Shown here piece after piece: positions 1 to 64,000 of a stretch of 64,000 nucleotides of DNA. The DNA is from Dehalococcoidia bacterium. GTDB taxonomy: Bacteria > Chloroflexota > Dehalococcoidia > Plut-88900. Under the pieces are notes generated by a model that was not told the DNA's origin, did no database searches, and worked only from the letters and a program-made list of their open reading frames with translations. The DNA is taken from contig CBDFLQ010000007.1 in NCBI GenBank assembly GCA_965249275.1, positions 480,001 through 544,000 of the forward strand. The letters are read 5' to 3'. A program made the position numbers and the translations under genes. How positions within the stretch are numbered: the first letter of the stretch is position 1; every line of letters starts with the position of its first letter.

Positions 1-121
1 GCACAGGCCGAAACAGGTCTTCCGCAGTCCTGAAAGTCTTCCAAAAAACACACATCGATGCTACCATGTGGCAAGCGCGCCATAGTGCCATAGAGGTGCG
101 CGAATTTCATAAAATTATTAA

Positions 122-2251
<2,130 letters not shown>

Positions 2252-2293
2252 TTCCACCGGGTAATCGTAACGGACAGCTAATCGAAGCTACAA

Positions 2294-2324
2294 TGTGGGT
2301 GAGGGCTTTAGGCCCTCACCCACA
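2294..2324 (+). terminator. stem-loop after katG
   Basis: TGTGGGTGAGGGC / GCCCTCACCCACA 13-bp inverted repeat; weak U-tract. Confidence 0.6.
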
Positions 2325-2384
2325 AGTTCTGCCCTGGAACTCACGCTGAAGCACCATAGGAAGAGCTAAGCTGGGAGAAACCCC

Positions 2385-2987
2385 ATGACCACCTCCATAG
2401 ACATCCGCCCCGAGAAGCTCGCCCGGTTCGTAGAGGGCGTTGTGGAAGTCTCAAAGATGGGCCTGCCGCCAGAGGAGGCCATCGAGCGCATCTACCCCGA
2501 GTTCCAGCAGATGCTCGACTCCCCGGACTGGCTCGCCGACGAGTTCAAGGTGCCCCTCCCCGAAAAATTCGCCCAGTACCTGGTCCACCGGGAGGAGGAC
2601 AACTCCTTATCTGTAATGGCCATGGTCGTCCCCGCCGGTTGCACCACACCAGTACACGACCACCTGGCCTGGGGACTCGTCGGCGTGTACCAGGGCAGTC
2701 AACTGGAGACCGTCTACCACCGAGAGGACGACGGCTCGGACCCCGACCGCGCCCGCCTCACCCACGTCGCCACCAAAGTCCTGCGCGTCGGGGACATCAC
2801 CCGGCTCATCCCTCCCGACGGCGACATCCACAAGATCGAGACTATGGACAAAGACCAGCCTTCCATCTCGATACACATCCTGGGCAACGACATAGGCTGC
2901 CGTTGGAGACATGCTTTCGAGGTGGAAAAGGAAGTGGTGCTGGACTTCAGGTCGGGGTACGTGAACGCACCCTGCGAAGAGGACTAG
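2385..2987 (+). CDS. thiol dioxygenase (cysteine/3-mercaptopropionate dioxygenase family cupin)
   Basis: TPVHDHxAWG, GDIH and SISIHILG motifs. Confidence 0.85.
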   Translation: MTTSIDIRPEKLARFVEGVVEVSKMGLPPEEAIERIYPEFQQMLDSPDWLADEFKVPLPEKFAQYLVHREEDNSLSVMAMVVPAGCTTPVHDHLAWGLVGVYQGSQLETVYHREDDGSDPDRARLTHVATKVLRVGDITRLIPPDGDIHKIETMDKDQPSISIHILGNDIGCRWRHAFEVEKEVVLDFRSGYVNAPCEED

Positions 2988-3000
2988 CCCCGACTCGGCC

Positions 3001-3996
3001 TCACTGCAAGGCTATCGCGTAGGCATCGCCTACAACTGACAACCCTGGACCCGAGCTACCCCCGATAGAATAGGCAATGCCGTCCACCTTCGCGGTGGCC
3101 GCTCCATGCAGTGCCGAGGGAAGAGGCTGGTAGTTGTGCCACCGGGCGGCTTTTGGATCAAAGCTTTCGACTGAGTCCAAAGCCGTATCGATGTTTTCGC
3201 CGCCCAGAATGAAGAGACGCCCCTTGTGCTCCAGCGCGCCGATACTAGCCCGTCCGACGTTCAATTCCCGCACCTCGGCCCAGGCCCCGGTTGTCGGGTC
3301 CAGCGCCTCTACCAGGTCCAGGCTCGCGACTCCCGTCTCGTCCTTGCCGCCGATCACGTAGATCAGTCGACCCAAAGTCACAGCACTCATGTGGCTTCGC
3401 CCGGTCATCAAGGGAGGCCCTTCCGACCAGGAGTCCCACTCGGGCTCATAGATGTCTATTCGAGACGAGACCGCATCATCCTCCAACCCGCCGATCACGT
3501 ATATCAGGTCGCCGTATACTGTGGCCGTGAGCGCTCCTCGAGCGGCTGGCATTGGGGCAATCTCGCCCCACCAGTCCAACCGAGGTTCATAAAGATACAC
3601 TGCATCCGACGCCTCCCCCCTCCGCCCGGACAGCCCGCCGAACAGGTAAATCTTGTCTACACCATCAACGCTGAAATTGACTGCCGTCGCGTGATGCAGG
3701 CCCTTTGGCAAAGGCGCGGCGTCACTCCAACTGCTGGTACGGGGTTCGAACACTTCGACTTTTGTGGATGAACGACCAAGCTCGTCCAGGCCGCCAATCA
3801 CGTATATCCTGCCTCCGGCCTCTGCCACCGAGGCTGATGTGCGAGGGGTAGGAAGGTCCGGTATGGCAGCCCAACCCTGTTCGGTTACGGGGGTGCCGGT
3901 GGGGTCGGGGGTGGGGCTAGGGGATATGGAGACCGTATAGCACCCGGCTGCAACCAGGACACAGACAACGGCCAGTACAAGTAACCGGAATTTCAT
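3001..3996 (-). CDS. Kelch-repeat beta-propeller lipoprotein
   Basis: repeated IYVIGG...VEVFxP...W units; signal peptide MKFRLLVLAVVCVLVAAGC from ATG 3996. Confidence 0.85.
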   Translation of the reverse strand: MKFRLLVLAVVCVLVAAGCYTVSISPSPTPDPTGTPVTEQGWAAIPDLPTPRTSASVAEAGGRIYVIGGLDELGRSSTKVEVFEPRTSSWSDAAPLPKGLHHATAVNFSVDGVDKIYLFGGLSGRRGEASDAVYLYEPRLDWWGEIAPMPAARGALTATVYGDLIYVIGGLEDDAVSSRIDIYEPEWDSWSEGPPLMTGRSHMSAVTLGRLIYVIGGKDETGVASLDLVEALDPTTGAWAEVRELNVGRASIGALEHKGRLFILGGENIDTALDSVESFDPKAARWHNYQPLPSALHGAATAKVDGIAYSIGGSSGPGLSVVGDAYAIALQ

Positions 3997-4009
3997 CTTG
4001 CCTATGATA

Positions 4010-4043
4010 CCAAAAAGAAAGGGCCTTTCAATAAGAAAGGCCC
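4010..4043 (-). terminator. intrinsic terminator of the AOR operon
   Basis: GGGCCTTTC/GAAAGGCCC stem followed by TTTCTTTTT on the minus strand. Confidence 0.75.
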
Positions 4044-4070
4044 CCCTTTGGCTTGACCGGTTCAGATTCA

Positions 4071-4349
4071 TCAGCCGCCGTTGGCTCCCGGGTTCCGGGC
4101 CCCGCCCGCGAGGGGCGGAAACACGCTCACGACATCGCCTTCCTGTAGCAGTTTCTGTTCCCGCCATTCCTGTTCGGCAGGACAATGCTGGCCGTTGACC
4201 AGGGTCATGTGGGCCAGCTCAGCGGGAATTTCCAGCTTGGCGAGGACCTGCCAAAGGTTGGCGCCCTCCTCCAACTCCATCTCTCCCTTACCCGTGCCGT
4301 TGCCCATCCGGGCCCGCAGGCTGGCAAATAGCTTTATCTCTACTTTCAT
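4071..4349 (-). CDS. MoaD/ThiS-family sulfur carrier
   Basis: VEIKLFASLR start; LQEGDVVSVFPPLAGG; short extension ending in GG. Confidence 0.88.
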   Translation of the reverse strand: MKVEIKLFASLRARMGNGTGKGEMELEEGANLWQVLAKLEIPAELAHMTLVNGQHCPAEQEWREQKLLQEGDVVSVFPPLAGGARNPGANGG

Positions 4350-4354
4350 GGTAT

Positions 4355-5752
4355 CTACTCGGAACCCGAGTCAGCCTCCGGTATCCCGCCGACCAGTACG
4401 CCGTGCCAATCGGACACTTGCGTCTTGGCAGTGACGTTTTCGTGCCTGTAGCCTCGGTCTGCGGTCTCACCGCCGGTCAGGGTGCTCTTCAGCAGTCCCT
4501 CGGCGACCTTGCAGGCCACGTACGGCTTTCGCACGTCCAGCGGGTTCTCCTTTAGATAGCCCTTCCACTTGCCCAGGTGTGTGCCGGCCTGGATGAAGCC
4601 CTTGACCATGCCCACGTCGTTCAGCGCTCCGACGTCGGATGCCCGGCCTATCATCACCGCTCCCACTATCCGGTCCCCGTCCCACGACAGCCGCCGGTAC
4701 ACCGAGGTTATCGAACTTGAAACGACTATGGTGTCCGCATCGCTCTGCCAGTCTCCGAAGCTCGCTACCTGAAGCCCGACCGCATCAACCACGTTGAACC
4801 CGACGCTCCCGGCGTAGCTCACTTCGTGTCCGGCCATGTTGCACCCGGCCACCCTTCCATGCTCGAAAGCGGTGGGTTGAATTGCGTGAACGGCCTTGGA
4901 GTCGGAGTGGAGGACCGGGCCCTCTGCCACGTCTCCCGCTGCGTAGATCCCGTCCACGCTGGTCGCCATCCTGCCGTCCACAAGGATCCCCTGGCCCGTG
5001 GCAATCCCCGCGCCCGAGGCGAAGTCCATGTTGGTCCTGATGCCCGTGGCCATCACGACCGCGTCGGCTTCCATCTTGTCGCCGTTGCCCAGCTTCACGT
5101 CGCGATGACCGTCGTGCTCACCGATACTGGTCACGCTGGTCCCGGTAATGCACCTAACCCCGTTCTTCTCCAGCCACGCTTCCACTACTTCAGCGGCTTC
5201 GGCGTTGATCATTCTCGGCAATATGTGAGATTCCAGTTCAACGAAAGTGATTGTGTGCCCGCCACCGTGAAGGCCGTCCAGGATAATCAGGCCAATGAAT
5301 CCCGCCCCGACAATCACCACCCTGCTCCCCGCCGAGACACTAGACTTGAAGTTCCGGGCGTCTTCTATGTCCCACATGTTCTGCACGCCCGCCAGGTCGG
5401 CCCCGTCAATCGGGGGTCGGGTGGCGGAGGAGCCGGTGGCTATCAGCAGGTCGTCATATTCGACGGTCGAGCCGTCGCTCAGAGAAACCGACTTCGCCGC
5501 CGCGTCAATTCCCGTGACCTGTGCCCCGAACTTCGTCTCCACGTTCAGACCGGCAAAATAGCCGTCGTCGCCCGTGAATAATGCCTTCTCCTGGATGTCT
5601 CCGGCCAGGTAGTAGGGTAATACCATCCTAGAGTACGCCGGCTCATTGCCTATGAGTGTAATCGAGGAATCGGACTCGTGTGATCTGATCGTCTCGATTG
5701 CCCGGAGTCCTGCCGGTCCCGCACCTACGACTACGTGTCTCTTGTTTGCCAT
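4355..5752 (-). CDS. FAD/NAD(P)H-dependent oxidoreductase (AorC-like flavoprotein)
   Basis: VVVGAGPAG, LIATG, IVGAGFIG and IYAAGDVA motifs; lies in the AOR operon. Confidence 0.88.
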   Translation of the reverse strand: MANKRHVVVGAGPAGLRAIETIRSHESDSSITLIGNEPAYSRMVLPYYLAGDIQEKALFTGDDGYFAGLNVETKFGAQVTGIDAAAKSVSLSDGSTVEYDDLLIATGSSATRPPIDGADLAGVQNMWDIEDARNFKSSVSAGSRVVIVGAGFIGLIILDGLHGGGHTITFVELESHILPRMINAEAAEVVEAWLEKNGVRCITGTSVTSIGEHDGHRDVKLGNGDKMEADAVVMATGIRTNMDFASGAGIATGQGILVDGRMATSVDGIYAAGDVAEGPVLHSDSKAVHAIQPTAFEHGRVAGCNMAGHEVSYAGSVGFNVVDAVGLQVASFGDWQSDADTIVVSSSITSVYRRLSWDGDRIVGAVMIGRASDVGALNDVGMVKGFIQAGTHLGKWKGYLKENPLDVRKPYVACKVAEGLLKSTLTGGETADRGYRHENVTAKTQVSDWHGVLVGGIPEADSGSE

Positions 5753-5757
5753 TTCAC

Positions 5758-6048
5758 CTAACCTCCCGGAAAGCCTCTTACGCCGTGGTACAGCAGGGTT
5801 ACCCTGTCTTCCTTGTCCAACGGCGTTGCCATTCCGTCCAGGAACTTTATATTTCGGCCATTTACCAGTACTTCTACGTCCTCGTTAAGGTCCGACTCGT
5901 CGCCATCCAGGAACAGCAGCGATCTCAACTCGCTCCGACTCCCGTTCGATAACTCTACCAGAAGCCCCTGCACCCGTGGTTGGCTTATCTCTTCTTCTGT
6001 TACTTCCGCTAGCTCTCTCAGCTTTCCCAGATACTTAACCTTAGGCAC
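5758..6048 (-). CDS. MoaD/ThiS-like small ubiquitin-fold protein
   Basis: VLVNGRNI..LDGMATPL..EDRV; C-terminal PGG. Confidence 0.8.
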   Translation of the reverse strand: MPKVKYLGKLRELAEVTEEEISQPRVQGLLVELSNGSRSELRSLLFLDGDESDLNEDVEVLVNGRNIKFLDGMATPLDKEDRVTLLYHGVRGFPGG

Positions 6049-6064
6049 GATCTCTACGCAACAG

Positions 6065-7912
6065 CTAGGAGATGCTCAGCATTTCCAACTTAGCCTCTGT
6101 CGGCTTTCCTTCCTGGTCCCATCCCCGCAGGCTGTAGTATTCAGGCAGCATCTTGTCCAGCTGCCCGACTCTGCCCTTCGCCGGGTTACTATCGCCTGAT
6201 ATGGCATCCTTGAGGATACGGTCGGGCAGTGTGTCGTCGGCCTTGGTGAGTCCGGCCTTGAGGTTGAACAGCCTCTCCAGGTTCCAGACCCTTTCGCCTA
6301 TGGTGTTCATGTCGTCCATGGTGAACTCCAGGCCCGTTACCCCTTCCAGTAGCTTCCTTATGTCATCTAAATCGTTCCCTGCCGAAATAAAGAGGCACAG
6401 CCCCGTTGAATCATGTATCGAGTTTTCGTTCTGCAGGGACACGACCAGCTCGGCTTTGCCTTCTGGCGAACCGGGGTCCAGCTTATACGGCATACCGAAT
6501 ATCTCGGCCCCCGGCGTGAACGCCCGCAGGTGGTCGGCGCCCCGGTTGTTGGTCGCGTAGGCAAGGCTCATCCCGTTAAAGGCCCGTGGGTCGTATGCCG
6601 GGAACTCCTGTCCCTTGGAGCCCATGTGCACCCTTGGGTTCCCGTACTTGACCCCCATCCTCTTCGATCCCTCAGCAAGCGCATCCCCGATCCCTTCTCG
6701 ATAGCAGGTCTTTTCGACCAGGGACACCAGCGCATCCCCGCTGCCGAAGTTTATCTCCATGCCCGCTTCGCTGTCGGAGATGGCGCCCATCTCGTAAAGC
6801 TCCATCGCCGCCGAGATCGTTGCTCCCATCGAAATTGTGTCGACACCCAGGTCGTTGCACATCCAGCTCGCCTTGATCAAAGCGTCCAGGTCCGAAACCC
6901 CGCACTGAGACCCAAGGGCCCATGCCGTCTCGTACTCCGGCCCTTCGCCTGCCACCTTCCAGTTCCGCGGGTGTGTGTTCACCATGAACTTGCCCGCCGC
7001 TTCTCCGGGGAGGTGGGTAACCCGGCCGCATGCTATCGTGCAGCTGAAGCAGGCCTTGTTGGCTACCAGCCGATTGTCGGTCACAGCCTCGCCGTTTATG
7101 TCTTCCTCACCCTCGAATTGCGTTTCCAAGTGGTTGCGGGTCGGAAGCCCGCCCGTCTCGTTGATGATTCCCATGATTTCGAGGGTGCCGTACATCTGCA
7201 TCCCCATCACACCGGGATTATTCGTCAACTTCCCGTGCTGCGAACCAATAGCCTGCATCGCACGTTCCGCCGATGCAACCCGAACGCTCCCCGTGCCTCG
7301 CACGGCGATAGCCTTCAGGTTCTTCGAACCCATCACCGCCCCGACCCCGGAGCGGCCCGCAGCCCGGTGCAGGTCGTTCACTATGCACGCAATCCTTACC
7401 AGGTTCTCACCAGCAGGGCCGATACTTGCGATAACGCAGTCCGGCACTCCGGTCTGCGCCCTTATCAGGTCCTGAGTCTCCCAGACCGTCTTGCCCCAAA
7501 TACCTTCCGCCGGGAGGAGTCTTGCATCATCGTCGTAGACCCACAGGTACACGGGGCTCGGGGACTTCCCATGAACGATGACCATGTCATACCCGGCGAA
7601 CTTTAGCTCCGGGCCCCAAAAGCCTCCCGAGTTGGATCCCGCCATCCCACCGGTCAGCGGGCTCTTGGTCACCACCGAGTAGCGTGATGACGCCGACGCC
7701 CCCGTCCCGGTTAGCGGCCCCGTGGATAAGACGAGCACGTTATCCGGCTCCAAAGCATCGACAGTGGGGTCACGCATCTCTTCATACAGATACTTGGCCC
7801 CCAGGCCTCTCATACCCACGTACTCCCGGGCCCAGTCCATGTTCAGGTCTTCTTTCGCAACGACGCCGTTGGTCAAGTCGACCCGCAGGACTTTTCCGGT
7901 CCAACCGTTCAT
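6065..7912 (-). CDS. tungsten aldehyde:ferredoxin oxidoreductase family large subunit (copy 2)
   Basis: KSPLTG, SNSGG, AAGRSGVGAVMGSKNLKA, CxxCxxxC and EGPEYE motifs. Confidence 0.95.
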   Translation of the reverse strand: MNGWTGKVLRVDLTNGVVAKEDLNMDWAREYVGMRGLGAKYLYEEMRDPTVDALEPDNVLVLSTGPLTGTGASASSRYSVVTKSPLTGGMAGSNSGGFWGPELKFAGYDMVIVHGKSPSPVYLWVYDDDARLLPAEGIWGKTVWETQDLIRAQTGVPDCVIASIGPAGENLVRIACIVNDLHRAAGRSGVGAVMGSKNLKAIAVRGTGSVRVASAERAMQAIGSQHGKLTNNPGVMGMQMYGTLEIMGIINETGGLPTRNHLETQFEGEEDINGEAVTDNRLVANKACFSCTIACGRVTHLPGEAAGKFMVNTHPRNWKVAGEGPEYETAWALGSQCGVSDLDALIKASWMCNDLGVDTISMGATISAAMELYEMGAISDSEAGMEINFGSGDALVSLVEKTCYREGIGDALAEGSKRMGVKYGNPRVHMGSKGQEFPAYDPRAFNGMSLAYATNNRGADHLRAFTPGAEIFGMPYKLDPGSPEGKAELVVSLQNENSIHDSTGLCLFISAGNDLDDIRKLLEGVTGLEFTMDDMNTIGERVWNLERLFNLKAGLTKADDTLPDRILKDAISGDSNPAKGRVGQLDKMLPEYYSLRGWDQEGKPTEAKLEMLSIS

Positions 7913-7962
7913 CGGTATCCTATGCCTTTACAGATCCCGATAGTCCGTAAATCGGTCGGTCT

Positions 7963-9807
7963 TTAGAGGATTCCGAGTTGCGCCAGTTTGGCGTCCGTGG
8001 GATCTCCGTCCCGGGTCCAGCCCCTGAGGTCGTAGTACTCGGGCAGCATCTCGGACAACCGATTAACTCGACCCTTGGCCGGGCCTGCGGGAATGCCTTC
8101 GTTAAGCAGCCTCTTGGGCAGTGTGTCCTGGGCGCCCGGAATGCCGGCGTTGATGTTCCAGACCCGCTCCAGGTTGTAGATCCGCTCCCCGACTTCCATC
8201 AGGTCTTCCATGGAGTAGTCCATTCCCGTCGCTGCGTTGAGCTCCGGCTGTATGTCGTCCAGCCCGATGCCGAAGGTCAGGAACAGGCACAGCCCAGCGG
8301 CGTCCACCGTCGACGTGACGTCCTGGAATATCTTGGTCAGCCCCGCCTTCCCCTCCGTTACGGCAGGATCGGCCTGCTCAGGGATGCCGAACACTTCCGC
8401 GGCTATGGTGTAGGCCTTCAGGTGGCATGCGCCCCTGTTGGAGGTGGCGTACCCCAGCCCGATGCCCTGGAATGCCCGTGCGTCGTAAGCCGCGACTTCC
8501 TGACCCTTAACTCCTATGAACAGGTCCGGATGGCCGTACTTCTCGGTCATCCTCTTCGAGCCTTCAGCTAGCTCGTTGCCAAAGCCTTCCCGGAAGCAGG
8601 TTTTCTCGGCCATGGCGACCAGCACATCCCCGTTGCCGAAGTCCAGGGCCATCCCGGTCTCTTCCTGCGTGATAACGCCTTTTTCGTAAAGCTCCATCGC
8701 CGCTGCGAGGGTGCCGCCGTAGGATATCGGGTCGATTCCCAAGTCGTTGCAAATCCAGTTGGCCTTGATCAGTGCGTCCAGGTCCCCGATTCCGCAGTCG
8801 GCGCCCATGGCCCATGCTGCCTCGTACTCCGGCCCTTCACCCGACATCTTCCAGTTACGAGGAGTGGTGGTAACCATGTACTTGTCCGCTGCATCTCCGG
8901 GCAGGTGCGTCACCCGACCACAGGCAATGGTGCAAGCAAAACAGGCCTTGGGGCCCGTGAGACGGGTGTCGGTCATCGTCTCACCGCTAATCCCCTCGGC
9001 TTCGTCGAATTCGCCGTACTGGTGGTTGTTCGTGGGCAAGCCGCCGTGCTGGTTGATCACGTTGACCAGGATTGGGGTCCCGTAGGCTCGGAGACCCTCG
9101 CCGGTGACGGGAGACGCAGCCAGCTTTACCTTCGCCGCAAACGTCGATTCCATCATCGCCTCGGGCTTCGCCACTTGTACGGCGCCCGTGCCCCGCACAC
9201 CTATCGCCTTCAGGTTCTTGGAACCCATCACCGCCCCGACGCCGTTGCGACCCGCAGCCCGGTGCTTGTCGTTCATTATCGATGCGAACCGGACCATGTT
9301 TTCACCCGCAGGCCCGATGCTCGCCACTATAGCGTCCGGGACCGCCGTTTCGGTTCGGATCGTGTCCTCGGTCTCCCACACGCCCTTGCCCCACAGGTGG
9401 CTCGCATCTACGAGTTGCACGTCGTCATCGTAAATCCACAGGTAGACCGGGTTCGGCGATTTCCCGTTGAAGATCACCATGTCGTACCCGGCAAACTTGA
9501 GCTCGGGGCCCCAGTGTCCACCCGAGTTGGACGTGGTAATAGTCCCGGTCAGTGGGCTCTTGGTAACAACCATGTACCGAGCCCCGCACGATGCGTTGGT
9601 GCCGGTCATCGGGCCCGTGGCGAAAATCAGCTCATTCTCCGGGCTCAGGGGTTCGACCTTCGGATCCAGGTCCTCATATAGATATCTGGCTCCCAGGCCC
9701 CTCCCACCAACGTATTGGTGGGCCCATTCTTCATTCAGGTCTTCTTTTGTTATTGTGCCGGTGCTGAGATCAATTCGGAGCAGACGCCCCGACCATCCGT
9801 ATGCCAT
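7963..9807 (-). CDS. tungsten aldehyde:ferredoxin oxidoreductase family large subunit (copy 1)
   Basis: same AOR motifs plus RGACH and EYYDLRGW. Confidence 0.95.
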   Translation of the reverse strand: MAYGWSGRLLRIDLSTGTITKEDLNEEWAHQYVGGRGLGARYLYEDLDPKVEPLSPENELIFATGPMTGTNASCGARYMVVTKSPLTGTITTSNSGGHWGPELKFAGYDMVIFNGKSPNPVYLWIYDDDVQLVDASHLWGKGVWETEDTIRTETAVPDAIVASIGPAGENMVRFASIMNDKHRAAGRNGVGAVMGSKNLKAIGVRGTGAVQVAKPEAMMESTFAAKVKLAASPVTGEGLRAYGTPILVNVINQHGGLPTNNHQYGEFDEAEGISGETMTDTRLTGPKACFACTIACGRVTHLPGDAADKYMVTTTPRNWKMSGEGPEYEAAWAMGADCGIGDLDALIKANWICNDLGIDPISYGGTLAAAMELYEKGVITQEETGMALDFGNGDVLVAMAEKTCFREGFGNELAEGSKRMTEKYGHPDLFIGVKGQEVAAYDARAFQGIGLGYATSNRGACHLKAYTIAAEVFGIPEQADPAVTEGKAGLTKIFQDVTSTVDAAGLCLFLTFGIGLDDIQPELNAATGMDYSMEDLMEVGERIYNLERVWNINAGIPGAQDTLPKRLLNEGIPAGPAKGRVNRLSEMLPEYYDLRGWTRDGDPTDAKLAQLGIL

Positions 9808-9811
9808 GGCT

Positions 9812-10303
9812 TTAGCTCCCTTCTATGGATCGGGCGTAGTTTGCGTCCACCTTGTCACCCCAGGACCCCAGCCACGTCGCTTCCTCGATTTCGGTGAACT
9901 CAATGGCGTTAGTCGGGCAGGCCCTGGCGCAGGCGGGGTCTCCGCCGCACAGGTCGCACTTGACAGCCTTCTTGGTAGTCGGATTAAGAAACACCGTGCC
10001 GAACGGGCAGGCGATGACGCACAGCTTACATCCCACGCAGGTGTCTTCTATGACGATCTTTGCCTGGGTGTCGGGGTCTACGCCTATGGCGTTGACCGGG
10101 CACACCTGCAGACACCACGCCTCATCGCATTGGAAACAGGTGTACGGGCTATAGCTGGACTGCTCATCGAATATATGCACCCGTATCAGTGACTGGGACG
10201 GCTGGAATGTTCCAGTCTGCACCCACGAGCAAGCCAACTCGCATTGTATGCAGCCGGTGCATCGGTCAGGGTGTATTTCAAGCATCTTTATAGTGCTTCC
10301 CAT
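9812..10303 (-). CDS. 4Fe-4S polyferredoxin subunit (AorA-like)
   Basis: four Cys clusters (CTGCIQCELAC, CFQCDEAWC..VCP, CVGCKLCVIACP, KCDLC..CARACP); ATG 10303 behind GGAGG. Confidence 0.92.
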   Translation of the reverse strand: MGSTIKMLEIHPDRCTGCIQCELACSWVQTGTFQPSQSLIRVHIFDEQSSYSPYTCFQCDEAWCLQVCPVNAIGVDPDTQAKIVIEDTCVGCKLCVIACPFGTVFLNPTTKKAVKCDLCGGDPACARACPTNAIEFTEIEEATWLGSWGDKVDANYARSIEGS

Positions 10304-10383
10304 GCCTGCCTCCTTCAAGAAGGTACGCTATAAGGTAACGCGGGCTCATTTCACACCGGGCAATGCCCGATGGAGGGAGTTTT

Positions 10384-10412
10384 AGAATAGGGTTGACGGC
10401 AAGATTTGTCAA
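10384..10412 (-). promoter_or_regulatory. sigma70-type promoter of the AOR operon
   Basis: minus-strand TTGACA-17 nt-TATTCT, overlapped by a TTGAC-N10-GTCAA palindrome. Confidence 0.6.
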
Positions 10413-10518
10413 TGAAATCCAGTCTGTTTTACCTTTTGCAAGCGAACATTATGTTGAGTATTCTCGGTGTTTAAATATTTGTTGCTCATCATTGGCTGAT
10501 GGAAGTCGTTTTGCAATG

Positions 10519-10548
10519 TTGACAAGCAACAAATGTGTTGCGCATACT
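10519..10548 (+). promoter_or_regulatory. hicAB-1 promoter with operator palindrome
   Basis: TTGACA-18 nt-CATACT; GCAACA-AATG-TGTTGC in the spacer. Confidence 0.7.
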
Positions 10549-10554
10549 TAATTC

Positions 10555-10743
10555 ATTGACGCCAATGAACTAAGACGCTGGCTGCAAAGACAAGGATGTA
10601 CGTTCGAAACTCATAAAGGCGGTAGTGGTCACTTAACAGTTCGCCTTGGAGACAGGACTTCTCAGTTGCCTATGCATGGCGCCAACAAGGAACTCGGGCG
10701 CAAGCTGGTCGCCAAGATCAAGAAAGACCTGGGACTGAAGTAA
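10555..10743 (+). CDS. hicA: HicA-family mRNA interferase toxin (not in the ORF track; ATT first codon)
   Basis: (I)DANELRRWLQRQGCTFETHKGGSGHLTVRLGDRTSQLPMHGANKELGRKLVAKIKKDLGLK; stop overlaps hicB start (TAATG). Confidence 0.85.
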   Translation: MDANELRRWLQRQGCTFETHKGGSGHLTVRLGDRTSQLPMHGANKELGRKLVAKIKKDLGLK

Positions 10744-11180
10744 TGCTCGATTATCCTATAGAATTGCAAGACGACGACGCCAGCGTATTGGCCACATCCG
10801 TTGATTTCCCGGAGTTCACTACTTTTGGTGAGGATCGCACAGACGCCAAATCACGTGCTCTCGATGCACTGCAGGAAGCTATAGCCGCCCGTATCCACGA
10901 CCGCCGCGACATCCCTCTCCCCTCCCCCGGCGGCAACGTACGCATCACCTTACCCACCCTCACCGCGGTTAAGGTCATCCTGTATCAAGGCATGAGAGAT
11001 CAAGGGATCAGTAAAACCGACTTGGCCCGCCGTCTAGGGTGGCATCTCCCACAGGTCGACCGAGTACTGAACGTCAACCATAACTCCCGTCTCGACCAGA
11101 TGGATGCCGCATTACAGGCTATAGGTTGCCGCCTAAGTGTGAGTCCTGTATCTTCACCTCCGGAACTTATACGGGCTTAG
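10743..11180 (+). CDS. hicB: HicB-family antitoxin with C-terminal HTH
   Basis: YPIEL..DFPEFTTFGED..DA....DAL; SKTDLARRLGWHLPQVDR. Confidence 0.9.
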   Translation: MLDYPIELQDDDASVLATSVDFPEFTTFGEDRTDAKSRALDALQEAIAARIHDRRDIPLPSPGGNVRITLPTLTAVKVILYQGMRDQGISKTDLARRLGWHLPQVDRVLNVNHNSRLDQMDAALQAIGCRLSVSPVSSPPELIRA

Positions 11181-11192
11181 TGTTGCGATCCA

Positions 11193-12872
11193 TTGAAGGA
11201 ATTAGCTTTGCCTGAATCTCCTCAACAAGATACCCTCCAGGAAACCAAGACCAACTGGACCAAGAAGTACGAAGCGTCTAGAAAGCGCGACGCCCTCTTT
11301 ACCACCGTCTCCGGCGCGCCCGTCGATCCCCTCAACATCCCCTCCCCCGACCCCTACTCCGACTTCGACGAAAACATGGGGATGCCCGGCCAGTACCCGT
11401 TCCTGCGCGGCATACATCCCACCGGACACCGAGGCCGGCTCTGGACAATGCGCATGTTTTCCGGCTTCGGGACCGCCGAGGAGACCAACGCCCGATTCAA
11501 GTTCCTCCTTGGCCAGGGTGAAACAGGCCTCAGCACCGCCTTCGACATGCCCACCCTCATGGGCTACGACCACGACGACCCCATGGCCATCGGCGAGTTC
11601 GGAAAGTGTGGCGTTGCCGTTTCATCTCTAGCCGACATGGAAGTCCTCTTCGACGACATTCCCATCGAACAGGTCACCACATCCATGACCATCAACGGCC
11701 CCGCCGCCATTATCTGGGCCATGTTCATCGCCGCCGCCGAAAAACGCGGCGTGCCTAGGGCAAAACTCGGCGGCACACTCCAGAACGATATCATTAAGGA
11801 ATACACCGCCCAGAATGAATATATATTCCCCGTCGAGGCCTCAATGCGCCTCGTGACAGATACCGTTGAGCTTGCCGCCAAGGAGATGCCCCGCTGGAAC
11901 CCCATCAGCATCAGCGGATACCACATTCGGGAGGCCGGCGCCACCGCAGCCCAGGAGCTTGCCTTCACCCTCGCCGCCGGCTTCGAATACGTGGACTGGG
12001 CCCTTGAACGTGGTCTCGACATCGACGAGTTCGCCCAGCGACTCAGCTTCTTCTTCAACGTCCACGACGACTTCTTCGAAGAGATATCCAAGTTCCGCGC
12101 CGCCCGCAGAATATGGGCCCGAGAGCTCCGGTCCCGCTACGGCGCGAAAAGCGACCGCTCCCTCTGGCTTCGCACTCACGCCCAGACCGCCGGTGCCGCT
12201 CTCACTGCTCAGCAGCCGGAGATAAACGTATCCCGGGTCGCCCTCCAGGCTCTCGCCGCCGTGCTCGGGGGAGTCCAGTCCCTCCACACCAACTCCATGG
12301 ACGAGGTTCTTGCCCTTCCCTCCCAGGAGGCCGTTCTGGTCGCCCTTCGCACCCAGCAGATCATTGCCCACGAAAGCGGTGTGGCGGACCTCGCCGACCC
12401 CCTGGGCGGCAGCTACCACCTTGAAGCCATGACCGACCGCATCGAAGAGGAAGCCTACGAGTACTTCCGGCAGATCGAGGACCAGGGAGGCGTCATCACA
12501 GCCGTCAAGAACGGCTACTTCCAACGCCAGATCGCCGACTCCGCATTTAAGTACCAGCGGGAGATCGAGCAGAACCAGCGCATCAAAGTAGGCCTAAACG
12601 GCTACGCCGAGGGGAGCGACCCCCAAATTCCCATTTTAGCAATGGATCGGGAAGGCGAGCGTCGCCATCTCGAAAGGCTGCACCGCACCCGGGACACTCG
12701 AGACCAGGCCGCCGTCGACCGCGCCCTCTCCGACCTCAAGCGTGCTGCCCTCGGCTCCGAAAACCTCATGCCCTACCTGCTTACCGCGGCTCGAGCCTAT
12801 GCCACTCTCGGCGAGACTACAAACGCTCTCCGTGAGACCCTCGGCGAGTCAGAAATCTACAACGTGGCCTAA
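11193..12872 (+). CDS. B12 acyl-CoA mutase large subunit, isobutyryl-CoA-mutase-like signature
   Basis: [41 protein letters not shown]. Confidence 0.9.
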
Positions 12873-12938
12873 CTTAACCTCACTACTTCCTCTCCCTGAT
12901 CGGACGCCTTCGCATCTCGCATTATGGCGTTGCATCTG

Positions 12939-12967
12939 ATAGCATAAATGAGGCAACTTTATGCTAT
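12939..12967 (+). promoter_or_regulatory. hicAB-2 operator inverted repeat
   Basis: ATAGCATAAA-9 nt-TTTATGCTAT, overlapping the likely ATG at 12966. Confidence 0.6.
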
Positions 12968-13163
12968 GGACAGCAGGGAAGTATTAAGAAGATTGAAGAA
13001 GGACGGTTGGGTGCTTAAAATCACTAAGGGCAGTCACCATCAATTCACACATCACGTAAAGCTAGGGAAAGTCACCGTTAAGCATCCACAAAAGGATATA
13101 CCCATAGAGACAATGCGGAGCATCTTCCGTCAAGCATACTGGAACTGGAAGGACCGACGATGA
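12966..13163 (+). CDS. hicA: HicA-family toxin
   Basis: MDSREVLRRLKKDGW....KGSHHQFTH....GKVTVKHPQKDIP. Confidence 0.92.
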   Translation: MDSREVLRRLKKDGWVLKITKGSHHQFTHHVKLGKVTVKHPQKDIPIETMRSIFRQAYWNWKDRR

Positions 13164-13450
13164 AATACCATGTAATCATCCACAAAGACCCTGGTTCTTC
13201 CTACGGTGTCACTGTCCCTGATCTACCCGGCTGTTTCTCGGGCGGCGACACATTTGAAGAGGCGCTGTCCTCTGTTAGGGAAGCAATCGAATGTCATATC
13301 GAGGGAATACTCATGGACGGGGATGCCATCCCAGAAAAAAAGCCCTTGCAGATCCACAAGGCCAATGAGGATTTCGCAGGCGGCACTTGGGCCAGCGTCT
13401 CCGTCGATCTCTCTGCTCTATCCGCGAACCCTGCGCCATCCCGTCTCTAG
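13160..13450 (+). CDS. hicB: HicB-family antitoxin (short; no obvious DNA-binding tail)
   Basis: YGVTVPDLPGCFSGGDTFEEAL...EAI; ATGA overlap with hicA. Confidence 0.9.
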   Translation: MKYHVIIHKDPGSSYGVTVPDLPGCFSGGDTFEEALSSVREAIECHIEGILMDGDAIPEKKPLQIHKANEDFAGGTWASVSVDLSALSANPAPSRL

Positions 13451-13595
13451 AAGCCCTTTCTCCAGCTCCGCAAAACATTCTGGGCCTCCGTAGCATTTCC
13501 GAAATCATGCAGCAAATTGGCGCAACGCGCTCCACGCGTTTATGATAAACGCGGGAGGCCGACCTCAATCTTTCTTACCAACTAAGGGATTCCCT

Positions 13596-15260
13596 ATGCT
13601 CAAAGAAAAAGACTTGAATAAGATCATCCAACGCCAGCAGGAGTGGCAGGAAAAGGCCGACAAGGCCCGACAGCGGGATGGCCTCTTCTCTACCTCCTCA
13701 GGGGCCCCCATCAAAGCCGCCTACTCTCCCCTAGACATAGCCGATCAGGACTACATGACCGACGTCGGCATGCCCGGCGAGTACCCATTCACCCGCGGAA
13801 TCCACCCGACGGGCTACCGTGGCAGACTCTGGACCATGCGCCAATACGCCGGATTTGGCTCCGCCGGAGAGTCTAACCGCCGCTACCGCTACCTGCTCGA
13901 ACAGGGCCAAACGGGTCTCAGCGTCGCCTTTGACCTTCCCACTCAGATGGGTTACGACTCCGACCATCATATGTCCCGCGGCGAGGTAGGTAAGGTGGGA
14001 GTTCCCATCGACACCCTCGCCGACATGGAGGTCCTTTTCGAGGACATTCCCCTCGAAAAGGTCACCACGTCCATGACCATTAACGCCACCGCATCAATCC
14101 TTCTAGCGCTTTATGTCGCCATGGCCAAGAAGCAGGACGCCGACCTCTCCAAGCTCGGCGGAACAGTCCAGAACGATATCCTCAAGGAATACATCGCCCG
14201 GGGCACCTACATCTACCCACCCCGCCCCTCCATGCGCCTCATCACTGATCTCTTCCGTTACTGCGGAGAAAGCCTTCCTGCCTGGAACACCATAAGCATA
14301 AGCGGCTATCACATGCGGGAAGCCGGGTGTACGGCGGTCCAGGAGCTCGCCTTTACCTTTAGTGACGCCATAGCCTACGTTCAGGCCGCCGTGGATGCGG
14401 GCATGGACGTGGACAAATTCGGGGCCCGGCTCTCCTTCTTCTTTGTCAGCCAGAACAACCTCCTGGAAGAGGTGGCCAAGTTCCGTGCCGCCCGAAAGAT
14501 CTGGGCCCGAATAATGAAGGAGCGCTTCAACGCCCAGAACCCTCGCTCCTGGATGGTCAGGTTCCACACGCAGACCGCCGGCGCCGCTCTAACAGCACAG
14601 CAACCGGAGAACAACATCGTCAGGGTCACCATACAGGCCCTGGCCGCTGTCCTCGGTGGCACACAATCGCTCCACACAAACTCTATGGACGAGGCCCTCG
14701 CCCTTCCTTCCGAAAAAGCCGCTACCATCGCCCTCCGCACTCAGCAGATCGTCGCAAATGAGTCGGGCTGTGCTGACGTTATAGACCCGTTGGCAGGCTC
14801 CTTCTACGTGGAGCGCCTCACCAAGGACCTGGAAGACGAGACCTTTAAATATATCGAGCGAATAGACGACTTCGGCGGGGCCCTCGGCGCGATCGAGCGC
14901 GGATTCATTCAACAGGAGATTCAGGACAGCGCATTCCGCCATCAGCAGGAGATCGAGTCGAGCAAGCGGGTAGTGGTGGGTGTGAACGCCTACGAAAGCC
15001 CCCAGCCTCCCCTTCAGGGAACGCTCAAGATAGACCCCGAGCTGGCCCGCACCCAGGTCGAGAATCTCCAGAAGATCAAGCAGTCTCGAGATCAGGCAGC
15101 CGTGGACAGCGCCTTGAACTCTCTGAGAGAAGTGGCCGCGGGGGATGGCAACACGATGCCCGCGATCCTGGAGGCTGTCGAAGTCTATGCCACCCTCGGC
15201 GAAATTAGCGATGTCCTCCGGGACGTCTTCGGTGACTACGAACCGTCCGCTACTTTCTGA
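13596..15260 (+). CDS. methylmalonyl-CoA mutase large subunit
   Basis: [24 protein letters not shown]. Confidence 0.93.
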
Positions 15261-15310
15261 GCCCCGTTATAACTGGTTAGTCATGCCCCAAACCGGGAAG
15301 GATTTAGTAA

Positions 15311-16459
15311 ATGGACTTCGGATTCACTGAAGAACACAAGCTCCTGCAGAGGAACGTAAGAGACTTCGCCAAGAAGGAAATCGGGCCATCTGCCGCGAGG
15401 ATCGATCGGGACGAAGAGTTCCCTTGGGACAACTTCCGCAAGATGGGAGAGATAGGCCTGATGGGCGTCTCCGTAGACCCTCAATACGGCGGTTCCGGAG
15501 GCGGCTACATAGATCTTTCCATCGTGGTAGAGGAGTTGGCCCGGGTCTGCGCTGCCACGTCCCTCATCTACATCGCCTCCGTCTCCCTCGCCTCCAAGTG
15601 TATCGAGGCGTTCGGGTCGCACGAGCAAAAGAACGCCTATCTCAGGCCCTTAGCCCGAGGCCAGAGGCTTGGCGCCTTTGCCCTCTCCGAGCCCAACGCC
15701 GGTAGCGACGTCGCCTCATTACGCACCAACGCCACGACACACGGGGGCCAATATTTCCTCAACGGCAGCAAGACCTTCATCACCAACGGAGACCTGGCTG
15801 ACTTCCTTGTTGTGTTTGCCACCGAAAACCTAAAGCTGGGCACCAAAGGCATCTCCGCTTTCATTGTCGAGAAGCAATACGAAGGTTTCACAGGCCGCAA
15901 CGAGCCAGGCAAGATGGGGATGCGCGGCTCCAACACTGCAGAGCTTTTCTTCCAGGACTGTTGCGTTCCGCTGAAGAACCTGCTGGGCGAAGACGGCAAG
16001 GGGATGCGGATCGCGCTGGCAACCATAGAGGCGAGCCGCATTACCATTGCCGCTCAGGCCGTGGGAATTGCCCACGCGGCTCTGGATTCGGCTCTTGAGT
16101 ACTCCCGGCACCGGCAGGCATTTGGCCACCCTATTTCTGATTTCCAGGCCATTCAGTGGATGCTCGCCGACATGGCGACCCAGGTCAACGCCGCCCGACT
16201 CATCACCTACCAGGCTGCTGACAAAAAAGAGCGTGGAGAGCCCTTCGGCCGGGAATCGGCCATGGCCAAGCTCTTCGCTTCGGAGATTGCGGGTCAGGTC
16301 ACGTCCAAGGCTATCCAGATTCACGGCGGCTACGGCTATTTCAAAGAAAGCCCCGTCGAGAGGTATTTCCGGGACGCCAAGGTCACCGAGATATACGAAG
16401 GCACCTCCGAAGTGCAGCGCATGGTAATATCCCGGGACCTTTTGAAATTTGGTCTATAG
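15311..16459 (+). CDS. acyl-CoA dehydrogenase
   Basis: FALSEPNAGSD, LNGSKTFITNG, QIHGGYGY, IYEGTSEVQ. Confidence 0.95.
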   Translation: MDFGFTEEHKLLQRNVRDFAKKEIGPSAARIDRDEEFPWDNFRKMGEIGLMGVSVDPQYGGSGGGYIDLSIVVEELARVCAATSLIYIASVSLASKCIEAFGSHEQKNAYLRPLARGQRLGAFALSEPNAGSDVASLRTNATTHGGQYFLNGSKTFITNGDLADFLVVFATENLKLGTKGISAFIVEKQYEGFTGRNEPGKMGMRGSNTAELFFQDCCVPLKNLLGEDGKGMRIALATIEASRITIAAQAVGIAHAALDSALEYSRHRQAFGHPISDFQAIQWMLADMATQVNAARLITYQAADKKERGEPFGRESAMAKLFASEIAGQVTSKAIQIHGGYGYFKESPVERYFRDAKVTEIYEGTSEVQRMVISRDLLKFGL

Positions 16460-16479
16460 TCCTCTCTCAAGGATCCTCA

Positions 16480-16917
16480 ATGACACAAGATTCCACACCG
16501 GTCTGCCAGGCCAGGCACATCAACCATGTCGCCATAGTCGTCAAGGATGCCGCCGAGACCCTCCGCTTCTACCAAGAAACCTTCGGCGTCCCGGACGCCC
16601 CCATCGAGAAAATCGCCGACCAGGGCGTCCTGGCAACCCTCGTCGCCGTCGGCGGGACTAACCTGGAGCTCATCCAGCCCGTCCGCCCCGACACCGGCGT
16701 CGCCCGGTTCCTTGATGCCCGCGGAGAGGCCCTCCACCACGTCTGCCTGGAAGTCGAAGACTTGCAAGGTAAACTCGATTCTCTGAAGGCAAGCGGCACC
16801 CGCCTCATCGATGAATCACCTCGCCATGGCCTCGCCGGCATGATAGCCTTCATTCATCCCAAGTCCACCCGCGGAGTCCTTATAGAACTCGTAGACAAGG
16901 ACACCGTGCAATCGTAA
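16480..16917 (+). CDS. mce: methylmalonyl-CoA epimerase
   Basis: HVAIVV, LELIQP, LHHVCLEV, FIHPKSTRGVLIEL; operon context. Confidence 0.9.
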   Translation: MTQDSTPVCQARHINHVAIVVKDAAETLRFYQETFGVPDAPIEKIADQGVLATLVAVGGTNLELIQPVRPDTGVARFLDARGEALHHVCLEVEDLQGKLDSLKASGTRLIDESPRHGLAGMIAFIHPKSTRGVLIELVDKDTVQS

Positions 16918-16941
16918 CTCTTCCGACGGGGGTACCTCGCG

Positions 16942-17364
16942 ATGACACAACTTGGCATTAACACTATCAGGGTCCTGGTAGCCAAGCCGGGCCTCGACGG
17001 ACACGACAGGGGTGCAAAAGTGATCGCCCGGGCCCTTCGAGACGCGGGAATGGAGGTCATCTACACCGGCATCCGCCAGACCCCCGAGATGATCGCCGAG
17101 GCCTCTCTCCAGGAAGACGTGGACGTCGTCGCCATCAGTATCCTCAGTGGCGCACATATGGAACTCTTGCCCCTTATCATCAGCGAAATGAAAGACCGAG
17201 GCATTGATGATCGGCTGGTACTCGCCGGCGGCATCATCCCCGAAGACGACATCGCTCCTCTCAAGGAGTTGGGAGTTGGAGAGGTATTTGGCCCCGGCAC
17301 TTCCACCACCGACATCATCGACTACATCAAGAATCATCAAGCCGAGGCTTCAAATCAGGCCTAG
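16942..17364 (+). CDS. acyl-CoA mutase cobalamin-binding small subunit
   Basis: [32 protein letters not shown]. Confidence 0.95.
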
Positions 17365-17402
17365 TTATCCCGCCCTTCACCTCTTTCCGGGGCCGGACGC
17401 CC

Positions 17403-18224
17403 ATGCCTGATGCCGCTTCCACCCGAGACCCACTCACCACCCGCATCCTGGAGGCTCTCCTAGAGTTGGGCCGACCCATTGATGAACTGACTTACCGGGA
17501 CCTTATACCCGTGAGCGAGCTCCATAACCGTGGAAAACAGGCCACCGTTGACCTTGCCCGGCTGGCCGAAATCCAGCCTGAACACCACGTCCTCGATGTA
17601 GGCTGCGGCATTGGCGGACCCGCCAGGACCCTCGCCGCCGAGTTCGGGTGCCGGGTCACGGGGATCGATATCTCAGACGAATTCTGCTCTGCCGCCCAGT
17701 CCCTCAACGAGCTGGTCGGCCTCTCCGACAAAATCTCCATCCGCACCGCCGACGCCCTCTCCCTCCCCTTTGAAGACGAGTCCTTCGATATCGTCTGGAC
17801 CCAGCATGCTTCCATGAACATAGCCGACAAGCAGGCCCTCTTCACCGAAATGCACAGGGTCCTCCGGCCCGGCGGCAAGCTCGCCCTTCACGACGTCATG
17901 GCAGGCCCCGTGCAGCCCGTTCACTTCCCCGTCCCCTGGGCCCCCGACCCTTCCGTGAGCTTTCTGGCCGACCCGGAGGACTCCCGGGCTCTTATCCTAG
18001 CCACCGGTTTTGAAGAGCTCACCTGGCAGGACCAGACCCAACTCACCGAGGACTGGTGGCAAAATGTCTGGGAACGCGCTTCCGGGAAACCGCCCTCCCC
18101 CCTGAACCCGAGCCTCGTCGTTGGGTCGCAATTTCCCAAGATGGCGCATAATATGTATCTCAGCATCCGGGAGCGGAGGATCGCCATTGTGCAGGCCGTT
18201 TACCGGAAGAACCCGCCCCAGTAG
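17403..18224 (+). CDS. class I SAM-dependent methyltransferase
   Basis: VLDVGCGIGG, LPFEDESFD, RVLRPGG. Confidence 0.9.
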   Translation: MPDAASTRDPLTTRILEALLELGRPIDELTYRDLIPVSELHNRGKQATVDLARLAEIQPEHHVLDVGCGIGGPARTLAAEFGCRVTGIDISDEFCSAAQSLNELVGLSDKISIRTADALSLPFEDESFDIVWTQHASMNIADKQALFTEMHRVLRPGGKLALHDVMAGPVQPVHFPVPWAPDPSVSFLADPEDSRALILATGFEELTWQDQTQLTEDWWQNVWERASGKPPSPLNPSLVVGSQFPKMAHNMYLSIRERRIAIVQAVYRKNPPQ

Positions 18225-18261
18225 AGTCCCTGGCCCCGAGAATCATCGGAGAGGACGACAT

Positions 18262-19116
18262 ATGCAGATTGGAGCCCACGTTTCCACGGCAGGCGGCATA
18301 GACAAGGCCATAGGCAATGCCCAGAAGATCGGCGCGGAGTGCGTCCAGATCTTCGCCTCGGCGCCCCAGAGTTGGCGATACAAACACCCGACCCCCGAGA
18401 CCATCTCATCCTTCAAGGACAAGGCCAAAGACGCCGCTATTGGCTCCATCTTTTTCCACGGCGTATACCTCATAAACCTCGGCACCGAAAAAGAAGAGAA
18501 TATGGGCAAGGCCGTCGACTCACTCGTCGGCCACATGTCCCTCGCCTCCGAAATCGATGCTGCGGGCGTAATCTTTCACCTCGGCAGCCACAAGGGCCGA
18601 GGCTTCGAAAACGTCCTTCCTCAAGTACTGTCCTCCATGTCTCGCGTCCTGGCTGACACCCCCGAAGACACCTGGCTCATCATCGAAAACGCCGCTGGCA
18701 TGGGCAACCACATAGGCGCGGGCTTCGGCGAGATCGGGCAGGTTGTAAAGGGTCTGTCCGATGACCGGGTGAAGGTCTGTCTCGACACCGCTCACACCTA
18801 CGCCGCCGGCTACAATATCGCCGACCCCGCAGGCATCGAGGAAGCGATGAACGAGTTCGACTCAGAGGTCGGTGTGGACAAGCTCGTAGCCGTTCACGCC
18901 AACGACTCGAAGATCCCCCTCGGGGGCGGCGTGGACCGCCACGAGAACATCGGCGAAGGCTACATAGGTCAGGAGGGGTTCGAAGTTATCATGGCCCACC
19001 CCGCCTTCAGGGACGTCCCATTCCTCCTGGAAGTGCCCGGCTTCGAAAAGAAGGGCCCCGACCAGCGCAACATCGAAATTCTTCAGTCTATCCGGGATTC
19101 CAACTCCAGCGCATGA
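18262..19116 (+). CDS. nfo: endonuclease IV (AP endonuclease)
   Basis: IGAHVS, YLINL, FHLGSH, IENAAG, CLDTAH, HANDSK, DRHENIG; ATG 18262 behind GAGGA. Confidence 0.93.
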   Translation: MQIGAHVSTAGGIDKAIGNAQKIGAECVQIFASAPQSWRYKHPTPETISSFKDKAKDAAIGSIFFHGVYLINLGTEKEENMGKAVDSLVGHMSLASEIDAAGVIFHLGSHKGRGFENVLPQVLSSMSRVLADTPEDTWLIIENAAGMGNHIGAGFGEIGQVVKGLSDDRVKVCLDTAHTYAAGYNIADPAGIEEAMNEFDSEVGVDKLVAVHANDSKIPLGGGVDRHENIGEGYIGQEGFEVIMAHPAFRDVPFLLEVPGFEKKGPDQRNIEILQSIRDSNSSA

Positions 19117-20111
19117 TCCAAAAGACCGCCCTGCTCTTACTTGTTCTCGTCACACTCAGCCTCTTGGCCTTGGCCTGCGGCCCGGGAAGAGACGAGATCA
19201 TGGTATTCACCTCTGAGGACGAAACGCGCCACGTTCACCTGCGCGAAGGCAACGACAACCCCGAAGCACTTACTACCGGATCCTCCCAGAACCACTCCCC
19301 GCGCCTTTCCCCCGACGGTGAACTCATTGCCTTCGTCTCCGACAGGGAAGGCAATTCCGACATATACGTCATGAACAGATCGGGAGACAATATCATCCTG
19401 ATATCGGATGGAGAAGGGACTGCCTCCCATCCCCGCTGGTCCCCCGACGGTCGGCAGATCGCTTTCCTGGTCGAATCTGACGAAGGCATATCCCAGGTCT
19501 ATCTATCCAACGTCGAAGACGCTCAGGCGCACCGGCTTACCGTTGGTGACTTAGCCGAAGGGCCTCCGGCCTGGTCTCCGGACGGCAGGTGGATCGCCTA
19601 CTCCCTCACTGATAGCGACGGACAGGGACAGGGGTTAGTCCTCCGCAATCCGGGCGGCGTCAACCAAATTACGCTCACCGAGGGCCCCGACTTCAATCCC
19701 TCGTGGTCCCCGGAATCCGAAAGCATCGTCTTCCAGTCTTCCCGGAACGGCGACCAGGACATCTATGTCATAGACGTCCTGGAGGATTTCTCAGGCCAGC
19801 CTCGAAGAATTACCACCAATCCCGCCCCCGACCACAGCCCTGTATGGTCCCCGGACGGCGATCACATCGTCTTTATCTCCGAACGTGACGGCAACCCCGA
19901 AATCTACGTGATGACCCCCGACGGCACCGCCCTGGAGCGCCTTACCAACAACCAGTCCGTCGAGTCCGACGTCATATGGTCGCCCAAGGGACAGATCGCC
20001 TTCGTATCCTACCTCCACGAAAACGCCGACATCTTCATAATGGACTCCGACGGCACAGCCCAAGCCCAGGTCACCAGCGCCTCCGGCCCCGACACCCAAC
20101 CCCACTGGTAA
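19113..20111 (+). CDS. TolB-like PD40 beta-propeller lipoprotein
   Basis: repeated P.WSPDG..IAF.S.R.GN..IY units; lipobox LALAC. Confidence 0.85.
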   Translation: MIQKTALLLLVLVTLSLLALACGPGRDEIMVFTSEDETRHVHLREGNDNPEALTTGSSQNHSPRLSPDGELIAFVSDREGNSDIYVMNRSGDNIILISDGEGTASHPRWSPDGRQIAFLVESDEGISQVYLSNVEDAQAHRLTVGDLAEGPPAWSPDGRWIAYSLTDSDGQGQGLVLRNPGGVNQITLTEGPDFNPSWSPESESIVFQSSRNGDQDIYVIDVLEDFSGQPRRITTNPAPDHSPVWSPDGDHIVFISERDGNPEIYVMTPDGTALERLTNNQSVESDVIWSPKGQIAFVSYLHENADIFIMDSDGTAQAQVTSASGPDTQPHW

Positions 20112-20165
20112 CCCATTACCCTTCGTACAACGCAATTCCCATCCCCCCAACCCACCTTCTTTTTG

Positions 20166-20360
20166 GTGTCATCCCGAGGCCCCGCGCTGAAAGTCCGCCG
20201 AGGCGGAAGGGATCCAGGACTTGCCCGCCCACATTCCTCTATTCTCAGCAATGCCCCTTCCCCCTACATCCAACTCGCTCGCCACCCCCCAACCACCCCA
20301 CCCCCAATAGCCGTGTCATCCCCTCTTCCTTGTGTCATCCCGAGGCCCCGCGAGGGATCT
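20166..20360. repeat. two REP-like palindromes (family A, GTCATCCCGAGGCCCCGCGAGGGATCT)
   Basis: copies near 20166 and 20333; relatives near 29014, 29989 (inverted), 31068, 40886, 42154 and 43092. Confidence 0.75.
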
Positions 20361-20496
20361 AAAGCCTCCCTCACCTCTACCGCATATGCCTGAGCCACCC
20401 TCCTCTCCTCCGTCAGTGTGCCCCCATCCACGCATCCCTCCACCCCCACCCATCCCCCTTCCCCCCACACCTACATTCCTTTAAAATGTCATGGCA

Positions 20497-20514
20497 ACCC
20501 CCACCCAGGGGGTA
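20497..20514 (+). promoter_or_regulatory. CsoR operator
   Basis: ACCCCC-ACCCA-GGGGGTA C/G-tract palindrome just upstream of csoR, downstream of TAAAAT. Confidence 0.7.
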
Positions 20515-20533
20515 GGGATACAAGAGGTCTCAC

Positions 20534-20800
20534 ATGAAACCCGACGCCAAAGAAGCAAGCCTCCGCCGCCTCAGCTACATCGACGGGCATCTCGACGGCA
20601 TACGCCGCATGGTGCAGGAGGACAAGTACTGCGTCGACATCCTCAAGCAGACTTACGCGGTCAGGAAGGCCATCGAAAAGCTGGAGCAACTCATGCTCGG
20701 CAGCCACATGGAGACCTGCGTAATTCCCGGCATTCAGCAGGGCCGCCAGGAGCAGATAGTCGAAGAGCTAAAGGAACTATACAAGCTGGCCGACAACTAA
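20534..20800 (+). CDS. csoR: copper-sensing repressor (CsoR/RcnR family)
   Basis: RRLSYIDGHLDGIRRMV..DKYC.DIL.Q...HMETC. Confidence 0.9.
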   Translation: MKPDAKEASLRRLSYIDGHLDGIRRMVQEDKYCVDILKQTYAVRKAIEKLEQLMLGSHMETCVIPGIQQGRQEQIVEELKELYKLADN

Positions 20801-20824
20801 CCCGGACCCAATGGAGTCACCCTA

Positions 20825-21028
20825 ATGAGCATTCTTTCCATCTTCAAGAAGAAACCCGAACTGGCCCAGGACCCGGTCTGCCACATGATGGTAGACGTGT
20901 CCAAGGCGAAGGCCACCAGCGAGTACGAAGGCACGACCTACTACTTCTGCGCTCCCGGCTGCAAACTCTTCTTCGAAGAAGACCCCGCCAAGCACATCGG
21001 CTCCGAAAAGCCCGCCATAGAGATGTAG
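20825..21028 (+). CDS. YHS-domain metal-binding protein
   Basis: DPVCHMMV...YEGTTYYFCAPGC. Confidence 0.9.
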   Translation: MSILSIFKKKPELAQDPVCHMMVDVSKAKATSEYEGTTYYFCAPGCKLFFEEDPAKHIGSEKPAIEM

Positions 21029-21043
21029 GCCTCGGGCCCCACT

Positions 21044-31067: not shown

Positions 31068-31324
31068 ATTCCGAGGCTCCGCGAGGAATCTGGGGCGGGG
31101 ACTCCCCTCCCCCCACTTCCCTCCGTCATTCCGGCTGCCGAGAGCCGGTCGAAGATGCTGCAGGTTTGCCCTGGACGGAGGAACACAATATGAATAGAGA
31201 TGCGCGTGCCGTTCCCTCCCAACCCCTTGCCCCACCCGACGCGCCCGCTTATCATTGCATCCACGTATGACCCTTTTCATACTTGTTTGACCCCCGCGCC
31301 CTTGACACCATAAGGAGACCACAG

Positions 31325-32137
31325 ATGTCTTACGATGACATTCTCATCGAAAGAGATGGCCGCATCGCCAAGCTCATCCTCAATCGCCCTCAAAAGCTCA
31401 ACGCTATCACCGACCATATGGAAGAGGAGATGGGCCTGGCCATCAAGGAATTGGGTGATGACGACTCCGTCGGCGTCGTCGTACTCACCGGCGCCGGCAG
31501 GGCCTTCTCGGCGGGTGCAGATGTCTCCGAGCTCCCGGGCAACGAGTCCAGCAACAACTCCAACGGCAGGGGGGCCAACCCCGAGGAGATCCGCCGGAAC
31601 TTCCGCAAGGCTATGGACATTGTCCTTGGCGTACACCGGATGCAGAAGCCGGTCATAGGCATGATCAACGGTGTCGCCGCCGGCGCGGGCTTCGACCTGG
31701 CCTGCGCCTGCGACCTCCGAGTCGGTACGCCCAAGTCCCGATTCCTCGCCGCCTTCATCCGTGTCGGGCTATTCCCCGGCTGGGGCGGCATGTGGCTCTA
31801 TGCCAAGACACTCGGCATTCCCAAAGCTGCCGAGCTGGTGTTCACGGGCGACTTCCTGCAGGCCGACGAGGCCTATCGTCTCGGTATGCTCAACAAGCTC
31901 GTGCCTGAAGAAGAGCTGGAAGCCACTACTATGGAGATGGCCCGGAAGATCGCCGATGGCCCCCCCATCGCCCTACGGCTATCCAAGTTGATGCTATACA
32001 AGGCTCTGAGCATGGACCTGGAAACGGCAATGCAAATGTCCGCCGCCCTCGAGACCATCACCCTCACCTCCGAGGACCACGTCGAGGGTGTAGCCGCCTT
32101 CCGGGACAAGCGTAAGGCGAACTACAAGGGCCGCTAA
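31325..32137 (+). CDS. enoyl-CoA hydratase/isomerase
   Basis: LNRPQKLNA, FSAGAD, INGVAAGAG, EGVAAFRDKR; ATG 31325 behind AAGGAG. Confidence 0.92.
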   Translation: MSYDDILIERDGRIAKLILNRPQKLNAITDHMEEEMGLAIKELGDDDSVGVVVLTGAGRAFSAGADVSELPGNESSNNSNGRGANPEEIRRNFRKAMDIVLGVHRMQKPVIGMINGVAAGAGFDLACACDLRVGTPKSRFLAAFIRVGLFPGWGGMWLYAKTLGIPKAAELVFTGDFLQADEAYRLGMLNKLVPEEELEATTMEMARKIADGPPIALRLSKLMLYKALSMDLETAMQMSAALETITLTSEDHVEGVAAFRDKRKANYKGR

Positions 32138-32140
32138 GTC

Positions 32141-32623
32141 TTGCGGATCATCGCCGCTGAAATCGAAATCGAGGCCCCTGTGTCCGTCATTTGGGACGTA
32201 CTCTCAGACCTTGATTCATACGCTGATTGGAACCCCTTCCTCCCCCTTGCCTCCGGCAGCATAGTCGAAGGGGAGCGCATCGAGGTCTTCATCAAACCGC
32301 CTCGGGCCAAGGGCACGACGATTACACCCCGTGTCGTCTTGGTCGAAGAGGGCAGAGGCTTCAGTTGGAGGAGCAATATCCTCTTCCCCGGCCTCTTCGA
32401 CGTGGAGCACTATTTCATCATCGACCCCATAGACGACACCCGTTGCTGCTTCGTACAGGGCGAGGAGGTGTCCGGCTTCTTCGTCATCCCCATCATATGG
32501 CTCATCGGCGGCGCCACCCGCCGCGGCTTTGAGAGAATGAACGAGGCCCTAAAAGCCCGTTGCGAAGCCCCCCTCAATCCTCCCCCCGAATTAGACGAAA
32601 CGCCCCCAATGCCGAGCAAATAG
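32141..32623 (+). CDS. SRPBCC/polyketide-cyclase family protein
   Basis: IEIEAPVSVIWDVL.D...Y.DWNPF...MNEALKARCE. Confidence 0.85.
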   Translation: MRIIAAEIEIEAPVSVIWDVLSDLDSYADWNPFLPLASGSIVEGERIEVFIKPPRAKGTTITPRVVLVEEGRGFSWRSNILFPGLFDVEHYFIIDPIDDTRCCFVQGEEVSGFFVIPIIWLIGGATRRGFERMNEALKARCEAPLNPPPELDETPPMPSK

Positions 32624-32840
32624 AGACCTTTCTAAAGAGGGTTATGTGCTGAATCCTCTCCCCTCTCCCTTGACGAGTCCCTTGCGTAACCCCGATGGGA
32701 AGGGTAAGGGCGGTGTCCTATACCCTCTCCCTCGATGGGAGAGGGCTAGGGTGAGGGTGATCCGGGTTCCGAAAGGGAAGTTATGCAAAGTTCTCTTGAC
32801 GGGAGAGGGCTAGGGCCGTAGGCTCGCCGAGGAGAGTGAA
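32622..32840. repeat. cluster of CCCTCTCCC...GGGAGAGGG palindromes
   Basis: about three nested copies between convergent genes. Confidence 0.65.
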
Positions 32841-32883
32841 GGTGTTCCTAGGCCGCAAGGGGCACTAGTAACTAGCCGCCCCG

Positions 32884-33555
32884 CTAATCGTACCCCCGCT
32901 CCCACGCCTCCAGTATCTCCGACGAGTCCGTCACCCACACCAGCCGTTCCATGAACTTCATCGCGTCATTGTGAAGCTCCCCCACCCGCGCCCCGACCAG
33001 GTCCCTGGGTATAACCGGGAAGAAGCCCAGCTGAGTCCCCGTCCATGCCGTCGGCAGTATGCCGACCTCCGTCGCCACGCCTGTCGAGATGAACGTTTTT
33101 ATCCCATGGCTTCGCAGTATGAGTTCGAAAGTAGAATGCACAAACGTGTTTGTGCGGTACTTGTTGATAACTATGTCGCCTTCCTGGGCCTTCAACTCGT
33201 CAATCGTCTGGCAGCCCCAGGTCCCGAGAATCGTAGGGTTGGCATACTGGTGCTTCGCTGGGTCACCGACAAGGTGCCACCGCTTGTTGACTAGCGGATC
33301 ATCATAGGCGCCCAGGTTGAGCAGGCTGGTAAAGTTGGTCTGCCAGACCCTCACTCCGTGGCTCCGAGCCTTCGCCACAAAGTCCACCAGATTACCCAGA
33401 AACCCCGACACGTCGATGCTCTCTCCAGCCTTCTTGAAGATGCCGTCATCGTGCAGAAAATCGTTCTGCATGTCGTGGACCATGACCACCGTGTGCTTGG
33501 GGTTCACCATCTCTGCTACTGACTCGAATATCTCCCGACCCTGAAAATCATGCAT
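32884..33555 (-). CDS. isochorismatase/cysteine-hydrolase family protein
   Basis: VHDMQNDF, GTWG, INKYR, TGVATEVGI. Confidence 0.85.
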   Translation of the reverse strand: MHDFQGREIFESVAEMVNPKHTVVMVHDMQNDFLHDDGIFKKAGESIDVSGFLGNLVDFVAKARSHGVRVWQTNFTSLLNLGAYDDPLVNKRWHLVGDPAKHQYANPTILGTWGCQTIDELKAQEGDIVINKYRTNTFVHSTFELILRSHGIKTFISTGVATEVGILPTAWTGTQLGFFPVIPRDLVGARVGELHNDAMKFMERLVWVTDSSEILEAWERGYD

Positions 33556-33577
33556 GCCTAACCCTCCTGATTTAAGC

Positions 33578-34651
33578 TCACTCCCACCTGAAAACCCTGG
33601 TAGCCGCTATGAAGGCTATCACGAGCCATACCACCAGGCCCAACAACTCCCAGGGAATCTCCGTAAGACTCGCTCCCTGGATGGCCACTTCCCGCATCCC
33701 GTCTGCCAGGAAAGTCAGCGGCAGGTACTGGACTATGTCCTCCAGAAAGCCGGGCAGCGTGTCTGTAGGGAAGAAGACTCCCGAGAGGAACATCATAGGC
33801 AATGCGATGATGTTAGCCAACGGAGCCCCGACTTCCTCGTTCTTCGCAAACCCCGACACCACAAACCCGATCGCAATGAACAACGCCCCTCCGAGCACCG
33901 CCAGCACGAACAGATACCCTAAATTCCCCTCCACCTTCACGCCGAAGATCAGCACACTGACTCCCAGCAGCACTGCAACCTGGACTATGGAAACCAGGAG
34001 CCGGGTGAACACCTGGCCGATCAGGAAGTTGTGAGGCCTGATGGGCGTCGCATACAACCTGCGAAGCACGCCCTGCTGGCGGAACTGGATCAACGAGAAT
34101 ACAACGCTGAATATGCCCATCTGCATGATGGCCATGGATATGATGCCCGGTACCAGGAAGTCGACGTACTCAAGCCCCTTGCTATCGACGGCTTGGGCCT
34201 CGATGCTTAGCCCGCGCTCGACGCCCGCCCTGCGGAGGGTTATCTCATCCAGGACTCCCTGCACAATTCCCTGCCCGACCTGGGCCTGCTGGAACCGGTC
34301 CTCGGCATAGAAGGCCTGAACTGTAGGCGAGGCAGCAGAGTCCCCAAAGCCCGGCGGGATGACTATCACTATGTCCCGGTCCCCGTCTTCCAGGGCCTGC
34401 ATCTCCGCATCCCTCGCCCCGAGCGACAACTCGACAACCTCGGAGTCTTCCAGCACACCGGTTAGGATGGCCGCAGCCGGGGTCTCCGCCTCGTCAACGA
34501 CCCCCATGTCGACATTCGAAAAGGAGCCGAAATTGAGCAGCCCGAATATGACTATGAACATCAGGGGCAGGACAAGCGTCCAGAAGATGGCTTGACGATT
34601 GCGGTAATACATCTTCAGAGATGCAATCGTCAGGGCGAAGGTAGGGTGCAA
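33578..34651 (-). CDS. ABC-2 exporter permease
   Basis: YVDFLVPGI, LPMMFLSGVFFP, LPLTF. Confidence 0.9.
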   Translation of the reverse strand: MHPTFALTIASLKMYYRNRQAIFWTLVLPLMFIVIFGLLNFGSFSNVDMGVVDEAETPAAAILTGVLEDSEVVELSLGARDAEMQALEDGDRDIVIVIPPGFGDSAASPTVQAFYAEDRFQQAQVGQGIVQGVLDEITLRRAGVERGLSIEAQAVDSKGLEYVDFLVPGIISMAIMQMGIFSVVFSLIQFRQQGVLRRLYATPIRPHNFLIGQVFTRLLVSIVQVAVLLGVSVLIFGVKVEGNLGYLFVLAVLGGALFIAIGFVVSGFAKNEEVGAPLANIIALPMMFLSGVFFPTDTLPGFLEDIVQYLPLTFLADGMREVAIQGASLTEIPWELLGLVVWLVIAFIAATRVFRWE

Positions 34652-34652
34652 A

Positions 34653-35411
34653 CTAGTTCTCTCGCAGGCTCTTGCCGGTCAGGTTCAGGAAAACGTCCTC
34701 CAGGTTGGCCAACTTACTGGCCCTTTCCTTCCGGAAACCCGTGTCCAGGAGGCCGTCTATCATGGAGTCGGGGCTGTCCAGCGCCACTATTGACCCCTTG
34801 TCGATGATCGCAACCCTGTCACACAACTCCTCCGCCTCTTCCATGTAGTGGGTGGTCATCATGATGGTCTTGCCGTCATCCCGAAGCCGTTTGATGAGGG
34901 CCCACATATGACGGCGGGCCTGGGGATCGAGGCCCGTGGTCGGCTCGTCCAGGAACATCACCACCGGATCATTCACTAGGGCGGTGGCTAGGGAAAGGCG
35001 CTGTTTCTGCCCACCGGACAACTGCCTGTACTGTGCTTTGCCCTTGTCCAGCAGTTCCACCTTTTCCAAGATTTCCCTGGCATCGATTTTTCGGCCATAG
35101 AGGTGCCCGAACAGACTGACGAGCTCCAGTACTACTAGGTTGCTGAAGAACGCGGAAGATTGAAGCTGTACTCCGATTTTGGCTTTGACGCCCCTCGGGT
35201 CCTTGGTGACGTCTATGCCGTCTATCGTCGCCGTTCCCTCGTCAGGGCTCCTCATCCCTTCCAGGATCTCCACCGTGGTGGTCTTGCCCGCGCCGTTGGG
35301 CCCCAGCAGCCCGAATATCTCACCCCGCTCCACCTCGAAGCTCACGTCGTCCACAGCCGTCAAATCTCCATACCGTTTCGTCAGCCCCGAGGCCCGGATC
35401 ACACAATCCAT
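34653..35411 (-). CDS. ABC transporter ATP-binding protein
   Basis: GPNGAGKTT, LSGGQ, FLDEPT, TTHYMEEA. Confidence 0.95.
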   Translation of the reverse strand: MDCVIRASGLTKRYGDLTAVDDVSFEVERGEIFGLLGPNGAGKTTTVEILEGMRSPDEGTATIDGIDVTKDPRGVKAKIGVQLQSSAFFSNLVVLELVSLFGHLYGRKIDAREILEKVELLDKGKAQYRQLSGGQKQRLSLATALVNDPVVMFLDEPTTGLDPQARRHMWALIKRLRDDGKTIMMTTHYMEEAEELCDRVAIIDKGSIVALDSPDSMIDGLLDTGFRKERASKLANLEDVFLNLTGKSLREN

Positions 35412-35484
35412 GTGAAAATTCTAACACACCCCTACCTTCCGCCATTCTTGACGGCTAGCCGAATCCCACGTATTCGCTATTCCT

Positions 35485-35514
35485 TTGACACCCTTTTCAT
35501 GCGGCTTTTATACT
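35485..35514 (+). promoter_or_regulatory. promoter of a leaderless transcript
   Basis: TTGACA-18 nt-TATACT ending 6 nt before ATG 35521. Confidence 0.7.
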
Positions 35515-35520
35515 CCTCCC

Positions 35521-36654
35521 ATGACTATCGATAAACTCATCTCTGCCGACTCTCACGTGGTGGAACCCCCGGACCTCTGGGACTCCCGTATCGACGCGCC
35601 ATTCAGGGATCGCCGACCCAGGATGTATCTCGACGGCGACGTTCACCGCTGGATTGCGGATAAGGACATCAACGTCGGGTCTCTAGGCGCCCCCTCCCAG
35701 GCCGGGCGCCGATTCGAAGACCCCGACTCCCTCACCATCGAGGCCCCCTTCCAGGACACCCCCGAGGCAGCCTACAACCCTCATGCAAGGGTCAAGGCCA
35801 TGGCCGTCGACGGCGTTGTCGGGGAGGTCACCTACCCCACCATCGCCGTCCGCCTGGTCGAAACCGACATTGACTCCGACCTCATGTCCGCCTGCTTCCG
35901 TGCCATGAACGAATGGATGTCCGAGTTCTCCTCCGCATATCCCAACTCCATCAAGGGAAGCGGCGTCATCAACGTCGACGACATGGACGACGCCCTTGCC
36001 GAAATGGAACGCTGCGCTAAGCTCGGGCTGGCCAGCATTGCTATCCCCGCCTACCCCGGCGTGGGCCGCACCTACGACCTGCCCAGATATGACCGGTTCT
36101 GGGCCCTCGCCCAGGACTTGGGAATTCCGTTGGCAATGCACTCGGGGTCCTATCGCCCTGGGCCCGGGGTCATAGGCTCCTTCGCCAACGACATCTCCGT
36201 CGGCGGCACCTCGTCCTTCCGCGCCAGTGAAGACTACTGGCCCCGCCGCGCCATCGGCGACATGATGTTCTCGGGCGTCTTCGAACGCTTCCCCGGCCTT
36301 ACCATCGGAGCCGTTGAATTCGAGCTCGGCTGGGCGGCCTACTTTATCCAACAGATGGACCGCCATTACGAAGAGCATCGATACGTCAAGGAGATCCGGT
36401 ACAAGGGCAATTCACTGCCCAGCGACTTCTTCCGCCGCAACGTCTTCGTCACATTCCAGGAGGACGTCGCAGGCATCGCCACCCGACACATCGTCGGCGT
36501 CGACAACATCCTCTGGAGCTCAGACTACCCCCACACCGAGTCCACCTGGCCCAACTCCCTCCCCGTCCTCAGCAAACTGCTAGCGGACGTCCCCCAGGAC
36601 GAAGCAGAAAAGATGGCCTTCCGAAACGCGGCCCGGATTTACGGATTCGGCTAA
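35521..36654 (+). CDS. amidohydrolase-2 family protein
   Basis: ISADSHVVEP, GVFERFP, WSSDYPH, NAARIY. Confidence 0.9.
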   Translation: MTIDKLISADSHVVEPPDLWDSRIDAPFRDRRPRMYLDGDVHRWIADKDINVGSLGAPSQAGRRFEDPDSLTIEAPFQDTPEAAYNPHARVKAMAVDGVVGEVTYPTIAVRLVETDIDSDLMSACFRAMNEWMSEFSSAYPNSIKGSGVINVDDMDDALAEMERCAKLGLASIAIPAYPGVGRTYDLPRYDRFWALAQDLGIPLAMHSGSYRPGPGVIGSFANDISVGGTSSFRASEDYWPRRAIGDMMFSGVFERFPGLTIGAVEFELGWAAYFIQQMDRHYEEHRYVKEIRYKGNSLPSDFFRRNVFVTFQEDVAGIATRHIVGVDNILWSSDYPHTESTWPNSLPVLSKLLADVPQDEAEKMAFRNAARIYGFG

Positions 36655-36764
36655 ATCAGGTCCGCGGCCAGTCATCTAAGTACTCCCGCAAGACGGTCGC
36701 ACCATTTGGTCAGGCTCGGCAATATAGCCAATAATGACCGACCGGAAAGCGCAGTGAGGCAATA

Positions 36765-36935
36765 TTGACAGTCAAGAAAGACAACGCAGCACAGCCGAAT
36801 ACCGACTCCTCAGTGGATAAGCCGCAAGGAGCCCTTGCTCTGGTGGGCGCATGGCGAGAATTGCCCGACGAAGTAATTGACTCAATGATTGCGCACATCT
36901 ATAAGTCCCGGCAGACAGACATGGTGGGGCAATAA
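36765..36935 (+). CDS. small hypothetical protein, 56 aa, possibly antitoxin-like
   Basis: TTG start behind GAGG; MTVKKDN...GALALVGAWRELPDEVIDSMIAHIYKSRQ. Confidence 0.5.
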   Translation: MTVKKDNAAQPNTDSSVDKPQGALALVGAWRELPDEVIDSMIAHIYKSRQTDMVGQ

Positions 36936-36984
36936 CCAGGACTACACCCTCCCCCCACCCCACCTATGATATCCTTACCCAACT

Positions 36985-39072
36985 ATGGGCCTTAGACTCG
37001 GCGTAGACATCGGCGGAACCTTTACTGACCTCGCCCTCGTCGACGAGGACTCCGGTCGGCAGACCACATTTAAAGTCTCCTCCACCCCCTCCGACTACTC
37101 TGCCGCCGTCGTCGATGCCATAAAAGCCCTTTCAACCGACCACGGCATTGCCCCATCCTCCCTCACATTTCTTTCCCACGCTACCACCGTAGTCACCAAT
37201 GCCATCCTGGAGTCCAAAGGCGCCCGAGCCGCCCTAATCACCACCGATGGCTTCCGAGACGTTCTCGAAATCCGACGCCAGTCCCGGGCCAAGCTCTACG
37301 ATATATTCCAACCCCCGCCACAGGTAATCATTCCCAGGCACCTGCGTCTCGAAGTCTCCGAACGTGTGGACGCCTACGGCGACATATACAAGCCACTCGA
37401 CGAGTCCGAGCTTGCCCCCATCGTCGCCTTTCTAAAGGCCCACGAGGTCAAGGCTATTGCCGTATCCCTGCTCTTCTCCTTCCTGAACCCGGTCCACGAG
37501 CAGGCTATCGGCAAGATTCTCCGCCGCGAGCTTCCAGAAGTCCGAACCTTCCTCTCCTCCGAAGTCCTCCCCGAAATGCGGGAATACGAGCGCACCAGCA
37601 CCGTCGCCGTATGCGCATATGTGGCGCCCGTCCTGGAAGGCTATCTAAACCGGCTCAACGACTTCCTGGCCACCGACGACTATCCTCCCCTCTACCTGAC
37701 AGGCTCCAGCGGCGGCGTATTCAACATCGACGAAGGTCTCCGAGTCCCCGCCATGCTCACCGAGTCGGGCCCCGCCGCCGGTGTCACAGCCAGCGTCGCC
37801 CTGGGCAATGTCCTCGGGCTAAATCAACTCATCTCCTTCGACATGGGAGGCACCACGGCCAAGGCCTCCTTGATTAACAACGGCGAGGTGAGTGTCACTA
37901 CGGAATACGAGGTCGGCGGCTCCGGTAACGTACGGCGCTGGCTCCAAGGCACCGGCTACCCCATCAAGGTTCCGGTCGTAGACCTCGCCGAGGTTTCCGC
38001 TGGTGGCGGCAGCATAGCTTGGCTTGACGACGCAGGCGGCCTGAGAGTCGGCCCACAGAGTGCAGGCGCAGCCCCGGGCCCCGCCTGCTACGGCCTCGGG
38101 GGCCAGGACCCGACGGTGACCGACGCCGATGCCGTTCTCGGCTATCTGGATCCCGGACACTTCCTCGGCGGGCGCATGCCCCTCTCCCTAGACAGCGCTT
38201 CCACAGCGATAAAGCGCATCGTTGGAGAGCCCCTGGGTCTCGACCTGATGCAGGCCGCCCAAGGCATCGTGGACATCGTCAACTCCAACATGGCCGATGC
38301 CATACGCATGATTTCCATCGAGCGTGGCCACGACCCTCGGGACTACTCCCTCGTCGCCTTCGGCGGTGCGGGCCCCGTTCACGCTGGCCGTATCGGTGAG
38401 GAGCTGGGCATCAAGAAGGTCATCATCCCTCCCAACCCCGGCGTCTTCTCCGCCATGGGTCTCGTGTGCACCGACCTGAAGCGAGACTACGTCCGCAGCC
38501 TGTACACCCTTCTCGATGCGGCGGGCGTTGATGACCGGATGCGCCAGGTGTATCGGGATATCACCGCCGAGGCCCGGGACATGCTCTCCCGGTCCGGCAT
38601 TCCAGAGGAAAACTGGCTTTTCCGCTATTACCTCGACATTCGCTACGGCAACCAGGCATACGAGCTCACGGTGCCCGTCGAGTCCTCGGAGATCGAAGAA
38701 GGCGCCCTGAGTGCTATCGCAGAACGTTACCATGCCCAGCACTTCACCACGTACGACTACAACGCCCCCGATGAACCAATCCAGTTAGTCAACATGCGGG
38801 CTTCGGCCATCGGCAAGTTCGGAGCGGACTTCATCGCCCCCCGGACCTCTTCCGCCAATGGCAGCAAGGACGTTAGCCCTAGATCTCACCGAGAGGTCTA
38901 TTTCAAGGAGTCGGGACAGACTTCATGCCCCGTATATGACAGGGGAGACCTGTCCGCGGGCGCCGAGATCGAAGGCCCGGCCGTCATACAGGAGTCCAGC
39001 TCCACCGTCATCGTATACCCGGGCCAATGGGCCGCGGCAACCGAGTTCGGGACTATCGAGATTACCGTCTAG
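36985..39072 (+). CDS. hydantoinase A / 5-oxoprolinase alpha-like subunit
   Basis: GVDIGGTFTD, SGPAAG, DMGGTT, VGPQSAGA.PGPACYG. Confidence 0.93.
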   Translation: MGLRLGVDIGGTFTDLALVDEDSGRQTTFKVSSTPSDYSAAVVDAIKALSTDHGIAPSSLTFLSHATTVVTNAILESKGARAALITTDGFRDVLEIRRQSRAKLYDIFQPPPQVIIPRHLRLEVSERVDAYGDIYKPLDESELAPIVAFLKAHEVKAIAVSLLFSFLNPVHEQAIGKILRRELPEVRTFLSSEVLPEMREYERTSTVAVCAYVAPVLEGYLNRLNDFLATDDYPPLYLTGSSGGVFNIDEGLRVPAMLTESGPAAGVTASVALGNVLGLNQLISFDMGGTTAKASLINNGEVSVTTEYEVGGSGNVRRWLQGTGYPIKVPVVDLAEVSAGGGSIAWLDDAGGLRVGPQSAGAAPGPACYGLGGQDPTVTDADAVLGYLDPGHFLGGRMPLSLDSASTAIKRIVGEPLGLDLMQAAQGIVDIVNSNMADAIRMISIERGHDPRDYSLVAFGGAGPVHAGRIGEELGIKKVIIPPNPGVFSAMGLVCTDLKRDYVRSLYTLLDAAGVDDRMRQVYRDITAEARDMLSRSGIPEENWLFRYYLDIRYGNQAYELTVPVESSEIEEGALSAIAERYHAQHFTTYDYNAPDEPIQLVNMRASAIGKFGADFIAPRTSSANGSKDVSPRSHREVYFKESGQTSCPVYDRGDLSAGAEIEGPAVIQESSSTVIVYPGQWAAATEFGTIEITV

Positions 39073-39090
39073 GCACGAGGGACTGACGCC

Positions 39091-40836
39091 ATGATGCACC
39101 AGGACATTGATCCCATCACCTTCCAGGTTATCAAGAACAGCCTCCTGTCCGCCGCCGAGGAGATGAAAGTCGTCCTCGCCAAGACTGCCTATTCCCCTAT
39201 CTTGAAGTTAGCCGGAGATTACTCATGCGGGATCTTCGATGCCTCCGGCAACATGGTTGCCCAAGGCCCCGACATTCCCATCCACCTCGGTTCCATGCCC
39301 CTCTCCGTCAAGGCTATCCTTGCAAGAGCCAACGACATAGCCCCCGGTGACGTGTTCATCCACAACGACCCCTATTTCGGAGGATCCCATCTACCTGACG
39401 TCAACGTCATCACGCCCATCTACCTCAACGACGACCTGCTCCTCGGATTCACCTGCGTCCGTGCCCACTGGCCCGACATAGGGTCGGCCAGTCCCGGCTC
39501 CTACGGGGCTACCACCGAGATTTACGGGGAGGGGCTCCGGCTCCCCGGCGTTCGCCTATACACCCAGGGCGAGCTAAACCGGGACATCGACGACCTGATC
39601 TTCGCCAACGTCCGCACGCCCGAGGAGCGTCGAGGAGACCTACGCGCCCAAGTCGCCGCCAACCACCGCGGCTCAATCCGAGTCCAGGGCCTCGCCGAAA
39701 AGTACGGCGTAGACCTCATCCGCGAAATGATGCAGGGCATCCAAGACTACTCCGAGCGCATGATCCGACACCAGCTCGAACGCTTCGACGACGGCGAGTT
39801 CTACTACGAGGACTTCTGCGACGGCGACGGCATTCTCGGAATCGGGCAGACCGAGGACGAACCCATCAACATCCGCCTCCGAGTCAACAAAGTAGACGAC
39901 CATTTGACGGTAGACTTCACGGGCTCCGATGGCCAAGTGGACGGTCCCATGAACGCACCCCTCGCCGTCACTGCCTCCGGTGTCTACACCGCCGTCAAGA
40001 TGATCGCCGATCCCAATGATCTCATCCCCCCTAACTCCGGCGCCTGGCGCGCAATCGGCGTCAACGCCCCGGAGGGCTCAGTCGTCAACGTCCTGCCTCC
40101 TGCCCCGGTCGTCTTCGCCAACCACGAGATGACCCACCGAATCTGCGACATGGTTTTCGGGGCAGTGGCCCCCGGCTACCCCAACAACGTGCTGGCAGGT
40201 TCTCAGGGCACTTCCGCCATCCTGACCGTAGGCGGACTGCACCCCAGGACCAAGCGCCGCTACGTCAGCTACGAGACCGTGGCCGGTGGCATGGGCGCCC
40301 GGCCCAACCAGGATGGCATCAACAGCGTCAAGGTCGGCATCTCCAACACCATGAACTCGCCCGTAGAGCAGATCGAGATGCGCTTCCCGATAATGATCGA
40401 CCGCTACGAGCTCATCAACGACTCAGGCGGCCCGGGCAAGTACCGTGGCGGGCTGGGCGCAAGGCGCGTCACCCGTGTCATGGGGCATACCGCTATGGTC
40501 ACCACCTGCTGCGAACGAATGACCTCGGCGCCCTTCGGTCTACGGGGAGGGAAGCCTGGAGCGGTCAGCAGCATCCAGATGATCGATAAAGAGGGCAACA
40601 AGAGCAAAGTCGCAGGCAAGGGGCCGCCCTTCGCCATCGGCGACGGCAGCGAGATTTGGTACGACGTTGCGGGTTCCGGCGGCTACGGCAACCCCGATCA
40701 ACGGGACCCCGAGGCCCTGCGCAACGACGTTATCAACGAATACGTCTCCGAGGAATCAGCCTCCAAGGACTACGGTGCCAACCCCGAGGACATGCGCTGC
40801 CCCTACTGCGGCGCATCACAGGAACCCGCCAAGTAG
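39091..40836 (+). CDS. hydantoinase B / 5-oxoprolinase beta-like subunit
   Basis: NDPYFGGSHLPD, AHWPDIG, DSGGPGKYRGG, GGYGNP. Confidence 0.93.
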   Translation: MMHQDIDPITFQVIKNSLLSAAEEMKVVLAKTAYSPILKLAGDYSCGIFDASGNMVAQGPDIPIHLGSMPLSVKAILARANDIAPGDVFIHNDPYFGGSHLPDVNVITPIYLNDDLLLGFTCVRAHWPDIGSASPGSYGATTEIYGEGLRLPGVRLYTQGELNRDIDDLIFANVRTPEERRGDLRAQVAANHRGSIRVQGLAEKYGVDLIREMMQGIQDYSERMIRHQLERFDDGEFYYEDFCDGDGILGIGQTEDEPINIRLRVNKVDDHLTVDFTGSDGQVDGPMNAPLAVTASGVYTAVKMIADPNDLIPPNSGAWRAIGVNAPEGSVVNVLPPAPVVFANHEMTHRICDMVFGAVAPGYPNNVLAGSQGTSAILTVGGLHPRTKRRYVSYETVAGGMGARPNQDGINSVKVGISNTMNSPVEQIEMRFPIMIDRYELINDSGGPGKYRGGLGARRVTRVMGHTAMVTTCCERMTSAPFGLRGGKPGAVSSIQMIDKEGNKSKVAGKGPPFAIGDGSEIWYDVAGSGGYGNPDQRDPEALRNDVINEYVSEESASKDYGANPEDMRCPYCGASQEPAK

Positions 40837-40879
40837 CCCAGCCAACAAAATACCCTCTCCCTGTCCCCTCGTCTCCCAT

Positions 40880-41015
40880 TTGTCCTGTCATTCCGAGGCT
40901 CCGCGAGAAATCTGGAGGGCGTCCCCCCATCCGTCATTCCGGCCGCCGAGAGCCGGAATACATTCCTGGAGGTGGGGCCGCTCACCCTGAGCACCGTCGA
41001 AGGGTCGAGCGAGGG
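40880..41015. repeat. REP-like palindrome mosaic
   Basis: family A, GTCATTCCGGCCGCCGAGAGCCGGAAT and CCGCTCACCCTGAGC..GTCGAAGGG units in tandem. Confidence 0.7.
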
Positions 41016-41097
41016 GTGGCCCCGCATCGTCAAATCGTAGTGGTCGTCCCCAGACGGTCACACCACCCCCTAACCTCCGATTTGCCCCTGTCATTCC

Positions 41098-42153
41098 TGT
41101 AAGTGTTAGGTAATTCGTTGACAGATTGGTATAAGAAGCCAACACCAATCTGGAGGCGAAAATGCGAGACAACAGCAAGGACCTCACCCTTGAAAGGAAC
41201 TACATTCAAAAGTGGCGGTTCCTCATCCATGAGTATCAACTGGTCAAGGCCAGGAAGCATCCCCGCTTCCGCTTTGCCCAGGACTTCTATGCCTTCCACG
41301 GCACTACATGTCAGACCTTTGCCAAGTACTACAACCGGTTCCTCCTCTCCCCCTCCGACGAAGCCTTCTTCCCCCGTAAACGGGGCCCCAATTGGAAGAG
41401 CCGCCGTACCCTGCCCTACATCGAGCAGAAGGTTCTCACCGAACGGCTCAACGGTACCAATCGCTACGAGATATATGCCATACTCAAGCCCATCCTCAAA
41501 CAGCACACTCCTAAGCCCTCTACCATCTACGCCATCACCAGACGCCACGGTGTTAATAGGCTCACTAAGCCGATGCAGCAGTCCAAGCGCAAGATCATCA
41601 AGACCCGGGCAGGGGAGCTGGGGCACCTGGACAGCCACCACCTCAGCCGGGACCTCCTGGTAGACTCCAAGCGCCGTTACTATCTGGTCGCCCTCATTGA
41701 CGCCTGCACCCGCTTGGCCTGGGCCGAAGTGGTCGGAGACATCAAGAGCCTCTCTGTGATGTTCGCAACCCTGAAATCCATCAACTTCCTTAACGCGGAG
41801 TACGGCATCCAATTCGAGGCTATCCTCACCGACAATGGCCCTGAGATGGCCTCGCCCAGGAACATCGAGGGCCACCCCATGGAACGGATGCTCAATGAGC
41901 TGGGCATCAAGCACCGCTACACACGCCCTTATAGGCCCCAGACCAACGGGAAGATAGAGCGGTTCTGGAGAACCCTGAACGAGGACCTGCTGGAGGGGAC
42001 CACCTTCGAGTCGGTGGCAGAACTGCGGGACGAACTGCAGCAATATCTGCTCTACTACAATACCCAGAGACCCCACCAGGCAATGGACGGAAAGACCCCT
42101 TTGGAGACCCTTCAATCTCTCTAATTCTGTCAACGAATCATCTGACATCTACA
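41098..42153 (+). mobile_element. IS481-family insertion sequence, copy 2 (1056 bp) with ATTCC target duplication
   Basis: GTC-ATTCC[TGT...ACA]ATTCC-GAGGCTCCGCGAGGAATCT. Confidence 0.92.
41162..42124 (+). CDS. IS481-family DDE transposase
   Basis: 320 aa; differs from copy 1 at 6 residues by eye. Confidence 0.92.
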   Translation: MRDNSKDLTLERNYIQKWRFLIHEYQLVKARKHPRFRFAQDFYAFHGTTCQTFAKYYNRFLLSPSDEAFFPRKRGPNWKSRRTLPYIEQKVLTERLNGTNRYEIYAILKPILKQHTPKPSTIYAITRRHGVNRLTKPMQQSKRKIIKTRAGELGHLDSHHLSRDLLVDSKRRYYLVALIDACTRLAWAEVVGDIKSLSVMFATLKSINFLNAEYGIQFEAILTDNGPEMASPRNIEGHPMERMLNELGIKHRYTRPYRPQTNGKIERFWRTLNEDLLEGTTFESVAELRDELQQYLLYYNTQRPHQAMDGKTPLETLQSL

Positions 42154-42224
42154 ATTCCGAGGCTCCGCGAGGAATCTGGGGCGGGCGTCCAGTCCCCCTC
42201 TCCCCACTTTGTGACACCAACCCC

Positions 42225-42254
42225 TTGACCAAACTGGAACGCCTGTACTATCCT
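42225..42254 (+). promoter_or_regulatory. promoter with LexA/SOS-like box (locus 2)
   Basis: TTGACC-18 nt-TATCCT with GAAC-GCCT-GTAC in the spacer. Confidence 0.62.
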
Positions 42255-42259
42255 TCTCC

Positions 42260-42890
42260 ACGTCTGGCCAGTCACCCACCCTAAACCCAAGGAGGAACCA
42301 AAACCCAGGGGGAACCCCAGCCCCGGCCCCCGAGGACTCAACGTCCCAGCCTATCCCGCTAGAGCGGTCCACACCGCTCCTCGGCTCAAGCGAAAGCCGC
42401 CATCTCCTCACCTAAAGGCCCCGGCTCACCCTTCCCCCACCACCCAGGCGATGGAAGGTCCATAGACTATACCCGGCACGTCCATCAAAGGACCCCTGCC
42501 GATTCAACGCTTCCCGTCATCGGATGCGTTTACACCGGCCTATTGCATGCCGGTTTGCCGGATCGGTCAACCGACCCCCGGATTAGCAGGGCACTCGTGT
42601 CCTTGTTTGTCCCGCCGTCTCCATCATCCGTCTACCCGACTGATGCACAGAGACGCCGGTCTGAAAGTCCGCCTCAGGTGGTATCTTCCCCGTCAGCGGT
42701 CCGGTCATGTGCCGCTGCCGGAGGGATCGGCCCCACACAACCTTGACCACAGCCGACAACATGTGGGGATAAGCCAGACCGGTGCCGACAGCTCGGCCAC
42801 AACCCCCGGCCTGGATTCTAGTCTCGGACCTTCCATCGCCAACTCCCCCCCACCCACACAAACCAAAACCGAGGTTTCCCATCCACAACT
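42260..42890 (+). ncRNA. putative large structured ncRNA (cassette 2)
   Basis: leader homologous to locus 1; 15-bp perfect stem 42447-42461/42826-42840 enclosing a run of hairpins; boundaries approximate. Confidence 0.6.
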
Positions 42891-42984
42891 GAATAATTCC
42901 CCTACCCACTGCATGAGCCCCTTGCGCATCCGTCATCGCCGAGAAATCGGGCGCACGAAGTACGGCCTTTCTACTCCTGGGGGT

Positions 42985-43240
42985 GGGGCATTCCGCTCAC
43001 CCTGTCACAGATCCGATAAGGCGGGAGCCGAGTCGAAGGGTCTCAATAGCGGAATGGGCGGGGTGTCCCGGCCCCCCGCCCCCGTTGCCCCTGTCATCCC
43101 GAGGCTCCACGAGGGATCTGGGGGGCGGCGTCCTCTCCCTTTTCCTTTCATGGGCCGTAGCTACGCTGACGTATGAGAGGCCCAGCGCCGTAGGCTCGCT
43201 GAGAAGGGTCTAAGACTCGCCGAGGAGGATGAGGGTGTTA
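42985..43240. repeat. REP-like palindrome mosaic
   Basis: near-copy of 23615-23702 plus a family A unit at 43092. Confidence 0.65.
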
Positions 43241-43287
43241 CCCCTGCCACTCAGTTTCAGACTAATCCGTCCGCTCTCGGTTAACCC

Positions 43288-43728
43288 CTACTTCCGCCAC
43301 ACCGAGGACGCGCCCACCTTCACCACCGGGACCCCGTCCTGATTGGTGAACAGAGCTTCCTTCTTCAGAAACACCATGGGCCCCGAACGCCCGGTCTTCG
43401 CGTAAACGTCGGTCACCATTATTGAGGCGTCCAGTACGTCTCCCGGCCTGACCGCGCCGATTGGCTCTACCCAGTACCCCGCAAGGTAAAGCACCCCGTC
43501 GAAGTCCAGTTGCAAATCTGGGGGTTCCCAATCGTCGATTAGCAGGACGGGAAGGGAGGGGGGAGCGGTCATTCCGTGAGAGTTGCCGTCTCCCACGAAT
43601 TTCGGGTTCGTTTCGCCCGTGGAAGTTGTGTGCAGCGCGATCATCTCTTGCGTTATGCGAAACGGCCCTGCCTTGAAGGTCGTATTCAGAATGTCCCGGT
43701 TGAATTTAAACTCGAACTCTTCAGCCAT
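43288..43728 (-). CDS. MaoC/FAS1-like hotdog dehydratase
   Basis: GETNP, APPSL, VRPGDVL, KTGRSGPMVF, TNQDG. Confidence 0.85.
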   Translation of the reverse strand: MAEEFEFKFNRDILNTTFKAGPFRITQEMIALHTTSTGETNPKFVGDGNSHGMTAPPSLPVLLIDDWEPPDLQLDFDGVLYLAGYWVEPIGAVRPGDVLDASIMVTDVYAKTGRSGPMVFLKKEALFTNQDGVPVVKVGASSVWRK

Positions 43729-43733
43729 AACTG

Positions 43734-44390
43734 CTACCGGGCCGGAGACAGGTCTTCGAGCCTCACTGGCTCGAAGGCGCCCGACTTCAGCTCCTCAACC
43801 AACTCTTCTATGCTGTTGACGGGATTGCGGAACTCCGTCGCGTATTTTCCGATGGCGTTGACGAAGTGTGCATCGCTCCCTCCGACTCCCTTGAACCCCT
43901 TCTCCTCCGCCAACTCCCGAGCCCTTTCATTCTCCGCCGTGGAGCTGCCGCCGTTTAATATCTCTACGACCTCCACCTCGGGCACCGACACCCCGCTCTC
44001 CACGAACTCCCGCAGCCCGATCCTCTTCCGTCCCGGATGAGCCGGTACCGCAAAAGCTCCCGACGCCTTGGCTTCCTGCACAAGCGACACCGCATCCATC
44101 GTCACGTCCGTGAAGTCGAACTTGTTCAGCAGATAATCGTTGACGCCATAAAGAAGGATGTGGCCGCGGTTGGTGTCCAGCTCCGTGGCCTTGAATATCC
44201 TGATATCGTACTCTTCCTCAAGCTCCGAGTAGTCTCCATCTTTGTCAAAGCCCCGATGCTCGGTCAGCACTATCGCGTCCAGAGCCCCCTTCTTCTTCAC
44301 CACCTTGCTGATCCACTTGGCGTACTGCTCAACCGTGGCGCGCGAATCGTCGGAGAACACGGAGTGGGAATGCATATCAATGATCATCAA
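43734..44390 (-). CDS. PHP-domain phosphoesterase
   Basis: IDMHSHS, LTEH, GHIL, AHP, GGSDAH. Confidence 0.9.
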   Translation of the reverse strand: MMIIDMHSHSVFSDDSRATVEQYAKWISKVVKKKGALDAIVLTEHRGFDKDGDYSELEEEYDIRIFKATELDTNRGHILLYGVNDYLLNKFDFTDVTMDAVSLVQEAKASGAFAVPAHPGRKRIGLREFVESGVSVPEVEVVEILNGGSSTAENERARELAEEKGFKGVGGSDAHFVNAIGKYATEFRNPVNSIEELVEELKSGAFEPVRLEDLSPAR

Positions 44391-44500
44391 TGCCGGCCTT
44401 TGCTAGCTTAGGTTCGCTTGCCCGACATCGGCTAAGGAAGCGGGCGCACGTGCGTCGCTACTTTAGCAACCGGCCATAACCGGGTCAAGGACAACGGGGC

Positions 44501-45523
44501 TTATCGGCCGAATAGGTCGTAGACGGCGTCCAGGTACCGGACCTTGCCCTCCGGCCCGGACCCGTAGCTGTTCTGTGCAAAGAGTATGGAGTCTACGAAC
44601 TCTTCGAATTCGCCGACCCTGCGCCGCACTTCATCTACCGACCCAATGATGGTAAACGCTTCAACCATCTCGTCCGGGACCATATCTATGATCTCGCGGT
44701 CGTAGCCCTTCTCCAGGAACACCTCTCTGATCGCCTCCGCCTCCCGACCGAACCCGTGCCACGAAAATATGGTCTGGTACGGTTTGGTGACGGCAGAGAA
44801 GGCTATCGTGTCCTTGAAATCGTGGAGTGCCTGCTTCTTGTCTTCGGTGATTGCCACGCTGAGGCAGGCGGCAAAGTCGAAATCTTCCCTTTTTCGCCCC
44901 GAGCGCTCCAACCCTATGTTTACGTTGGGCAGCATCACTTCCTTGATCCATTGCGCGGAGCATATCGAGTGAGGCATTAGGCCGTCGGCCACGTCTCCCG
45001 CCATCCGACACATTCCTTCCCTCATCGCGCCGACGTAGATGGGAATGCGTTCCCTCGGCATCGAGTGAACCCTGCTCCAACCCTCTATATCGATGTCGTA
45101 ATACTTGCCCTTGAACCTGACCGGAGTCCCCTGCGACGCTTCTTCTATCACGGCCCTGGTCACCTGAATGCACTCTTTCATATGCGGCGCCGGACGGCCG
45201 TGCGGGACGCCGTACCACCTCTCGTTGATGGTGCGGAATCCCGGGGCCAGACCCAGGGAAAATCGACCGTTGGACAAGGCATCTAGGTCCAGGGCCGACA
45301 ACCCGGTCTCCATCGGGCTGCGTGTGAAGGCATAGGCGATATTACTGCCCAGTCCTATCGACTTCGTCTCTCTGGCAATTGCCGCCAGGGGTATAAATGG
45401 CGAGTTGTAGTAGTGGGTGGACCAGATCCCATCGAAGCCCGCGGCCTCGGCTCGGACTGCCGCCGCAATCTGGCCTTCCATGTCTAAGTCGAGGTCCAGC
45501 CCCAGGTAGTATTTCATCGGCAT
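44501..45523 (-). CDS. LLM-class flavin (possibly F420)-dependent oxidoreductase
   Basis: AEAAGFDGIW, FTRSP, LSNGRFSLGL, AGDVADG. Confidence 0.9.
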   Translation of the reverse strand: MPMKYYLGLDLDLDMEGQIAAAVRAEAAGFDGIWSTHYYNSPFIPLAAIARETKSIGLGSNIAYAFTRSPMETGLSALDLDALSNGRFSLGLAPGFRTINERWYGVPHGRPAPHMKECIQVTRAVIEEASQGTPVRFKGKYYDIDIEGWSRVHSMPRERIPIYVGAMREGMCRMAGDVADGLMPHSICSAQWIKEVMLPNVNIGLERSGRKREDFDFAACLSVAITEDKKQALHDFKDTIAFSAVTKPYQTIFSWHGFGREAEAIREVFLEKGYDREIIDMVPDEMVEAFTIIGSVDEVRRRVGEFEEFVDSILFAQNSYGSGPEGKVRYLDAVYDLFGR

Positions 45524-45572
45524 CTATCGTCTTATGTTCAGTTCGTATGCTTCGGTCATCCTGCCGGACCTC

Positions 45573-46598
45573 CTAGTTCCCAAACACCTCGAACAACCGC
45601 TTTTCATATTCGTCGTGCACCTCTTCCGGAATGAAGTTGTGTGGCACTTCCAGGTCTACCGCGTCGCAAATCTCCTCGAACTCCGCCACCCTTGCCCGGG
45701 CCTCGTCCGCAGTCCCTACCACCACGAAGGTGTCCACCATCTCGTCGGTGATGGGTTCCAGAACCTCATCCCCGAAGCCCTGCAACTTTACAAACGCCTC
45801 CCTGATCTTCTCAGCCTCCTCCTCGTAGCCGTGCCAGTTAACCAGGGGCTGGTAGGTGCGTATCGTCGTGTAAAAGCCGGGGGTTCCCCTGGAGTCCCGG
45901 TATCCCTGCTTCTTGTCGTTCGTTATGGCCACGGTCACCGCCGCCCGGATCTCGAAGTCCTTCCTCTCCCTCCCCGACCTGCTCAACCCTTTCTCAATGT
46001 TCGGGATCACCATTTCTTTGACCCATTGCAAAGACCACATCGGGAAGCCCAACACTCCGTCGGCGACGTCACCGGCGGCCCGGAGCATCCCGTCTCTCAC
46101 TGCAGCCATATAGATCGGAATGCTGCCATTGACCGGCTTGTGTGGCCCCTCCCAGCCCCGCATGTCTATGTCGTAGTACTCGCCCTCGAATCTCACCGGC
46201 TCCCCTGTCGATACCCCGTCCACAATCGCCCGGATGGCCCGGACACACTCCTTGAGGTGAGTAGCAGGCCTGCCGTAATCCGGGACTCCGTGCCACATCT
46301 CGTTCAGCCGCCTCACCCCCGAACCCAGACCCAGAATGAACCGCCCATTGGTCACGGCATCCAGGTCCAGGGAGGTGATAACCGTTTCCAGGGGACTGCG
46401 AGTAAAGCCGTATGCAATGCTCGAGCCCAGCTTTATGTTACTCGTGTGGGAGGCCACCGCCGCCAGCGGCACAAATGGGGATGTGAACAGCTCATTTGAC
46501 CAGGCCGCGTCGAACCCCGCATCCTCGATCTTGCGCGCCTGTGCTATCAGCGCTTGAGAGTCCATGTTGTCGCCTAGCGCGTATCCGTATCTGCCCAT
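45573..46598 (-). CDS. LLM-class flavin (possibly F420)-dependent oxidoreductase (paralog)
   Basis: same motifs; ATG 46598 behind AAGGAGG. Confidence 0.9.
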   Translation of the reverse strand: MGRYGYALGDNMDSQALIAQARKIEDAGFDAAWSNELFTSPFVPLAAVASHTSNIKLGSSIAYGFTRSPLETVITSLDLDAVTNGRFILGLGSGVRRLNEMWHGVPDYGRPATHLKECVRAIRAIVDGVSTGEPVRFEGEYYDIDMRGWEGPHKPVNGSIPIYMAAVRDGMLRAAGDVADGVLGFPMWSLQWVKEMVIPNIEKGLSRSGRERKDFEIRAAVTVAITNDKKQGYRDSRGTPGFYTTIRTYQPLVNWHGYEEEAEKIREAFVKLQGFGDEVLEPITDEMVDTFVVVGTADEARARVAEFEEICDAVDLEVPHNFIPEEVHDEYEKRLFEVFGN

Positions 46599-46723
46599 GC
46601 GGTTAACCTCCTTGGGGCCCTTTCGCAAGGCCCGGCCAGACCGGTAATATACAGGCCGGTTCCCGAACGTGGCAACCGCGCTAGAATGTATGCAGGCCAA
46701 CGCTAGATTCGCCGGAGGTTATC

Positions 46724-47182
46724 ATGAAGATAAGCCCCACACGACTGGGACACGTGGTGCTCAGGGTTCGGAACATCAATCGGTCCGAGGAATTCTACAG
46801 CGGGATTCTAGGGCTTGAGGTCAAAGGACGGCATGAGGACAAGATGGTGTTCTTGAGAAGCAACCCGGACGTCGACCACGACCTCGCTTTGGTGGCTATC
46901 GGGGAAGACGCCCCGGGCCCCGACGCCAATAGCGTCGGCCTATATCACTTCGCGTACGAGCTCGGGTCTTTTGAGGATCTGAGGGATGCCTACCAGCTAG
47001 TCATGGAAAACAGTGTGCGCATAGCCGGCTACGGCAACCACGGAGACACAAAGGGTCTCTATCTTCTCGACCCGGATGGCAACGAAATTGAGCTCTACGC
47101 TCTCGCCCCGGACCACGAATCCGTGCCACTGGAGACCCTACTAAAAGACGGCATCCGTGAATCGGGTGGAGTCGCCAGCTAA
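46724..47182 (+). CDS. VOC/glyoxalase-family protein
   Basis: LGHVVLRV, GLYHFAY, LDPDGNEIEL. Confidence 0.9.
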   Translation: MKISPTRLGHVVLRVRNINRSEEFYSGILGLEVKGRHEDKMVFLRSNPDVDHDLALVAIGEDAPGPDANSVGLYHFAYELGSFEDLRDAYQLVMENSVRIAGYGNHGDTKGLYLLDPDGNEIELYALAPDHESVPLETLLKDGIRESGGVAS

Positions 47183-47312
47183 CCGGATTCCTCGCCGGCC
47201 TACCCCAGCGAGCTGCACCCGCTATGCTATAATCGCCCACGACTCCGCCCCCGGCAACGCGAGTCTTTTCGCATTCTCGGGGCCCGATCTGTAGCCCATC
47301 CCTGGAGGGACA

Positions 47313-48680
47313 ATGAAGACCTCGTTAGCACAAGAGCAGTTTGTCCAGGCCCACCCTAAGTCGCAGGCCCTCGCCCAACGAGCCAGGGACCTTTTCCCCG
47401 ACGGCGTCACCCACGACGGCCGCATGTTCGCACCCTTCCCTATGTACATCGACCGATTGCAGGGCGCCAAGAAGTGGTGCGTAGATGGCCACGAGTACGT
47501 CTGCTACGTCACAGGGCACGGGGCTAGCATCCTGGGTCACAGCCACCCCGAGGTCGTGGAGGCTGTACAGCGGCAGGTCGCTCTTGGGAGCCACGCCAGC
47601 GGCTCCAGCGCCCAGGAGATCGAGCTGGCGGAACTTATTCTCAAGCTATTCCCCTCTGCCGAGAAGCTCCGCTTTACCAACTCAGGCACAGAGGCCAACA
47701 TGATGGCCGTCCGCCTCGCCCGAGCCACCACTGGAAGACCCAAGCTGGTCAAGCTCCAGGGCAACTTCCACGGCTGGGCCGACGCCCTGTTCGCGGGTAT
47801 CGACCCGCCCTTCGAAATGCCGTCTGCAGGACTGCCCCCCGGTGTCCACGAAAGTGTTATCACCCTCCCAACCAATGACGTTCAGGCCCTTGAAAATGCA
47901 CTCTCCAACCGCGACGTCGCTGCCTTCATAATCGAGGGAGCAGGCGCTCACATGGGCACCATCCCCACATCCGCCGAATATGCCCGTGCTGCCCGAGAGC
48001 TCTGCACCAAGTACGGCACCATCTTCATCATCGACGAGGTAGTGAGCGGTTTCCGTTGGGCCCCAGGCGGTTGGCAGGAGACCATCGGCGTCGAGCCGGA
48101 CATCTCCACCATGGCCAAGGTACTCATGGGCGCCATGCCCGGTGGCTGTGTCGCCGGCAAGGAAGAAATTCTCAACGTCATCCAGCACACCGGGGATGCC
48201 GAGCGGGACCGGGCCAAGCGCATGCCACACCCCGGCACCTTCAACGCCAACCCCGTATCCGTTGCAGCGGGCATCGCCTGCCTCAAGATAATCGCCACGG
48301 GTGAACCCCACCGCGTCGCCAACGCCGCCGCCGAGACCCTACGCCAGCAGATGCACGCCGCCCTGCAGGAACGCGGTATATCCGGCTTCGCCTACGGCGA
48401 CGCCTCAATGTTCCACGTTTACCTCGGCGACACCGACTCCGACCCCACCGAGTACTCCAAGCTTCCCGCAGCCACCGCCGAGACCCTCTTCAAGGGCGGC
48501 AACGGCGCTGCCACCGGCAACCTCAGAAAGCAGATGCTCTACAACGGCGTCGACTGCTGGCTCCGCATAGGCATCTGCTCAATGGCCCACGACGACGAGG
48601 CCATCGAGAAGACGATGGACGCCTTTAACAAGGGCCTGGATGCCATCTTGGAAGACGGGGTAGCGCCCCTACGCTCCTAG
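47313..48680 (+). CDS. class III PLP aminotransferase (GSA-aminomutase-like)
   Basis: NSGTEA, FHG, IDEVVSGFR, MAK, GTFNANP. Confidence 0.9.
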   Translation: MKTSLAQEQFVQAHPKSQALAQRARDLFPDGVTHDGRMFAPFPMYIDRLQGAKKWCVDGHEYVCYVTGHGASILGHSHPEVVEAVQRQVALGSHASGSSAQEIELAELILKLFPSAEKLRFTNSGTEANMMAVRLARATTGRPKLVKLQGNFHGWADALFAGIDPPFEMPSAGLPPGVHESVITLPTNDVQALENALSNRDVAAFIIEGAGAHMGTIPTSAEYARAARELCTKYGTIFIIDEVVSGFRWAPGGWQETIGVEPDISTMAKVLMGAMPGGCVAGKEEILNVIQHTGDAERDRAKRMPHPGTFNANPVSVAAGIACLKIIATGEPHRVANAAAETLRQQMHAALQERGISGFAYGDASMFHVYLGDTDSDPTEYSKLPAATAETLFKGGNGAATGNLRKQMLYNGVDCWLRIGICSMAHDDEAIEKTMDAFNKGLDAILEDGVAPLRS

Positions 48681-48767
48681 CTCCCGCTCCGTCCCCTGAT
48701 CTGAAGACATCCAAGAACATAACGTCCTTAGCGTTTTCGAGGGTCTTATATCAGCAGGGAGGGCTCA

Positions 48768-49001
48768 ATGCCGGATAAGATACGGTTCCTGTGGATCGGC
48801 CTGTTCGTTTTCTTTTGGCTTTTCGTCGGAACGCTGGTTCCGGTGATTGCACGCATGGTAGACGTCTTTCCCGGCGATAATCTGGGGATATTCATAGGAG
48901 TGATGCAGACAATGGGATTCGCCTCGATTACCATCCTGGCTGTATCCGCTCTGATCGCACTTGTTCACTACGTGAGCGTGCAGGCTAATAAGAGCAACTA
49001 G
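48768..49001 (+). CDS. small two-TM membrane protein
   Basis: GGAGG RBS; two hydrophobic helices. Confidence 0.6.
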   Translation: MPDKIRFLWIGLFVFFWLFVGTLVPVIARMVDVFPGDNLGIFIGVMQTMGFASITILAVSALIALVHYVSVQANKSN

Positions 49002-49011
49002 CGTGAGTAAG

Positions 49012-49050
49012 TGAAAAGGGGCCTGGGGGGTCGACTCCCAGGCCCCTTTC
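49012..49050. terminator. bidirectional intrinsic terminator
   Basis: GAAAAGGGGCCTGGG...CCCAGGCCCCTTTTC. Confidence 0.8.
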
Positions 49051-49081
49051 CGTAAACGAGCCGCCTGCCTTGGAGTCTCAT

Positions 49082-49423
49082 ATGCCTGACATCATGACTC
49101 TGATAGCCCAAGCCCCTTGGCGCGAGGCGGTCACTTACCGCGATACGTGGCCCCACGAGTACGTTGTAATCCAGAAGGACCAACAACAGGCCCTGCTGAG
49201 CGCATTTTGCCGCCGCATCCTCCAGGGCGAGGGCGTCGAATGCCACTTCTTCCACCAGACCCGCCCATACCTGGTTTTGGGCAACTACAAGTATTGGGTA
49301 ATGGATGAGGTCAAGGATATAGACCCCAATACCTATGACAGCGTTCTGAACCGTGCCCTACTCTACCGGGACCGCCGAGACTTCATCATTCAGCCGGGCG
49401 ACTCCGGTATGAGAGGAGAGTGA
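49082..49423 (+). CDS. conserved hypothetical protein
   Basis: WPHEYVV...YKYWVM...LNRA motif-like pattern; GGAG RBS. Confidence 0.7.
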   Translation: MPDIMTLIAQAPWREAVTYRDTWPHEYVVIQKDQQQALLSAFCRRILQGEGVECHFFHQTRPYLVLGNYKYWVMDEVKDIDPNTYDSVLNRALLYRDRRDFIIQPGDSGMRGE

Positions 49424-49429
49424 CCCATC

Positions 49430-50392
49430 ATGGCTGATCCCGAAGAAGGAATCGAAATAGTGGACGTCCGCGCCAAGTGGACGAATGAGGCCCATGACTT
49501 CACGCCTTGGCTCGCAAAGAACCTGAGAATCTTGGGTGAGGCCGTCGGTCTGAAGCTGGAACCGGTGCGGGAGGAGCAGCAGGTGGGCAGCTTCTCCCTT
49601 GACATTCTAGCCAGAGAGACCAATGAAGACGTTTTGGTCGCTATTGAGAACCAACTGGAATGGACTGACCACAGTCATCTAGGACAGTTACTCACATACG
49701 CGGCGGGATGTGATGCGCGCATCGCAATATGGGTTGCGGACGAATTTCAATACGAGCACGCTGAGGCTCTGCATCAGCTAAACCAGTGGACTGGGAGAAA
49801 CATCAGGTTCTATGGCGTTAAAGTCGATGCCATGCAAACTACCGACGGCTCCCACCTAGAAGCAAAGTTTCATAATGTAGTCAGTCCCCACGGCTGGAAT
49901 AAAGACCTTACCTTGCCCCAACCACCCCCACCATCACCATATATTAAGAAGTTCCGCGACTTCTTCGAACCATTGATCTATGATTTGAGACAGGCAGGCT
50001 TCCTAGACACACCGTTCAAGCGCTTTAACAACCAGGACCGGCACTTTCCCTCTCGCCTCCAAGGCATGTGGTATGGAATGTCCTTAGAAGAGGATAGCTA
50101 CGCCTATGTCACTCTCAATATTGAAACGGGGGACAAGGAGCTGATCAATCGGATATTTGACGAGTTGAAGAGCAACCGGAAAGAGATTGAACCGATGATC
50201 GATGGCGGGCCCGGCTCGGAATGGTGCTGGTTGAGGCATAATCCACACAATTTCTGCACCATAAACATGAGGAAAAATGGGACGATAGACGATCCACCGG
50301 ACAAGCTGAAGGAGACCAGGGCCTGGATGCTGGACCTGCTCCCCAAGCTCAAGGAAGCCTTCGAACCCCGCCTCCAAAAGCTCCTCAAGTAA
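49430..50392 (+). CDS. DUF4268-like protein with N-terminal PD-(D/E)XK-type nuclease-like domain
   Basis: EAHDFTPWL, SLDILA, IENQLE.TDHSHLGQLLTYAAG. Confidence 0.75.
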   Translation: MADPEEGIEIVDVRAKWTNEAHDFTPWLAKNLRILGEAVGLKLEPVREEQQVGSFSLDILARETNEDVLVAIENQLEWTDHSHLGQLLTYAAGCDARIAIWVADEFQYEHAEALHQLNQWTGRNIRFYGVKVDAMQTTDGSHLEAKFHNVVSPHGWNKDLTLPQPPPPSPYIKKFRDFFEPLIYDLRQAGFLDTPFKRFNNQDRHFPSRLQGMWYGMSLEEDSYAYVTLNIETGDKELINRIFDELKSNRKEIEPMIDGGPGSEWCWLRHNPHNFCTINMRKNGTIDDPPDKLKETRAWMLDLLPKLKEAFEPRLQKLLK

Positions 50393-50398
50393 GGTCAC

Positions 50399-51616
50399 CT
50401 ACCCCTTCACCACAATCCGCTCCCCCTCCCACCCCGAGGTCAGGATTTCGCATCCCGTCTCGGTCACTGCGATACTCTCACTCGCCCCGACCACGAACCT
50501 CGCCGGTATCCGGTATGAGTGCGGAGTGTGGAACGTCATCCCTGCTTCCAAAACCCGGTGGTTGTCCTCGGCGATGTACATTGGACCGTCCGTCCAAGTC
50601 GGCGGGAACCCGAGTCCTACCGAATAGCCGAAGTGCCCCGACCTGAATATCTCTTCATCCACGTCTTTCACCCCTCGCTTGACCTCCACCGCCACTTCGT
50701 GGGCCGTGCGTCCTGCCCGGACGTTGGAATACACCAGTTCCAGGGTGGCCCGGTTTGCATCTATGATCCTCTTCGCCATATCGCTCGGCTCCCCCAGGAT
50801 CACCGTGCGCATCATCGGAGCGGTGTAGCGGTGCCAGCACCCCCCGAACTCCAGCAGAATGTGATCTCCCATCCCTATATCCGCCCGCTTGAACGTCGTG
50901 TGAAACCACCCCGACCTGTGACTCGCGCTCGTAATCGGGTCAATTGAAAAAGGCTCCGAACCCAAGTCGATCATCTCTTTGGCAGCAATGCCCGAGAGCA
51001 CGTTTTCTGTTACTCCGGGCTCCGTGGCCTCTATCGCCGCCGACATCCCCGCCGAGGTGATACTCGCGGCTTTCCTCATGTGTGCAAGCTCGGCCTCCGA
51101 CTTGGTCACCCGGATATCGAACATCAACGTCGTAGCATCGACGAACCGGGCATTGGGCAGCAGCTCTGTCAGTCGTAGATATGCACGAGCATCCAGCGGC
51201 CCGCGCAGCCCCATCTCAATACTGCCCAACTGCACTCCAATATTTCGATTCCCAAAGCCCCGGTCGGCGAGAAGCTGTGCCAGCTGCGTCGGCGCAACAT
51301 CCGCCCCGACCCAGGAAAACGTCACGATGTCCTTCACGTAGCCCTGCAGCACGGCCAGCGCACCCTCTATCTCCCCTACCTGCATGAACGGCTCGCCCTC
51401 CCATGGCACGATCAGGCACGCGTAGGCCTCGGGCCACAGGCTCTGGTAGCCGCTCAGATAACAGTTGTCCACAATGGCGTGTACCAGCAGCACGTCGATC
51501 CCCGCCTCGTCCATCGCCTCCCGAGTCTTCTCCAACCGAGCCCGGTACTCGGACTCCGGGAAGCTCCACTCCCGCGGCACGGGCTCTTTCAAGCATTCCT
51601 TCAGGTAGTCGACCAT
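50399..51616 (-). CDS. M24-fold hydrolase (Xaa-Pro peptidase/creatinase/ectoine-hydrolase-like)
   Basis: FPESEY..R, KSEAEL..MRKA, GYSVGLGFPPTW. Confidence 0.85.
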   Translation of the reverse strand: MVDYLKECLKEPVPREWSFPESEYRARLEKTREAMDEAGIDVLLVHAIVDNCYLSGYQSLWPEAYACLIVPWEGEPFMQVGEIEGALAVLQGYVKDIVTFSWVGADVAPTQLAQLLADRGFGNRNIGVQLGSIEMGLRGPLDARAYLRLTELLPNARFVDATTLMFDIRVTKSEAELAHMRKAASITSAGMSAAIEATEPGVTENVLSGIAAKEMIDLGSEPFSIDPITSASHRSGWFHTTFKRADIGMGDHILLEFGGCWHRYTAPMMRTVILGEPSDMAKRIIDANRATLELVYSNVRAGRTAHEVAVEVKRGVKDVDEEIFRSGHFGYSVGLGFPPTWTDGPMYIAEDNHRVLEAGMTFHTPHSYRIPARFVVGASESIAVTETGCEILTSGWEGERIVVKG

Positions 51617-51672
51617 AAGGACCTCCTATAAGGACACATCCGATTAGCGCATGGGAAAGCCGCGCAGCCCCC

Positions 51673-52491
51673 TCATGACCCCGACCCCAGGCCAGGCTCC
51701 CAACGACCTTGCCAATGAGGTCTCCAATCATATCGCTTTGGAAACTCCCGAGGCTCGATTCCCGTGTCCAGAATCTCGACACCCAATGGCCTGACTGTAA
51801 TCTTCTCCGGGGTTGTAGCGGCGAAGCTGCCGTCCCCCATCGGACACACCGATACCGCAACCAGCAGGTCTATCTCCGCGTAAAAGGCAACGTAATCACC
51901 TGCTCTGGCCTTGGTCGCAGTGATCTCCATTTTTCCTGTCTCAGCGTTTAACCGGGACGGCATACAAAGACAAAAGTTGTCCTGTATGTTCTCTTCGCCC
52001 AAGCCAAAGGGCTCGATGGCCTGGAGGAAGTTCAGATGGCAGGAGTTGAGCCCTTTTCGTTCTGACCTCATCTCCAGAAATTCGGAGGTGCAATGAGACC
52101 CCAATACCAGATGATTGTGCCAACCCTCCTGGTCTTCGACGGTATCCTCAATGCAGGTGGCCATAGGCCTGAAGTACGGCACGTCCGACCAAAGCCTGGT
52201 GTTTTCACGGATGAACCAGCCCTCGATGAGGAAGCTGTGCTCGGGTCTGAAGAGTTCTTTGGGGTCGTGAATGTTCCAAAGCGCGACATCGACTACCTGG
52301 GGACCGGTCTCCTGGATGATGCGGAAGAGTTGGCCTTTTTTGACTTCAAAGCCCGTACCGTTGTTTGGTGGGATGACAGATCTTTCAACCAGGGCGTAAT
52401 CGGGCTTCGCGTTTCGAACTCCATCATAAAAGGCTGGATCCAGGGTGTATTGGGGCAAGAGAGTCTTCGATGGAATGATGGTCACCTTCAT
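51673..52491 (-). CDS. DUF1989 (urea-carboxylase-associated) family protein
   Basis: GPQVVD, LWSDVP, HC, SCH.NF, AEIDLLVAVSVCP.GD. Confidence 0.8.
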   Translation of the reverse strand: MKVTIIPSKTLLPQYTLDPAFYDGVRNAKPDYALVERSVIPPNNGTGFEVKKGQLFRIIQETGPQVVDVALWNIHDPKELFRPEHSFLIEGWFIRENTRLWSDVPYFRPMATCIEDTVEDQEGWHNHLVLGSHCTSEFLEMRSERKGLNSCHLNFLQAIEPFGLGEENIQDNFCLCMPSRLNAETGKMEITATKARAGDYVAFYAEIDLLVAVSVCPMGDGSFAATTPEKITVRPLGVEILDTGIEPREFPKRYDWRPHWQGRWEPGLGSGS

Positions 52492-52794
52492 TGTCAGTCC
52501 TTCCTCCAAGGCCGTTATGTTCCCACGCACGGGAACTTACCCGCAAGTGCTAAAGCCGGCAGGCCGCAGATGAGGGCACATACACCCGCTCCCTCTAATT
52601 GCCCGCCTGGCTCCTGAGGCCGGAGACGGTTATCCGGGAAGTTGAGAAGCTCCTGGATATAGGCTTTACCCACATCATGTTCTTCTAACAGACCGCGAGT
52701 CTTGGGGGAGAGCAGGCCTTGAATTGCCTCCGTCTGCTGGGAGAGATAGTGCTTCCAGCCTTCCGACCCTAGACTCGCAGGACTCTCTGACCGC

Positions 52795-53460
52795 TCACAG
52801 CATCCCTAGCAGGCTCTTCAAGTCCCGAAACTCGTAGTCGGGCCTCGCCTTACCCCATGGCTTCTGGCCCTTGCGGTTAATCCATGCCATGTCGAACCCG
52901 AGCCCCGTGGCCGGAACAACGTCGTGATAGTAGCTCTGCGCCACGTGCAGCACGACTTCCTTCGAGACCCCAAGGGTTGCCAGCATCCGGTCCCAGTGCC
53001 CACGCGCCGGTTTGTACGACCCCACTGCCTGCGCGGTGATCACCTCATCAAACTCGACGCCTATGGTCTCTATCGACTGATGTATAAAGTTCTCGTCAGT
53101 GTTGGACAGGATCACCAGTTTGTAGCCTCGGACCTTCATCTCCGTCAGCGCCTCCGTAGTATCCGAGAACTTCGGCCAACTCCCAAGCGTGTCCCCGAAT
53201 ACCGCCGCCTCCTCCTCGCTGACTTCCACGCCATAATGTCTGAAAGTTTGCTCCACCCCCATCCGCATCACCTCGACGTACTTACCACCGATGCCCTCCT
53301 GTATAGAAGGCTCTATCTCGGCGTATTTTCTGTGAACCTCTTCCGCACTGAGGGACAGCCCTCTCTTTTCGATTACGCTCGCCAGTGCAGCCCGCATCCC
53401 CCCTTCCCAATCGATGAGCGTCCCGTAGCAGTCGAAGGTCAGGATTTCATACTTTGCCAT
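52795..53460 (-). CDS. HAD hydrolase (haloacid dehalogenase type II-like)
   Basis: FDCYGTLIDWE, LSN, YKP, HVAQSYYHD, WINR. Confidence 0.9.
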   Translation of the reverse strand: MAKYEILTFDCYGTLIDWEGGMRAALASVIEKRGLSLSAEEVHRKYAEIEPSIQEGIGGKYVEVMRMGVEQTFRHYGVEVSEEEAAVFGDTLGSWPKFSDTTEALTEMKVRGYKLVILSNTDENFIHQSIETIGVEFDEVITAQAVGSYKPARGHWDRMLATLGVSKEVVLHVAQSYYHDVVPATGLGFDMAWINRKGQKPWGKARPDYEFRDLKSLLGML

Positions 53461-53592
53461 TCCGTCTCCTCTCCAAAGTGACTCCATCGATTATAGGTCA
53501 ACCCCCGCCCTCCGAGAATCCGTTGACACTCGACACTCCCAATGGTCTAATGCCACAAAAGGCCCCAGAGCGAGCAACGGAGGTGTGCGGCT

Positions 53593-54738
53593 ATGAAAAA
53601 CGGCTTTCGTGTAATAGACGGCGACGGCCACATGCAGGAACCGATGGACATTTGGGCTACCTACACCGAACCCGCCTACCGTGAACGCATACCCAAGGTC
53701 AGTGGTCACCTGGGACGCGCCATTTACAGCTACGATCCCTGCGAGGCCTTCCCCGAGGGCCATTCAGTCATCTACGAAGATTCGGTCTTCGCGGACATGG
53801 AGGAGCGCTATGGTGACGCCTACCGCTCCTGGTGGAGCCTCGACACCCGTCTCGCCCACCTGGACCAGGATGGCGTGGATAACCAGGTCTGCTTCCCCAC
53901 TAACGGAAGTGTCGCTACGTCCGCTCACATCACCGACTTCAGCCTTCAGGCAGCCCTGTGCCGTGCCTACAACCGCTGGAGCGAGGACTTTTGCCGCCCC
54001 TCCGAGGGCCGGGTCCAATACATTGCGCAGATTACCCTTAAGGACATCAATCTCGCCGTAGAAGAGATCAACCGTGTCGCCCCCACACCCGAGGTGGCCG
54101 GCATCATGCTCATGGGATTCGGGGATGACGGCGCGGGCCAGCACTGGTCTGACGACAACTTCACTCCTCTCTGGGAAGCGATCACTAAGCACGACATCAC
54201 CGCCGCATTCCACGGTGGCGGAGCCCAACAGCGCCTGTTCGGCGACTATACTGGGCAGCTTTACTCCGTGAGTCATGCCATATCCTTCCCCGTTGACTGC
54301 ATGCTATCCATTGGCGACCTGATATTCGGTGACGTGCTGGAGAAATTCCCGAACATGCGCTGTGGCTTCTACGAAGCAAATGCCGGTTGGACTCCCTTCT
54401 GGCTCTCCCGGATGGACGACCACGGCCCCGGACGCCAGGGCGTTTTCCTACAGGGTCACCACATGCCCTTGAAACCTAGTGAGTATTTCATGCGCCAGTG
54501 CTTCGTCGCCTGCGACCCTGACGAGGGCACACTGCATTCCGCTGTCGAGTGGCTAGATGGCGACAACATAGTCTTCAACACCGACTACCCCCACCCCGAC
54601 GCACCTTTCCCAGGCTCGGTGGACAAGTTCCTGGCCCAACCCCTGGAGGACCGCCACCGGCGGAAAATTCTGTGGGACAACTCCAAGGCGCTCTACGGAA
54701 GCCGGCTCCGCAACGGCGCAGCCTCTAATGGCGGATAA
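53593..54738 (+). CDS. amidohydrolase-2 family protein
   Basis: IDGDGHMQEP, EANAGW, TDYPHPD, KILWDN. Confidence 0.9.
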   Translation: MKNGFRVIDGDGHMQEPMDIWATYTEPAYRERIPKVSGHLGRAIYSYDPCEAFPEGHSVIYEDSVFADMEERYGDAYRSWWSLDTRLAHLDQDGVDNQVCFPTNGSVATSAHITDFSLQAALCRAYNRWSEDFCRPSEGRVQYIAQITLKDINLAVEEINRVAPTPEVAGIMLMGFGDDGAGQHWSDDNFTPLWEAITKHDITAAFHGGGAQQRLFGDYTGQLYSVSHAISFPVDCMLSIGDLIFGDVLEKFPNMRCGFYEANAGWTPFWLSRMDDHGPGRQGVFLQGHHMPLKPSEYFMRQCFVACDPDEGTLHSAVEWLDGDNIVFNTDYPHPDAPFPGSVDKFLAQPLEDRHRRKILWDNSKALYGSRLRNGAASNGG

Positions 54739-54812
54739 GGCACGGTATGTAAGGGTGACAGGGTGACCCGACTCCACAGTCGCCAGGGTCTCTCGGAGAC
54801 CCCGATCACCCT

Positions 54813-55526
54813 ATGAAAGCAATTATTCTGGCCGGGGGTCTGGGCTCAAGGCTCAGGCCCCTGACTGACTCCACCCCCAAGCCCCTCCTCCCCGTCGCCG
54901 GCAAGCCCATCATCCAGTGGCAGATGGAATGGCTCAAGAACGCCGGCGTCAAGGACTTCGTGCTTTCCATCGGTCACCTGGCCGATAAGGTACAGGCAGT
55001 CCTGGGAGACGGCGCAGGTATCGGCGTTTCCATCCGCTATGCCATGGAGCACGAGCCCCTCGGCACCGCCGGCGCCCTCAGAAATGCGATGATCGAAGGC
55101 TCCGTTGAAGGTCCTTTCTACGCAGGAAATGGGGATGTTCTCACGGATCTCGACCCCCGGCTGTGCGAAGGCCTTAGATCAGCTCAAGGTATGGTCGCCG
55201 CCCTGGCGCTCGTGCCTCTGTCCTCTCCTTACGGCATCATCGAGGCGGAGGACAACGGACTGGTGACTGCCTTCAGGGAGAAGCCCCTTCTGCCGCACTG
55301 GATAAACGCGGGCTTCTACTCCCTCTCACAGGACGTGTTCGACTACCTGCCGGAGAAGGGAAGCCTGGAGCGGGACGTCTTCCCAGCCCTTGTCGAAAAG
55401 GGCCTTCTCGGGGGCGCGAGATTACACCCCCGATTCTGGCGGTCAGTCGACACCCACAAGGACCTGGAGGAGACCGCTGCTTTCATCCGGTCCGCGGGCG
55501 ACACCTGGTACGCTGCCCGGGGCTAG
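54813..55526 (+). CDS. sugar-phosphate nucleotidyltransferase
   Basis: ILAGGLGSRLRPLT...PKPL, PLGTAG, NGD, INAG. Confidence 0.9.
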   Translation: MKAIILAGGLGSRLRPLTDSTPKPLLPVAGKPIIQWQMEWLKNAGVKDFVLSIGHLADKVQAVLGDGAGIGVSIRYAMEHEPLGTAGALRNAMIEGSVEGPFYAGNGDVLTDLDPRLCEGLRSAQGMVAALALVPLSSPYGIIEAEDNGLVTAFREKPLLPHWINAGFYSLSQDVFDYLPEKGSLERDVFPALVEKGLLGGARLHPRFWRSVDTHKDLEETAAFIRSAGDTWYAARG

Positions 55527-56572
55527 GCCCAGGCTAGTGCGTAGATTTGCGTCGCCCCTTGCGGCAGAGGGTGTTCCTGCCATGACACACCAGCGTCCTC
55601 GCTTACGTACACCTGCCCCTGATAGGCCGCGCACGCCATCAGGTCCGGGTTAGACCGGTCGAAGGCTATGCAAAAGATTGAGCTTGGCGGCTCAATTCCC
55701 ATGTCCACACTTGCCCAGGTCTCGCCTCCATCCTCGCTTTTGAACAGTCCGCCCCGATTGCCGTCAAATCCGTTTCCCGCGCCCACCCAGATCACATTGG
55801 GGTCCTCCGGGGACTCCTGAATGGCGCGGGTGTACAGCCTCCCAGTAACGTCCAGGGGAGGCAGCGGCACATGCCCCCAATGGTCGCCCTCATCTCTACT
55901 CCTGAACAGTCCTGCGCCGGTTATGGAGAACACCAGCCCCGGGCTCACGCTGCTCGCCAGGACACCGTGAGTGTCCACCGCCTGATCGTTCTGGTACATC
56001 CCGTGGCTCAGGTTCTCCCACGTTTGGCCTCCATCCCGGGTCCGCATCACCCCTCCTACCTCGATAGCGCCGTACAGGATTTCCTGGTCGAACGGGCTGG
56101 CCCCCATCGCCAGGAGCCGTTTCGCGGGATTCGCCCCCGGCCTCATCGTAATCTCCGGGAATAGCATTTCTGTAGAAAGACAGGTCCAGGTCTCTCCGCC
56201 GTCAGCGCTGGCATGGACCTGGGCGTCTTCGCCGCCCGTATACATTGTCATCGGGTCCCGAGGATCGAACAGGATTGACCACACGGGCAAGCCGCTCTCG
56301 ACACCCGGCACCCGAGCCCATGAGTCCCCACAGTCCTCGCTGACGTACGGGCCATCCTGTGTCCCCGCATAAACCGTACGGTGTCGGGAAGGGTGGGGAA
56401 CGATAGCCCTTACTTCAGGCGCCTGAGGCAGGCCCGAAACCGCAAGGTTCCAGCCGCCTGCCCCGTGGTGCACCCTGTACAGCCCCGAGCTAATTGGCTT
56501 GCCGGGAGCCGTCTCTCCTGCCAGCCCTACAAAGAGATGTGACCCGCTGTGTTCATGCCCATTTTCAGCCAT
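55523..56572 (-). CDS. BNR/Asp-box repeat beta-propeller protein
   Basis: repeated SxDGGxTW motifs. Confidence 0.85.
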   Translation of the reverse strand: MAENGHEHSGSHLFVGLAGETAPGKPISSGLYRVHHGAGGWNLAVSGLPQAPEVRAIVPHPSRHRTVYAGTQDGPYVSEDCGDSWARVPGVESGLPVWSILFDPRDPMTMYTGGEDAQVHASADGGETWTCLSTEMLFPEITMRPGANPAKRLLAMGASPFDQEILYGAIEVGGVMRTRDGGQTWENLSHGMYQNDQAVDTHGVLASSVSPGLVFSITGAGLFRSRDEGDHWGHVPLPPLDVTGRLYTRAIQESPEDPNVIWVGAGNGFDGNRGGLFKSEDGGETWASVDMGIEPPSSIFCIAFDRSNPDLMACAAYQGQVYVSEDAGVSWQEHPLPQGATQIYALAWA

Positions 56573-56619
56573 ACCGACTCCTTTCCACTCTCCGACGGAT
56601 GTCGGACCTCACGGCCATC

Positions 56620-57783
56620 CTAGTTCACGACCAACTCATGGGGCACATGTGTAATCACCTCAACGCCGTCCTCATGAATTATCGACTGCTCTCCCAGGGA
56701 CATGGTCAGCCCCGATTCGCTGTCCACGAGGATCATGTGGGTGAAGAAGGTCATGTTGGGTTCCAGCACTAGCGGGTTATCGCCCACTATCATGGGTTGC
56801 TCCATCCAGGAGGGCGCCCACGTTGCACCCATAGTGTAGCCACATGCTTTCAGGAATGCGTGGCCGTATCCGTGCCTTGTGTAAGCATCAGCATGAGCCT
56901 TGAATACGTCTCTGACGGTATTACCGGGCCTCAGGGTCGCCTGGACGGAGGTCAGGGCATCAAGGCAGGCATCGTGCATGCGGCGGTGTCGGTCATCGAC
57001 TTTCGGCCCGGTGACCACGGCCGCCATGTTGGCGGCATGATAGTGGTGATATCCGCAGGCGATCTCATAGGTGACCTGGTCGTTCTCACTCACCGTGCCC
57101 CGACCCGTGGCATAGCGCACCAGGAGGGCCTTGTCGCCGGAGCCCACGGGCCAGTGGCTGGCAGGAGGATCTCCCCCCGCTTTCCATATGATGCTGTGCA
57201 TCTCGGCGAGGATATCGCCTTCATAGGTCCCGGCCCGAGTGAGCTCGATCCCCTTGGCCATCGCCTGATCTATGATCTTTCCGGCCTCTCGAATGTATTC
57301 GAGTTCCTTTGGACTCTTTACCACTCTCTTCAGCCTGATCATGTCCGAGGCGTCTACCAGCTCACAATAGTCTCCTACCGCGGCGGACAAGTCCCGGCCC
57401 ATCTTGCTGGTGAGGCCGTAGGTGTCGTGCTGGACACCGATCCGCTTGCCCTTCAGGTTGAACCTTTCCAGCACCTCCCGAACCGAATTGAATGGAGAGT
57501 TACCTAAACTGTCCACCCAGAGATGCACGTCGTCACACACCGAGGAATATTCGATGCTGGGCACATCCGCAGACCGGGTGATGTGTGTAAGCTCTCCGTT
57601 CACACCAATGTACATGGCGTGAAAAATGACGAAGCCCTGGGTGTCGAGCCCGCAGAGCCAGTACATGTCCTCAATCTTGAAAAGCAGCATCCCTTCGAGG
57701 CCCTGCTTGGACAGCGCTGCCCTGACTCGGGCCTGGCGTTCCGCGAACTCTTCCCTGGTGAAGTAAATCGTAGGTTCCGGCAT
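56620..57783 (-). CDS. M24-fold hydrolase (paralog)
   Basis: FTREEFAERQ, KSPKELEY, CGYTMG; own TTGACA-16 nt-TATGAT promoter upstream. Confidence 0.88.
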   Translation of the reverse strand: MPEPTIYFTREEFAERQARVRAALSKQGLEGMLLFKIEDMYWLCGLDTQGFVIFHAMYIGVNGELTHITRSADVPSIEYSSVCDDVHLWVDSLGNSPFNSVREVLERFNLKGKRIGVQHDTYGLTSKMGRDLSAAVGDYCELVDASDMIRLKRVVKSPKELEYIREAGKIIDQAMAKGIELTRAGTYEGDILAEMHSIIWKAGGDPPASHWPVGSGDKALLVRYATGRGTVSENDQVTYEIACGYHHYHAANMAAVVTGPKVDDRHRRMHDACLDALTSVQATLRPGNTVRDVFKAHADAYTRHGYGHAFLKACGYTMGATWAPSWMEQPMIVGDNPLVLEPNMTFFTHMILVDSESGLTMSLGEQSIIHEDGVEVITHVPHELVVN

Positions 57784-57881
57784 GTTCTCCCCCTATGGAA
57801 CGGCTCCCCGAATCATACGCCGCCACGCTGGACTGTCAATCGCCTTTCACGCGCCAATTAAGCTGAACAGACTTGTGCTGC

Positions 57882-59045
57882 TTAGTTCACGATCAACTCG
57901 TGAGGCACGTGTGTAATGACCTCAACTCCGTCTTCTTGGACTATGATCTGCTCTCCGAGAGACATGGTCAGCCTCGACTCCCGATCTACCAGGATCATGT
58001 GGGTAAAGAAGGTCATGTTAGGTTCGATGACGTGGGGGTTATTTCTTAGAATCAGCGGCTGCTCCATCCATGATGGAGACCAGGTAGCCCCCATGGTGTA
58101 GCCGCAGGCGTTTAGCAGCGCATGTCCATACCCATGCTCGGTGAATGCTTTTACGTGGGCTTCAAACACATCACCAACGGTGTTGCCGGGCCTCAGTGCT
58201 CCCTGCACGCCTTCCAACGCCGCCAGACAAGCTTCGTGCATCCTGCGGTGCCGATCATCGACATTCGGGCCGGTGACCACGGCAGTCATGTTGGCCGCGT
58301 GATAGTGCCGGTAGCCGCAGCCAATCTCGTATGTTACCTGGTCGTTTTCTCCAATCGTGCCCCGGCCGGTGGCGTAGCGCACCAGCATCGCCTTCTTGCC
58401 AGAACCAACGGGCCAATGGGCCGCCGGTGGGTCGCCCCCCGACCTCAATACGATGCCGTACAGCTCAGCCCAAACATCGCCCTCGTACACCCCGGCCTTG
58501 GTCATATCAATGGCCTTGGCCATCACCTGGTCCATAATCTTTCCGGCTTGCCGGATGTATTCAAGCTCCTGCGGGCTCTTCACAACCCTCATCAGGCGGA
58601 TCATGTCCGAGGCATCAACCAGCTCGCAGTAGCCGCCGACCGCCGCGGCCAATTCCTGTCCCATCCTGCTGGAGAGGCCGTAGGTGTCGTGCTGAACACC
58701 GATACGTTTGCCCTTCACGTTGAATCTCTCCAGCACCTCCATCACCGCGTTCATTGGAGAATTATCCAAACTGTCCACCCAGAGGTGCACGTCGTCACAC
58801 ACCGAGGAATATTCGATGCTGGGTACGTCGGCGGAGCGGGTGATGTGGGTCAGTTCTCCGTTTATCCCTATGTACATGGCGTGAAAGATTTTCCAGCCCT
58901 GGGTGTCGAGGCCGCTGAGCCAGTACATGTCTTCAATCTTGAACAGCAGCATCCCCTCCAGACCCTGCTTGGACAGTGCTGCCCTGACTCGGGCCTGGCG
59001 TTCGGCGAACTCTTCTAGGGTGAAGTAAATGGTTGGTCCCGGCAT
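57882..59045 (-). CDS. M24-fold hydrolase (tandem paralog)
   Basis: colinear with the previous gene from MPGPTIYF; GGGGAG RBS and TTGACA-16 nt-TATCAT upstream. Confidence 0.88.
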   Translation of the reverse strand: MPGPTIYFTLEEFAERQARVRAALSKQGLEGMLLFKIEDMYWLSGLDTQGWKIFHAMYIGINGELTHITRSADVPSIEYSSVCDDVHLWVDSLDNSPMNAVMEVLERFNVKGKRIGVQHDTYGLSSRMGQELAAAVGGYCELVDASDMIRLMRVVKSPQELEYIRQAGKIMDQVMAKAIDMTKAGVYEGDVWAELYGIVLRSGGDPPAAHWPVGSGKKAMLVRYATGRGTIGENDQVTYEIGCGYRHYHAANMTAVVTGPNVDDRHRRMHEACLAALEGVQGALRPGNTVGDVFEAHVKAFTEHGYGHALLNACGYTMGATWSPSWMEQPLILRNNPHVIEPNMTFFTHMILVDRESRLTMSLGEQIIVQEDGVEVITHVPHELIVN

Positions 59046-59180
59046 TCTTTCTCCCCTTGATACTGCTGTGCGCATGATACGACGCCGGTCAGACCTGTCA
59101 ATCTCGCTTGCGAATCCGGTGTAAGCCAGTGCGATTTGTGCTACTCTGTCAGTCACAAAAGACCATCAAGGAGAAACTGC

Positions 59181-59846
59181 ATAGCCAACCTCCCCATTAT
59201 CTACACCGTTCGCATGGATGTGACCGATGAAGTCCGCGATTTCTTCGAAGAATGGGCGTCCGGCAGGCACATCGAAGACCTGATGGCGGCGGGATTCGTG
59301 AGCGCCCAGCGTTTCCGCGCCTCCAAGGGGAAGCCCGAGTTCCTGCACCTCTATGAACTGGACAACATCGATTTCCTCAGCACCGACGCCTACAGGGCGG
59401 TTGCCAAGAACGATCCCTATATCACTGACGTCAGGAAAGGTCTCCAAAATCACTCGGCGTCCCTGTACGAGCAGGTTGTCTATCTGCCTTCGGGTGGGGA
59501 CGGGGGCCGGGTGCCGGGCGTAAGTTCACGTCACCTCATAACGGTGCAACTGGAAGTGGAGGAAGGGAAGGAGGACGAGCTAATAGAGTGGCACAGGGAG
59601 GAGCACATCCCAACTCTCCTTCAGGCGGACGGAATGCTGGCCGGAAGGCTATGCCGTCGGACGGTAGCTTATCCATCCATGCCGTGCCTGGACCCGACCT
59701 GGGTATCCATCTACGAGATGTCGGGACCGGACACGTTGCGGGACCCCAAGGTGAAGGAAGCCAACGAGACCGAGTGGGCCAAGCGCATGCACGCGGCGAC
59801 GACCGAGGCCCGGCTGTGCATCCTGGAGAGGATCACCCCTCCCTAG
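59181..59846 (+). CDS. two-domain EthD/DUF4286-like alpha-beta barrel protein
   Basis: two EW...HI..L...G..SA.R...YE repeats; AAGGAG lies 7 nt before an in-frame ATA; start uncertain. Confidence 0.7.
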   Translation: MANLPIIYTVRMDVTDEVRDFFEEWASGRHIEDLMAAGFVSAQRFRASKGKPEFLHLYELDNIDFLSTDAYRAVAKNDPYITDVRKGLQNHSASLYEQVVYLPSGGDGGRVPGVSSRHLITVQLEVEEGKEDELIEWHREEHIPTLLQADGMLAGRLCRRTVAYPSMPCLDPTWVSIYEMSGPDTLRDPKVKEANETEWAKRMHAATTEARLCILERITPP

Positions 59847-60787
59847 CGCACCACCATAATCACCCCGACAAGAGTGACCACTACGCCTGCCATCGTCTTC
59901 AAAGTCAGGCGTTCCCTCAGGAACAGCGGCGACATTAACGCTATCCAGAGCAGGGAGGTGTTGCTGAGGGTGAATGCCACTGCCAACCCGGCCTTCTCCA
60001 CCGCAATCAATATGAACAGGCTCCCGACCCCTAAGCCCAGGCACCCGTTCAGGATCGGTACGACATAGCCGCGGAGTGTCTGCCTGAGGCCCTCGTGGGC
60101 TGTTGAGATTGCAAGAGGCGCTTGGGCAGCCGCTCCCCGCGGCCTTAACAACTTCCCCACTCCCAAAAAGGACAGCACGGTGAGGAATACGAATATTGAG
60201 GGGAGTCGGGCTGAATTCAGTATTATAGGGTCCACCTCTCGAAGTGCCACAGCCTGCATGGAAAAGCCGGTTATCCAGAGCGAGGCAGCCATCACCAGGA
60301 ACCCCATCCCTCTAAATCCCAACCACACCGACTGTGCCAGGTCGGTCTCTTTCCTCTGGAAAAAGCTCAGCGCATAAATCCCAATCAGGATTACGGCAAT
60401 CCCTCCCAATGTCACTGCTGACAGGTCCTCGTCCAGGAAGAATTGTCCCGAGAGTACGGAAAGAATTGCCGAGATGCCGCCCGATAGAGGAATAGCCTTG
60501 TTGGCGTCCACCGACTTAAGAAAAATGAGAAAGAGCGTAAACCCAATTCCGAAGGAGACCACCCCACCACACGCCCCCAAGACTAATGAGGGTACGTGGA
60601 TGTCCGGAATTTCCCGGTATCTCCCCAACACCGCAGCAAGAATGAAGGAGAAGAACGTCCCCCCGAGAGCGGCCAACGCCGCCTGTTTCATTGGGGGCAG
60701 CCGACGGGTCAGCGCCTTGTCGATAAGCGAGCCAAACGCGTGGCTCAAGGACGCGCCAAGTGCGAACAGTTCACCTATCGGCAGCAC
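59843..60787 (-). CDS. DMT/EamA-family transporter
   Basis: about 10 TM helices; FLDE and FLRERL repeats. Confidence 0.85.
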   Translation of the reverse strand: MLPIGELFALGASLSHAFGSLIDKALTRRLPPMKQAALAALGGTFFSFILAAVLGRYREIPDIHVPSLVLGACGGVVSFGIGFTLFLIFLKSVDANKAIPLSGGISAILSVLSGQFFLDEDLSAVTLGGIAVILIGIYALSFFQRKETDLAQSVWLGFRGMGFLVMAASLWITGFSMQAVALREVDPIILNSARLPSIFVFLTVLSFLGVGKLLRPRGAAAQAPLAISTAHEGLRQTLRGYVVPILNGCLGLGVGSLFILIAVEKAGLAVAFTLSNTSLLWIALMSPLFLRERLTLKTMAGVVVTLVGVIMVVR

Positions 60788-60887
60788 GCTTCACTCTTTC
60801 GAAGGGTGAATTTCATAGGCGCCCATCATATCACCCAGCCTGCCAGTTCATTCGACCATATTCCTAATTCGGAGTACACTCCGCTCT

Positions 60888-62234
60888 ATGTCGGTCGTCT
60901 CCAAACTCCCCCTCGCGGGTCGGCTCACCTTCTTCTACGGCTGGCGCATCGTAGCCCTCGGCTTGTTACTCAACCTGATGACCGCGGGCCTGAGCTCCTC
61001 CGCCTTCTCCGTTTTCGTCAAGCCCATGGGCGACGATCTCGGCTGGTCCCGGGCTTCCATCGTACTAGCCGTCACTATAGCAACACTGGCCGCTGCGGTA
61101 TCCGGCCATTTCCTCGGGTTGGCCCTGGACAAGAAACACGGGGCTCGGCTTCTCACCACGGGCGGCATGCTGACAATCGGGATCAGCACCGTATTCATTG
61201 GCCAGGTGTATCAGAGCTGGCATCTCTATAGTCTCTTCTTCATCGCAGGAGCCGTCGGTCTCGCCGCATACCCGGGCCTCATAACCCCCACCATAGTCTC
61301 CAAGTGGTTCGTTCGTCGGCGGGGCATGGCCATTTCCTTTGCGAGTATGGGTCTGCCTTCCAGTGGATTCATCTTGAGCCCATATGCCAACTTACTCATT
61401 GAACATCTTGGCTGGCGGGACGCCTGGATTGTCCTTGGGCTGACGGCCCTGGCCGTTACGGTCCCAGCCTGTGCCCTATTCATGCGCCGCCGCCCCGAGG
61501 ACATCGGCCTCCGGCCCGACGGCGATGACCCTGCAGCCCCACGAGGCGCCGGTGAAATGATGCCCGTAGTTCCCGACGAGCATTCCTGGACCATCCCACA
61601 GGCCATTCGCACTCGGGCATTCTGGCTCATGCTCATCTCCAGCAGCCTCGGGATGTTTTGCTTTATCGGTGTCCTGATCAACTTCTTTGCTTTTGCCTCC
61701 GACGCCTCTATCGGATTTACCTCTGGTCAAGCAGGGTGGGCGTTCGCAACTTTCTCGTTCATTTCCCTTGCTGCCAAGGTCCCGTGGGCCTACCTCGCCG
61801 ACCGCCTCGATATCCGGGCGACTACTGCCTTCACCTATGCAGTGCCCGCCATAGCAATGGCCATCCTGATAAATGCCGACTCATTCTGGATGCTCGTTTT
61901 GTGGGGTCTCATATACGGAACGGGTGCATCGGGGATATCTCTACTGCCTTCCTTCGCATGGGGGTCATACTTCGGAAGGACCTTCCTCGGCTCCATAAGG
62001 GGCATAACATCCCCCATGACCTTCTTCGGTCAGGCCACAGGCCCTCTATTTGCCGCCTTGCTCTATGACAAACTAGGAAGCTACCAGGTTTCCTTCATAG
62101 TCTTCATCGGACTATTCCTGCTCTCCGCCGTTCTAATGCTCTTCGCCCGGAAGCCCGTGCCGCCCACCCCCGCCCCAACACCCGAAAACCAGCGCCTCTT
62201 CCCCGAAGACGCAGCCCGGAACATGGCCGGTTAA
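60888..62234 (+). CDS. MFS transporter
   Basis: FFYGWRIV, LGWSR, KWFVRRRG, GWRDAW, YFGR. Confidence 0.92.
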   Translation: MSVVSKLPLAGRLTFFYGWRIVALGLLLNLMTAGLSSSAFSVFVKPMGDDLGWSRASIVLAVTIATLAAAVSGHFLGLALDKKHGARLLTTGGMLTIGISTVFIGQVYQSWHLYSLFFIAGAVGLAAYPGLITPTIVSKWFVRRRGMAISFASMGLPSSGFILSPYANLLIEHLGWRDAWIVLGLTALAVTVPACALFMRRRPEDIGLRPDGDDPAAPRGAGEMMPVVPDEHSWTIPQAIRTRAFWLMLISSSLGMFCFIGVLINFFAFASDASIGFTSGQAGWAFATFSFISLAAKVPWAYLADRLDIRATTAFTYAVPAIAMAILINADSFWMLVLWGLIYGTGASGISLLPSFAWGSYFGRTFLGSIRGITSPMTFFGQATGPLFAALLYDKLGSYQVSFIVFIGLFLLSAVLMLFARKPVPPTPAPTPENQRLFPEDAARNMAG

Positions 62235-62295
62235 CCTTGGAGGATCACACTCTGCAGATTCGACCCAACCCCTGATTCGCTGTACACTGGCGCAT

Positions 62296-63642
62296 ATGCC
62301 CCTCCCCCCCAAGCTCTCTCCGGCAGGTCGGCTCACATTCTTCTACGGTTGGCGAATCGTAGCCCTCGGTTACTTACTCAACCTCATGACCGCGGGGCTG
62401 AGCTCCTCGACTTTCTCCGTCTTCGTAAAGCCCATGGGTGACGACCTAGGCTGGTCCCGGTCATCCACGATACTCGCCACGACCACCGGGACTGTGGCGG
62501 CGGCCGTATTCGGGCATTTTCTCGGCACAGTGCTGGACAAGAGGCACGGGGCCCGGCTTCTAACCACCGGCGGTATGATCACAATCGGCGTCTGCGCCAT
62601 CCTGTTCGGCTTCGTCCAGGAGACCTGGCACCTTTATGGGCTTTTCTTCATCGGCGGCGCCGTCGGACTCTACGCCTACCCCGGCCTCCTGACGCCAACC
62701 ATAGTCTCCAAGTGGTTCGTACGTCGGCGGGGCATGGCCATCTCCTTGGCCAGCATGGGTCTGCCATCTAGCGGCATTCTGCTTAGCCCTTATGCCAATT
62801 TACTCATAGCCCATCTGGGCTGGCGCGACGCCTGGATGGTCCTCGGCATAACGGCCCTGGTTGTCACGGTCCCCTTGTGCGCCCTATTTATGCGCCGACG
62901 CCCCGAGGACATAGGTCTCCGCACCGACAATGACGAACCGGCTTCACGCTTACGGTCCGGCAAGTTTGCCCCAGTACTGCCTGACGAACACTCCTGGACC
63001 ATCCGCCAGGCAATCGCCACTCGTTCGTTCTGGCTCATCCTCATCTCCAGCAGCCTGGGGATGATGTGCTTCATGGGCATACTGATCAATTTCTTTGCCT
63101 TCGCCACCGACACCGATGCCGGCTTCACAACAAACCAGGCATCCGTAGCCTTCGCCGCATTCTCCGGCTTTTCCCTCATAGGCAAGCTCCCGTGGGCCTA
63201 CCTCTCCGACCGCATAGACATTCGAATCTCCACCGTTTTCACGTATACGGTTCCCGCTGTTGGTATCGCCCTTCTCATCAACGCCGATGCATTCTGGATG
63301 CTTTTGCTCTGGGGTATCGTTTTCGGGACCGGCATCTCCGGTATTGCCCCTCTCCCAGCCTTAGCCTGGGGTTCATATTACGGTCGTACTTTCCTGGGCT
63401 CCATAAGAGGCGTGACATCTCCCATCGCTTTCCTAGCCCAGGCCTCGGGCCCCCTCTTTGCGGCCTTCCTGTACGACAATTTGGAAAGTTACCAAGCCTC
63501 CTTCTCCGTTTTCATCGGCCTGTTCCTTTTCTCAGGCTGCCTCATGCTCTTCGCCCGAAAGCCCGTGCCCCCCTCCCCCCTCCCAAAACCCGAGAGCCAA
63601 CGTCTCTTCCCTCAGGAAGTTGTCCATGACCTTGTTGGCTAG
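62296..63642 (+). CDS. MFS transporter (tandem paralog)
   Basis: same length (448 aa) and colinear with the previous gene. Confidence 0.92.
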   Translation: MPLPPKLSPAGRLTFFYGWRIVALGYLLNLMTAGLSSSTFSVFVKPMGDDLGWSRSSTILATTTGTVAAAVFGHFLGTVLDKRHGARLLTTGGMITIGVCAILFGFVQETWHLYGLFFIGGAVGLYAYPGLLTPTIVSKWFVRRRGMAISLASMGLPSSGILLSPYANLLIAHLGWRDAWMVLGITALVVTVPLCALFMRRRPEDIGLRTDNDEPASRLRSGKFAPVLPDEHSWTIRQAIATRSFWLILISSSLGMMCFMGILINFFAFATDTDAGFTTNQASVAFAAFSGFSLIGKLPWAYLSDRIDIRISTVFTYTVPAVGIALLINADAFWMLLLWGIVFGTGISGIAPLPALAWGSYYGRTFLGSIRGVTSPIAFLAQASGPLFAAFLYDNLESYQASFSVFIGLFLFSGCLMLFARKPVPPSPLPKPESQRLFPQEVVHDLVG

Positions 63643-63645
63643 CCC

Positions 63646-64000
63646 ATGAAACGCCGCCCCTTCTTCGGTTGGTGGGTTGTCCTTACAGGATTCATTGACC
63701 AATTCACTGCCGCGGGATTCGGCGTCTACGCCTTCAGCGTCCTCGTCAAGCCCATGTCCGATGACCCGGACCTGGGGTGGTCTTCTACCCAACTTGTCTG
63801 GGGCATCACCATCGGCATCGTCATAGCCACCAGCACCGGGCCTCTCTTCGGCCTATTCCTGGACAAGCGGCACGGTCCCCGACTCCTCATGCTCGCGTTT
63901 GGGCTGACCGGGGCCCTGGGCCTCGCACTCACAGGCCGGGTGGAGCATCTGTGGCAATACTATCTGGTCTTCGGGGTCGTCTCTGCCTTCTTCATCCACT
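63646..64000 (+). CDS. MFS transporter, third paralog (runs off the window)
   Basis: MKRRPFFGWWVV...FSVLVKPM...LGWS...LDKRHGPR. Confidence 0.85.
   Translation, partial: MKRRPFFGWWVVLTGFIDQFTAAGFGVYAFSVLVKPMSDDPDLGWSSTQLVWGITIGIVIATSTGPLFGLFLDKRHGPRLLMLAFGLTGALGLALTGRVEHLWQYYLVFGVVSAFFIH

Follow-up and report, generated by a model that had tools for sequence, protein, structure and literature searches.

Two loci in the window, the whole 64,000-nt stretch of Dehalococcoidia DNA analysed here, carry copies of one interspersed unit, and the evidence leans, with a little more confidence than doubt, towards a mobile and recombining element of about 0.7 kb that is non-coding, specific to one genus and furnishes a promoter together with a structured leader. 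According to this reading, transcription would begin from a near-consensus sigma-70 promoter (42225-42254), possibly under repressor control through the palindrome beside the -10, and the RNA would fold into a 190-nt leader and a large domain that the GGCGAUGGAAG.../...CUUCCAUCGCC stem closes. Since the element lacks a terminator of its own, transcription may then run into the downstream gene, usually a co-oriented catabolic gene lying tens to hundreds of nucleotides away. The element would act as a movable promoter with a long structured 5' leader, whose copies spread and disappear between species and whose modules (leader classes and interiors) are probably swapped by recombination, with the conserved leader and the arm and tail as stretches of homology.

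The preliminary description had treated the unit at locus 2 as the second copy of a two-copy cassette, which understated the family, as the 2.9-Mb genome holds 51 complete copies; it had also missed the promoter, the 190-nt leader within the unit, the turnover of copies and the position upstream of a co-oriented gene. With the 251 nt upstream of the stem as query, blastn returned 59 matches, 52 of which extend to the stem, and both arms are present, 310-542 nt apart, in 51 of these 52. Complete copies measure 650-820 bp, each with its own promoter and none in an array, and total 36,365 of 2,899,744 bp. A covariance model of the leader (R1) gave 23-71 matches per genome in all nine genomes of the genus (at most 150 candidates scored in each), and none in three other genera of the family or in 88 genomes from 74 other genera of the class Dehalococcoidia. 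Blastn agrees, placing the element in 9 of 41 genomes. The family is genus-specific, being present in all 9 genomes of one uncultured genus, and matching public contigs carry the label 'MAG: Dehalococcoidia bacterium'. Phage and plasmid collections gave no match to the element, and the one viral contig that matches a 17-nt motif was not recognized by R1 as an element. Within the window, R1 detects only locus 1 (29177-29355, 152 bits) and locus 2 (42278-42462, 164.5 bits, E 3e-42). Rfam returned no family at gathering score across the whole window or in 12 loci spanning the other subfamilies and the sister type II elements, and only chance-level rows at E values up to 10 around loci 1 and 2.

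Each unit is ordered as sigma-70 promoter with palindrome, C-rich leader of about 190 nt, 5' arm, interior, 3' arm and C/A-rich tail, all on the plus strand at both loci. At locus 2, family similarity has a sharp 5' boundary at GTGACAC (42211-42217), a 7-bp palindrome-type motif lying 7 nt upstream of the -35 and conserved in nearly all copies of the 5'-flank alignment. The sigma-70-type promoter that follows (42225-42254) consists of TTGACC, an 18-nt spacer and TATCCT, with 9 of 12 positions matching the consensus; the family consensus is TTGAC[C/A/T]-N17/18-TAT[A/T][A/T]T, and this architecture was found in 49 of the 51 copies (those parsed). Promoter prediction placed two sites in 42150-43300 versus 0.1 expected from shuffles. 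The last 12 nt of the spacer form a palindrome adjoining the -10, GAAC-GCCT-GTAC at locus 2 (42237-42248) and G[A/T]AC-N4-GT[A/G/T]C across the family by its position weights, a candidate repressor operator. Gram-positive-type LexA boxes have the consensus GAAC-N4-GTTC, and the lexA gene of the same genome carries a perfect box, AGAACGCCCGTTCC, directly after its -10. Measured against this consensus, the element palindromes mostly show one or two mismatches. The resemblance to a LexA box is a lead that points to a possible repressor operator, at which a repressor might bind.

The conserved C-rich leader, or 5' domain, occupies 42261-42446 (alignments A2 and A4 and R1; the start coordinate is an estimate). 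It holds AAGGAGG (42289-42295), predicted to pair with CUCCU or CCUUCC further downstream, an invariant GGACTCAACGTCC (42334-42346) and the block GGCTCAAGCGAAAGCCGCCATCTCCTC, while CCCTTCCCC stands before the 5' arm of locus 2; across the family, the invariant block reads GAGGACTCAACGTCC..GCCCATCCC. About 60 leader nucleotides are nearly invariant among copies that otherwise differ by 15-30%. A variable hairpin within the leader (GAGCGG/CCGCTC, 42362-42379; A2 and A4) keeps its pairing with at least 10 different stem sequences, including GGGCGGC/GCCGCCC, GAGCGGC/GCCGCTC, GGGCAGC/GCTGCCC, GGTCGC/GCGACC and GGCCC/GGGCC. At the other end of the unit lies the C/A-rich and G-poor tail (42841-42895; 3'-flank alignment and listing), whose closing CACAACTGAATA marks the 3' boundary of family similarity; tails are 55-65 nt long family-wide and end in CACAACTGAATA or CACAATCGAAGA. 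The tail of locus 2 yielded no predicted intrinsic terminator, and termination by Rho at this C-rich stretch was set aside, as the Rho RNA-binding domain had no match in the 87%-complete genome. In about 22 of the 51 copies, an additional conserved module with GTGTCAC follows the tail, and some 5 nt past it stands TTGAC, accompanied by a plausible -10 that varies among copies, in two cases ahead of a tRNA gene. Locus 1 (29109-29987) is the same promoter-leader-stem-tail unit with an interior of subfamily 6, as identified by its arm pair, subfamily clustering and R1; its GTGACAC lies at 29109-29115 and its -35 at 29123-29128, and its tail carries an extra short insert and is truncated by an insertion sequence (IS) at 29988.

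The long-range stem proposed in the preliminary description was confirmed in the sequence. GGCGATGGAAGGTCC (42447-42461) pairs with GGACCTTCCATCGCC (42826-42840) over 15 bp and, beyond a 2-nt gap, AGACTA (42464-42469) pairs with TAGTCT (42819-42824), so that the 5' arm spans 42447-42469 and the 3' arm 42819-42840 around an interior of 364 nt (42462-42825), with the MFE fold and the stem counts in support of both arms. The arms of locus 1 are GGCGATGGAAGACGC (29340-29354) and GCGTCTTCCATCGCC (29850-29864). The two loci agree throughout the outer 11 bp and diverge on both strands in the four pairs that follow, one locus having GTCC/GGAC and the other ACGC/GCGT. The covariation claimed for these two loci extends to the whole family. 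Of the 924 cells that the outer 11 bp make up in 84 distinct elements, 868 are Watson-Crick. Among the 83 elements parsed at positions 12-15, 26 have GTCC/GGAC and 17 have ACGC/GCGT, and a further 18 show the ACGC type interrupted by a single bulged A. In 19 interiors, hand-picked among the 84 as those without a bulge, 97.8% of the 228 cells of the 12 outer pairs are paired versus 35-68% when the partner is slid, and pair 12 is G-C in 11, A-U in 7 and unpaired in 1. The inner 17+17 nt reach -11.85 kcal/mol with their own partner versus -8.53 +/- 0.29 with random partners, and none of 200 shuffles attained the observed energy; relatedness is left uncorrected in all of these controls. The compensatory difference between the loci reduces to a few alternative helix types, each common to whole subfamilies.

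Folding supported the description as well, with the MFE structure of 42447-42840 containing the closing stem and all seven hairpins that it had named. The energy at locus 2 is -176.8 kcal/mol versus -136.8 +/- 6.2 in 100 dinucleotide shuffles, none of which folded as well (z -6.48), and the comparison with dinucleotide shuffles that the description had proposed for both interiors also favoured locus 1 (z -4.43). RNAalifold on 19 subfamily-0 sequences gave 105 pairs, of which four show double changes. Locus 2 is also well folded on the reverse strand (z -5.42), and the functional strand is ambiguous because unbiased counts for the stem point in opposite directions in the outer and inner pairs: one-sided changes at outer positions 2-10 comprise 23 G-U and 2 A-C (9 versus 2 over 33 distinct arm pairs), whereas pairs 12-15 show the opposite trend, with 10 A-C versus 2 G-U. 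Assigning the functional strand from G-U versus A-C counts was dropped, as structure prediction biases the count on either strand. For the promoter and leader reading, this ambiguity and a reverse strand that folds equally well or even better count as points against.

The preliminary description had further concluded that selection acts on the long-range pairing rather than on payload sequence. The pairing is indeed conserved and covaries, and the interior is strongly structured, but an arbitrary payload is not supported. Interiors fall into nine conserved subfamilies in the genome (13, 11, 9, 6, 4, 3, 2, 2 and 1 members), 72-99% identical within a subfamily, and are therefore modules in their own right and not free sequence between two selected arms; with the elements of relatives added, the number of subfamilies rises to 13. 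Locus 2 has an interior built as a multibranched hairpin chain, which clustering and RNAalifold assign to subfamily 0, the largest (13 members); the interior of locus 1 belongs to a subfamily with two members. Each subfamily combines with several leader and pre-arm classes. Among orthologous copies, identity is patchy by region, with leaders 100% and interiors 80% identical or the opposite. In 14 site-matched comparisons, the interior subfamily was the same in nine and different in five, three of the five with both flanks mapped. Together, these interior swaps, mosaic combinations and patchy identities indicate frequent recombination or gene conversion among copies, and module exchange of this kind would account for the pattern of same arms with different payload. 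Two other origins were rejected. Interiors copied from other genes are not supported, as outside the 51 copies only further elements and one short REP-like insert match them, and inversion of interiors (an inverton) is contradicted by 1362 same-orientation versus 14 reverse interior-to-interior matches, all 14 of at most 30 nt.

To place copies relative to neighbouring genes, we inspected 14 of those on the plus strand of their locus by ORF listing and Pfam; a Pfam-supported co-oriented gene starts 32-367 nt past the tail in 12 of them, and 2 face a convergent gene. The downstream genes include Amidohydro_2 (four copies), CoA-transferase III, succinyl-CoA-ligase-like and luciferase-like monooxygenase genes, and further ones encoding an FAD amine oxidase, a CCG domain, cobalamin-independent synthase domains, peptidase S58 and TPR. 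Genome-wide, the neighbouring gene is co-oriented in 40 of 50 cases downstream and 35 of 51 upstream, a count made with a crude gene finder (925 genes, 31% of bases). This orientation bias agrees with read-through into client genes, although a selfish element under selection against antisense transcription could show it with no other cause, and the promoter and leader reading must also accommodate the crudeness of the count and the 10 of 50 copies, locus 2 included, that have no co-oriented gene ahead. Downstream of locus 1 lies an IS. The gene ahead of locus 2 is convergent, so this copy probably represents a recent insertion that lacks a client gene. A further point against the reading is that about 22 of the 51 copies are followed by what appear to be the downstream gene's own -35 and -10, so that the element promoter may be dispensable there.

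Four metatranscriptomic runs from two studies contain contigs 85-99% like the element, with DNA carry-over possible. Two of these contigs cover 42328 or 42382 to 42895 and continue into other sequence, neither strand nor ends being readable from contigs. Their depth is 23-26 versus 6-18 on contigs of the flanking genes, contig depth being no measure of level, and the conserved leader bins sum to 120-570 in RNA-library contigs, a figure inflated by the collapse of multiple copies. The promoter bin (42180-42254) has no cover in three of the runs, from which we draw no conclusion. Such contigs prove neither expression, strand nor ends.

The copies could instead be free-standing structured RNAs of about 650 nt acting in trans, whose leader would bind a protein or target and whose stem would be processed, for example by the RNase III that the genome encodes, to free the interior in the manner of rRNA precursor stems. 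Such RNAs would be expected to have their own promoter, some 60 near-invariant leader nucleotides, a conserved 15-bp stem with a 6-bp extension and strong folding, all of which are present. We nevertheless consider this unlikely: forty to seventy copies per 3-Mb genome are unusual for a trans-acting RNA, no terminator, defined 3' end or Rfam match was found, and the strong bias towards positions upstream of co-oriented genes and the turnover of copies between close species fit it poorly.

Comparison with relatives provides the evidence for gain and loss. Locus 2 lies between a hydantoinase B gene upstream and a MaoC-like dehydratase gene downstream on the opposite strand, and this site is empty in all four relatives compared, in which the flanking genes are 81-95% identical. 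The intergenic DNA measures 78 nt in one relative (G002) versus 2363 nt here, the extra DNA consisting of REP-like repeats, an rve-type IS and the element. In the reverse comparison, 25 elements of relatives, out of 37 leader matches, had enough flank to be placed. In 11 of these, both flanks are collinear here with an element between them; two sites are filled in the relatives and empty here; five elements sit at synteny breaks, their flanks mapping to different places; and the remainder had one flank mapped (n = 5) or neither (n = 2). Orthologous copies are 80-98% identical versus 88-97% for their flanks; given that these identities do not exceed those of the flanks and are patchy by region, we claim no purifying selection on the whole element. 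The surroundings of the element contain several families of REP-like hairpins, into one of which an IS has inserted.

A further point against the promoter and leader reading is that the filled and empty sites define neither a target-site duplication nor an insertion boundary, as their flanks are remodelled by REP-like repeats or too diverged, and that no transposase was found. Long ORFs were not seen between any pair of arms, none of the longer copies has a transposase there, and the IS elements adjoining both loci, with rve integrases, have ends unrelated to the element. Candidate partners in trans were rejected in turn in the 87%-complete genome, namely retro-mobility (RVT_1, PF00078, not found), IS200/605 or RAYT transposition (Y1_Tnp, PF01797, not found) and TnpB (zinc ribbon PF07282, not found). 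A DNA repeat that is selfish and nothing more, resembling a MITE or belonging to the mosaic of REP-type repeats, with the inverted repeat and hairpins acting in DNA and transcription incidental, would agree with the high copy number, the presence and absence differences, the copies at synteny breaks, the REP-like surroundings, the equal folding of both strands and orthologues no better conserved than their flanks. It, too, is unlikely in our judgement, since its inverted repeat lies some 240 bp inside the 5' end instead of being terminal, the 1376 interior matches include no inverted interiors beyond the 14 of at most 30 nt, no Y1/RAYT, TnpB or reverse transcriptase domain and no longer transposase-carrying copy was found in the 87%-complete genome, and a consensus promoter is kept in essentially all copies.

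A bolder variant, which we find quite unlikely, would make the copies a modular RNA system of 40-70 independently transcribed RNAs of about 650 nt per genome, with a sister lineage in which the same structured RNA has become a translated ORF. The invariant leader could then serve as a common platform for binding a protein or ligand, the exchangeable domain closed by the stem could set the role of each copy, and read-through could wire about fifty catabolic genes into a regulon that recombination can rewire, with the type II elements as dual-function RNAs or a case of de novo gene birth.

The elements described so far (type I) are non-coding. ORF positions and lengths are inconsistent among members of one subfamily, in six of the nine subfamilies (1, 2, 3, 4, 6 and 7) each of the three frames is interrupted by stops and codon periodicity is lacking, and the spacing between AAGGAGG and the arm falls into all residue classes modulo 3; with no Pfam match for the ORFs overlapping locus 2 either, a protein-coding reading of type I was rejected. 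With 37% C and 16% T on this strand, composition alone is enough to produce long open frames. The 13 sister type II elements have the promoter, part of the interiors and the arms in common with type I, some of them with a variant arm, and their leader is a different one in which AAGGAG is followed after 5 nt by ATG. All 13 copies keep the frame of this ATG open over 216-409 codons, with 2-15 and 1-8 stops in the other frames. C makes up 49% of codon position 3 versus 37% and 35% of positions 1 and 2, the share at position 3 being 55-59% in two real genes of the window. The type II product has 379 matches among database proteins (E <= 0.001) and no Pfam domain, and the products continue into flanking REP sequence. 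Its pN/pS of 0.89 does not differ from that of the shifted frames (0.92 and 0.86) and so gives no sign of purifying selection, and its best-conserved block varies least at codon position 3 (38 mismatches versus 116 and 140). Judged from these sequence features, the type II ORF may be either a fast-evolving real protein or a frame held open for another cause.

Were type II a coding gene, type I might consist of start-less pseudogene copies decayed from one like it. The 13 open type II frames, their excess of C at codon position 3 and the 379 database matches would suit such an origin, as would type I subfamily 5, which keeps the type II frame open, and subfamily 0, in which one frame has 13 stops in 1709 codons versus 29 and 37 in the others and lacks stops altogether in 6 of 13 copies. 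This derivation is very unlikely all the same, given that type I outnumbers type II by 51 to 13 and has the more conserved leader, and that type II itself shows neither purifying selection nor a Pfam domain, runs into REP sequence and varies least at codon position 3 in its best-conserved block. That the functional product of locus 2 is the overlapping 209-aa ORF (42547-43176), the competing product named in the preliminary description, is scarcely credible, for although the frame is open and listed, it fails as a gene, with no Pfam match, an ATG that reads GCG in all three other subfamily-0 sequences aligned, 2-4 stops in 5 of 13 subfamily-0 copies, an end that runs past the element into REP-like repeats and a C-rich composition.

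If the promoter and leader reading is correct, a single movable module gives a strong and possibly co-regulated promoter, along with a 600-nt structured leader, to dozens of unrelated catabolic genes, among them those for amidohydrolases, CoA-transferases and flavin monooxygenases. The lineage itself has been recovered only as metagenome-assembled genomes. The module would offer a concrete case of regulon building through mobile cis-elements and would supply large natural RNAs that fold well and contain a plug-in domain. In practical terms, repeats of 0.7 kb at synteny breaks will confuse assembly, gene calling and homology searches, and hundreds of public 'hypothetical proteins' are read-throughs of the sister type.

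The literature search, as far as its listings and the openings of abstracts extend, contained no description of the element. The closest relatives in kind are small mobile sequences and MITEs such as Correia/NEMIS, ERIC, RUP and RU (PMC10969869, PMC2229807, PMC2759123, PMC5896051), which resemble it in being non-coding, multi-copy and intergenic, with inverted repeats, strong folding and presence that differs between relatives, and which in some cases carry promoters or share transcripts with their neighbours and in some cases contain open frames. Unlike those MITEs, the element is larger (650-820 bp), has an internal inverted repeat with a full promoter and 190-nt leader outside it, and exchanges at least nine interior subfamilies, with no parent IS or target duplication found. 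Its ends, GTGACAC and CACAACTGAATA, are not inverted repeats of each other, and an autonomous IS with matching ends was not found, as no arms flank a long ORF and the adjoining IS has unrelated ends. REP/BIME mosaics with their RAYT transposases (PMC2817692, PMC3686654) share the intergenic mosaic of repeated modules. REPs are palindromes of 20-40 nt without promoters, in contrast to an element of 650-820 bp in a genome in which no Y1/RAYT domain was found.

The element also differs from putative mobile promoters ('promoter propagation in prokaryotes'), reportedly repeated upstream regions with promoters that stand before unrelated genes, in adding about 600 nt of conserved, structured predicted transcript with a long-range closing stem. 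HEARO/IscB omega-RNA, GOLLD, ROOL and OLE are large structured RNAs, with HEARO present in tens of copies per genome, and the element, compared with them through Rfam alone, is likewise several hundred nucleotides long with an elaborate conserved structure. It departs from them in having no Rfam match and no IscB/TnpB-type partner found, its own promoter and a swappable domain. For OMEGA (IS200/IS605) systems, the Rfam search and those for PF07282 and PF01797 were negative, and for group II introns or retrons PF00078 was not found and the best intron row scored 15.5 bits versus a threshold of 65.5. The precursor stems of rRNA operons, long-range helices cut by RNase III, similarly close over hundreds of nucleotides of structured RNA, whereas the RNA enclosed by the element stem is not a known functional RNA. 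Overall, the element departs from MITEs and REP/BIME mosaics, from mobile promoters and from the large multi-copy RNAs, and is an interspersed, promoter-carrying repeat with an unusually large, modular and structured predicted transcript.

Outside the window, contigs of the same genome carry 13 copies of a sister element, type II, whose promoter and stem are the same as those of the type I elements (for example L110:142-879, + strand; L111:179-1096, - strand; and L112:146-1018, + strand). Unlike in type I, an ATG is located 3' of AAGGAG in type II, and the ORF, open in 13/13 copies, spans the entire structured region. This ORF has a gene-like C3 bias and was matched by 379 unnamed database proteins; no Pfam domain was found in it and no purifying selection on it was seen.

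A conserved module of ~70 nt (..TCCGCCTCTGGAGGACTGAAGAAAAGGCCGGTGTGTCACTAACCTACCGAACGAGTACAC) lies 3' of ~22 of the 51 type I elements in the genome, as after C7:556125 (-) and C5:615760 (+) (contigs C7 and C5), and is absent at locus 2. TTGAC begins ~5 nt past the end of this module and is followed by a good, correctly spaced -10, the spacer sequence being copy-specific; tRNA genes are found downstream of the module in two cases. The module resembles an upstream part of the promoter of the gene that follows. Many element tails, including that of locus 1 at 29912-29950, also contain a mini-insert of ~22-38 nt (TGGAACATCCGCC..GG.GG), at times doubled, which lies within a leader loop of two further elements (L051 and L075), as if it were a separate tiny mobile hairpin.

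Elements are usually flanked by REP-like hairpin repeats, several families of which crowd the intergenic regions of the window (20154-20360, 29000-29059, 31051-31110, 40873-40932, 42137-42196, 43079-43138 and elsewhere), with patterns such as GTCAT(T/C)CCGAGGC(T/C)CCGCGAGG(A/G)ATCT and CCCTCTCCC..GGGAGAGGGCTAGGGTGAGGGTGAT. Between species with 92-95% identical genes, these REP-rich regions are wholly different. Two ~96% identical copies of an IS of ~1.06-1.1 kb, encoding a 320-aa rve-family integrase (41162-42124), adjoin locus 1 (29988-31091) and locus 2 (41098-42177); the copy at 41098 splits a REP-like hairpin (GTCATTCC / GAGGCTCCGCGAGGAATCT) and has ATTCC on either side. In five stretches of the window (7275-9531, 11374-14061, 23974-25392, 56621-58182 and 60850-63764), segments that are 69-87% identical recur in tandem, two or three at a time, at intervals of 1.1-2.4 kb; these are apparently arrays of paralogous genes.

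Reverse transcriptase, Y1 transposase, TnpB zinc-ribbon and Rho RNA-binding domains were not found in this 87%-complete genome, which encodes an RNase III at C7:427888-428274. A perfect GAAC-N4-GTTC box lies directly past the -10 of its lexA gene (contig C6, ~159550-159600), and the spacer of its recA promoter contains GAACACATATCC (contig C5, ~375230-375260); a similar palindrome occupies the same place in the element promoters.
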